Positions 1 to 42,745 of a stretch of 42,745 nt of DNA are shown here, piece after piece. The notes below the pieces were generated by a model. The model saw nothing but the letters and a program-made list of their open reading frames with translations, made no database searches and was not told the origin of the DNA. A program made the position numbers and the translations under genes. The first letter of the stretch is position 1, and the number at the start of each line of letters is the position of its first letter. Source of the stretch: Bacteroidales bacterium (GTDB lineage: Bacteria; Bacteroidota; Bacteroidia; Bacteroidales; JAADGE01); contig JAOZLS010000001.1 in NCBI GenBank assembly GCA_029934705.1, forward strand, positions 1 through 42,745, written 5' to 3'.

Positions 1-1488
1 ATTCTAAATAAATTTCACTCTGAATATAAAATTCATGGGAATAAAATAAAAGCATTACACAGAGTAATTGCCAAAGTTGGTAATGCAACATTTTTAACTA
101 ATCTTACAACTGCTGTAGGTTTTGCAACTTTTGTTTTTACAGGAAATCAAGCTTTAATTGAATTTGGTATAATAGCATCGATGAATATTATTGGAGTTTT
201 CATCTTATCAATAACACTTATACCTGTATTTTTCAGCTTTTTAGACGATCCTAAGGAAAGACATATAAAACACTTAGACTACAAAATTGTTGGTAGAATT
301 GTTGAACGCTTTTTATTTATTGTAGTAAACCGCCGTAAATCTGTTTATATAGTTGTTCTAATTCTTACTGTTATCGCTGTTTTCGGTGTTATGAAAATAA
401 AAACACTCGCTTATATTATTGATGACATTCCTGAAGACAACCCCATATATATGGATTTAAAGTTTTTTGAAAAAACAGCTGACGGCGTGCTTCCACTAGA
501 AATCCTTATATCTAAGAAAAACAAAAACGACTCTTTAAGTTACTCCTCTTTTGTTAATATAAATAAATTTGAAGAATCCCTTTCTTCATTTAATGAAATT
601 TCTAAACCTTTATCGCTAATTTCAGCTTTCAAATTTGTAAATCAAGAGTATTATAAAGGCAAGGTTAAATACTATAAATTTCCTGATGCAGTCCAGGCAA
701 AAAGACTATTACCATACTTGAGTAATCTTAATGGTTCTAGTAACAATCTACTTACTTCATTTATAGACAAATCTTATAATACAACACGAATAAGTTTAAG
801 GGTTAAAGATATTGGAACAGGTAAAATGAAAAGCCTAAAAAGTAGCCTTGAGAAAAAACTAAAAGAAATTTTTCCTGAAGAAGATTATTACACTGCAGTA
901 ACAGGTTCAAGTGTGGTATTTGCACAAGGAACAGGGCTTTTAGTAAACAATTTATTTACAAGTCTGTCCCTAGCAATTTTAATTATTGCAATTTTTATGG
1001 CATCAATGTTTTCTTCTTTTAGAATGATTGCTGTGTCATTACTACCAAACATTTTGCCATTAGTATTTACTGCTGCATTAATGGGTTATTTTGATATATA
1101 TATAAAGCCTTCGACAATTCTAGTTTTCAGTATTGCATTTGGTATTTCGGTTGACAATGCAATACATTTTTTATCCAAGTACAGGCAAGAGCTAATGTTT
1201 AATAATTGGAATATTGAGCAATCTGTTATAAACGCTTTAAAAGAGACAGGCGTAAGTATTATTTACACCGCTACAATTTTATTATTTGGTTTTGGTATTT
1301 TTATATTATCCGATTTTGGAGGAACTGTTGCATTAGGACTTTTAGTTTCAATAACATTATTCTTTGCAATGTTTACAAACCTTATATTATTACCGTCGAT
1401 ACTATTAAGCTTAAAAAAAGTAATAACAACTAAAGCTTTTAAAGATAAAATAATTAATTCCGAAGAAAAAGTTATTGAACTAAAATAA
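1..1488 (+). CDS. RND-superfamily exporter (MMPL / COG1033-like), C-terminal part; the 5' end lies outside the window
   Basis: Frame 1 is open from base 1 (ILNKFHSEY...GNATFLTNLTTAVGFATFVFTGNQ...) and runs into the listed ORF, so ATG 181 is internal. Two multi-helix hydrophobic bundles flank a soluble loop of about 200 aa. The second bundle (LAILIIAIFMASMF...SIAFGISVDNAIHF...) matches the MMPL pattern. TAA at 1486-1488. Confidence 0.8.
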   Translation: MLNKFHSEYKIHGNKIKALHRVIAKVGNATFLTNLTTAVGFATFVFTGNQALIEFGIIASMNIIGVFILSITLIPVFFSFLDDPKERHIKHLDYKIVGRIVERFLFIVVNRRKSVYIVVLILTVIAVFGVMKIKTLAYIIDDIPEDNPIYMDLKFFEKTADGVLPLEILISKKNKNDSLSYSSFVNINKFEESLSSFNEISKPLSLISAFKFVNQEYYKGKVKYYKFPDAVQAKRLLPYLSNLNGSSNNLLTSFIDKSYNTTRISLRVKDIGTGKMKSLKSSLEKKLKEIFPEEDYYTAVTGSSVVFAQGTGLLVNNLFTSLSLAILIIAIFMASMFSSFRMIAVSLLPNILPLVFTAALMGYFDIYIKPSTILVFSIAFGISVDNAIHFLSKYRQELMFNNWNIEQSVINALKETGVSIIYTATILLFGFGIFILSDFGGTVALGLLVSITLFFAMFTNLILLPSILLSLKKVITTKAFKDKIINSEEKVIELK

Positions 1489-1500
1489 CATATTCACATT

Positions 1501-1545
1501 AAAAAAAAGCCCGAAAAGTTTATAATTTTTCGGGCTTCTTTTTTT
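1501..1545. terminator. Bidirectional rho-independent terminator between convergent genes
   Basis: Stem agcccgaaaa (1508-1517) pairs with ttttcgggct (1527-1536) around a 9-nt loop. An A8 run lies upstream and a T-rich run downstream, so it works on both strands. Confidence 0.75.
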
Positions 1546-1561
1546 AATAGAGTTATTATGA

Positions 1562-2536
1562 TCAATAACTCCTAACTTTAATTTTCTCAGCTAATTGAAG
1601 CAAAACCGATAGTTGACTTTTATTTACAGAAGTCTGATTTATGTAATTTATAGCTTTTTGATAATATTCATCTATTTTAGAAATAGTAAGTTCTTTAATA
1701 TTTAGCATATCATATATTTCTGTAACTTTCCTCACCTTTGTTTTTCTTTCAATACTATTATCATTCAACAATTTAAATAGTTCTTCTTTTAAATTACTCT
1801 CCAAAAGGTTTATTGCATTTATCATTAAAAACGTTTTTTTTCCTTCTATTATATCTCCACCAATTTGCTTTCCAAAAATATCGGTGTTAGCATAAACATC
1901 TAACAAATCATCTTGAAGTTGAAATGCTATACCTAAATTTAAGCCAAAATTATAAAGCAAGTCGGCATCGGTTGAACTTGCACCACCAATAATAGCTCCA
2001 GCCTTAATAGCCGCTGCAATTAAAACTGATGTTTTTAACTTAATCATAAGCAAATACTCATCAACTGTAACAACATCTCGTGTTTCAAAATTCATGTCAA
2101 ATTGTTGACCCTCGCAAACTTCTAATGCAGTTTTATTAAATAAGCTTAAAACAGGCACAAGCGTTTCTGGTGAAGTTCTTATAATAAAATCATAAGCCTT
2201 AATCATCATCGCATCGCCAGAAAGAATAGCTGTATTAACATCCCATTTTATATGAACAGTTTGATTTCCTCGTCGCAAATTAGAATTATCCATAACATCA
2301 TCGTGCAAAAGAGTGAAGTTATGAAAAACTTCAAAGCCTATTGCGGCATTATACGCCATAGTAACATCACTAGAAAACACATTACATGCAGCAAGCAAAA
2401 GAGCAGGTCGAATACGTTTTCCGCCAATATCTAAAATATATTTCACAGGCTGATATAGTCCTTGCGGTTCGGGCTCAAAATTAATTTCGTTAATTTTGAC
2501 TTCTATAATTTCTTGTAATTTTTTTATTGAATACAT
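1562..2536 (-). CDS. Polyprenyl diphosphate synthase (trans-isoprenyl diphosphate synthase family)
   Basis: Both aspartate-rich motifs are present: LLHDDVMDNSNLRRG (FARM) and FQLQDDLLDV (SARM). 324 aa, with ATG and TGA confirmed. Confidence 0.9.
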   Translation of the reverse strand: MYSIKKLQEIIEVKINEINFEPEPQGLYQPVKYILDIGGKRIRPALLLAACNVFSSDVTMAYNAAIGFEVFHNFTLLHDDVMDNSNLRRGNQTVHIKWDVNTAILSGDAMMIKAYDFIIRTSPETLVPVLSLFNKTALEVCEGQQFDMNFETRDVVTVDEYLLMIKLKTSVLIAAAIKAGAIIGGASSTDADLLYNFGLNLGIAFQLQDDLLDVYANTDIFGKQIGGDIIEGKKTFLMINAINLLESNLKEELFKLLNDNSIERKTKVRKVTEIYDMLNIKELTISKIDEYYQKAINYINQTSVNKSQLSVLLQLAEKIKVRSY

Positions 2537-2697
2537 TTTTGTAATAATTGGAAGTTAGATTAATAAAGACAAAAAAGTTGGATAAAATTAAGGATTATTC
2601 GTTATAAAATAAAATGTAAAGTAAATTTATTGACTAAAAATATTTATTTATGAAATTTAAAGCATAATTTAGCCTTTTAGAAAAACATTAAAACACA

Positions 2698-5166
2698 ATG
2701 AAAGCAATTTCGACAAGTGAAATAGCCACTATTATTAGAGCAAAACTCATAGGAGATAGCGATGCTATAATCGAAAATATTATTATAGATAGCAGAACTG
2801 TTATTTCCGATAAAAAAACTCTTTTTATAGCACTAAGAAGCGAAAGAAACAATGGACATAACTACATAAAAGAACTTTACAGCAAGGGTATTATAAACTT
2901 TTTAGTTAGTGAATTTCACGAAAGCTTTAATAATTACAAAAAAGCAAATTTTATTGTAACAGGAGATAGCTTGAATGCACTTCAGCAACTTGCAAAACAT
3001 TACAGAAATAATTTTAATAACGAAATTATTTCAATTACTGGAAGTAATGGTAAAACGGTAACAAAAGAATGGTTATATCAACTATTAAACTCAAAATACG
3101 ATATAGTCAGAAGCCCGAAAAGTTATAATTCGCAAATAGGAGTAGCATTATCATTAATGCTTTTGGAAAATAAATATAATTTAGCAATTATTGAAGCAGG
3201 AATATCAAAGCCCAATGAGATGGGTACTCTTCAAAAATTAATAGAACCGCATATAGGTATTTTTACAAATATTGGAAATGCTCATCAAAAAAACTTTAGT
3301 TCAATTGAACAAAAAATTACTGAAAAACTAAAATTATTTAAAAATTGTGATAGAATAATTTACTGTTCAGAGAATAAACAAGTTGATAAACTAATAAAAT
3401 CACAATTCTTAAACAAAGAAAAACTATTCACATGGTCAGAAGACAACCGCTCTGATTTACAGATAATTAAACTAATAAAAAGCGATACGAATACCCACAT
3501 AAACTCCCTGTACAATAACTCTGAGTACAATTTAAACATTCCATTTACAGATGATGCTTCAATTGAAAATGCAATTAATTGTTTATCCTATTTAATTGCT
3601 TCAAAAAAAATAAACAACGACATTCTTAAATCGTTCAGTAAACTCTCACCTATTAAAATGCGATTAGAATTAAAAGAAGGTATAAATAATTGCACTTTAA
3701 TTAATGATTACTACAACTCGGATTTAAGTTCGTTAAAAATTGCACTTGATTTTTTAAGCACTCAAAAACAGCACAAAAACAAAACAATAATTTTAACCGA
3801 TATTTTTCAAAGTGGGTTAAAGAAAGATGAACTTTACAAAAAAATTTCAGGAATAATAAATCAGGCAGGTATAAATAAAATAATAGGCATAGGGAAAAAC
3901 ATAAAAAGTAAAAGGGCTTATTTTGACAAAATAACGCAAAAGCTTTTTTTTGATAATAGTGAAAGTTTTATAAAAAGTGCAGCTATAAGTAATTTCAAAA
4001 ACGAAACAATTCTTATAAAAGGCTCAAGAAAATTTGCTCTTGAAAAAATATCTGAAAAATTAATAAAGAAAAGACACCGAACAATTTTAGAAATAAACTT
4101 ATCTGCAATAACAAACAATCTAAATTACTACAAATCAAAACTTTCATTTAAAACCAAAATAATGGTTATGGTTAAGGCATTTTCGTATGGTAGTGGGAGC
4201 TACGAGATAGCAAATCTTTTACAAGAGCAAAAAGTTGATTATTTAGGTGTTGCATTTACCGACGAAGGCGTTAAACTAAGAGAGGCTGGTATTTCGCTTC
4301 CTATAATTGTAATGAACCCTGAACCAAATAGTTTCATAAACATTATTGATTATAAACTAGAACCTGAAATATATAATTTCAACATATTGCATGCCTTTGC
4401 AAAATCAGTGAGTTCTTTATCAGGACAAACAATAAACATTCATATAAAGATTGATACAGGAATGAAACGTTTAGGGTTTTGCGACTTTGAAATCCCAGAT
4501 TTAATTAAAATATTAAAAGAATATAAGCAACTAAGGATAAAGTCGATTTTTTCGCATTTAGCAGGAACAGACGAAGACATACATAATGATTTTACAAATT
4601 CTCAAATAGCAAAATTTGAGGAATTAAGCAACAAAATAAGCGATGAGTTTAATTATAAAATATCACGACATATTCTTAATTCATCGGGGATAGAGCGGTT
4701 CTCTAATGCAGAATACGACATGGTTAGGCTTGGCATTGGCTTGTATGGTTTTAGTCCAAATAATTATAACGAACTGCAAAATGTAAGTACTTTAAAAAGT
4801 ACGATATTACAAATAAAGAATGTTAAAAAAGGAGAATCAATTGGTTATAGCAGAAATTTTATTGCAGAAGAAAATATGAAAATAGCTATAATACCTATAG
4901 GTTATGCCGATGGTTTTAGCAGAAAACTAAGTAATGGGATTGGTAAAGTATTAATTAAAACCAAATTAGCTCCAGTAGTTGGAAATATTTGTATGGACAT
5001 GAGCATGATTGATGTAACAAATATTAATGTAAAAGAGGGAGATAATGTAACTATTTTTGGAAATAAAAACCCTGCATCTGAGATAGCACAAACTCTCGAC
5101 ACAATTTCTTATGAAATTATTACGGGTATTTCTGAAAGAGTAAAAAGAGTGTACTATAAGGAATAA
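2698..5166 (+). CDS. Bifunctional MurF-like Mur ligase / alanine racemase fusion
   Basis: The N-terminal half has the Mur ligase P-loop ITGSNGKTVTKEW. From about nt 4070 onward it is an alanine racemase, with the PLP-lysine context VMVKAFSYGSG (Lys codon 4174-4176) and the C-terminal ICMDMSMIDVT motif. 822 aa. Confidence 0.9.
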   Translation: MKAISTSEIATIIRAKLIGDSDAIIENIIIDSRTVISDKKTLFIALRSERNNGHNYIKELYSKGIINFLVSEFHESFNNYKKANFIVTGDSLNALQQLAKHYRNNFNNEIISITGSNGKTVTKEWLYQLLNSKYDIVRSPKSYNSQIGVALSLMLLENKYNLAIIEAGISKPNEMGTLQKLIEPHIGIFTNIGNAHQKNFSSIEQKITEKLKLFKNCDRIIYCSENKQVDKLIKSQFLNKEKLFTWSEDNRSDLQIIKLIKSDTNTHINSLYNNSEYNLNIPFTDDASIENAINCLSYLIASKKINNDILKSFSKLSPIKMRLELKEGINNCTLINDYYNSDLSSLKIALDFLSTQKQHKNKTIILTDIFQSGLKKDELYKKISGIINQAGINKIIGIGKNIKSKRAYFDKITQKLFFDNSESFIKSAAISNFKNETILIKGSRKFALEKISEKLIKKRHRTILEINLSAITNNLNYYKSKLSFKTKIMVMVKAFSYGSGSYEIANLLQEQKVDYLGVAFTDEGVKLREAGISLPIIVMNPEPNSFINIIDYKLEPEIYNFNILHAFAKSVSSLSGQTINIHIKIDTGMKRLGFCDFEIPDLIKILKEYKQLRIKSIFSHLAGTDEDIHNDFTNSQIAKFEELSNKISDEFNYKISRHILNSSGIERFSNAEYDMVRLGIGLYGFSPNNYNELQNVSTLKSTILQIKNVKKGESIGYSRNFIAEENMKIAIIPIGYADGFSRKLSNGIGKVLIKTKLAPVVGNICMDMSMIDVTNINVKEGDNVTIFGNKNPASEIAQTLDTISYEIITGISERVKRVYYKE

Positions 5167-7044
5167 TTAACTGTCCAAACTTTCATATACAGAATTTTTA
5201 CTATTAAACTCTGGTACGATTTTCTTCATTTGAGCAACAATTTCAAAATTATCGTGATTTCCCAAAGAAACAATTAGCTTATCTATTTTCGGAATAATAT
5301 CTTTCGGATCATATTCACGAACCTTTGCCATCATTATTTTTTCATGTATGGTAGGAAGAGTATTTTCTTTATCATTAAGTAGTTCTTCATAAAGTTTTTC
5401 GCCTGGACGTAGCCCTGTAAATTTAAGATTAATATCTTGTCCTAGTTTTAATCCGTAAATTTTAATCATTTTTTTAGCTAAATCTACTATTTTAACAGAA
5501 CTACCCATATCAAAAATAAATATTTCGCCTCCAGCACCTAATGCTCCGGCTTCAAGCACAAGCTGACAAGCTTCTGGTATAGTCATAAAATAACGAGTAA
5601 CATCAGGATGAGTAACAGTAACTGGACCACCACTCTCTATTTGCTGTCTAAACCTAGGAATTACTGAACCATTTGAACCTAGAACATTTCCAAACCTTGT
5701 AGTAATAAATTTGGTTTTTTTATGATAACAAAGTGTTTGAGTATAAATTTCGGCAATTCTTTTGGATGCCCCCATAACATTTGTGGGATTTACTGCCTTA
5801 TCAGTAGAAATCATTACAAATTTTTGAACATTAAATTCTTGTGATAAATCTGCTATGTTTTTTGTTCCGAGTACATTTGTTAAAACAGCCTCCGAAGGAT
5901 TATTCTCCATCATTGGCACATGTTTATACGCAGCTGCATGAAAAACCAAATCTGGTGCGAATGTTTCAAAAACCTTAGTAACTCTAACTTTATTAGTAAC
6001 ATCCCCAATTACAATTTCAAAATTATAAAAATTATATTTCTCACGCAATTCGAGTTCTAAATCATAAAGGGGTGATTCTGCCTGGTCAAAGATTATTATT
6101 TTCTTGGGATAGTAACCTGTTAATTGCAAAACAATTTCTCGCCCTATTGAACCAGCGGCACCAGTAACAAGTACTGTTTTATTAATAATATCTTTTTTAA
6201 TTTGCTTTTCGTCTAACTTAATAGGTAAACGTTCTAATAAATCTTCAATATTAATATTTCGTATTTGTTTAGTGCTTAATTCACCATTAATCCACTCGCT
6301 AACATCAGGTACTGTAAGGATTTTAACATCATTACTAAAACCTTTCTCAACAATATCTTTTTTTAATTGAGGGTCAATAGCTTTATCGGCAATTAGTATA
6401 TCAGAAACTTGATTTTTCTCAATAAGCATGTCTATTTGAGCAGTATTATAAACAGTTATACCATCTAATTTTTTCTTTGCATCAAAATCATTTGGGTCAA
6501 TAAATGCTAAAACATTGTATTTAACATTCAAATCTCGCATTATGACTCGCTTAGCAGTTATTGCATCTTGAGTTATTCCTATAATTATTATATTTCTTTC
6601 TGATTTGAATAAATCGTTAATTTCAATATACAACGATTTTACAATAAAGCGGAAAGCCGTCATTAAGAAAATACTTATAAAAAAATCTATAAGAATAATT
6701 GAAAATGGAATTATATAAAACTTATTTATAAAATAGTAGCTTATAAGGTTTGCAATAATAAAAAAGGTGTTAGAAATTGTTATTACAACAATTATCCTAA
6801 CAGCGTCCTTTGTACTAGTATATCTTATAATTCCTGCATAAGAGCGTGTTATTATAAAGAGCAAAAACCGAACAATTAGAACAAAAATTATAGAAATGTG
6901 TATGAAATCAAAATTTGGATTTTTAATATCAAAGTTAAATCTTAATAAAAAAGCAAAAACAATAGAAACAGCTGTAATAAGCATATCAATACTTAAAATT
7001 AGCCATCGTGGAGCATACCGCTTTAAATCAAAAAAATCACGCAT
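5167..7044 (-). CDS. Membrane-bound polysaccharide biosynthesis protein, CapD/PglF/WbpM-type NDP-sugar 4,6-dehydratase
   Basis: N-terminal TM helices are followed by the Rossmann motif VLVTGAAGSIGREI, AAAYKHVPMME and MISTDKAVNPTNVMGASKR. Confidence 0.9.
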   Translation of the reverse strand: MRDFFDLKRYAPRWLILSIDMLITAVSIVFAFLLRFNFDIKNPNFDFIHISIIFVLIVRFLLFIITRSYAGIIRYTSTKDAVRIIVVITISNTFFIIANLISYYFINKFYIIPFSIILIDFFISIFLMTAFRFIVKSLYIEINDLFKSERNIIIIGITQDAITAKRVIMRDLNVKYNVLAFIDPNDFDAKKKLDGITVYNTAQIDMLIEKNQVSDILIADKAIDPQLKKDIVEKGFSNDVKILTVPDVSEWINGELSTKQIRNINIEDLLERLPIKLDEKQIKKDIINKTVLVTGAAGSIGREIVLQLTGYYPKKIIIFDQAESPLYDLELELREKYNFYNFEIVIGDVTNKVRVTKVFETFAPDLVFHAAAYKHVPMMENNPSEAVLTNVLGTKNIADLSQEFNVQKFVMISTDKAVNPTNVMGASKRIAEIYTQTLCYHKKTKFITTRFGNVLGSNGSVIPRFRQQIESGGPVTVTHPDVTRYFMTIPEACQLVLEAGALGAGGEIFIFDMGSSVKIVDLAKKMIKIYGLKLGQDINLKFTGLRPGEKLYEELLNDKENTLPTIHEKIMMAKVREYDPKDIIPKIDKLIVSLGNHDNFEIVAQMKKIVPEFNSKNSVYESLDS

Positions 7045-7055
7045 TATATTTATTT

Positions 7056-7619
7056 TTATTCTCTTATTATATTTATCTCCCCGCCTAAACCTATTTTAAT
7101 TATTGACGACGAGCTTGATTCCGACAAATCATCTTGCTTATATTCAACTATATAGTCAATTTCATTTTTTACTTTATCTGAAATTTGACTAAAGTTCAGA
7201 GGGCTTTTCTCACCAGAAATATTTGCCGAAGTTGACACTATCGGCTTTTTAAAACGACTTATTAGTTTTTGACAAAATTCATCGCTTGCAAGCCTTATTC
7301 CAACTGTTCCGTCTTCAGCAATTAAGTTTGATGCTAAATTCTTAGCACCTGGATATATTATTGTTGTTGGTTTTATTGAAACCTCTGCTATATCTAAAGC
7401 AATTTCAGGAACTTCTTCTACATAAGAAAAAATTTTATTTATATTTTCAAGTAAAACTAACATTGATTTAGAGTCTGCTCTTTTTTTTATTTCATATATT
7501 CTTTTAACTGCCTCTGGATTAGCTGCATCACAACCTATTCCCCAAATAGTATCAGTAGGGTAAAGTATTATACCACCTTCTCTTAGAACTGCAACAGCCT
7601 TATTTATATCATCTTTCAT
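7056..7619 (-). CDS. tsaC: L-threonylcarbamoyladenylate synthase (YrdC/Sua5/TsaC family)
   Basis: ILYPTDTIWGIGCDA and VSTSANISGE motifs. 187 aa single-domain form. Confidence 0.85.
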   Translation of the reverse strand: MKDDINKAVAVLREGGIILYPTDTIWGIGCDAANPEAVKRIYEIKKRADSKSMLVLLENINKIFSYVEEVPEIALDIAEVSIKPTTIIYPGAKNLASNLIAEDGTVGIRLASDEFCQKLISRFKKPIVSTSANISGEKSPLNFSQISDKVKNEIDYIVEYKQDDLSESSSSSIIKIGLGGEINIIRE

Positions 7620-7622
7620 AAT

Positions 7623-8735
7623 TTACTTTAAATAAATATTCATTAAGTTACCTGCAACTTTCTCTTCGTGAAAGTCTTGTGCAAATAAATACCCAGCCTC
7701 AACAATATTCTGCCTTTCTTTTGAATCATTATTGAGTTTATTAATTGCTGCTGCCATATCGTCAATACTTTCAGGATCAACATACAAAGAATTCATCCCT
7801 CCTGCTTCACTAAAGCAACCTCCTTTGGTTGTTATTACTGGTATTTTAGAAAACAAGCCTTCAAGTATTGGTATCCCAAAACCCTCGAATAGTGAAGGAT
7901 AAACTAACATATTTGCCTGCTGATAAACTGCGGGCAAATCTTCCATTGGCATATTATTTATTATCAATAATTTATCTTGAATTTTATTTTTTTGAGCATA
8001 AGCTTCTATCTCATCTTGATATTCTGTTTTTCTACCTACAATAATTAATGGCATATCAATATTATGATTGTGTATTGCCTTCAGAATAAGCAAGCTATTT
8101 TTTCGCTTTTCAATAGTTCCAACATTAAGAATAAAATCTACTGGTAAGTTATATTTTTGCGACACATCAATTTTCTTATGAGTATCTACTTCATGGTAAA
8201 AAGATGGGCTACACGACTGGTAAACGACTTCTATTTTTTTCTCATCAATTCCTAAAAAGTTAATTATATCTGTTTTAGTCTGCTCGCTTATTGCAATAAC
8301 AATATCTGCTATTTCGCAAGCATATTTAAACTTTTGATAATAAATTTTTCTATCAATAGGGTTGTACAATTCAGGGTGTCTAATAAAAATTAAATCGTGA
8401 ATTGTAACAATTAGCTTGGCATTCGTTTTATTGACTTTATAAGGTAATTCATTGGTTAAGCCATGATATACATCTATTTTATTTTTTTTAACAGCTTTCA
8501 CCAATTTAAATGTTCGCCAATACGAGTGAAAAACATTATCTATATAACCCTTAGGCTCAACGACTTTTGAATTCTCAGACGCTTTATAATATTTATTATT
8601 CTCGGTACTTGGCGTAAATAATGTATAATTATTCTGAGGAAAATACTTTACCAGAAAATCAATTGAACTTCGGCTATAATTGCCTAATCCACTTAAATTA
8701 TTAAACGCTCTTTTTGCATCAAAACCTATATTCAT
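7623..8735 (-). CDS. GT4-family (GT-B fold) glycosyltransferase
   Basis: E-x7-E region PSLFEGFGIPILEG. The track start at 8744 is a TTG. The first ATG (8733-8735, MNIGFDAKR...) is the more likely start. Confidence 0.85.
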   Translation of the reverse strand: MNIGFDAKRAFNNLSGLGNYSRSSIDFLVKYFPQNNYTLFTPSTENNKYYKASENSKVVEPKGYIDNVFHSYWRTFKLVKAVKKNKIDVYHGLTNELPYKVNKTNAKLIVTIHDLIFIRHPELYNPIDRKIYYQKFKYACEIADIVIAISEQTKTDIINFLGIDEKKIEVVYQSCSPSFYHEVDTHKKIDVSQKYNLPVDFILNVGTIEKRKNSLLILKAIHNHNIDMPLIIVGRKTEYQDEIEAYAQKNKIQDKLLIINNMPMEDLPAVYQQANMLVYPSLFEGFGIPILEGLFSKIPVITTKGGCFSEAGGMNSLYVDPESIDDMAAAINKLNNDSKERQNIVEAGYLFAQDFHEEKVAGNLMNIYLK

Positions 8736-8747
8736 TTTATACAATTT

Positions 8748-9566
8748 TTAGACTGCAACGTTAAAATTACGTAATGCCTCGTTTAAAGATGTTTTTAAAT
8801 CTGTTGATTCTTTCCTTTTTCCTATAATTAATGCTGCTGGAACTTGATATTCGCCTGCATTAAATTGTTTGGTGTAAGTTCCTGGAATAACAACTGAACG
8901 TGCTGGTACAACTCCTATGTACTCGACTGGTTCCGGTCCACTAACATCAATTATTTTTGTTGAATTTGTAATAACAACATTTGCTCCTAAAACGGCCTCT
9001 TTCATTATTCTAACACCTTCAACAACAATACAACGGGAGCCAATAAAACAACCATCTTCAATTATTACTGGTGCTGCTTGTACAGGCTCTAAAACTCCGC
9101 CTATACCGACACCTCCACTTAAATGAACATTTTTACCTATTTGAGCACAAGAACCTACGGTTGCCCATGTATCTACCATAGTTCCGGAATCTACATAAGC
9201 TCCAATATTTATGTAAGAGGGCATCATTACCACTCCTCTAGCAATATAAGCACCATGGCGAGCAACAGCATGAGGCACTACTCTTACTCCTAATTCTTCA
9301 TAACCTTTTTTCAGTGGTATTTTATCGTAAAATTCTAGAACTCCTGCATTTGAGGTTTCCATTTTTTGAGTTGGGAAATATAAAATAACAGCTTTCTTTA
9401 TTAATTCGTTTACATCCCAATCGTTACCATTTGGGGTTGCAACTCTTATTTCTCCTTTATCAAGTAATTCTACTATCTCCGATATTGCATCTATATATAT
9501 TTTTTCAGTAAGAAGACTTCTATCGTCCCAAGCTGCTTCAATAAGTTTTTCGTATTTTTGTGTCAT
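8748..9566 (-). CDS. dapD: 2,3,4,5-tetrahydropyridine-2,6-dicarboxylate N-succinyltransferase
   Basis: Left-handed beta-helix hexapeptide region (MPSYINIGAYVDSGTMVDTWATVGSCAQIGKNVHLSGGVGIGGVLEP). The track start at 9602 is a TTG. ATG at 9564-9566 (MTQKYEKLIEAAW) gives the usual length of about 272 aa, and a -7 box lies inside the TTG extension. Confidence 0.9.
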   Translation of the reverse strand: MTQKYEKLIEAAWDDRSLLTEKIYIDAISEIVELLDKGEIRVATPNGNDWDVNELIKKAVILYFPTQKMETSNAGVLEFYDKIPLKKGYEELGVRVVPHAVARHGAYIARGVVMMPSYINIGAYVDSGTMVDTWATVGSCAQIGKNVHLSGGVGIGGVLEPVQAAPVIIEDGCFIGSRCIVVEGVRIMKEAVLGANVVITNSTKIIDVSGPEPVEYIGVVPARSVVIPGTYTKQFNAGEYQVPAALIIGKRKESTDLKTSLNEALRNFNVAV

Positions 9567-9580
9567 CTCGTTTTTTGCAA

Positions 9581-9588
9581 CAAATTTA
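9581..9588 (-). promoter_or_regulatory. Bacteroidota sigma-A -7 box (TAaaTTTG on the minus strand) for dapD
   Basis: Plus-strand caaattta is TAAATTTG on the minus strand. It ends 14 nt upstream of ATG 9566. Confidence 0.4.
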
Positions 9589-9678
9589 GAAAGATTTATC
9601 AATATTTAACAAATATTGAATATTTAATATGAAAACTGATCATTTTTCTATCTAAATTTTATATTCTTCATGTTTTTC

Positions 9679-11724
9679 TTATTCTACTTGAAACTCTTTA
9701 TTTGATATCTTTTTATTCAAATCTGCTTCAATTATTTCTATTATTATAATAAAATCATCGGTAGTAATAATCTTTTTATTAGGTAGTTTCTTTTTCTTTG
9801 AACCAGGTATTTGTTTATAATTTTTTATTTCTATAGTTCGTATTACTTCATATTTGTTTTTCACAAACTTTAGTTCTTCAGACTTTACTTTTAATTTAGT
9901 CTTCTTATCATAATAATCATATTTTGCTCTTCCATAAGGATATTTTACAAATATTTTATAAAGAATGGTATCATTATTATTAACAACGCCTTTAAGTTCA
10001 ACTATTATACTATCGTTTACATAATATTCGAGTTCTGGGAATTGAAAACTTTCCGAAAGAAGTTTACTTCTATCCACATTTTCAAGAGCTAGCGTATCGC
10101 CATAGTTTATAGAAATAATATTTTTTCCATTTACAATATCTTTACGTAAAAATATTCGTTGTGTACTATCGGCAATGATATATGTTTCTGAAAGATATTT
10201 TTTTCCACTTCTTTCAATATTCCTCTCTAACTCATATTCAATATCATCAAGAATATATTTACCTCTTAGTTTTATTTCTTGACCTTTAACTGTTGGATAT
10301 TTTTCTGCATTTACTTCATCCAAAAACATTTTTATTATATCAAAAGCATTGAAACCATAAGGGATATAGTCTCTTTGTATTCCATCAACAAATGTTCTTG
10401 TTTCGGTAATTCCTGCAAGTTCCAATAGCTCATTTTCCAACTTAGGACTTTTACCTAACACTACAATCGTATATTTGTCGGTTCGCAAATAATTATCTAC
10501 TGCCGATTTTATATCCTTAGAGCTTAATTTCTTAATTTTTAAGGGGAAAGAAGAATAATAATTACTTGGTAAATTAAATTTATGTGTGTTAACCAGTAAT
10601 TTTGTAATAAAATCGAATGAATTAATAGATTTCATAAAGCTTTTTATGTAATCTTCCTTTGCAATGTCTAATTCAATTTGTGATATTTCTTCATTAAACA
10701 TCTTGTTTTTTTCTGCTATTATAACTTTTATAATTTCAGCCAAACTTTCTGGTTTTAAAACTACCGAAATAGATATTTCTGAATTATTTTCAAAATTCTC
10801 GTACCTAAAAAAAATAAACTCAGCTATTTTTTTATCTACAAAAAGAGTTGAATATAAGCGTCCGCTCTTATATCGCCCCATTATATTGTTTATTAACTGA
10901 CTAGCCACAAAAGTTTTATCTCCTGGCTGTAAATCCACAGGATACATAAGGTTCATATAAGTATTTTTACCTATAATTTGCTCTTCTGTTTCATGAAAAA
11001 ATATAACTGAATGCTTGGGTAAGGACGGAGTCTTAAATTTATCTGTATTTTTAATTGGGGTTTTTAGCTGGGCAAAATATTTTTCGGTTTTCATTTTAAG
11101 AGAATCAAAGTCTATATTGCCCATTACTATAATGTATTTAGGCGAATTAAGATATACTTCATTATAATATTTTTGGCAATCTTGTAACGAAATATTCTTC
11201 ATTTTTTTTAATTCATGCTGTTCTCCTAATGGGTGATTATTTCCATAAAAAGCATTTTGTGTTTTATTTATAATATACTTATTAGGCGAAATATTAGGAG
11301 GAAATAAGTTTTTAGTTACTTTATTTTTTATTGTATTATAATTATTTGACTTAAACCTAGTACTAAAAATTATATTCGATAAATACTTGTATAAAGTATC
11401 TATCGAATTATTATAAATTGCTGATATTTCATTTTTTGCTACACTAAATTTTATTTTTGAAGAAGTAAAACTATTTGCCTCATTTAAAAGCAGTTTAGGC
11501 AAAATATCAGCAACTCCTTTTTTATTTTTCAAAAGACTTTGCGGTACATCAAAAACTATTTTACAGTATGTTTGAGTATCCACATTATTTTTAATATAAA
11601 TAAGTGTATAAGCTTCTTCTTCATGTAATTCATAATTCTGAATAGCAGTAAGCATAGACTTTTCTTGGGAAAATCCGTTATATGCAAAAACAATAAACAT
11701 CAATATTATTCCTATTCTTTTCAT
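9679..11724 (-). CDS. Secreted M16 (pitrilysin/insulinase)-like protein, predicted catalytically inactive, with a C-terminal extension
   Basis: Signal peptide MKRIGIILMFIVFAYNGFS. M16_C-like segment YYNEVYLNSPKYIIVMGNIDFDSLKMKTEKYF. The position expected for G-x-A-H-x-x-E-H reads GVADILPKL (nt 11491-11517), and there is no HxxEH anywhere in the protein. Confidence 0.55.
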   Translation of the reverse strand: MKRIGIILMFIVFAYNGFSQEKSMLTAIQNYELHEEEAYTLIYIKNNVDTQTYCKIVFDVPQSLLKNKKGVADILPKLLLNEANSFTSSKIKFSVAKNEISAIYNNSIDTLYKYLSNIIFSTRFKSNNYNTIKNKVTKNLFPPNISPNKYIINKTQNAFYGNNHPLGEQHELKKMKNISLQDCQKYYNEVYLNSPKYIIVMGNIDFDSLKMKTEKYFAQLKTPIKNTDKFKTPSLPKHSVIFFHETEEQIIGKNTYMNLMYPVDLQPGDKTFVASQLINNIMGRYKSGRLYSTLFVDKKIAEFIFFRYENFENNSEISISVVLKPESLAEIIKVIIAEKNKMFNEEISQIELDIAKEDYIKSFMKSINSFDFITKLLVNTHKFNLPSNYYSSFPLKIKKLSSKDIKSAVDNYLRTDKYTIVVLGKSPKLENELLELAGITETRTFVDGIQRDYIPYGFNAFDIIKMFLDEVNAEKYPTVKGQEIKLRGKYILDDIEYELERNIERSGKKYLSETYIIADSTQRIFLRKDIVNGKNIISINYGDTLALENVDRSKLLSESFQFPELEYYVNDSIIVELKGVVNNNDTILYKIFVKYPYGRAKYDYYDKKTKLKVKSEELKFVKNKYEVIRTIEIKNYKQIPGSKKKKLPNKKIITTDDFIIIIEIIEADLNKKISNKEFQVE

Positions 11725-11796
11725 TTGAAATTACTCTAAGTATCTTTTAAACATTAGCACTATTATAAACGAAATTTATTAGTGTATTTTAGGTTT

Positions 11797-12885
11797 TTAT
11801 TTTTTATTTTTTTGTAATACTCTATTTATCATTTCTACTCGTTTTTTTAATTCTGCTGTTGTTGGAAAAAATTGTTTTAACTCTTCTGGTAGCTGCTTTG
11901 TCAAACTGTATGTTGCAATCCCTATTGGCTTGTTTATATCTTGCAGGGCAAATTCAACGGTTGTTCTACTTTTACTTTTACAAATAATAATTCCTATACT
12001 CGGTTTTTCGTGTTTTTTCTTAATTGTTTTATTAAGAAGTGATAAATAGAAATTCATTTTACCTGCATATTCTGGTATAAACTCTGTTACTTTTAATTCT
12101 ATAGCTACTAGTGCTTGTAATTCCCTGTGAAATAGCAATAAATCTATTTTATAGTCTTTATCATTTAAGTTTACAACAAATTGATTACCCACAAAGGTAA
12201 AATCCCCTCCCATTTCAATTAAAAACTTACGGATATTTCTTAAAATAGCTTGTTCTAACTGATATTCAGAATGTTCATTACTTAATTCCAAAAAATCAAA
12301 AGTGTAATCATCTTTTAATGATAACATAGCATTGCTTTGTTCCTCTATATGTATTGTTTCACTAAAATTATTTTGATTAATTATTGTTTTTTGAAATGTT
12401 TTATTTTCTATTTGATGGATTAAAACATTTTTTGTCCATCCATTATTATGAGCTTGTAATATATAAAAAAAACGCTCGTTTACATCTTTGCATTTTTCAA
12501 TTATTATATAATTATGTGTCCAAGCAATAAATGTAAGAACCTTAGGCATAACGTCTTTATTTGAATTTTTCAATTCTCCCACTATTGGTGGGAGAATTGT
12601 ATCTTGTGTGTATGCCAAATAAAATGCACGCATACGCCAAAGATTTGTTGCAGAAAGTCCTTTTGTCCCTTCAAATTCTTTTTGCAAATCTTTAGCAAGT
12701 AGTTCAACTACTGATTTACCCCACGAATATTGTTGCTGTTTACTTACAATTATTTTTCCTAAATCCCAATAAAGTAACAGTTGCTGTGTATTTACAGCAT
12801 TTATAGCTACCGATTGTCCCAACCTTACTCGTTCACTTATCGTTTTTATTAATTGCTTATATTCATTTGTTTTTTCGACTTTCAT
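11797..12885 (-). CDS. PD-(D/E)XK nuclease family protein, YhcG / DUF1016-like
   Basis: The N-terminal region (LLLYWDLGKIIVSKQQQYSWGKSVVELLAKDLQKEF...LWRMRAFYLAY) is typical of DUF1016. The C-terminal nuclease core is DLLLFHRELQALVAIELKV (D...E-x-K). Confidence 0.8.
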   Translation of the reverse strand: MKVEKTNEYKQLIKTISERVRLGQSVAINAVNTQQLLLYWDLGKIIVSKQQQYSWGKSVVELLAKDLQKEFEGTKGLSATNLWRMRAFYLAYTQDTILPPIVGELKNSNKDVMPKVLTFIAWTHNYIIIEKCKDVNERFFYILQAHNNGWTKNVLIHQIENKTFQKTIINQNNFSETIHIEEQSNAMLSLKDDYTFDFLELSNEHSEYQLEQAILRNIRKFLIEMGGDFTFVGNQFVVNLNDKDYKIDLLLFHRELQALVAIELKVTEFIPEYAGKMNFYLSLLNKTIKKKHEKPSIGIIICKSKSRTTVEFALQDINKPIGIATYSLTKQLPEELKQFFPTTAELKKRVEMINRVLQKNKK

Positions 12886-12901
12886 AATTAAAATCGTTTT
12901 A

Positions 12902-12914
12902 AGGTCTAAGACCT
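12902..12914. promoter_or_regulatory. 13-bp perfect palindrome aggtct-a-agacct just upstream of the DUF1016 gene
   Basis: Read directly from the sequence. It lies 17 nt upstream of ATG 12885. Its function is unknown, and an operator role is only a guess. Confidence 0.25.
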
Positions 12915-13046
12915 ATTTAATGTTGCTTACGCACTTGTGCAAAATTTAATTAATCAGCGTTTTACAAATATGCAAATATGATAAAACTTTTTTAAGACGA
13001 CTTATATCTCTTGATAGTAATAGTTAAGCATCAGAATAAAGTTACT

Positions 13047-14777
13047 CTATTTCTTATAATCCTTAATAACTTTAACTATTTTATTATTAGAGTATATAAC
13101 TTTATAAACAACCTCCCCTGCTCTATCATATCGCGTTAATTTACCTTCTCTTGCTCCATATTTATAATTACTTTCTTCGGCAATAGTTCCATAATCGTTC
13201 CATATTTTCAATTTCCCATGGCGTGTACCTCTCATAAAAGTTTCTTCTCTAAGCTTTTGTCCTATTCTATTATATACTAACCACTTGCCATCTTTTATTC
13301 CTGAAATATAATTTCCTGAAATATTTACAGTCCCATCCTTATGATATGTTTCGTATTTTAAATCATACCGCCCTTTACTATACGATACTTCTTGTTGTTT
13401 AATTCCTGTTTCAAAATAATAAACTGCTTTACCTTCTTTTATGTTATTAATATAAGATGTTTCATATTTTGGTTTTCCGCTTTTGTAAAAACCAAGCCAT
13501 TTACCATTCATTTTGCCTTCTACAAACTCTCCTTTCATTTCTGTTTGCCCATTTAAGTACCACGATTCCCAAATACCACTCTCTTTCCCTTTCTTATAAA
13601 CTCCTTTATAATAGACATTTCCATTTTCATAGTATATAATCCACTCTCCTTCTTTCAAACCATTTTCAAAATTCCCTTTTTTCCATACTTTCCCGTTAGG
13701 ATACCAATATGTCCACTCGCCTGTCATTTTACCATTCAAATAATTTCCTTCATTTCCTTTTGAAATGACTTCTTTATTATTAAATGTATCAACTTGCCAG
13801 TAAGTCCATTGCCCACTCATAACATCCTTATCAAAGTTTCCAAGAATATCATTTTCGCCATTTAATCTATACCATTTTGCTTTACCATGCTTTAAATCGT
13901 CTTTATAATTTATCAAAGTAAGCAAAACTCCTTTTTCTGAATAAATTTTATGCGTTTTTTGTCGTAAATCTAACGAATAACTACCAACTCGTTTAATATT
14001 ACCATTCGCAAACCAAAATTTCCACTCTCCCTCTTTTTTTCCATTTAAAACATTGCCCTTCATTTCTTTATGCCCATTTTCATAAAAAGAAACATTTTCT
14101 CCTTTTTCTAAATTTTCTATTTTTAAATCCTGCCCACTTTTATATTTATAAATCCATGTGCCCTTCTTTTCGCCTTTAATATAATTTCCTACCGAATAAA
14201 GCTCACCTGAATTATAATAAGTTTTCCATAGTGAGTCTTGAAGCTCATTTTTATATTTTCCTATTGCTAGCAAATTCTTGTTTTCTGAAAACTCTTTATA
14301 AAGTCCATTACCAGCATTAATTATAGTATCTCCTTTTGCCGAAAAGAAATATTGCAAGTGCTTATTCCCTTTTTCATAATTCTCTATAAATTTTAGTTTA
14401 TTATTTAGATAGAATTCATTCCAAACACTGTCTTTAACACCATTTTTATACTGACCTGTAATTTTCACAGAGCCATCTCTAAACCATTCAGTATATTCTC
14501 CATACTGCTTATTATATTTTATATGTCCCTCATTTTTTTTATTTCCGTTAGAATAAAAATAAGTAACAATCCCTCTTACTTTACCTTGATAATACTCAGT
14601 TTCTCTATAAAGTTTACCCTCTTTATTCCAAAATTTCCAGAGTCCATGCTCTAAACCTCCATCCATTATGCCCTCCTGCTTTTTATTTTTATTTTCCCAA
14701 TAAAAAGTTTTTACTTCTTGTGCATTTAACACAATTTGACTAGAAACAAGCAATATTAAAACAACTAATGATTTCAT
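13047..14777 (-). CDS. Secreted MORN-variant repeat protein (family often auto-annotated as YwqK-like)
   Basis: Signal peptide MKSLVVLILLVSSQIVLNA. About 19 units of G-x-W-x-x-[WY]-[YF]-x-N-G are recognisable by eye (GEWKFWFANG, GEWTYWYPNG, GEWIIYYENG and others). Confidence 0.8.
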   Translation of the reverse strand: MKSLVVLILLVSSQIVLNAQEVKTFYWENKNKKQEGIMDGGLEHGLWKFWNKEGKLYRETEYYQGKVRGIVTYFYSNGNKKNEGHIKYNKQYGEYTEWFRDGSVKITGQYKNGVKDSVWNEFYLNNKLKFIENYEKGNKHLQYFFSAKGDTIINAGNGLYKEFSENKNLLAIGKYKNELQDSLWKTYYNSGELYSVGNYIKGEKKGTWIYKYKSGQDLKIENLEKGENVSFYENGHKEMKGNVLNGKKEGEWKFWFANGNIKRVGSYSLDLRQKTHKIYSEKGVLLTLINYKDDLKHGKAKWYRLNGENDILGNFDKDVMSGQWTYWQVDTFNNKEVISKGNEGNYLNGKMTGEWTYWYPNGKVWKKGNFENGLKEGEWIIYYENGNVYYKGVYKKGKESGIWESWYLNGQTEMKGEFVEGKMNGKWLGFYKSGKPKYETSYINNIKEGKAVYYFETGIKQQEVSYSKGRYDLKYETYHKDGTVNISGNYISGIKDGKWLVYNRIGQKLREETFMRGTRHGKLKIWNDYGTIAEESNYKYGAREGKLTRYDRAGEVVYKVIYSNNKIVKVIKDYKK

Positions 14778-14959
14778 TTATTTATTTTTTAATTTATTTT
14801 TAGATAAAAATGGCAATACTTACATCCACATAGCTTAATACATGAATGCTTTAATTTACAATCCACAAATTTAAGCAAAATTACATAAAATTAAAACGGA
14901 ACAATAATTGTATTATTAAAAAAAAATAAAGAAATTGCGTATTTATTTCAAAAATTAAT

Positions 14960-14967
14960 TATTTTTG
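14960..14967 (+). promoter_or_regulatory. -7 box TAttTTTG for the mini-protein/exosortase operon
   Basis: Exact TAnnTTTG match ending 10 nt upstream of ATG 14978. A second in-frame ATG lies at 14990. Confidence 0.45.
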
Positions 14968-14977
14968 CATCTTATCA

Positions 14978-15184
14978 ATGATATTAACCATGGGAAAATT
15001 TACATTTATTTTAATATTAATAACATCATTTATTTTTATTCCGTTATTTATTACAACGGCATTAGGGCAACCACCACCACCGCCACCACAGGATATTCCT
15101 ATTGACGGGGGGCTTAGTTTGCTTATTGCAGCTGGTATTGCTTTTGGTGCAAAAAAAATACATAGCGCTCAAAAAGAAAAATAA
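14978..15184 (+). CDS. Mini-protein with signal peptide, poly-Pro stub and PEP-CTERM-like sorting tail (P-I-D-G-G, TM helix, KK); putative exosortase substrate
   Basis: MGKFTFILILITSFIFIPLFITTALG | QPPPPPPQD-IPIDGG-LSLLIAAGIAFGA-KKIHSAQKEK. It has its own -7 box and lies 26 nt upstream of the exosortase gene on the same strand. The GC-rich Pro codons stand out from the AT-rich background. Confidence 0.6.
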   Translation: MILTMGKFTFILILITSFIFIPLFITTALGQPPPPPPQDIPIDGGLSLLIAAGIAFGAKKIHSAQKEK

Positions 15185-15210
15185 TCTTTTTCCTTTATTA
15201 GGATAATTAC

Positions 15211-15792
15211 ATGATAAATTTTCTAAAAAAAATATTAGACGAGGTCAAAATTAAATATTGGCTTCGTTTTATTGTAAATGCAATTTTGTTATTTATTACA
15301 TTTATTGTATTCTACTTTATACTTCGGGAAATTGAATATGTAGATGTATTATACGTCGATGGACTCAATTTGTTTGCAAAGCTTCTTTTATTTTTATCAG
15401 AACAATTCACCGAATTATTTGGCTACGAAGTTGTTACTTATGGTAAAACCATTAGAATAATTGATGATTTTAGAGCTTCAGGAATTCACCTTGATCGTGG
15501 GTGCATGGGTAGAAATGTACTTATTGGTTATGCAGGTCTTATACTTGCAACCCCTGGCATGTTCTACAAAAAACTCTGGTATATTCCTATGGGAATGACT
15601 ATTTTAACCTTCATTAATGTACTACGAATTTCAGGTTTAGCAATAACAGCATACTGTTGTCCACAATATAGCGATGTAAATCATTACTTTATTTTTAAAA
15701 CATTTGCTTGGGCAGCGATATTTATTCTTTGGACTATTTGGTTTAATAAATTTGTTTTAAAAGCTGGCTTAAACGCTAAAAAGAAAGACTAA
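15211..15792 (+). CDS. xrtF: Exosortase-family integral membrane protein, XrtF-like
   Basis: 193 aa and polytopic. The exosortase signature contexts are HLDRGCMGRN (Cys98, nt 15502-15504), FINVLRISG (Arg139) and VNHYF (His158). The C-terminal ILWTIWFNKF matches what I recall from flavobacterial XrtF sequences. Confidence 0.7.
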   Translation: MINFLKKILDEVKIKYWLRFIVNAILLFITFIVFYFILREIEYVDVLYVDGLNLFAKLLLFLSEQFTELFGYEVVTYGKTIRIIDDFRASGIHLDRGCMGRNVLIGYAGLILATPGMFYKKLWYIPMGMTILTFINVLRISGLAITAYCCPQYSDVNHYFIFKTFAWAAIFILWTIWFNKFVLKAGLNAKKKD

Positions 15793-16573
15793 CATTATAT
15801 CCTCCATGTTTCCTCACATTAAACACTCTATCATTATCAAAAATTAAATACTGACCTTTTATACCTATTAATATACCCGAGAATTCATTTTCCTTATCAA
15901 AATTAACTGTTTTTACTTTTTCAGGAAATGTAGATACCGGATATTTAATCTTATAAAGCTCGTCTTCCTTAACAAAATACTCAATATACTTTGGATTTAT
16001 TAATTCTCCTGCTTCCTTTTTTTCATTTAAAATATCAATTCCTAAACTTAACTGATTACTAAGCATCTTATTAATATTAGTTTTATCTGAAAAATATTGT
16101 TTTAAATCGACCTCTATAACTCCTGCTAAATGTCTATTTGGTGTTTTTGCTATTATTACTGTCTCGGTAGCCCCTTGATCAATCCAGCGTGTTGGTACTT
16201 GTGTCGAACGTGTTACTCCAACTTTTAATCCACCCGTAAAAGCCAAATAAACAACATGCTCTGTCAAACAATTTTCTTCAGACCATTTCATATCACGAGC
16301 TTTTCCTAAATGAGCTTCGCAAAGTTCGGGTCGCAAAATACACTCAGCCGTTTCCGGCGATGTAGAAAAACAATTATAACAATTTCCTTGAAAAAAAGAT
16401 TTTCTTGTTTTAGCTCCACACTTTAAACAGTAGATATTACCAAGCCATTTCAGTTTAATCTCTTTTCCTATCAAATTATTAACAATAATATTACTGTCCC
16501 CTATTGGCAATTTATACTCTACAACATCCAATAAATTAGTCTGCATTTTTGATATTACTCCTATGTATTCCAT
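15776..16573 (-). CDS. DUF2797-like zinc-ribbon protein
   Basis: Cys clusters CLKCGAKT...GNCYNCF...ECILRPELCEAH, then LKVGVTRSTQVPTRWIDQGA. The 3' end overlaps the xrtF 3' end by 17 nt in convergent orientation. Confidence 0.65.
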   Translation of the reverse strand: MEYIGVISKMQTNLLDVVEYKLPIGDSNIIVNNLIGKEIKLKWLGNIYCLKCGAKTRKSFFQGNCYNCFSTSPETAECILRPELCEAHLGKARDMKWSEENCLTEHVVYLAFTGGLKVGVTRSTQVPTRWIDQGATETVIIAKTPNRHLAGVIEVDLKQYFSDKTNINKMLSNQLSLGIDILNEKKEAGELINPKYIEYFVKEDELYKIKYPVSTFPEKVKTVNFDKENEFSGILIGIKGQYLIFDNDRVFNVRKHGGYNVSLSF

Positions 16574-16708
16574 CTTTTTGTTTTATTTCAAAAATAAATA
16601 TTTTTTTCATATATAAAAACACAGCTGATTATAAGCTAATTACAAAACATTATTTCGCTATTCTAAAAATAACACTACTTTGTTATACATACTACCATAT
16701 TTTATATA

Positions 16709-16716
16709 TATCTTTG
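16709..16716 (+). promoter_or_regulatory. -7 box TAtcTTTG
   Basis: Exact TAnnTTTG match ending 21 nt upstream of ATG 16738. Confidence 0.45.
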
Positions 16717-16737
16717 TAAAAACAAATACTTATAACG

Positions 16738-17274
16738 ATGGAAAAAATTAGCACTATAAAAATTGACGGTAAAAGTTTTAAACTAACAGAGTCGGCGTAC
16801 AACTTACTAAAGGACTACGATCATTTTATACGAAAGAACATATCGGATCCTAGTAAGATACTTGATATTGAGGTACAGATGGCAGTTATTTTACAAACTG
16901 GCGAAAATATGGAAAGCCTTATAGTAGAAATAAAAAATATTGAAGAAGCAATAAATTTAATTGAAATAAATGAAAATGTTGGTTTTAAACCTTCTTCAAA
17001 ATCTAAAAAATCTACAAAAAGGCGGAGTAAGATAAGAAAGCCAAGACCTAAAAAAACAGAAAAATATTACAGAGATAGAGAAAATAGCGTTTTAGGTGGA
17101 GTATGTTCTGGTATTTCAGCATATTTAGGAATTGATGCAGTAATAATAAGAGTAATTTTTATTGTAGCCTTTGCTTTTTTCCGTCCAATAATAGTTTTAT
17201 ACATTCTATTATGGGTATTTTTCCCTGCTAGTCCTAAAAACGGAGGAACAATAATAAACAAAAAGGGAAACTAA
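16738..17274 (+). CDS. PspC domain-containing membrane protein (short form)
   Basis: YRDRENSVLGGVCSGISAYLGIDAVIIRVIFIVAF is the PspC domain. It is preceded by a highly basic linker and a soluble N-terminal module. Confidence 0.85.
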   Translation: MEKISTIKIDGKSFKLTESAYNLLKDYDHFIRKNISDPSKILDIEVQMAVILQTGENMESLIVEIKNIEEAINLIEINENVGFKPSSKSKKSTKRRSKIRKPRPKKTEKYYRDRENSVLGGVCSGISAYLGIDAVIIRVIFIVAFAFFRPIIVLYILLWVFFPASPKNGGTIINKKGN

Positions 17275-17342
17275 TAACTTCTCCTTACAAAAGCATATAA
17301 ATTATATAAAATAGATTTCTACAATACGAAAACACTAAAGAT

Positions 17343-17711
17343 ATGGATATAGCAAACGCCACAGCACAAATGCGAAAAGGAATTCTTGAATTTTGTATTT
17401 TATCGATACTATCAAGAAACGATGCTTATGCTTCAGACTTAATAAAAGAGCTTAAAAGTGTAGATTTAATAATTGTTGAAGGAACATTATACCCACTTCT
17501 AACAAGACAAAAAAACTATGGTTTACTAAGTTACAGGTGGGAAGAATCATTAAAAGGACCACCTAGAAAATATTATAGACTTACAGACGAAGGTTCAATG
17601 TTCTTGGAAAAATTGGATTTATCGTGGGAAAAGCTTACCGAATCGGTAAACGAGATAAGAAATGCAAGTAGGGACGCCATAAACACGGACGATTTGAATG
17701 ATACAGTTTAA
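17343..17711 (+). CDS. PadR-family transcriptional regulator
   Basis: GILEFCILSILSRNDAYASDLIKEL...GTLYPLLTRQKNYGLLSYRWEES...PPRKYYRLTDEG. Confidence 0.9.
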   Translation: MDIANATAQMRKGILEFCILSILSRNDAYASDLIKELKSVDLIIVEGTLYPLLTRQKNYGLLSYRWEESLKGPPRKYYRLTDEGSMFLEKLDLSWEKLTESVNEIRNASRDAINTDDLNDTV

Positions 17712-17764
17712 TAAAATATCAAAATCAGAAAGAAGAAAACTTTTAAATAGTTAAAAAAAGACAA

Positions 17765-19372
17765 ATGAAAAAAACAGTTAAAATACACATAAGTGGCTAT
17801 ATATTCACCATAGAAGAAGATGCTTACGACAAACTGGAAGACTGGCTAAAAAAAATATCAACTCAATTTTCCGACGAAGAAGGTGGACAGGAAATTATTG
17901 AAGACATTGAATTTAGGGTTGCAGAACTCCTTAATGACAGTGCTATTGGCGAAGAAAAAATTATTACTCTCAACGAAATAAACAAGGTAATAACAACAAT
18001 GGGAATGCCCGAAGATTTTGCAGAAGAAACAAGGGAAACAACACAAACAAGCCAAGCAACTGAGCAAAAGTCTAAATTCGACAAAAAAATTAAAAAAAGG
18101 CTATATAGAGACTACGACAATAGCTTACTAGGTGGAGTTTGTGGTGGACTTGGAGCATACTTTTCTATAGATCCTGTAATTATAAGAGTATTATTCGTTC
18201 TTGCATTCTTTTTTGGAGGTTTTGGTCCGTTAGTATATATAATATTATGGATTATTACTCCTGCTGCAAAAACTTCATCGCAAAAGCTTGAGATGAAAGG
18301 TGAAAGGGTTAGCGTATCAAATATTGAAAGAACAATTAAAGAAGAATTTGAAAACGTAAAAAAAAACATTATAAATCAAAGTAAATCTGAAAATTACAGG
18401 CATATTTCAAATACTGTACAAAATATTTTAAACTTAATTTTCGCCATAATAAAGGTAGGTTTTAAAGTATTACTATACTTTATTGCAGGAGTATTTATTT
18501 TTACAGGCTTTGTAGTTATTATATCGCTTTTTGCATTCTTATTTTTTCAATCGGCTCCTGATTTTATATCTGGAAACCAAAACATATCCGATATCAACCT
18601 TGCTTTAAATATCGTACCAATGCAAATGTCTTCATTTTTAGCACAATTTGGTCTTATTTTACTTATAGGAATACCTTTTGCATCTATTTTATACATTGGA
18701 ATTAAAATGATTTTTAAATTTAAAACGAATAATAAAATAATAGGACTTACTGCAACAGGGCTTTGGGTAGTTGGAATAATACTATCGCTAGGAACAGGAT
18801 TAAGCATTGCAAGCAACTATAAAGCAGACAGTAAGCAAATTAAAACATTTATTTTGAAAGAAACTCAATCCGACACTTTATATTTAGATATTTTTAATGA
18901 AACAGACGACGACTATATAAGTTCTGAGATAAATGCAGGAAACTTCAGTATTTACAATTCAAAAAATAAGGTCAAGTTATTTGGCGAACCTAATTTCAAT
19001 ATAAAAAAGAGTGATGATAACAATATTAAACTAAAAATTAATTATTACTCCCGAGGGAAAACAAAAAAGCAGTCTTCAAGAAACTTAGGAAACATAGATT
19101 ACAACTGGATTCAAAAAGACTCATTAATACAATTTTCGCCATATTTTACACTTAAAGCTCCTCAAAAAATATTTGGTCAAAAAATAAAAATGACTCTTTA
19201 TTTACCCGAAGGTAAGACAGTTTACATAAAAGACGGGATGTCTGATATTATTTATGATATAGAAAATGTTCAAAATATGTGGGACGGGAATATGACAGAT
19301 AAGTTCTGGATTATGACAGAGGAAGGGTTAAGTGTAACAAGCGAGGAAAACGAGGAAGGCGAGGGGATTTAA
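17765..19372 (+). CDS. PspC domain-containing membrane protein (long form) with an extracytoplasmic C-terminal domain
   Basis: LYRDYDNSLLGGVCGGLGAYFSIDPVIIRVLFVLAFF (PspC domain). There are further TM helices and a C-terminal soluble domain of about 190 aa. The N-terminal module resembles that of the 16738 gene. Confidence 0.85.
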   Translation: MKKTVKIHISGYIFTIEEDAYDKLEDWLKKISTQFSDEEGGQEIIEDIEFRVAELLNDSAIGEEKIITLNEINKVITTMGMPEDFAEETRETTQTSQATEQKSKFDKKIKKRLYRDYDNSLLGGVCGGLGAYFSIDPVIIRVLFVLAFFFGGFGPLVYIILWIITPAAKTSSQKLEMKGERVSVSNIERTIKEEFENVKKNIINQSKSENYRHISNTVQNILNLIFAIIKVGFKVLLYFIAGVFIFTGFVVIISLFAFLFFQSAPDFISGNQNISDINLALNIVPMQMSSFLAQFGLILLIGIPFASILYIGIKMIFKFKTNNKIIGLTATGLWVVGIILSLGTGLSIASNYKADSKQIKTFILKETQSDTLYLDIFNETDDDYISSEINAGNFSIYNSKNKVKLFGEPNFNIKKSDDNNIKLKINYYSRGKTKKQSSRNLGNIDYNWIQKDSLIQFSPYFTLKAPQKIFGQKIKMTLYLPEGKTVYIKDGMSDIIYDIENVQNMWDGNMTDKFWIMTEEGLSVTSEENEEGEGI

Positions 19373-19413
19373 TCATTTGATAAAATATTTTAACAAAACA
19401 CAAGAACTCACAG

Positions 19414-19469
19414 TTTTATGGTCATAACCACAAAAACTATTATAATTAAAATCTTTTTATGGTTGTAAC
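19414..19469 (+). repeat. Imperfect direct repeat TTTTATGGTyrTAAC, two copies
   Basis: ttttatggtcataac (19414-19428) and ttttatggttgtaac (19455-19469) are 13/15 identical, with starts 41 nt apart. They sit just upstream of the -7 box of the ATPase gene. Confidence 0.5.
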
Positions 19470-19492
19470 TATGGGTATTGGAAAATAAATAT

Positions 19493-19500
19493 TATCTTTG
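19493..19500 (+). promoter_or_regulatory. -7 box TAtcTTTG
   Basis: Exact TAnnTTTG match ending 20 nt upstream of ATG 19521. Confidence 0.45.
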
Positions 19501-19520
19501 TGCTTATAACTATATAAAAA

Positions 19521-20738
19521 ATGATTGATAGAATTGCATATTTAAACCAATTAATGGAATTAATTGATAAACCATTTATTAAAATCCTAACAGGGATAAG
19601 AAGAAGTGGTAAATCTTCTGTATTGCTTTTACTTAAGGAGAAGTTAAAGAAAAATAAAATTACAGAAAATCAAATTATACATATAAATTTTGAAAGTTTT
19701 TCTTTTTCAGAACTACTGTCTGCAAAGTCTTTATATAATTATGTTTCGGATAAAATTCAAAAAGAAAAAAAAACATATTTGCTATTAGATGAAATACAGG
19801 AAGTTGAACAATGGGAGAAAGTAGTGAATTCATTAATGTTGGATTACGACACCGATATTTATATAACTGGTTCTAACTCACATCTGTTGTCTTCAGAGTT
19901 AGCAACTTATTTAACAGGGCGTTATATAGAAATACCTATTTATACATTGTCTTTTGCCGAATATTTACAGTTTAATTCTGCATATTCTCCCGATAATAAA
20001 CAGTCAATTAAAAAAGCTTTTACTACATATCTGCGTATGGGAGGCTTTCCTGTATTGTACACCGCTAATTATTCCGAAGAAACAGCCTATAAAATAGTAT
20101 ATGATATTTATTCTTCTGTTATTCTTCGTGATACTGTGCAACGACATAAAATTAGAGATATTGAACTTTTGGAACGTGTTATAAAATTTGCATTTAACAA
20201 TATTGGCAAAACATTTTCTGGTAAAAATGTAGCTGATTATTTTAAGAGTCAGCAGCGAAAGATTGATATAAATACAGTATATAACTACTTATACGCTTTA
20301 GAAGGTGCATTTATTTTATACCGTACCCCTCGCTACGATTTAAAAGGAAAAGAAATATTAAAAACTCAGGAGAAATATTATTTAAGCGATATAGGCTTGT
20401 TTTATGCAACAATGGGTTATAAGGACGAAATGATTTCTGGAATTTTAGAAAACATTGTTTTTTTGGAACTAAAAAGACGTGGATATACCGTTTTTGTAGG
20501 TAAACAAGCCGATAAGGAAATAGATTTTGTTGCCGAAAAACAAGGCAATAAAATATATATTCAGGTAGCCTATAAATTAGAAAACGAACGAACTGTAAAG
20601 CGTGAATTTTCTTCGCTTTTGGCAGTAAAAGACCAGTATCCCAAATATGTAGTAACAATGGACGATTTCTGGAAAGAATCCGTACAAGGTGTAAAACATG
20701 TTTACATTACAGACTTTTTATTAGATCAATCTTATTGA
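19521..20738 (+). CDS. AAA-family ATPase with a C-terminal DUF4143-like (restriction-endonuclease-like) domain, COG1373-type
   Basis: Walker A GIRRSGKSS and Walker B YLLLDEIQ. The C-terminal segment EIDFVAEKQGNKIYIQVAYKL looks nuclease-like. Confidence 0.8.
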   Translation: MIDRIAYLNQLMELIDKPFIKILTGIRRSGKSSVLLLLKEKLKKNKITENQIIHINFESFSFSELLSAKSLYNYVSDKIQKEKKTYLLLDEIQEVEQWEKVVNSLMLDYDTDIYITGSNSHLLSSELATYLTGRYIEIPIYTLSFAEYLQFNSAYSPDNKQSIKKAFTTYLRMGGFPVLYTANYSEETAYKIVYDIYSSVILRDTVQRHKIRDIELLERVIKFAFNNIGKTFSGKNVADYFKSQQRKIDINTVYNYLYALEGAFILYRTPRYDLKGKEILKTQEKYYLSDIGLFYATMGYKDEMISGILENIVFLELKRRGYTVFVGKQADKEIDFVAEKQGNKIYIQVAYKLENERTVKREFSSLLAVKDQYPKYVVTMDDFWKESVQGVKHVYITDFLLDQSY

Positions 20739-21140
20739 TATTAGTTCGTTACTTTTTGCAAATCGGCAATTTAGAGAACTTTTGCAAAGTTATTATTTAT
20801 TGACTATATCACTTATTAATAATACTTTTAGATATTTACAAGTTCAAACTTTGCCAAAGTTTAACAAACCATTGTATTGATATTAATTTAAACAAATAAA
20901 TTTTGAAGTAATACCAAATGAATTTCAAAGTTGCCGAAATAAATTCAAAATATTTTTTTGTTTTACAATCTTAAAATTTCAAGCATAGCCGTAGCTATGG
21001 TTATAATTTAAAGTGAAATTCGGGAACTACAGTTTCCAACCTAACGGAAAAAACCCTGTCCCGATGCACGGGAATAACGAATTTATCGGGTGTTTTGAGT
21101 CAAACATTACTATTACAAGCATTTACATAACCACTATATA

Positions 21141-21168
21141 TAAAAAAGCCGTCAATATGACGGCTTTA
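21141..21168 (-). terminator. Rho-independent terminator of ilvE
   Basis: The minus-strand RNA reads aaagccgtca-tat-tgacggcttt followed by a U-run. The stem spans 21145-21154 / 21158-21167. Confidence 0.7.
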
Positions 21169-21191
21169 GTAATATTTTAATAAGTTTGATA

Positions 21192-22202
21192 TTATTCAAC
21201 TATATCAACCCATCCGAATTTATCTTCATCATCGCCATTCTGAATTGCAATTAATCTTTCGTATAATTTAAACGAAATTTCACCTGGAGATTTAAAAGTA
21301 TATTCTTTTTTATTATCGTCGTCGTAAATTGATTTAATAGGACTAATAACGGCTGCTGTCCCACAAGCTCCTGCCTCTTCAAAAGAGTCAAGTTCTTCTA
21401 ATACAACAGGTCTCCGTTCTGTTTTCATTCCCATATCTTCGGCTAATGCTAACAAACTCATATTAGTAATAGATGGTAATATTGATTCAGATTTTGGAGT
21501 AACATAAGTATTATCCTTTATAGCAAAGAAGTTTGCAGGACCACACTCATCAATATATTTTTTTTCCTTAGCATCTAAGTATAAAACATTTGCAAAGCCA
21601 CCATCATGTGCTTTTTCCATTGATGTTAAGCTAGCAGCATAATTCCCTCCAACTTTATATCGTCCTGTTCCTAAAGGAGCGGCTCTATCAAACTCGCGTG
21701 TTACAAGCATTGACACTGGGCTAAATCCTTCTTTAAAATAAGGTCCAACGGGTGTTACAAAGAAGATAAGCATATACTCTTCGGCAGGTTTAACGCCAAC
21801 TTGAGGACCTGAACCAAACAGCAAAGGTCTAATATATAAAGATGCTCCAGTACCGTAAGGAGGAACAAATCTCTTATTCAAATTAATTACTTTATGTGTC
21901 ATTTCTTTAAATAACTCTAAAGTAGGTTCCGCCATTAAAATACCTTTTGCAGAATTTTGCATTCTTTTTGCATTTTCCTCCGACCTAAAAAGTCTAACTT
22001 TACCGTCTTGCCCCATAAAAGCTTTCAATCCTTCAAAAGATTGTTGTCCGTAGTGCAATGCTGTAGCGGCCATGTGGACAGGGATGTACTCTGAAGAACA
22101 AACTTCTATTTCGCCCCATTTTCCATCTCGATAATAGCATCTTAAATTATAATCAGTTTTCATGTAGCCAAAAGGCAACTCACTCCAATTTATATTTTCC
22201 AT
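21192..22202 (-). CDS. ilvE: Branched-chain amino acid aminotransferase (PLP fold type IV)
   Basis: SFEGLKAF, ASLYIRP, TGRYKVGGNYAASL, ECGPANFF and GTAAVISPI motifs. 336 aa. Confidence 0.9.
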   Translation of the reverse strand: MENINWSELPFGYMKTDYNLRCYYRDGKWGEIEVCSSEYIPVHMAATALHYGQQSFEGLKAFMGQDGKVRLFRSEENAKRMQNSAKGILMAEPTLELFKEMTHKVINLNKRFVPPYGTGASLYIRPLLFGSGPQVGVKPAEEYMLIFFVTPVGPYFKEGFSPVSMLVTREFDRAAPLGTGRYKVGGNYAASLTSMEKAHDGGFANVLYLDAKEKKYIDECGPANFFAIKDNTYVTPKSESILPSITNMSLLALAEDMGMKTERRPVVLEELDSFEEAGACGTAAVISPIKSIYDDDNKKEYTFKSPGEISFKLYERLIAIQNGDDEDKFGWVDIVE

Positions 22203-22322
22203 ACACTTAATTATTATTTATTAAAAATTTAATTTCTCAAAAATATATATTTTAAATTAATATTAATATGTTATAAAACAAAAAAGAGAACTTACTATAA
22301 TGTAAATTCTCTATTTATTAAA

Positions 22323-23717
22323 CTAATCTTCTACAATTAACTCTTTAATTCTTTCAATCTGCATTTCTTTATTTACTAGACGCATGCTACGAGCTGTTTT
22401 TGTAAAAAACTGGTGTCCCTCTAAGAATTTAACTTGTAATTTATTCCATTCATTAAAAGACTCTATTATTCCTTGAACTTTAAGTTCTCTGTACAATGTA
22501 TCCGAAACTGGCACAAAATCTCTTCTACCAAGATAATCGAGGTCGGCATCGCAAATAATATTTTGTAATAATGTTTTTGGTTTGGGCGGTAATTCTGTTG
22601 CCATAATTATACCAGTAATTATTTCTATTTGCTCTTCGTCATAGCCATATTTTGGAAGAATTTCTCTTGCTACTCCACAACTTCTTTCTTCATGTCCTCT
22701 AGCTCCAACAACTTGACCAAAATCATGAAACAAAGCTGCAGTTTTTAACAATAACATTTCTTCATCATTAACGCCTTCACCTGAGCCTAATATTTCAACA
22801 CCTATTGTAACATCAATTGTATGTTTTAAGTTATGGTAGTATAAATGTTTAGGTAATTCTCGCTCTAAGCGATCTAATACATAGTCATTCAAATCTTCAA
22901 ACTTAACTATTTGAAATTTTGTTCTAAAATGTTTATTCGGAATTTTTCCCATATTATCAATAGATAATTCTGGTCTAAAGCCTTTAACAACATACAAAGC
23001 GGTGTCTCCTTTATATTTTATAGGCATTTTAGATTGATATTCGCAGGCAAAAAACTCTTTTACCAACATATAAGTTATTTCAGAAATACTTATTTCTCCA
23101 GGTTCGCAGGCAGATTCTATTCTACTTGCAATATTAACAGTGTCTCCTCTTACATCATAGGATATTTTCTTTTTTCCAGAAACACCTGAAGTTACTGGTC
23201 CAGAATTTATTCCAAAAGTTAAATTCCATATTTTTTTATTATTCTTTTCAGATTCTTCTTGCATTTTCTTTAAAAAGGCTTGCATTTCAAGGGCTGCAAG
23301 AATTACTTCGATAGGATTTGTTCTGTTTTTTTTAGGTATTCCCCCTGCACACATAAAAGTATCGCCAATTGATCTTACTTTTTGTATATTATGTTTTTCT
23401 ACAATTGTATCATAATATATAAAAAAGTTATCTAGCTCATCAATTAAGGCTTCAGCATTTAATTCTTCAGAAAGGCGAGTAAACCCCTTGACATCGCAAT
23501 ATAACACTGTAACCATTTTATATCTCAGAGAACGATTATTCCCCTTCAATTTTATTTGCCTTTTTGCATCGGTGGGCAAAAATGATAATAATTCAATATT
23601 TTTATCATTTTCTTCTCTTAACTCTTTATTTTGAGAAGCTAATTCTTCATTTAGTTTTTGTAAATAAAGAATCCTCTCTTCTAATATTTCAATTTGATTA
23701 TTACTTTTATCCTGCAT
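22323..23717 (-). CDS. Class III adenylate/guanylate cyclase domain fused to a C-terminal HD phosphohydrolase domain
   Basis: Coiled-coil N-terminus. Cyclase motifs are VTVLYCDVKGFT, IGDTFMCAGG and GDTVNIASRIES. The HD domain shows HNLKHTIDV...AALFHDFGQ...CDADLDYLG. The track start at 23843 is a TTG that overlaps a -7 box, so the first ATG (23715-23717) is preferred. Confidence 0.85.
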   Translation of the reverse strand: MQDKSNNQIEILEERILYLQKLNEELASQNKELREENDKNIELLSFLPTDAKRQIKLKGNNRSLRYKMVTVLYCDVKGFTRLSEELNAEALIDELDNFFIYYDTIVEKHNIQKVRSIGDTFMCAGGIPKKNRTNPIEVILAALEMQAFLKKMQEESEKNNKKIWNLTFGINSGPVTSGVSGKKKISYDVRGDTVNIASRIESACEPGEISISEITYMLVKEFFACEYQSKMPIKYKGDTALYVVKGFRPELSIDNMGKIPNKHFRTKFQIVKFEDLNDYVLDRLERELPKHLYYHNLKHTIDVTIGVEILGSGEGVNDEEMLLLKTAALFHDFGQVVGARGHEERSCGVAREILPKYGYDEEQIEIITGIIMATELPPKPKTLLQNIICDADLDYLGRRDFVPVSDTLYRELKVQGIIESFNEWNKLQVKFLEGHQFFTKTARSMRLVNKEMQIERIKELIVED

Positions 23718-23840
23718 CGAAAATTTATTAACACTGTTTACAAAAAGACAATTACTGATTACATTTGTGAAATACTGTTTAAAAATAAAAATAAAAAAGA
23801 TTAAAAGAGAACAAAAAGGAATTTTCTCATTATTTTTTTT

Positions 23841-23848
23841 CAAAATTA
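23841..23848 (-). promoter_or_regulatory. -7 box TAatTTTG (minus strand) for the cyclase-HD gene
   Basis: Plus-strand caaaatta is TAATTTTG on the minus strand. It implies a 5' UTR of about 115 nt before ATG 23717. Confidence 0.4.
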
Positions 23849-23889
23849 TTTTTTTTTCGATTTTTAGTTGAATTTTTAGTATTTTTTTT

Positions 23890-23897
23890 TAAATTTG
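23890..23897 (+). promoter_or_regulatory. -7 box TAaaTTTG for the USP gene
   Basis: Exact match ending 28 nt upstream of ATG 23926. Confidence 0.45.
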
Positions 23898-23925
23898 AGC
23901 AGAATACTAATTTCAACTATAAATT

Positions 23926-24747
23926 ATGAATGATAATAGACCAGTAATAGTTCCTTGGGATTTTTCAGAATTATCGGAGTATGCTCTCGAACATGCGGTA
24001 AATATAGCAAAAATGCTAAAATGCGATATTTTTTTAGTTCACATAGCAAAAAAAACATCCGATATTAGTTCTGCTGAAGAAAAAATAACAAATTATATTA
24101 ATAATTTCAAAAAGAAACATGATGTTTCAATCTTATCAATTGTTAAAGAAGGCAGTATTTTTTCTGAAATATCTTCTATAATTGAAGAAAAAAATGCGTT
24201 TTTTGCAGTAATGGGTACGCATGGAATAAAAGGAATGCAGAAATTTACAGGAAGTTGGGCTTTAAAAGTTATTGCAGGCTCTAAATCTCCATTCATTGTA
24301 GTTCAGGCTCCACCATCATCGGTTGGTCTTGACAATATAGTTTTTCCTGTTGACTTTAGTTTTTCTGAAAAAGAAAAATTATTATGGGCCGAATTAGTTT
24401 CAAGATACTTTAATACAACATTTCATCTTTGTTATACTGAGAATTCAGACTCATCAATTCAAAGAAAAGTTAACTCAAACATGATTGTTGCAAAAAAATA
24501 CTTAAATACTAATAATGTAAAATTTGAAATAATTAAATTAGACGGAAAAGAAATTGCAGATTCAGCTGTTGAATACGCAAAAAAAATAAACGCTGATATG
24601 ATTATGATTTCAACTACAAAAAATATTAGTTTCCAAGATTATGTTTTAGGAGCATCGGAGCAAAAAATAATTGCTAACAGAGAAAAAGTTCCTGTAATGA
24701 CAGTAAATCCAAGGACTGACCTTACTAAAACTAAAGGTTTAACATAA
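23926..24747 (+). CDS. Tandem universal stress protein (UspA-family) domains
   Basis: Two Usp-like halves are visible: IVPWDFSELSEYALEHAV...FLVHI...AVMGTHGIKG, and a second half ending MIMISTT...ASEQKIIANREKVPVMTV. Confidence 0.8.
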   Translation: MNDNRPVIVPWDFSELSEYALEHAVNIAKMLKCDIFLVHIAKKTSDISSAEEKITNYINNFKKKHDVSILSIVKEGSIFSEISSIIEEKNAFFAVMGTHGIKGMQKFTGSWALKVIAGSKSPFIVVQAPPSSVGLDNIVFPVDFSFSEKEKLLWAELVSRYFNTTFHLCYTENSDSSIQRKVNSNMIVAKKYLNTNNVKFEIIKLDGKEIADSAVEYAKKINADMIMISTTKNISFQDYVLGASEQKIIANREKVPVMTVNPRTDLTKTKGLT

Positions 24748-24764
24748 GAAAAACATACTTTTAT

Positions 24765-24797
24765 AAAAAGCTGCCTTATTAGGCAGCTTTTTTTTTA
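24765..24797 (+). terminator. Rho-independent terminator
   Basis: Stem agctgcct (24769-24776) pairs with aggcagct (24781-24788) around loop tatt, followed by a T9 run. Confidence 0.8.
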
Positions 24798-24817
24798 CTC
24801 AAAATTAACTATTTTCT

Positions 24818-24825
24818 TACCTTTG
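24818..24825 (+). promoter_or_regulatory. -7 box TAccTTTG for glyQS
   Basis: Exact TAnnTTTG match ending 26 nt upstream of ATG 24852. Confidence 0.45.
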
Positions 24826-24851
24826 TCCTCTAAAATTAAAATATTACACAA

Positions 24852-26411
24852 ATGGCAAATCCTGAAATGTTAAAAAAGATAATAGCACACGCTAAAGAAT
24901 ATGGTTTTATATTTCAATCAAGTGAAATATATGACGGACTAAGTGCTGTATATGACTACGGACAAAACGGCGTAGAGTTGAAAAACAATATTAAAAAATA
25001 TTGGTGGGACTCAATGGTTAAGTTAAACGAAAATATTGTAGGTATTGATACTGCTATATTTATGCACCCCAAAATATGGACTGCTTCAGGGCATGTTGGT
25101 GCATTTAGCGACCCTTTGATTGATAATAAAGACTCTAAAAAAAGATATAGAGCCGATGTTCTTATTGAAGACCACAGAGAAAAAATTCAGCTTAAAATAA
25201 ATAAAGATGTAGATAAAGCTCAAAAAAGATTTGGAGATGAGTTTGATAAAGAAGAGTTTTTAAAAACAAACAAAAGAGTTTTAGACAGACAAGCAAAAAT
25301 AGATAGTATAACTGAGCGGTTCCAAAATGCTTTAAACAATGATGATTTAGATGATTTAAAACAACTTATTGTTGATGAAGGAATAATTTGCCCTGTGTCT
25401 GGTAGTAAAAACTGGACTGATGTTAGACAGTTTAATTTAATGTTTGACACAAAACTAGGTTCGGTTAGCGAAGATGCCGATAAAATTTATTTAAGACCCG
25501 AAACTGCTCAAGGTATTTTTGTAAATTACCTAAATGTGCAAAAAACAGGGCGAATGAAACTTCCTTTTGGTATTGCTCAAATAGGTAAAGCTTTTAGAAA
25601 TGAAATTGTTGCCCGACAATTTATTTTTAGAATGCGAGAGTTTGAACAAATGGAAATGCAATTTTTTATTAGACCTGGCGAACAAGAAAAATGGTTTGAA
25701 CATTGGAAAAACTTACGAATTAGTTGGCATAAAGCTCTTAATTTAGGAAGCGAAGGTTACCGTTTTCATGATCATGATAAACTTGCACATTACGCAACCG
25801 CAGCAACCGATATTGAGTTTGATTTTCCTATGGGATTTAAGGAATTAGAAGGAATTCACTCAAGAGGAGATTTTGATTTATCGCAGCATCAAGAGTTTTC
25901 TGGTAAAAAATTACAATATTTCGATCCCGAATTAAACAAATCGTATGTTCCTTTCGTTATAGAAACATCAATAGGTCTTGACAGAATGTTTCTTGCAATA
26001 CTATCTTCATCATTTAAAGATGAAAAAATAGAAAAAGCTGACGGAAAAACAGAATCAAGAATTGTATTAAAAATTCATCCTGCACTAGCTCCTGTAAAAG
26101 CAGCAGTTTTACCTTTAGTGAAAAAAGATGGATTACCAGAAAAAGCAAGAGAAATTCTTAAAGAATTACAATACGAATTTAATTGCCAATACGAAGAAAA
26201 AGATTCAATTGGTAAACGTTACAGAAGACACGATGCTATTGGTACACCTTTTTGTATTACTGTTGATCATCAATCGCTTGAAGACAACACTGTAACAATA
26301 AGAGACAGAGACACAATGCAGCAAGAGCGAATAAATATTAACGAAGTTAAAAATATTATTAGCGAAAAAACTAATATGAAAAACCTTTTTGAAAAAATTG
26401 AAAATAGATAA
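24852..26411 (+). CDS. glyQS: Glycine--tRNA ligase (dimeric class II type)
   Basis: GFIFQSSEIYDGLSAVYDYGQNGVELKNNIKKYWW, LRPETAQGIFVNY, FRNEIVARQFIFRMREFEQMEMQFF and IETSIGLDR. 519 aa. Confidence 0.95.
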   Translation: MANPEMLKKIIAHAKEYGFIFQSSEIYDGLSAVYDYGQNGVELKNNIKKYWWDSMVKLNENIVGIDTAIFMHPKIWTASGHVGAFSDPLIDNKDSKKRYRADVLIEDHREKIQLKINKDVDKAQKRFGDEFDKEEFLKTNKRVLDRQAKIDSITERFQNALNNDDLDDLKQLIVDEGIICPVSGSKNWTDVRQFNLMFDTKLGSVSEDADKIYLRPETAQGIFVNYLNVQKTGRMKLPFGIAQIGKAFRNEIVARQFIFRMREFEQMEMQFFIRPGEQEKWFEHWKNLRISWHKALNLGSEGYRFHDHDKLAHYATAATDIEFDFPMGFKELEGIHSRGDFDLSQHQEFSGKKLQYFDPELNKSYVPFVIETSIGLDRMFLAILSSSFKDEKIEKADGKTESRIVLKIHPALAPVKAAVLPLVKKDGLPEKAREILKELQYEFNCQYEEKDSIGKRYRRHDAIGTPFCITVDHQSLEDNTVTIRDRDTMQQERININEVKNIISEKTNMKNLFEKIENR

Positions 26412-27378
26412 TATAGAAATAGCTGAAAACCCACTGTTTTTAGCACCAATGGAAGATATTACTGACAGGTCGTTTAGGTATATATGCAAAGAATTTGGAG
26501 CAGATATGCTATACACCGAATTTGTTGCATCCGAAGCTTTAATTAGAGACATTTACAAAAGTAAAACTAAATTAATTATAGATAAGCCTGAACGACCTGT
26601 TGGTATTCAATTATATGGTCATAATATTGATGCAATGGTTGAAGCTGCTAAAATTGCAGAAGAAGCTAAACCAGACCTTATTGATATTAATTATGGATGC
26701 CCTGTAAGAAAAATTGCAACTAGAGGTGCAGGTGCTGGTATGTTACGAGACATACCAAAGATGATTGAAATGACAAAACAAATTGTTGATGCTGTAAAAC
26801 TACCCGTTACAGTAAAAACAAGACTTAGTTGGGATCACGAAAGCACTAAAATTGATGAGATAGCCGAAAGATTACAGGACACAGGAATAAAAGCTCTTAC
26901 AATACACGGAAGAACACGAAATCAATTATATAAAGGTACATCCGACTGGACATTAATAGGGAAAGTTAAAAATAATCCTAATATTTTTATTCCAATAATA
27001 GGAAATGGCGATGTTAAAAATGGAAGAGATGCTAGAGAAAAGTTTGAGAGATATGGTGTTGATGCAATAATGATAGGAAGAGCAGCAATTGGCAAGCCCT
27101 GGGTTTTCAAAGAAATTAAACATTACCTAGAATTTGGAGAAGAAATGACTCCGCTAACTGTTCCTGAAAAAGTTCAAATTGCAAAGAAACATTTTTTAAA
27201 AGCTATAGAAATAAAAGGGTTGCCTAGAGGCTATTACGAATCAAGAAGGCATTTTTCTTTATATTTTAAAGGTCTTCCGCATTTTAAAGAAACAAGATTA
27301 AAATTATTGACCTCGGTTAATACAGACGAGATACTAGAAATATTAAACAATATTGAGAACACATATAAAGATTTTTAA
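26389..27378 (+). CDS. dusB: tRNA-dihydrouridine synthase
   Basis: LFLAPMEDITDRSFR, DINYGCPVRKI (catalytic Cys context) and ALTIHGRTR. There is no in-frame ATG upstream of the conserved APM motif, so the start must be TTG 26389 or TTG 26398. The gene overlaps the glyQS 3' end by 23 nt. Confidence 0.85.
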   Translation: MKKLKIDNIEIAENPLFLAPMEDITDRSFRYICKEFGADMLYTEFVASEALIRDIYKSKTKLIIDKPERPVGIQLYGHNIDAMVEAAKIAEEAKPDLIDINYGCPVRKIATRGAGAGMLRDIPKMIEMTKQIVDAVKLPVTVKTRLSWDHESTKIDEIAERLQDTGIKALTIHGRTRNQLYKGTSDWTLIGKVKNNPNIFIPIIGNGDVKNGRDAREKFERYGVDAIMIGRAAIGKPWVFKEIKHYLEFGEEMTPLTVPEKVQIAKKHFLKAIEIKGLPRGYYESRRHFSLYFKGLPHFKETRLKLLTSVNTDEILEILNNIENTYKDF

Positions 27379-27388
27379 ATTAAATTTC

Positions 27389-30154
27389 ATGCTTTTAAAT
27401 AACAAAAAATATATTATTATAGCCAGCATATTGATTATTACTGCTATAATAGCTTCGTTTTTTATAGGAAATTCAAGAAACAAAATACCTCCTACAATAA
27501 ATGCAGTACCCGAAAAAGTTTCTATAATTTTTGAAACCGAAGATTTACCTTACTTTTTAAGTTCCATACACAACAACGCTAATTTGTTTAGTATAATTTC
27601 TAAAAGCAACTTAATAAAAAACACCTATAATGAACTTAAATTTATTGACTCACTTTTTCAAAGCAATAATAAACTTCGATATTTTTTTGAGAATAAAGAC
27701 GTAATAATTTCATCGCATATAATAAACAAAACAGAAAATAGCACATTACTAATAGCTCCGTTTCAAAGTAAGGACAAACAAAATGTGAAAAAAATTATAA
27801 ATGATTTTAAAGGCGAAAAGCTAACTTTAGAAACTATAAAATACGACAAAGCCGAAATTACTACAGTCTCTTTTGAAAAAAAACCTGACAAAAAAATATT
27901 TTTATCATTTTACGATGGATATTTCATTATTAGTTATTCAAAAATACTTATACAAAACTCAATTCGTAGAATTAACAGTAATTATAGCCTTTCGCAAAAC
28001 AAAAATTTCAACGAATTATATGGCTATACAAAAAGCAATGGTAAAGCTAAACTATTTATAAATTACGAATATTTCTTAAAATCATCAAGCAGAATATTTA
28101 ATAAAAGTGCAAATAAGAAATTTAATTTTCTACATTATTTTGCCGACTGGTCGGGTTTTGATATAAATATTTCAAATCAAAAAATTGAGTTGAGTGGTTA
28201 TACTGTAAGTAAAGACAATGCCCAATATCTTAATTTGTTTAAAAATTTAGAGCCTCAAAAATCTCAGCTACTTGATATTTTTCCTAAAAAGACCTCTTCC
28301 TTTTTCACAATAAATATAAAAAATGGCAACTATTTTAATTCTATGTTTGAAACATATTTGTCTGAAACTAAAAAACTAAAAAAGCATAAAGAGCAAGTTT
28401 ATTATCACAATAAAAGCTTTAATTTTAAATCAAAACAATATCAATTTTATAATTATATTGGAAACGAAATAGGTGTATGCACCGAGGATGTTAATAAGAA
28501 CGGACTAAACCACAATTCCTATTTATTTATAAAAATTACCGATAAAGAATTTTACAAAAACTATGTTGATAGTATGAATAGTAGGTTTTGTAGAAAAAAT
28601 AAGTTAATCCCTAAGAAATTTATAAAGAACATTACCATTAATGATAATAAATACACAATAACTAAAATACATAACAACAAAATGCCCGAAGTGTTTTTTG
28701 GCGATTTCTTTAAATTTATTAAATCGGAATATTCTGCAATAATTGATAATTATTTAGTTTTATCAGAATCGCAACACTCTATAAAAGATCTAATTATTGC
28801 TTATGAAAAAGAGCAATCATTTAAAGCACAATCCCCTGATTTTAATTTAGTTAATTCTTTTTCTGATGAATCAAACATTTTATTTTATACAAATATTTTT
28901 CATTCTACAGGAATTATAAATAAATATCTGAGTAAAAAAAATTCAAAGAAATTCTTATTAGATAAAAAAACGAATAGTTACATAAACGGACCTGTGGTAC
29001 AATTTATAGCAGACTCCTACCCTATTTACACAACTGTTTCGTTTGAGTTTGACAATTCGCCTCCAGATATCTCGGAAACTGTTTGGGAAACAAAACTAGA
29101 CACATCCTTACAAATTGTTCCATATATTACAATAAACCATAACACTAACGAAAAAGAAATTTTTGTACAAGACAAGGACAACAAAATATATTTAATAGAT
29201 AAAAATGGTACAATACTATGGGAAAGACACATTCCTGAGGCAATAATTAGTGATGTATATCAAATAGATTTCTATAAAAACAACAAACTGCAAATAATTT
29301 TTAATACCAAAAACGAAATTTATGCTTATGATAGAAATGGAAATTATTTAGAAAATTATCCTATTAAATTAAAATCACCAGCAACAAACGGAATATCTGT
29401 AATAGACTACGATTTTGATAAAGAATATAGAATTTTTATTGCAACTCAAAATAAAAAGATATATTTATATGATGTAAAAGGCAAAATTTTAAATGGCTGG
29501 CAATTTAATAAAACGCAGTTTAACGTTACTGGAAAAATAAAACATTTTAAAAACGACAAAAAAGACTATATTGTATTTACAGATTTTCATAAACTATATA
29601 TCCTTGATAGAAAAGGAAATACTAGGGTAAAACCTATAGCAGACTTTCCTATAGGCAAGAATTCTGAAATATTTTTCGAAAGAAGAGAAGGTAAAAACAA
29701 ATCTAGATTTGTTACAACAAACCCTGAAGGAACAGTCTATTTTATATACCCCGAAGATGGTAGCATAAAGAAAATGAGTATCGAAAAATATTCAAACCTT
29801 CATTATTTTAATTTTACAGATATAAACGGAGATGATATACCTGAATTTATATATACCGATAAAAGTCAAACCGATGCTTACAATTCACAGAAAAAACGAC
29901 TCTTTTCATATACATATCTTAGTAAAATAACACTAAAACCACAGATTTATAAGTTTTCAAAAGATAATATTAAAATTGGTGCTTGGTCCGACAATAATAA
30001 AATTTATTTAATAAATAATGATGGAACAATTTTCGATGGATTCCCATTACAAGGCATAGGTAATTTCAGAATATCAAAATTCTCCGAAAAGCCAGATTTT
30101 TCTTTGATAGTAGGAGGGAAAAGCAACTTTCTATATAAATATAGAGTCTTCTAA
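27389..30154 (+). CDS. Hypothetical N-terminally membrane-anchored protein with a C-terminal beta-propeller-like repeat region
   Basis: ATG 27389 gives MLLNNKKYIIIASILIITAIIASFF (TM anchor); the track start 27353 is a TTG inside dusB. The C-terminal third holds about 6 blade-like units (IYLIDKNGTILWE, IYAYDRNGNYLENYP, IYLYDVKGKILNGW, LYILDRKGNT, IYLINNDGTIFDGFP). Confidence 0.6.
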   Translation: MLLNNKKYIIIASILIITAIIASFFIGNSRNKIPPTINAVPEKVSIIFETEDLPYFLSSIHNNANLFSIISKSNLIKNTYNELKFIDSLFQSNNKLRYFFENKDVIISSHIINKTENSTLLIAPFQSKDKQNVKKIINDFKGEKLTLETIKYDKAEITTVSFEKKPDKKIFLSFYDGYFIISYSKILIQNSIRRINSNYSLSQNKNFNELYGYTKSNGKAKLFINYEYFLKSSSRIFNKSANKKFNFLHYFADWSGFDINISNQKIELSGYTVSKDNAQYLNLFKNLEPQKSQLLDIFPKKTSSFFTINIKNGNYFNSMFETYLSETKKLKKHKEQVYYHNKSFNFKSKQYQFYNYIGNEIGVCTEDVNKNGLNHNSYLFIKITDKEFYKNYVDSMNSRFCRKNKLIPKKFIKNITINDNKYTITKIHNNKMPEVFFGDFFKFIKSEYSAIIDNYLVLSESQHSIKDLIIAYEKEQSFKAQSPDFNLVNSFSDESNILFYTNIFHSTGIINKYLSKKNSKKFLLDKKTNSYINGPVVQFIADSYPIYTTVSFEFDNSPPDISETVWETKLDTSLQIVPYITINHNTNEKEIFVQDKDNKIYLIDKNGTILWERHIPEAIISDVYQIDFYKNNKLQIIFNTKNEIYAYDRNGNYLENYPIKLKSPATNGISVIDYDFDKEYRIFIATQNKKIYLYDVKGKILNGWQFNKTQFNVTGKIKHFKNDKKDYIVFTDFHKLYILDRKGNTRVKPIADFPIGKNSEIFFERREGKNKSRFVTTNPEGTVYFIYPEDGSIKKMSIEKYSNLHYFNFTDINGDDIPEFIYTDKSQTDAYNSQKKRLFSYTYLSKITLKPQIYKFSKDNIKIGAWSDNNKIYLINNDGTIFDGFPLQGIGNFRISKFSEKPDFSLIVGGKSNFLYKYRVF

Positions 30155-30189
30155 ATTAGAATAAGCTTTTTTTTAGATAAAAAAAACAT

Positions 30190-30197
30190 TAACTTTG
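30190..30197 (+). promoter_or_regulatory. -7 box TAacTTTG for the envelope cluster
   Basis: Exact match ending 45 nt upstream of ATG 30243. Confidence 0.4.
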
Positions 30198-30242
30198 CTA
30201 ATCTTTTTCTAAAAAAATATTAGCTAAAAAATATCTTAAATT

Positions 30243-31487
30243 ATGAAAAAACAAATTACTATCGCATTTATTGCTTCACTATTCTTAGTTATAAGTATTA
30301 GTTTACAATCATGTAGGAAAGATTTTGATGTGAAAGAACTTTCAAATACAACTGCCGACTCTTTAGATTTTGAAGGAAGTATAGCAATACCCATTATTGA
30401 TACAGAATTTACACTTATGGATTTTGCACCAGAAGGAGACTCATCACTTTGGGCAGAAGTTGACGACAATGGATTAGTACACCTAAGAATGTATTACAAA
30501 GAAGTTTTAGACCTAAGGATGAACCAAATATACACAACAATTCCTTACCCAACACCTCCAGGAACGATAATATTAGCTAGCGAAAAAACACTAGCAACCG
30601 ACACTTCAAAAATGAAAGTGTATAATAAAATGCTAAGCGGACATCTATTCTTTAGAGACCCAAGAATTACATTTAAAATATCAAATGAAATTCCTGTAGT
30701 AACTTTTTTCACCTTAGACACTCTTATTTTTTATGATCTGGAAGGGCAGCCTTTGTCACATACTTCTGATAAAAAATATGCAATAACTGCTCCTACTCAA
30801 TCAGAAACTAGTTCGTTAACAGAAATTTTCATTGACAAGGATGAAATACCAATTTTACCAGACGTATTTTCACCAGTTCCTAGATCAATATCATTCGTTG
30901 TAACAGCAGGAAGCGATGGTAATCAAACTTTACCATATTTAACATTAGGTACTGAAAAATTCAATGTAGATGTAGATGTAGATTTACCACTAGATGCACG
31001 CTTAGACGATCTTGTTATGGGCGACACAGTTGCTTATCCTTTTAAAGAAGGTGATGATACTTACGACCAAGTTACTTCATTAACTTTAAAAGTTAGGTTT
31101 AATAATGGTTTTCCTATAGAAGGCATGTCGCAAATTTATTTTGCAGACACAACTAATACAGGAGAAATAGGAAACCTTGTTGACTCAGCATTTACTGATA
31201 TTACTGCCGAAGATATTTTTGTTGATGGCTGGAGATTTAGATCAGCAGAAACAGACGCTATTGGAACAGTAACATATCCTCAAGAAAGTAATATTGTTAT
31301 TACATTAGATCAAGAAAGACTTCAACTTTTTAAAGACTCTCATGTATCAAAAATAATAATAGTGTCGAAACTTAATAGCTACGAAAGTCATTCAGGACTA
31401 AATATAAAAATACTATCTGATTACAAATTAGGAGTTAAGATAGCAGTTAAAGCAGATTTTTCAGTATCGTCGAACGATAATTTATAA
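30243..31487 (+). CDS. Hypothetical lipoprotein
   Basis: Lipobox FLVISISLQS-C. 414 aa with no motif I recognise. The next gene starts only 19 nt downstream. Confidence 0.7.
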   Translation: MKKQITIAFIASLFLVISISLQSCRKDFDVKELSNTTADSLDFEGSIAIPIIDTEFTLMDFAPEGDSSLWAEVDDNGLVHLRMYYKEVLDLRMNQIYTTIPYPTPPGTIILASEKTLATDTSKMKVYNKMLSGHLFFRDPRITFKISNEIPVVTFFTLDTLIFYDLEGQPLSHTSDKKYAITAPTQSETSSLTEIFIDKDEIPILPDVFSPVPRSISFVVTAGSDGNQTLPYLTLGTEKFNVDVDVDLPLDARLDDLVMGDTVAYPFKEGDDTYDQVTSLTLKVRFNNGFPIEGMSQIYFADTTNTGEIGNLVDSAFTDITAEDIFVDGWRFRSAETDAIGTVTYPQESNIVITLDQERLQLFKDSHVSKIIIVSKLNSYESHSGLNIKILSDYKLGVKIAVKADFSVSSNDNL

Positions 31488-31506
31488 AAAGCCTAAATTT
31501 TAAAAC

Positions 31507-32949
31507 ATGAAGAATACAATTAAAATATCAATCATATTAAGTTTCATTTTCATAACAGCTTTTCTGCAAGAAACTTCGGCACAAAACAATATATTGTACG
31601 GAATGCATAATATTCCACAAACAATAAATACAAACCCTGCAAAACAACCCGGTTGTAACGTATTTATAGGATACCCTGCAATTTCAGGAATATATTTAGA
31701 TGTAAACAACTCAGCTCTTACTCTTGGTACTATTTTTAAACCTAGAGCAGACCAACCAGACAGTTTTCTAATTGATTTAGATGCAATAGAAAATGCTATG
31801 GGTGAAAAAAATTACATAAATGCAGAACTAAATATTTCTATTTTAAATTTCGGATTTAGATTACACAATGGTTTTTACTTTAACTTTGGAATTAATAATA
31901 GAACTATTCAAAATTTTGCTTACCCAAAAGCATTAATGGAAATTAGAAGAGGAAATCATCGAGAAGGAGACATACCTTTATCTTTTAATTTTTTCGAAAA
32001 CTTTATGAACTACAATGAATATTCAGTAGGACTTTCAAAAAAGTTTCATAATAATATAACAGTTGGTGGTAAAATAAAAGTACTATCAGGTATTGCTAAC
32101 TTTAGAACTCAAAATTTAGATATAGACTGGAGAACAGAAACTGCCGTAGATAGAATGTATGAGTGGACTTTTGACACCGAATTAAACGCTCAAGCATCAT
32201 CAATTGTAGCTTGGGACTCTTTAATAGATGGAAGTATTGATTTTGAAGAATACAAACCTATGGATATTATTTTCACAGGAAATACAGGACTAGCAGTTGA
32301 CCTTGGAATAGAATATAACTATAATAAGAAGTTAGTAGTTTCGGCAAGTGTTTTAGATTTAGGTTTTATAAAATGGAAAACTAATGCACAAGTATATACT
32401 CAAGAAGGAACATTTCGTTTTAGTGGTTTAGACATAGGAAGCTATTTCTCTGATGTAGAAGAAGCACAAAACACTGAGGCAAGTACCATTACAGACGACA
32501 TGGTTGATACATTATTAAACTTTATTGACCCTACTATAGAGGAAATTGCATACACAACAGGTCTTAACACAAAGATTTTTGTAGGTGCAAATTATTTTGT
32601 AACAAAAAGCATTGATTTCGGACTTTTATATAAAGGACAAATATATAATAAAACACTATTTTCGTCATACACATTATCTGTAAACACAAACTTTTTTAAA
32701 GCATGGTCGTTTTCAGCAGCCTACTCAATTATGGACAACATGTATAACAACCTAGGCTTAGGTTTAGCATACAGACTCGGACCAATTCAAATGTATATAC
32801 TAACAGACAATTTTTCCGCTCCATTCTGGGCAATGAACGAAAGCGAAGGTTCAGATAAATGGCTTAGAAATACAAAAAGAGTGAATTTTCAATTTGGATT
32901 AAATTTCCTTATCTGTAATCAAAAAGTAGATGCAGGATTATTACAATAA
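31507..32949 (+). CDS. Hypothetical outer-membrane beta-barrel protein, PorP/SprF-like (possibly DUF5723-type)
   Basis: Signal peptide ending SAQ. The N-terminal AQNNILYGMHNIPQTINTNPAKQPG resembles the PorP/SprF N-terminal Q..y.m.....NPA signature. Alternating hydrophobic beta-strand patterning runs throughout (GLAVDLGIEYNY, FGLLYKGQIY, GLGLAYRLG). Confidence 0.55.
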   Translation: MKNTIKISIILSFIFITAFLQETSAQNNILYGMHNIPQTINTNPAKQPGCNVFIGYPAISGIYLDVNNSALTLGTIFKPRADQPDSFLIDLDAIENAMGEKNYINAELNISILNFGFRLHNGFYFNFGINNRTIQNFAYPKALMEIRRGNHREGDIPLSFNFFENFMNYNEYSVGLSKKFHNNITVGGKIKVLSGIANFRTQNLDIDWRTETAVDRMYEWTFDTELNAQASSIVAWDSLIDGSIDFEEYKPMDIIFTGNTGLAVDLGIEYNYNKKLVVSASVLDLGFIKWKTNAQVYTQEGTFRFSGLDIGSYFSDVEEAQNTEASTITDDMVDTLLNFIDPTIEEIAYTTGLNTKIFVGANYFVTKSIDFGLLYKGQIYNKTLFSSYTLSVNTNFFKAWSFSAAYSIMDNMYNNLGLGLAYRLGPIQMYILTDNFSAPFWAMNESEGSDKWLRNTKRVNFQFGLNFLICNQKVDAGLLQ

Positions 32950-33027
32950 AACAATAATTGCAACCATTTTTCAGTTTTAATAGTCTTAATAGATAATCTT
33001 TTTTATTAACATTTAATCTTTAACAAC

Positions 33028-33822
33028 ATGAAAACAAAAATTTTATCACTAGCAATTATCTTTTTTGTAGCAATATTTTTTAATATTTCATGCGAAAATC
33101 CAGAACAACCAGATACACAATCGGCGGAAGACGACGCAAGAGGAGCATTAGTTGTATCAGACGCATTTGCATACTCAAATAGTGCTGCAAGTGCAGACCC
33201 AGGGAAATTGGGTATAGATTCTACAGAGTGTTTCACCATTAGCTTTGAAGGCTTTTATCCAGATAGAACAATTACAATAACTTTTGACAGTTGTGTTTCA
33301 GATGCAGGAGTAGTAAGAGATGGTCAAATAATTGTAAACCTTAACGGAGAATGGGGAAATGGAAGAGAAATGACTATTACATTTAATAGTTATAGCGTTG
33401 ATGGAGTATCTGTTGCAGGAGCAATTACAACAACTTATAATCTTATCGCAGAAAACCCTTCATTTAATATTAAAGCCGAAAATATGACATTAACTTTCCC
33501 AGATGAAAGAACAATAGCATGGACTTCGGACAAAACTTTTTTAATGACAGAAGGAATGAATACTCCACTTATAAGACTTGACGATGTTTTCCTTATTTCA
33601 GGGACATCAAATGGTGTAAATCGTATTGGAGACAGCTATAGCACAGAATATATTGATGTTGAAGCGGACAAAAGTTGCGAATGGCCAAAAACAGGTATAG
33701 TAAATATTACTAAAACCGATGAAGAAACTACTACTTTTGATTTTGATCAAGACGGTAGTGCTGAATGCGACAATATAGTTAAAGTAACAAAAGGTGATAT
33801 AACTATTTATATTAATTTATAA
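33028..33822 (+). CDS. Hypothetical lipoprotein, paralog A of a 4-Cys family
   Basis: Lipobox FFNIS-C. It shares QSAEDxARGALxVxDAFAxSNS, ITFDxC, C-x-WP and a C-terminal C-[DN]-N-I with the 34236 gene. Confidence 0.75.
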   Translation: MKTKILSLAIIFFVAIFFNISCENPEQPDTQSAEDDARGALVVSDAFAYSNSAASADPGKLGIDSTECFTISFEGFYPDRTITITFDSCVSDAGVVRDGQIIVNLNGEWGNGREMTITFNSYSVDGVSVAGAITTTYNLIAENPSFNIKAENMTLTFPDERTIAWTSDKTFLMTEGMNTPLIRLDDVFLISGTSNGVNRIGDSYSTEYIDVEADKSCEWPKTGIVNITKTDEETTTFDFDQDGSAECDNIVKVTKGDITIYINL

Positions 33823-33842
33823 ATTAAACTTATTTTTAAACA

Positions 33843-33873
33843 AAAGCCCCAATTATTTGGGGCTTTGTTTTTT
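33843..33873 (+). terminator. Rho-independent terminator
   Basis: Stem aaagccccaa (33843-33852) pairs with ttggggcttt (33857-33866) around a 4-nt loop, followed by g and a T6 run. Confidence 0.75.
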
Positions 33874-33896
33874 CATCATTAATTTTTTAAAGCAAA

Positions 33897-34220
33897 ATGG
33901 GATTTCCTCGAATATTTAAAACTCCAGAGCATAATAAGTTTGATTATAAACCTGTTTATTATAATGAAAGAAAAGAAGCTCTTGACAAAAAGAAAAAACA
34001 TTACGCTCAAATTAAAGAAAAAGAAGAAAGCGGAGAACACATCACAAACATAAAAGGACAATTCCAGTCTGCTGGTATAAAAAAAACATATTCTTCTCAA
34101 GAAAAAACATCAAATTTACGAATTGCAGTTATTATATTTGTTTTCGGCTTTTTAGTTTACGTCGCATTACAAAAATGGGATTTAATTTCTTATATGTTTA
34201 ATATACTTCTTAAAAAATAA
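33897..34220 (+). CDS. Small conserved-looking membrane protein (basic/acidic N-terminal region plus one C-terminal TM helix)
   Basis: MGFPRIFKTPEHNKFDYKPVYYNERKEALDKKKK...NLRIAVIIFVFGFLVYVAL. It resembles a small protein family I recall from other Bacteroidota. The next gene starts 15 nt downstream. Confidence 0.5.
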   Translation: MGFPRIFKTPEHNKFDYKPVYYNERKEALDKKKKHYAQIKEKEESGEHITNIKGQFQSAGIKKTYSSQEKTSNLRIAVIIFVFGFLVYVALQKWDLISYMFNILLKK

Positions 34221-34235
34221 TTTAAAATAAAATTT

Positions 34236-34985
34236 ATGAAACAACTTTTACAAACTACAGCAAAAATTCTAGTTTTATTTGCTATAATAATTACAACATC
34301 GTGTAATAAGAACAAAGAAGTAGATGCTCAGTCGGCAGAAGATAACGCAAGAGGAGCATTAATTGTTGCAGATGCTTTTGCTTTCTCAAATAGTGGTTCT
34401 TCAGGTAAAGCGATAGCAGACACAACCTGCTATTCAATAGTAACAGGTTATCACTACATGGAAATTACATTTGATAACTGTAATTATAACGGAATACATA
34501 GAAACGGAACTTTAAAAATCAACCTTACAAATGACTGGTCCGACGGAGCTGTAATGAATATTGAATTTATAGATTTTACTTATGACGGAAACAGCGTAAG
34601 TGGTAAAATATCGGCAGGCTATAGAATAGATTTGAATGGAATATATTTTGAAATATTAGCCAAAAACATGTTACTAAATTTTAGCGATGGTAAGTCATTA
34701 TCATGGGAATCAAACTTAAACTTTGCTTTAAAAATAAATGGGTTTTTACCAGTTTTCGAAATTTATGGTTACTCAAGTGGTATAAATAGAGAAGGACAAG
34801 CCTTTGAAATGGAAGCAGAAGCAATTATTTTTGACCGAGCATGTGCTTGGCCTGTAAGCGGAATTTACACAATGACAATTGATAATAATATTACAACAAT
34901 TAATTTTGATGAGGACGAAAGCGGTTCTTGTAACAATATTATTAATGTTTCAAATAAATATAACAGCATAAATATTGATTTATAA
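34236..34985 (+). CDS. Hypothetical lipoprotein, paralog B of the 4-Cys family
   Basis: Lipobox IITTS-C. Collinear similarity with 33028-33822 at protein level, and about 80% at nucleotide level across the QSAED...SNS segment. Confidence 0.75.
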   Translation: MKQLLQTTAKILVLFAIIITTSCNKNKEVDAQSAEDNARGALIVADAFAFSNSGSSGKAIADTTCYSIVTGYHYMEITFDNCNYNGIHRNGTLKINLTNDWSDGAVMNIEFIDFTYDGNSVSGKISAGYRIDLNGIYFEILAKNMLLNFSDGKSLSWESNLNFALKINGFLPVFEIYGYSSGINREGQAFEMEAEAIIFDRACAWPVSGIYTMTIDNNITTINFDEDESGSCNNIINVSNKYNSINIDL

Positions 34986-35014
34986 TACATATTAATATTA
35001 TACCAAATTAACAT

Positions 35015-35053
35015 AAAAAATGCCCAGAACTTAATTGTTTTTGGGCATTTTCT
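35015..35053. terminator. Bidirectional rho-independent terminator
   Basis: tgcccagaa (35021-35029) pairs with tttttgggca (35038-35047) with one G-U pair. It is flanked by an A6 run upstream and a T run downstream, between convergent genes. Confidence 0.75.
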
Positions 35054-35066
35054 TTATTATATACCT

Positions 35067-35744
35067 TTACTTAATAAACTTATAACCAACACCTTTTACT
35101 GTTTTAATATAATCTTCGTTAATTTTTTCTCGTAATTTTCTTATATGAACATCAATTGTTCTGTCGCCAACAACAACGTCTTCGCCCCAAATTTTAGAAT
35201 ATATTTCGTCTCTAGTAAATATTTTACCTGGGTTTGATGCTAATAAAAATAATAATTGAAATTCTTTTTTAGGAAGAGATAACTCTTTCTTTTTATAAGT
35301 TACTAAATAATTAGTCTTATCAATTTTAAGAGCCTTATACTTAATAGTTTCATTATCGTTTTCATGCTTTTTATCAAACCTTTTTAATAAAGCCTTAATT
35401 TTACTAACAAAAACAGTAGGATTAATTGGCTTTGTAATATATGCATCAGCTCCAGCATCCAAACCTGCCAATTGGCTATAATCCTCGGCTCTAGCACTTA
35501 AAAAAACTATAAGAGTTTCGTCTAATTTACTTACCTCCCTTATTTTAGTACAAGTTTCAATGCCATCAATTTCAGGCATCATAACATCTAAAACAATTAA
35601 ATTTGGAACAATTTTTTTTGCAGTTTTAAAAGCAGATTTACCATTCATTTCTGTATAAACCTTATAACCTTCTTTTTTAAGATTATAAGACAAAAACTCT
35701 AGTATATCTTTTTCGTCATCAACTAATAAAATTTTTTTAGACAT
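35067..35744 (-). CDS. OmpR/PhoB-family response regulator
   Basis: Receiver motifs are LLVDDEKDILEF, LIVLDVMMPEIDG and ITKP. The winged-helix part is RTIDVHIRKLREKI...VKGVGYKF. Confidence 0.9.
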   Translation of the reverse strand: MSKKILLVDDEKDILEFLSYNLKKEGYKVYTEMNGKSAFKTAKKIVPNLIVLDVMMPEIDGIETCTKIREVSKLDETLIVFLSARAEDYSQLAGLDAGADAYITKPINPTVFVSKIKALLKRFDKKHENDNETIKYKALKIDKTNYLVTYKKKELSLPKKEFQLLFLLASNPGKIFTRDEIYSKIWGEDVVVGDRTIDVHIRKLREKINEDYIKTVKGVGYKFIK

Positions 35745-35755
35745 GTATTATTCTA

Positions 35756-36682
35756 TTAAATTTTCCTTTTAAGGCTAAATGTAAAAGTAGAACCTTTTCC
35801 TAATTCACTATTTACAATAATTTTTTGTTTATGCGAGTCAATAATATGTTTTACAATTGAAAGTCCTAAGCCTGAACCACCAAACTCCTTTGACCTACTT
35901 TTATCTCCTCTATAAAAACGCTCAAAAATATGAGAAATATCTTTTTTGCTTATTCCAATTCCATCGTCAGCAACATCAATAAAAACTTTATTAAAGGCTG
36001 CTCTAGTTGAAACTTTAACAATTCCTCCCTTATTTCCATATTTAATAGCATTGGTAATTAAATTCATTAAAACTTCTACTACTTTTTCTTTATCAGCCTC
36101 AACAAAGCAACTTTCACAAAGCGGATTTAATACTAAATCAACTAAATTATTATCTGCCTTTATTTGGAGCATATCAAAAACATCCTGAATAACAACATGT
36201 ATATCAAACAGTTCAATTTCAAGTTTAGCATTTCCACTTTCTAATTTAGAAATAACATCTAAATCTTGAACAACAGAAATTAACCTATTCACATTTTTTT
36301 CTGTCCTTTTCAAATATTTCACATTAATTTCTTTATCGTTAACGCCACCATTTACTAAAGTGTTTACATAACCCTGAATATTAAAAATTGGAGTTTTAAG
36401 CTCATGAGCAACATTGCCCATAAATTCCTTTCTAAACTTTTCGTTAGCTTTTAGCAATTTAATTTCGGCATATTTATTATCAGAAATAACTGTTTTACTA
36501 ATAAATTTTAATATAAAATAAAAAAATGAAATTAATATGAAAAAAAGTAATACACAAACTTCTATTTTAGATAATACATAATATTCAGGAAAAAAAGTAT
36601 TAACAAAAGTTATTGTAGCAGCAGCAAAAACAGCTATAAAGGCAAGGATTACTGATATATAGAAATTATTAATTGAACTCAT
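35756..36682 (-). CDS. Sensor histidine kinase (two TM helices, HisKA and HATPase_c domains)
   Basis: H-box MGNVAHELKTP, N-box NLITNAIKYG and G-boxes DDGIGI / GGSGLGLSIV. The track start 36694 is a TTG, and ATG at 36680-36682 (MSSINNFY...) is preferred. Confidence 0.9.
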   Translation of the reverse strand: MSSINNFYISVILAFIAVFAAATITFVNTFFPEYYVLSKIEVCVLLFFILISFFYFILKFISKTVISDNKYAEIKLLKANEKFRKEFMGNVAHELKTPIFNIQGYVNTLVNGGVNDKEINVKYLKRTEKNVNRLISVVQDLDVISKLESGNAKLEIELFDIHVVIQDVFDMLQIKADNNLVDLVLNPLCESCFVEADKEKVVEVLMNLITNAIKYGNKGGIVKVSTRAAFNKVFIDVADDGIGISKKDISHIFERFYRGDKSRSKEFGGSGLGLSIVKHIIDSHKQKIIVNSELGKGSTFTFSLKRKI

Positions 36683-36735
36683 AAAACTTAACAATTACTT
36701 AACAATACAATTCTAAAAAAATGCTTTAAACAAAC

Positions 36736-36751
36736 TAACTTTGCAAAGTTA
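36736..36751. promoter_or_regulatory. 16-bp perfect palindrome TAACTTTGCAAAGTTA, giving a -7 box on both strands in the divergent HK/PiT promoter region
   Basis: It reads TAacTTTG on the plus strand (31 nt before ATG 36775) and TAacTTTG on the minus strand (about 60 nt before ATG 36682). Confidence 0.45.
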
Positions 36752-36774
36752 ATATTTAATTAATTAGAAAAAAT

Positions 36775-39027
36775 ATGGAAACTATATTTATTATAATGAT
36801 TGGCATTTTAATAATGCTTGCAATAACCGATTTAGTAGTAGGAGTTAGTAACGATGCTGTAAATTTTTTAGTATCGGCAATTGGCTCAAAAGCAGCACCA
36901 CTACGAACAATTATGATTATTGCTGGTGTTGGAGTTTTATTTGGAGCAACATTTTCAAATGGAATGATGGAAGTTGCCCGAAAAGGAATTTTTCATCCTG
37001 AGTTATTTTCATTTAACGAAATTATGGTAATATTTTTAGCAGTAATGCTTACTGATATTATTTTGTTAGATGTATTCAACACTCTTGGAATGCCGACCTC
37101 AACAACGGTTTCAATTGTATTTGAATTATTAGGTTCGGCATTAGCAATGTCTATATTTTTAGTTTACAAAAACGACCAAGACGCTTCCGAAATAGCAAAT
37201 TATATAAACTCTGGGCGGGCATTACTTATTATTGCTGGAATATTGCTGTCAATAATTTTTGCTTTTACAGCAGGAGCAATAGCACAATTTCTTTCTCGTA
37301 TTTTATTTTCGTTTAAAACAGAAAAATCATTCAAATACTACGGTGCATTATGGGGAGGCTTTGCTATTACTGCAATAACGTATTTTATTTTAATAAAAGG
37401 AATTAAAGGTTCGAGTTTTGCTGAAGGGGGAATGTATGAATATATAAAAAGTAACACCTTTCAAATTTTAATATTTAGTTTTATAGCTTGGTCAATAATT
37501 TTAGCGATTCTCCAATTTTTCACAAAAGTAAACATCTTAAAAATTATTGTATTAACCGGAACTTTTGCATTAGCTATGGCATTTGCTGGTAACGATTTAG
37601 TAAACTTTATTGGAGTACCATTAGCAGGAATAGAGTCGTATAAAGCATGGGCAACATCGGGCAGCCCAACTCCTGATACATTTATGATGTCAAGTTTAAG
37701 TGCAAAAGTAGGCACACCTACATTGTACTTACTTATAGCAGGAATAATAATGGTTTTAACACTATGGATGTCTAAAAAGGCTCGTTCGGTAACCGAAACA
37801 TCTTTAGCACTAAGTAGGCAAAGTGAAGGACACGAAAGGTTTGAATCTTCACTTATATCACGCTCAATTGTAAGAATAACGATGAATACCGCCCAAAGTA
37901 TATCAGCAATTATGCCTAAACAGTTAAACAAAATAATTGATAAACGTTTTGAACCACAAATAATTGATGAGACAAAAAGCAAAGAAGATGCAATATCATT
38001 TGATTTAATTAGAGCATCGGTAAATTTAATGGTTGCAGGAATATTAATTTCAATAGGAACATCGCTTAAATTACCACTTTCAACAACTTATGTTACATTT
38101 ATGGTAGCAATGGGTACTTCACTTGCCGACAGGGCTTGGGGACGAGAGAGTGCTGTTTATAGAGTTTCAGGAGTTTTATCAGTTATTGCTGGTTGGTTTA
38201 TTACTGCATTTGTTGCACTAACAGTTTCGTTTATTGTTGCTTTTATTATAAAATTTGGAGGTATTGTAGCAGTATTTATTCTTTTAGCAATTGGAGTATT
38301 TTATGCTATAAAATCGCAAAAACTACATAAAAAGAAAAAAGCAGAGTCAGATGAAAGAAATAAAATTGAAAATTATGTATCTGCTGATGATAATATTTTT
38401 GAAAGATGCTCAAATAACGTTATAAATATATTAAATTCAATTGATAACATGTATTTAGAAACAATTGAAGCTTTAGGAAAGCAAGACCGTAAAAAGTTAA
38501 AAAAACTAAGTAAAGACATCAACTCAATAAATAAAAAATCAAAAATCTTAAAAGATAATATTTTTAATACTGTAAATAAACTTCAAGAAGGCTCAATTGA
38601 AACTGCTCCATATTATGTTCAAGTATTAGACTATTTACGAGAAACATCTCTGGCTCTTTTTCATATTATAGAACCAGCTTATGATCATGTTGACAATAAC
38701 CACAAACCTTTACTTGATGCACAAATAGAAGGACTAAAACTTATTGCTGAAACAATTAATTCTTTAGCAAAAAACATTAATAAGGCTATAAAAGAAAATG
38801 ATTATAATCAGTACGAAGATAATATTATGAATATTCAGTCAGATTTATTATCGTATTTAATTGAGGCGCGTAAAGTTCATATTAAAAGAATAAAAAATAA
38901 GGATGTTAGCACAAGAAATAGCATGCTTTATTTGAATATTCTTGCAGAAACTAAAAACATTGCTCTTTATTCAATAAATACATATAAATATCATAGAGAT
39001 TTTATTATTGGAACAAAAGAACAGTAA
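36775..39027 (+). CDS. PiT (PHO4)-family inorganic phosphate transporter with a helical cytoplasmic C-terminal extension of about 235 aa
   Basis: Duplicated PHO4-like signatures GVSNDAVNFLVSAIGS and AGNDLVNFIGVPLAG. There are many TM helices up to about aa 510, followed by a charged helical domain. Confidence 0.8.
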   Translation: METIFIIMIGILIMLAITDLVVGVSNDAVNFLVSAIGSKAAPLRTIMIIAGVGVLFGATFSNGMMEVARKGIFHPELFSFNEIMVIFLAVMLTDIILLDVFNTLGMPTSTTVSIVFELLGSALAMSIFLVYKNDQDASEIANYINSGRALLIIAGILLSIIFAFTAGAIAQFLSRILFSFKTEKSFKYYGALWGGFAITAITYFILIKGIKGSSFAEGGMYEYIKSNTFQILIFSFIAWSIILAILQFFTKVNILKIIVLTGTFALAMAFAGNDLVNFIGVPLAGIESYKAWATSGSPTPDTFMMSSLSAKVGTPTLYLLIAGIIMVLTLWMSKKARSVTETSLALSRQSEGHERFESSLISRSIVRITMNTAQSISAIMPKQLNKIIDKRFEPQIIDETKSKEDAISFDLIRASVNLMVAGILISIGTSLKLPLSTTYVTFMVAMGTSLADRAWGRESAVYRVSGVLSVIAGWFITAFVALTVSFIVAFIIKFGGIVAVFILLAIGVFYAIKSQKLHKKKKAESDERNKIENYVSADDNIFERCSNNVINILNSIDNMYLETIEALGKQDRKKLKKLSKDINSINKKSKILKDNIFNTVNKLQEGSIETAPYYVQVLDYLRETSLALFHIIEPAYDHVDNNHKPLLDAQIEGLKLIAETINSLAKNINKAIKENDYNQYEDNIMNIQSDLLSYLIEARKVHIKRIKNKDVSTRNSMLYLNILAETKNIALYSINTYKYHRDFIIGTKEQ

Positions 39028-39043
39028 TAGGAACTCATAAAAC

Positions 39044-39084
39044 AATATATAGCATTACATTTACTGTAATGCTATATATTTATT
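39044..39084 (+). terminator. Probable terminator hairpin of the PiT gene
   Basis: 16-bp AT-rich perfect stem (39044-39059 / 39065-39080) with loop tttac. The U-tract that follows is short and interrupted (tattcgc after the stem). Confidence 0.55.
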
Positions 39085-39100
39085 CGCAATACTAACTTAA

Positions 39101-39175
39101 ACCGAAGCCTTCGGTCAATGTTTTGACTTTGATAAAATCAACTACGAAAAGCAATGAGCAACCGAAGGCTTCGGT
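39101..39175. repeat. Pair of 15-nt palindromic GC-rich elements (accgaagccttcggt and accgaaggcttcggt) that are reverse complements of each other
   Basis: Read directly at 39101-39115 and 39161-39175, separated by 45 nt. Each can fold on itself, or the two can pair with each other. Confidence 0.6.
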
Positions 39176-39188
39176 GAAATACATGAAA

Positions 39189-39264
39189 TCATCGTATCAC
39201 TATGTTAATAAACAGCTAATTAAATGATTTTTTTAGTGATTTAATTAAGAAAGTGATACGATGA
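39189..39264. repeat. Nested inverted repeats forming an extended hairpin of about 76 nt
   Basis: Outer 12-bp stem tcatcgtatcac (39189-39200) / gtgatacgatga (39253-39264). Inner 9-bp stem taattaaat (39217-39225) / atttaatta (39239-39247). Confidence 0.6.
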
Positions 39265-39332
39265 CTATCAGTTCTTATGAGTTTTAACCGTTCCTCGCCA
39301 CAGCGTAGCACGGGGCATAGCTTTATATTTTC

Positions 39333-40025
39333 TCATTCCCAAAAGAATATCTTACCACCATCGTATAAGTAGTTACGATGAAGTGATATTATTTGAAAAC
39401 CATTATTTTTTGCTGCATTATGCAAAACATCTGCATCTTTATGTAAATCAATATTACCATTAAAAAATAGTTTATCCTTTATTCTACCATGAGTTCCTCC
39501 TAAAAATCCGTATTTATGACCTACTATAGATATTTTTTCAGGAGTAAAATAATCGCAAATCAAGCCTTGATGTTTAATGCTTTTTTGAATTCCAAGGTCT
39601 GAAGTTATATAATGTTTATTGCTTAAGTGTATTAAACTACAGGCTGTATATGCTTGTGGTAAATCGACAAATATTTTATTCTTATGCAAGTCTAAAATAG
39701 TTTTATCGGTAAATCCTTTTTTATGAAATAAATATTTAGATGAGGCAATGCAATTATATGGAGTAGAAGCTTTTAAATCACCTCCAATACTTGTTTTTCC
39801 AAAAGAAAAATCAATTGAATTATTTTCAAGAAACAGAATAAGTTCTTTTGGCGAATTTGGTGCAAGAATTGTATTATTTTCATCCTGAAAAATAAAAACA
39901 TCAGGATGCCCCGAAATTGATTCATAAGTAATATTTTCACTTTTAAACAAAAAAATATTATCACAATATTTTGCTAAATTCTCAATTGCTTCTTTCGGAC
40001 TTCTTGCATCAATTACTGCAATCAT
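39333..40025 (-). CDS. Hypothetical protein of 230 aa, translationally coupled to the upstream radical SAM gene
   Basis: ATG at 40023-40025 lies inside the last 17 nt of the radical SAM ORF. Local motifs are ISGHPDVFIF and YGFLGGTHGR. I have no confident family assignment. Confidence 0.65.
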   Translation of the reverse strand: MIAVIDARSPKEAIENLAKYCDNIFLFKSENITYESISGHPDVFIFQDENNTILAPNSPKELILFLENNSIDFSFGKTSIGGDLKASTPYNCIASSKYLFHKKGFTDKTILDLHKNKIFVDLPQAYTACSLIHLSNKHYITSDLGIQKSIKHQGLICDYFTPEKISIVGHKYGFLGGTHGRIKDKLFFNGNIDLHKDADVLHNAAKNNGFQIISLHRNYLYDGGKIFFWE

Positions 40026-41025
40026 TTATTTGATATTTAGATAATAATGGGTTGGATTTAAACTTTATTTTAATGTTTTTTTCGGCAAAATGCTCTATAT
40101 TTTCTTTTTTATAACCTATTGCATAATTTATTTGTTTGCTATTTACCTCAAAACAAAATTCTTGTTTATTAGAATTTTTAATTTTTTCCGTAATAATATC
40201 TTTCCAAATAGAACTCATTACTAACTCTTTAAAAGAATTATGCAAAGGTCCGGCAATATATGATTTGCCCTCGGTTAATTCGTCGGATGGATGAAGCCCA
40301 ACTCTAAGAATTGTGATATTGTTATCTTCAAAAATTTTATACACTGCTTTTGAAATAATAACTGCCTCTGGAATTGATAATGGTTTATACCTTCCTGTTT
40401 GGTACAATTTTTCGAGTGCTGTACCTTTCACTATTATTGTTGGGTAAATTCTAGTATTATCAGCTTTTAGTTTTACAATTGTTTGGGCTGTTTTTATTGA
40501 TTTTTCAAGAGAATCGCCAGGTAATCCAATCATCATTTGTAATCCCAAATCGAAGCCTCGCTTTTTTATTAAAAAGGCTGCATTTTCAATGGCATCGTAA
40601 GAATGTCCTCGTCCTGATTTTAAAAGAACGGTATTATCTGTAGATTGTGCTCCAAGTTCTATAGTTTTTACTCCATATTTTTCTAATAAATCTAAAATTT
40701 CATTATCAATATAATCTGGTCTGGTAGAGAGCCTAATTGATTGCACTTTTCCTAATTTTATAAATTTATTTGCTTCTATTAAATATTCTTCTTGAAGTTG
40801 AAGGGGAATGCCGGTAAAACTTCCACCAAAAAATGCAATTTCAACATTTGTATTATTAGAAATAGTACTTAAATACTGGTTTACAATATTATTTATTTCA
40901 GAAGGCGGAGGAGCCTCAACTGTTCCACTAATTTTTTGTTGGTTACAAAACACACATTGATGTGGGCAGGCTAACTCAGGAATAAAAATTGGAATATTAA
41001 CGTGTTTCTTCTTTTTCACAAACAA
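40009..41025 (-). CDS. Radical SAM protein, ELP3-like catalytic domain without an acetyltransferase domain
   Basis: IPIFIPELACPHQCVFCNQ (CxxxCxxC), FFGGSFTG, RLSTRPD, ELGAQS and MIGLPGD. No in-frame ATG precedes the cluster motif, so the start is TTG 41025 or GTG 41019. Confidence 0.85.
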   Translation of the reverse strand: MFVKKKKHVNIPIFIPELACPHQCVFCNQQKISGTVEAPPPSEINNIVNQYLSTISNNTNVEIAFFGGSFTGIPLQLQEEYLIEANKFIKLGKVQSIRLSTRPDYIDNEILDLLEKYGVKTIELGAQSTDNTVLLKSGRGHSYDAIENAAFLIKKRGFDLGLQMMIGLPGDSLEKSIKTAQTIVKLKADNTRIYPTIIVKGTALEKLYQTGRYKPLSIPEAVIISKAVYKIFEDNNITILRVGLHPSDELTEGKSYIAGPLHNSFKELVMSSIWKDIITEKIKNSNKQEFCFEVNSKQINYAIGYKKENIEHFAEKNIKIKFKSNPLLSKYQINDCSN

Positions 41026-41038
41026 TAAATTTAGTTTG

Positions 41039-41046
41039 CAAAAATA
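41039..41046 (-). promoter_or_regulatory. -7 box TAttTTTG (minus strand) for the radical SAM operon
   Basis: Plus-strand caaaaata is TATTTTTG on the minus strand, ending 13 nt upstream of TTG 41025. A second candidate (TAaaTTTG) lies at 41067-41074. Confidence 0.4.
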
Positions 41047-41097
41047 ACCAATTATACAGTTATCAACAAATTTACACCAACGTATAATTAAAATTTT

Positions 41098-42745
41098 CTA
41101 TTTTATTTTAAAACCAATAACGGTAATATCGTCACGCTGTGTTGTATTTACCATGTGTTTATCTAAACTTTCCTCCAAAATAATTTGTTGAGTTTTCATA
41201 TCTTTATCAATATTTTCAACTATAATATCTATAAGCTTATTTGTACCAAATCGTTTACGCTGTTCATCATTTTGATCTACATAGCCATCGGTAGTCAAAT
41301 AAACAATATCTCCCCTATTAATTTCAATAGATGTTTCAGTATATTCACTTGTATTAAATTTTGATTTATAACCGCCTATTGATTTACGTGTTGTTTTAAA
41401 AACATTAAATTCTTTTTTCTCTTTTTGGTAGATAAATACAGGTCTTTTAGCTCCGGCAAAAGATAGAGTTTGTTTTCCTTCAAAATCAGTTTCTATTTTA
41501 CACAAAGCCATATCTAATCCATCTTTATTGTCGGAAGAATCTTGTTTAAGAGCCTTTCTAATAGACTTATTTAGCTGAGTAAGAATTTCGGCAGGCGAAA
41601 ATATAAGTTTCTCATTTATAATTTCGGAAAGTAACCTACTGCTAATCATCGACATAAATGCCCCTGGCACTCCATGTCCTGTACAATCAACTACTGCAAT
41701 AAATTTTTTATCTGTAAGTTTTCTTTCAGTTGACATCGGTAAATGGTTTGTCCAATAAAAATCTCCACTTACAATATCTTTAGGTCTAAATAAAATAAAA
41801 CTTTCAAAAAACTGGTCAAATTTTTCTTTCACAGGTAATATTGCTTGTTGAATAGTTTGTGCATACCTAATACTTGCTTTTATTTGATCATTTTTATATT
41901 TTATTTTATCGTTTATAACTTCTAATAAATCTTTTTGAGCTGAAATTTCATCATTTTTCTCAAGTATTTGAACTTCAAAAGCTTTTAAATCTGAAATATC
42001 AGAATCAATTCCTATTACTTTTACTACATTATTTTTTATATCGAGTATTGGTGTTAAGGTTGTTTGAATCCATATTTTATTATTACTTTTAGTAATAAAT
42101 GAAGACTCATAGCTTTCTGAGCTTTTATTATTAATACATTCATTAAAAGCTATTTTTACATTATTATTTGTTGATGTTTGTAATATATTATCACCAAATT
42201 TTGCAATATAATCTCTAAAATGGTAGCCATATAGTCTATAAGATCCTTCATTCATCCATTCAAATTTACCGTTAGAGTCCATAATAGCAATTGCATTATC
42301 GGTTTCACGAGCAATAGTTGAAAGATTTTCAAGTTCTTCATTCATCTCTGTTAACTCATCGTTTATTGCGATTAGTTCTTCTTTTTGGGCTAATATTTCT
42401 TCATTCTGTTGTTTAATTTCGGTTGTTCTTTGGTCAACAATCATTTCTAGATTTTTATTTTGAAAATCCAATGTTTCAGTAAGTTCTTCGTTACGAACAA
42501 ATGCTTTAGAAAATCTTAGTGCAATAATATATGATTGTGCAAAAATAAAAACAAGAAGCCCCCAGGGTATAAGTTCAATTGTATTAATAGTTTGACTTAC
42601 GTATAGCATATCATTAACAGTAGTTAAAGCAACAGCAACAGCCCCAACAAGGAAAATAAAGGCTCCTCCTTTTTTTCTTATTATTGCTTTAATTAGTCCA
42701 TAAATTGCATAAACTAAAAGGAATAGAATAACTATTTGATACGGT
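41098..42745 (-). CDS. 7TM-receptor (7TMR-DISM-like) / PAS / PP2C-SpoIIE phosphatase signalling protein; the N-terminus lies outside the window
   Basis: The reading frame stays open upstream of the listed ATG to the window edge (PYQIVILFLLVYAIYGLIKAIIRKKGGAFIFLVGAVAVALTTVNDMLY...). It contains a coiled coil, a PAS segment (NAIAIMDSNGKFEWMNEGSYRLYGY) and a SpoIIE domain (SGDFYW...VVDCTGHGVPGAFMSM...DDITVIGFKI). Confidence 0.85.
   Translation of the reverse strand, partial: PYQIVILFLLVYAIYGLIKAIIRKKGGAFIFLVGAVAVALTTVNDMLYVSQTINTIELIPWGLLVFIFAQSYIIALRFSKAFVRNEELTETLDFQNKNLEMIVDQRTTEIKQQNEEILAQKEELIAINDELTEMNEELENLSTIARETDNAIAIMDSNGKFEWMNEGSYRLYGYHFRDYIAKFGDNILQTSTNNNVKIAFNECINNKSSESYESSFITKSNNKIWIQTTLTPILDIKNNVVKVIGIDSDISDLKAFEVQILEKNDEISAQKDLLEVINDKIKYKNDQIKASIRYAQTIQQAILPVKEKFDQFFESFILFRPKDIVSGDFYWTNHLPMSTERKLTDKKFIAVVDCTGHGVPGAFMSMISSRLLSEIINEKLIFSPAEILTQLNKSIRKALKQDSSDNKDGLDMALCKIETDFEGKQTLSFAGAKRPVFIYQKEKKEFNVFKTTRKSIGGYKSKFNTSEYTETSIEINRGDIVYLTTDGYVDQNDEQRKRFGTNKLIDIIVENIDKDMKTQQIILEESLDKHMVNTTQRDDITVIGFKIK

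Follow-up and report, generated by a model that had tools for sequence, protein, structure and literature searches.

A divergent PID-CTERM/exosortase X-type locus from a Bacteroidales bacterium

Archaeosortase A is said to remove the PGF-CTERM tail and leave a lipid-type moiety on the new C-terminus, with experimental support reportedly provided by Abdul Halim and colleagues. For rhombosortase and the GlyGly-CTERM tail, experiments support a scheme in which an integral membrane protease removes the tail and a lipid-type moiety is attached at the new C-terminus (PMC7468200). In the general exosortase model, the cut falls near the motif, the inner membrane retains the helix, and an unidentified compound becomes conjugated to the newly formed C-terminus (PMC7468200). 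For the small exosortases of Bacteroidota, the literature still treats substrates as unknown; this is stated explicitly for XrtF, deletion of which has effects on surface colonisation and on biofilm (PMC10936215).

A further type, PID-CTERM/exosortase X (XrtX), is represented in NCBIfam and Pfam by NF046080 and PF28310 (PID_CTERM), NF046081 (XrtX) and NF046082 (XrtX-associated membrane protein). Our literature search found no paper naming PID-CTERM, nothing relevant for XrtX or exosortase X, and no experimental work on either XrtX or a PID-CTERM protein.

Here we describe a locus in which a very short PID-CTERM gene (a "mini") precedes an exosortase gene. It lies in the window, the whole 42.7-kb stretch of Bacteroidales DNA that we analysed. 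Such mini-exosortase pairing is genuine and conserved. It is, however, already listed by NCBI and Pfam as the PID-CTERM/exosortase X type, and our locus is a divergent member rather than a new system. The original prediction had allowed that the motif might already be modelled, in which case the novelty would be lost and the biology would stand. As NF046080 and PF28310 already cover the motif, that clause applies.

The locus and its two proteins

As originally described, the locus consists of two ORFs on the same strand, 26 nt apart. Its features are given below; the parts of ORF1 were read from its sequence and the candidate catalytic residues of ORF2 come from a homologue alignment.

14960..14967, + strand: -7-like box TATTTTTG, a match to the Bacteroidota -7 consensus TAnnTTTG; promoter candidate for the two ORFs, as a positional hint only
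14990..15184, + strand: ORF1, PID-CTERM mini-protein of 64 aa (68 aa from the ATG at 14978); NF046080 43.2 bits, cut-off 26
14990-15067, + strand: ORF1 signal peptide
15068, + strand: ORF1 predicted mature N-terminus, Gln27
15068-15094, + strand: ORF1 stub QPPPPPPQD
15095-15112, + strand: ORF1 motif IPIDGG
15113-15151, + strand: ORF1 hydrophobic TM helix
15152-15181, + strand: ORF1 basic tail KKIHSAQKEK
15182-15184, + strand: ORF1 stop
15185..15210, + strand: spacer of 26 nt between ORF1 and ORF2, with no terminator-like site
15211..15792, + strand: ORF2, XrtX-like exosortase of 193 aa, from model scores and conserved Cys/Arg/His
15502-15504, + strand: ORF2 candidate catalytic Cys98, codon TGC
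15625-15627, + strand: ORF2 candidate catalytic Arg139, codon CGA
15682-15684, + strand: ORF2 candidate catalytic His158, codon CAT

ORF1 has two possible starts, the ATG at 14978 (68 aa) and that at 14990 (64 aa, beginning MGKF), and alignment of homologues supports the second as the likely one. The gene occupies a 425-nt divergent intergenic region. ORF2 has ORF1 upstream and a convergent gene for a DUF2797 protein downstream, and thus, as had been noted, no multi-TM partner at its side. No terminator-like site was found between 14700 and 16000, including between the ORFs, which are probably co-transcribed. Similarly tight mini-exosortase spacing occurs at other loci (L011, L014, L020, L031-L037, L041, L049, L051 and L053). 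A glycosyltransferase gene and a polysaccharide-synthesis gene lie 6-9 kb from ORF2, with other genes between.

The -7 box that had been proposed ahead of the ORFs is present, but the window contains no excess of TAnnTTTG matches (81 observed, against 83 expected from shuffles). Since it occurs at chance frequency, the box carries no statistical weight by itself, and we rejected it as evidence for a promoter.

ORF1 consists of sorting signals only, namely a signal peptide, a Pro stub, PIDGG, a helix and a basic tail. The tail, predicted to be an exosortase-type sorting signal, is recognised as such by NF046080 (E 2.4e-11, model positions 2-22 of 25), the only NCBIfam family to match ORF1 at E<=10; the PEP-CTERM model TIGR02595 did not match. 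Homologues of ORF1, including the near-identical P0070 (99% identity), are tagged with PF28310. ORF1 also has the layout of the family: the motif at the extreme C-terminus, one helix, a basic cluster and an N-terminal signal peptide. Its GG is separated from the first K/R by 15 residues, as in 179 of the 182 complete family minis; an [AGSC]/Q site occurs in 170 of the 182.

More than 120 homologues were retrieved with full-length ORF1 as the query. A tail-only profile, its first row padded to 40 aa, retrieved 5450 proteins at E<=10, of which the best 120 are all 44-70 aa long. The 200 ORF1 relatives that we retrieved are all 44-98 aa, and no large PID-CTERM protein was seen across the 68 loci examined. 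The mini form is the norm of the whole PID_CTERM family and no oddity of this locus. The 16 residues QPPPPPPQDIPIDGGL are near-invariant among the homologues. This identical peptide is encoded by 16 distinct DNA versions that differ by synonymous codon changes only, at a mean of 9 differences per 48 nt. Judged from these comparisons, the peptide is under strong purifying selection. Because the variation is synonymous only and homologues exceed 120, the frame is not a chance ORF.

The prediction that ORF2 is an exosortase with Cys98, Arg139 and His158 held. ORF2 passes the exosortase/archaeosortase superfamily model TIGR04178 (40 bits, cut-off 23); it scores 18.9 with Pfam PF09721 (cut-off 25.7), to which many of its homologues have a precomputed match. 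Across 26 homologues, Cys98 and Arg139 never vary and at least 90% retain His158; all three residues are conserved from ORF2 to threshold-passing XrtX. The label "XrtF-like" did not survive: the best model is XrtX (NF046081; 86.3 bits, cut-off 170; model positions 5-162 of 168) and XrtF (TIGR04128) is second (54.4 bits, cut-off 90), both scores lying below the cut-offs. We therefore rejected membership of XrtX by the curated threshold, and we rejected membership of XrtF, for which a TIGR04127-type partner is also missing from the adjacent genes.

XrtX is likewise the best model for all 26 aligned members of the ORF2 clade, with a best E-value of 5.6e-31. A protein just above the XrtX cut-off (173.7 bits) has an E-value of about 3e-51, so none of the 26 reaches the cut-off. 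Within the window, no XrtX-associated membrane protein (NF046082) is adjacent to ORF2; weak matches to this model were found only beside the two threshold-passing XrtX controls, those of L041 (195.5 bits) and L062 (173.7 bits). An AlphaFold2 model of ORF2 (pLDDT 85.2, pTM 0.77) predicts mainly helical secondary structure with one three-stranded sheet. Among solved structures, ORF2 has no sequence relative and its model no fold match at E<=0.001, and the model adds nothing beyond this confident prediction of mainly helical structure and one sheet.

Gene order across genomes

The synteny of mini and exosortase recurs over several exosortase clades. A mini is directly followed by an exosortase in 11 of 24 mini-anchored metagenome loci, which span several XrtX-like clades and include one threshold-passing XrtX. 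The description of ORF1 as a dedicated adjacent substrate was too strong, as a mini is adjacent at only 4 of 23 loci in ORF2's own clade: the window and three of 22 genome loci (L011, L014 and L020). At the remaining loci of the clade most intergenic gaps measure 44-151 nt and could not hold a mini gene; in the few longer ones, neither a mini ORF nor a tblastn remnant was found. ORF1 carries the sole PID-type tail in the window.

The XrtX enzymes of L041 and L062 each share a same-strand cluster with a PID_CTERM mini. Exosortases with a DRGC(M/L)GRN context pair with minis whose stub begins QPPP(P), and threshold-passing XrtX pairs with other stubs; enzyme type and stub type co-vary. Minis of the polyPro type also occur elsewhere, for example in the order AMMECR1, mini, 195-aa protein and flotillin. 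Among the assemblies traced for such orphan polyPro minis, none coincided with the 22 exosortase genomes.

An unexpected observation concerned the minis that are not of the polyPro type. On long contigs, 9 of the 11 sampled follow a same-strand gene for an 870-2700-aa protein at a distance of 3-115 nt, and the C-terminus of all nine giant neighbours passes TIGR04183, the model for the type A sorting domain of type IX secretion (T9SS). At L062 and L066, an exosortase, a small membrane partner, a T9SS-type cargo and a mini form same-strand clusters; the sorting-domain score of the L062 cargo is sub-threshold. No T9SS sorting domain was found in 20 window proteins scanned (neighbours and the largest proteins).

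A probable substrate-enzyme pair and its alternatives

We think it probable that ORF1 and ORF2 are a PID-CTERM/exosortase X-type substrate-enzyme pair, with ORF2 from a divergent branch that has no adjacent membrane partner. We favour this reading because ORF1 passes PID_CTERM and the best model for ORF2 is XrtX, two models whose consecutive accession numbers we counted in its support; because the gene order recurs and enzyme and stub types co-vary; because the Cys/Arg/His set is conserved to XrtX and the peptide is under strong purifying selection; and because of the [AGSC]/Q site and the fixed GG-K/R spacing. Against it stand the low XrtX score of ORF2, the absence of a mini beside the enzyme in 19 of 22 clade genomes, and the polyPro minis in unrelated places such as the AMMECR1-flotillin locus.

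In such a pair, ORF1 would be exported by Sec and cut by signal peptidase I after ..TALG, exposing Gln27. A Gln at +1 fits the Bacteroidetes Q-rule; N-terminal Gln in Bacteroidota is normally cyclised to pyroglutamate (PMC5837995, PMC10653852). ORF1 would then be a single-pass protein with a periplasmic 13-residue stub (Q-PPPPPP-QD-IPID), a 13-residue helix in the inner membrane and a cytoplasmic KK tail. ORF2, small, polytopic and bearing Cys/Arg/His, would recognise P-I-D-G-G at the membrane surface and cut there, forming an acyl-enzyme on Cys98. The Pro-rich peptide would pass to water and be released, or to an acceptor, for example a lipid head group or a glycan. The most likely outcome is cleavage by ORF2 at PID/GG, giving a peptide of roughly 13 residues with the predicted structure (pyro)Glu-PPPPPPQDIPID and Asp at its C-terminus. 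The original prediction also had a Pro-rich remnant, shorter at about 10 residues.

Ordinary cargo is far less conserved than this stub, which could mean that ORF1 in uncleaved form, or the peptide by itself, has a binding function of its own. ORF1 might not be consumed but persist as a stable single-pass protein, a subunit, regulator or pseudo-substrate of the exosortase or of another membrane complex, with PIDGG as a docking site. The near-invariant periplasmic stub and fixed GG-K/R spacing are what one would typically expect of a binding interface rather than of cargo, polyPro minis lie just upstream of the 195-aa membrane protein and flotillin/Band_7 genes in many genomes, and many genomes of the ORF2 clade lack an adjacent mini. 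We nevertheless consider this unlikely: the tail has the exact tripartite design of a sorting signal and passes a curated model, ORF2 keeps an intact Cys/Arg/His set, and its enzyme family is predicted to cleave such tails, as reportedly shown for archaeosortase and PGF-CTERM.

A different reading, prompted by the proximity of other minis to T9SS cargo genes, is that T9SS cargo is linked or anchored through the mini-derived peptide. Once the exosortase had attached this peptide by its C-terminus to a membrane or glycan carrier, the peptide or the Gly-Gly remnant would serve the attachment step of the neighbouring giant cargo. Besides the nine TIGR04183-passing neighbours and the L062 and L066 clusters, deletions of xrtF and its partner in F. 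johnsoniae, which show the phenotype pattern of porU and porZ deletions (PMC10936215), are consistent with such a role, as is the known action of the T9SS sortase PorU, which couples cargo to the amine group of a linking sugar that bears an amino acid (PMC7468200). For the window this remains a quite improbable reading. No mini of its polyPro type was found beside T9SS cargo and its 20 scanned proteins lack a sorting domain; the +1 Gln is expected to be cyclised, blocking the N-terminal amine of the peptide (PMC10653852); PorU works at the outer membrane, but a Gly-Gly remnant would not leave the inner one; and adjacency is a link, not a mechanism. A broader version, to which we give equally little credence, is that PID-CTERM minis are building blocks, not cargo, from which XrtX-type exosortases make short Pro/Asp-rich peptides, linked to a carrier, for attaching T9SS cargo at the surface, the partner-less polyPro pair in the window being a streamlined, cargo-independent version of this anchor-making machinery. 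If true, this would account both for the position of minis behind giant T9SS cargo genes and for the porU/porZ-like phenotypes of XrtF-system mutants.

Lower still in probability is the reading that ORF2 really acts on larger proteins encoded at other sites in the genome, the mini beside it being minor or incidental. The window is only 42.7 kb of the genome, adjacency is infrequent in ORF2's own clade, and most exosortase systems have many substrates, as reported by Haft and colleagues in 2012. The short lengths of the best tail-profile matches and of the 200 relatives argue against it, as do the lack of a large PID-CTERM protein in 68 loci and the recurrence of the mini-exosortase order across clades. 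Finally, that ORF1 is a chance ORF in AT-rich intergenic DNA, as its shortness, its divergent intergenic position and the weightless -7 box might suggest, was rejected as having next to no probability given its hundreds of homologues, its match to a curated model and its synonymous-only codon variation.

Comparison with known sorting systems

With 193 aa and 64 aa and a predicted product of 13 residues, the favoured substrate-enzyme pair is about the simplest possible, which opens its cleavage site, acceptor and catalytic residues to direct testing by mass spectrometry after co-expression. Models made by curators already exist for the motif, the enzyme type and a partner protein, and this limits what the window itself can contribute. 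Our analysis adds a large sub-threshold XrtX-like clade without an adjacent partner gene in the loci examined, a substrate peptide that is almost invariant, and a tie between the PID-CTERM minis of other Bacteroidota and T9SS cargo genes.

Archaeosortase A/PGF-CTERM and rhombosortase/GlyGly-CTERM share with the locus a C-terminal signal of motif, helix and basic residues, but differ in motifs, hosts and enzyme subfamilies, and their substrates are full-size rather than a 13-residue peptide. PEP-CTERM and exosortase A (XrtA, EpsH) are closer, with the same tripartite tail (Pro/acidic motif, TM helix, basic cluster) and an enzyme of the same superfamily, as judged from TIGR04178 and the weak PF09721 score. 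However, XrtA has roughly 500 aa and 8 TM helices, against about 190 aa for ORF2; PEP-CTERM substrates are normal-sized proteins, and ORF1 does not match the PEP-CTERM model at E<=10; and ORF2 is not inside an EPS cluster.

The XrtF system (TIGR04128/TIGR04127; Fjoh_1448/1449 of Flavobacterium johnsoniae) resembles the locus in that its exosortase, too, comes from Bacteroidota, is small at about 175-190 aa and has its catalytic core in common with ORF2. Unlike XrtF, for which no substrate is described, ORF2 has an identifiable candidate substrate; it scores below the XrtF cut-off and has no TIGR04127-type partner adjacent.

The closest system is PID-CTERM/XrtX. Differences lie in the score of ORF2 (86 bits, cut-off 170), its 24-33% identity to threshold-passing XrtX over the catalytic half, its DRGCMGRN context in place of the GAPCDGM of the L041 XrtX, the absence of an adjacent membrane-partner gene or T9SS cargo neighbour, and the invariant QPPPPPPQD of ORF1 in place of a variable Pro/Asp/Gly stub. 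In common are the passing of NF046080 by ORF1, NF046081 as the best model for ORF2, the order of mini then exosortase as in L041, and the Cys/Arg/His residues.

The ORF1-ORF2 pair and its surroundings

The original prediction described a sorting-signal ORF followed 26 nt later, on the same strand, by an exosortase ORF, and this observation is confirmed. We found no terminator-like site between the two genes, which occupy a divergent intergenic region downstream of a 576-aa MORN_2-repeat gene, in a window of 29% G+C. The −7 box claimed to precede them is present. Since TAnnTTTG occurs at shuffle-level frequency (81 in the window versus 83 in shuffles), the box is a positional hint only. Homologue alignment favors the ATG at 14990 as the ORF1 start, giving 64 aa.

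14960-14967, before ORF1: TAnnTTTG box
14978-15184 (from the first ATG), + strand: ORF1, PID-CTERM mini-protein
15211-15792, + strand: ORF2, exosortase, 193 aa

The exosortase clade of ORF2 neighbors an envelope-stress-type module. The conserved order in 22 related genome loci (L001-L022) is MORN_2 protein (−), exosortase (+), DUF2797 (−), PspC, PadR, and PspC with a toast-rack domain. In these loci and the window (13047-19372), the MORN_2-repeat protein is secreted and divergently encoded, DUF2797 is convergent, PadR is a regulator, and the second PspC protein also has a LiaF-like TM region. As predicted, no multi-TM partner gene adjoins ORF2; its downstream neighbor is DUF2797 (−). Several MAGs with Bacteroidales-type synteny and exosortase (L005, L008, L009, L010, L012, L015, L020, and L022) are labeled 'Chlorobiota' or 'Chlorobi', labels that look inconsistent with gene content common to MAGs labeled Bacteroidales or Draconibacterium.

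Two other window genes stood out. A YhcG/DUF1016 PDDEXK-nuclease gene (11797-12885, −), between the M16 peptidase and MORN_2 genes, occupies a position that is empty of genes in all 22 related loci, suggesting a recent insertion. An 822-aa ORF (2698-5166, +) joins Mur-ligase middle and C-terminal domains to both domains (N- and C-terminal) of a complete alanine racemase and looks like a fusion enzyme for cell-wall precursors.

ORF1 and the PID-CTERM minis

From N to C terminus, ORF1 consists of a signal peptide (MGKFTFILILITSFIFIPLFITTALG), Gln at +1, PPPPPPQD, IPIDGG, a helix (LSLLIAAGIAFGA), and KKIHSAQKEK. No second tail of this type was found in the window. ORF1's only NCBIfam match was NF046080, "PID-CTERM protein-sorting domain" (43.2 bits; cut-off 26), which bears out its reading as a sorting-signal protein; a local Pfam copy gave no match. 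All ORF1 homologues in a large protein collection carry PF28310 (PID_CTERM). A full-length search recovered 123 proteins of 47-98 aa, and in an alignment of 45 of these QPPPPPPQDIPIDGGL is near-invariant, while the signal peptide and cytoplasmic tail vary. Of 5450 proteins matched by a tail-only profile at E<=10, the top 120 are all 44-70 aa; 200 retrieved minis (short proteins of export signal, stub, and PID-GG tail only) are 44-98 aa (median 66). The minimal form is thus the family rule and nothing special to this locus.

A signal-peptidase site of the form [AGSC]|Gln occurs in 170 of 182 complete minis. Counted from Gln to P-x-D, the mature peptide is predicted to be 10-26 residues long (median 13); Pro makes up 45% of it and Asp 15%, with Lys/Arg almost absent. 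Exactly 15 residues separate GG from the first Lys/Arg in 179 of the 182, so that helix length is unusually rigid here for a sorting signal. Under the Bacteroidetes Q-rule, Gln exposed at +1 is cyclized to pyroglutamate (PMC5837995, PMC10653852), and the mini Gln matches this rule. Stubs vary by lineage; ~70% are polyPro (a proline run, as in ORF1), and others include QPVFDDDVND, QGGGFPV.., and QPDPGGDPD.... An identical 16-residue core is encoded by 16 different DNA versions, which differ by 9 synonymous changes per 48 nt on average and by 15 at most. ORF1 is therefore coding and under strong purifying selection.

ORF2 as an XrtX-like exosortase

The enzyme had been called XrtF-like; exosortase X scores better, with both below threshold.

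Scores of ORF2 against exosortase models
NF046081, exosortase X (XrtX): 86.3 bits, cut-off 170
TIGR04128, XrtF: 54.4 bits, cut-off 90
NF046083, XrtY: 38.8 bits, cut-off 160
TIGR04178, generic signature: 40 bits, cut-off 23

ORF2 has 68 relatives in one tight clade (46-73% identity). XrtX was the top model for all 26 aligned members, with a best E-value of 5.6e-31, far weaker than that of a barely passing protein. In a 1.84-billion-protein representative library, one 50% cluster scoring 266 bits takes in the whole clade. The clusters ranked after it reach 120-179 bits, and the E<=0.001 limit admits 1914 proteins. Ten of these neighboring clusters also match XrtX best yet fall below its cut-off (72-138 bits). 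ORF2 is thus one member of a wide XrtX-like radiation, in which curated XrtX makes up a narrow part. The predicted exosortase contexts held up: across the 26 sequences Cys98 and Arg139 never vary, and His158 is at least 90% conserved. All three are kept in two threshold-passing XrtX sequences, which share 24-33% identity with ORF2 over the catalytic half. A confident AlphaFold2 model (pLDDT 85.2, pTM 0.77) is mostly helical with one small three-stranded sheet; searches by sequence and by fold found no similar solved structure.

Pairing, proposed processing, and T9SS cargo

A mini lies between the MORN_2 and exosortase genes only in L011, L014, L020, and the window, against the 22 genome loci examined. 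Most of the remaining loci leave 44-151 nt there, not enough for a mini gene; profile and tblastn searches of the few longer gaps found no mini ORF or remnant. In 11 of 24 mini-anchored metagenome loci, the mini is followed at once by an exosortase gene on its own strand. Six of seven tested are XrtX-like (113-138 bits); that of L041 is XrtX above cut-off (195.5 bits), followed by a weak NF046082-type gene. Enzymes with a DRGC(M/L)GRN context pair with stubs beginning QPPP(P), whereas threshold-passing XrtX pairs with other stubs. Since this adjacency recurs, the view that minis and XrtX-like enzymes are functionally linked is well supported. To call ORF1 the dedicated substrate of its neighbor, as originally proposed, is too strong; adjacency is facultative and, in ORF2's clade, found in a minority of loci.

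PolyPro minis have another conserved location as well, AMMECR1 (−), mini, a 195-200-aa membrane protein, and flotillin/Band_7, with no exosortase nearby. The membrane protein is NfeD-like by appearance and has no family match.

L042, 3870-7069
L043, 5484-8676
L055, 3214-5847
L059, 3230-6398

The best explanation is that ORF1 and ORF2 are probably substrate and enzyme. Sequence features and genomic association were established for the pair itself, and we infer each processing step by superfamily analogy. ORF1 would be exported by Sec, cut by signal peptidase I just before Gln27, and cut by ORF2 at PID/GG via Cys98; a ~13-residue peptide would then be released or passed to an acceptor. Archaeosortase A is an experimental precedent for such processing. 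Rhombosortase is another. The accepted view of the exosortase superfamily is that cleavage falls near the motif, leaves the helix behind in the inner membrane, and is coupled to joining of the newly made C terminus to an unidentified compound (PMC7468200). That ORF1 is instead a stable small subunit or pseudo-substrate is unlikely.

Minis of other stub types adjoin type IX secretion system (T9SS) cargo genes. Of 11 non-polyPro mini genes sampled on long contigs, nine follow, at a distance of 3-115 nt, a same-strand gene for an 870-2700-aa protein whose C terminus passes TIGR04183 (T9SS type A sorting domain), far exceeding chance expectation. The L062 cargo falls below cut-off (19.5 bits) and L068 has no TIGR04183 match. 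L030 alternates cargo, mini, cargo, mini.

Cargo-mini regions and cargo TIGR04183 scores (cut-off 23 bits)
L027, 4589-10213: 42.4 bits
L030, 4339-18858: first 27.7, second 27.4 bits
L038, 730-3677: 38.6 bits
L063, 1-6213: 41.3 bits
L064, 2530-6210: 27.5 bits
L065, 1-5213: 38.3 bits
L066, 2118-5213: 37.1 bits
L067, 2382-5207: 26.2 bits

Two loci each line up four genes on one strand, for an exosortase, a small membrane partner (141-164 aa), a T9SS-type cargo (~950-1200 aa), and a mini.

L062, 1206-6228: XrtX above cut-off (173.7 bits), partner with weak NF046082/TIGR04127 matches, cargo sorting domain sub-threshold
L066, 876-5213: exosortase of 120.8 bits, followed by a glycosyltransferase/asparagine-synthase cluster

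In F. johnsoniae, deletions of xrtF and its partner show the phenotype pattern of porU and porZ deletions (PMC10936215). Together with the cargo-mini adjacency, this suggests that small Bacteroidota exosortases are connected with surface attachment by the T9SS. A role for ORF1-type minis in cargo attachment is nevertheless less probable than the subunit alternative; the T9SS link was not seen for the polyPro subtype or within the window. Least likely of these main alternatives is that ORF2 has other, unseen substrates.

Relation to the curated system

Because NCBIfam holds models for the signal, XrtX, and the "XrtX-associated membrane protein" (NF046080, NF046081, and NF046082), all three components are already curated together. 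In the literature library searched, no paper mentions PID-CTERM. The original prediction conceded novelty if a published model covered the motif. NF046080 and PF28310 do so, models also exist for the enzyme type and the partner, and by that concession the claim to novelty is lost. Compared with the curated trio, the window pair lacks an adjacent partner gene and its ORF2 stays under the XrtX threshold. The locus represents the PID-CTERM/XrtX kind in divergent form, and its value lies mainly in the experimental tractability of so minimal a pair and in the T9SS association of its relatives.
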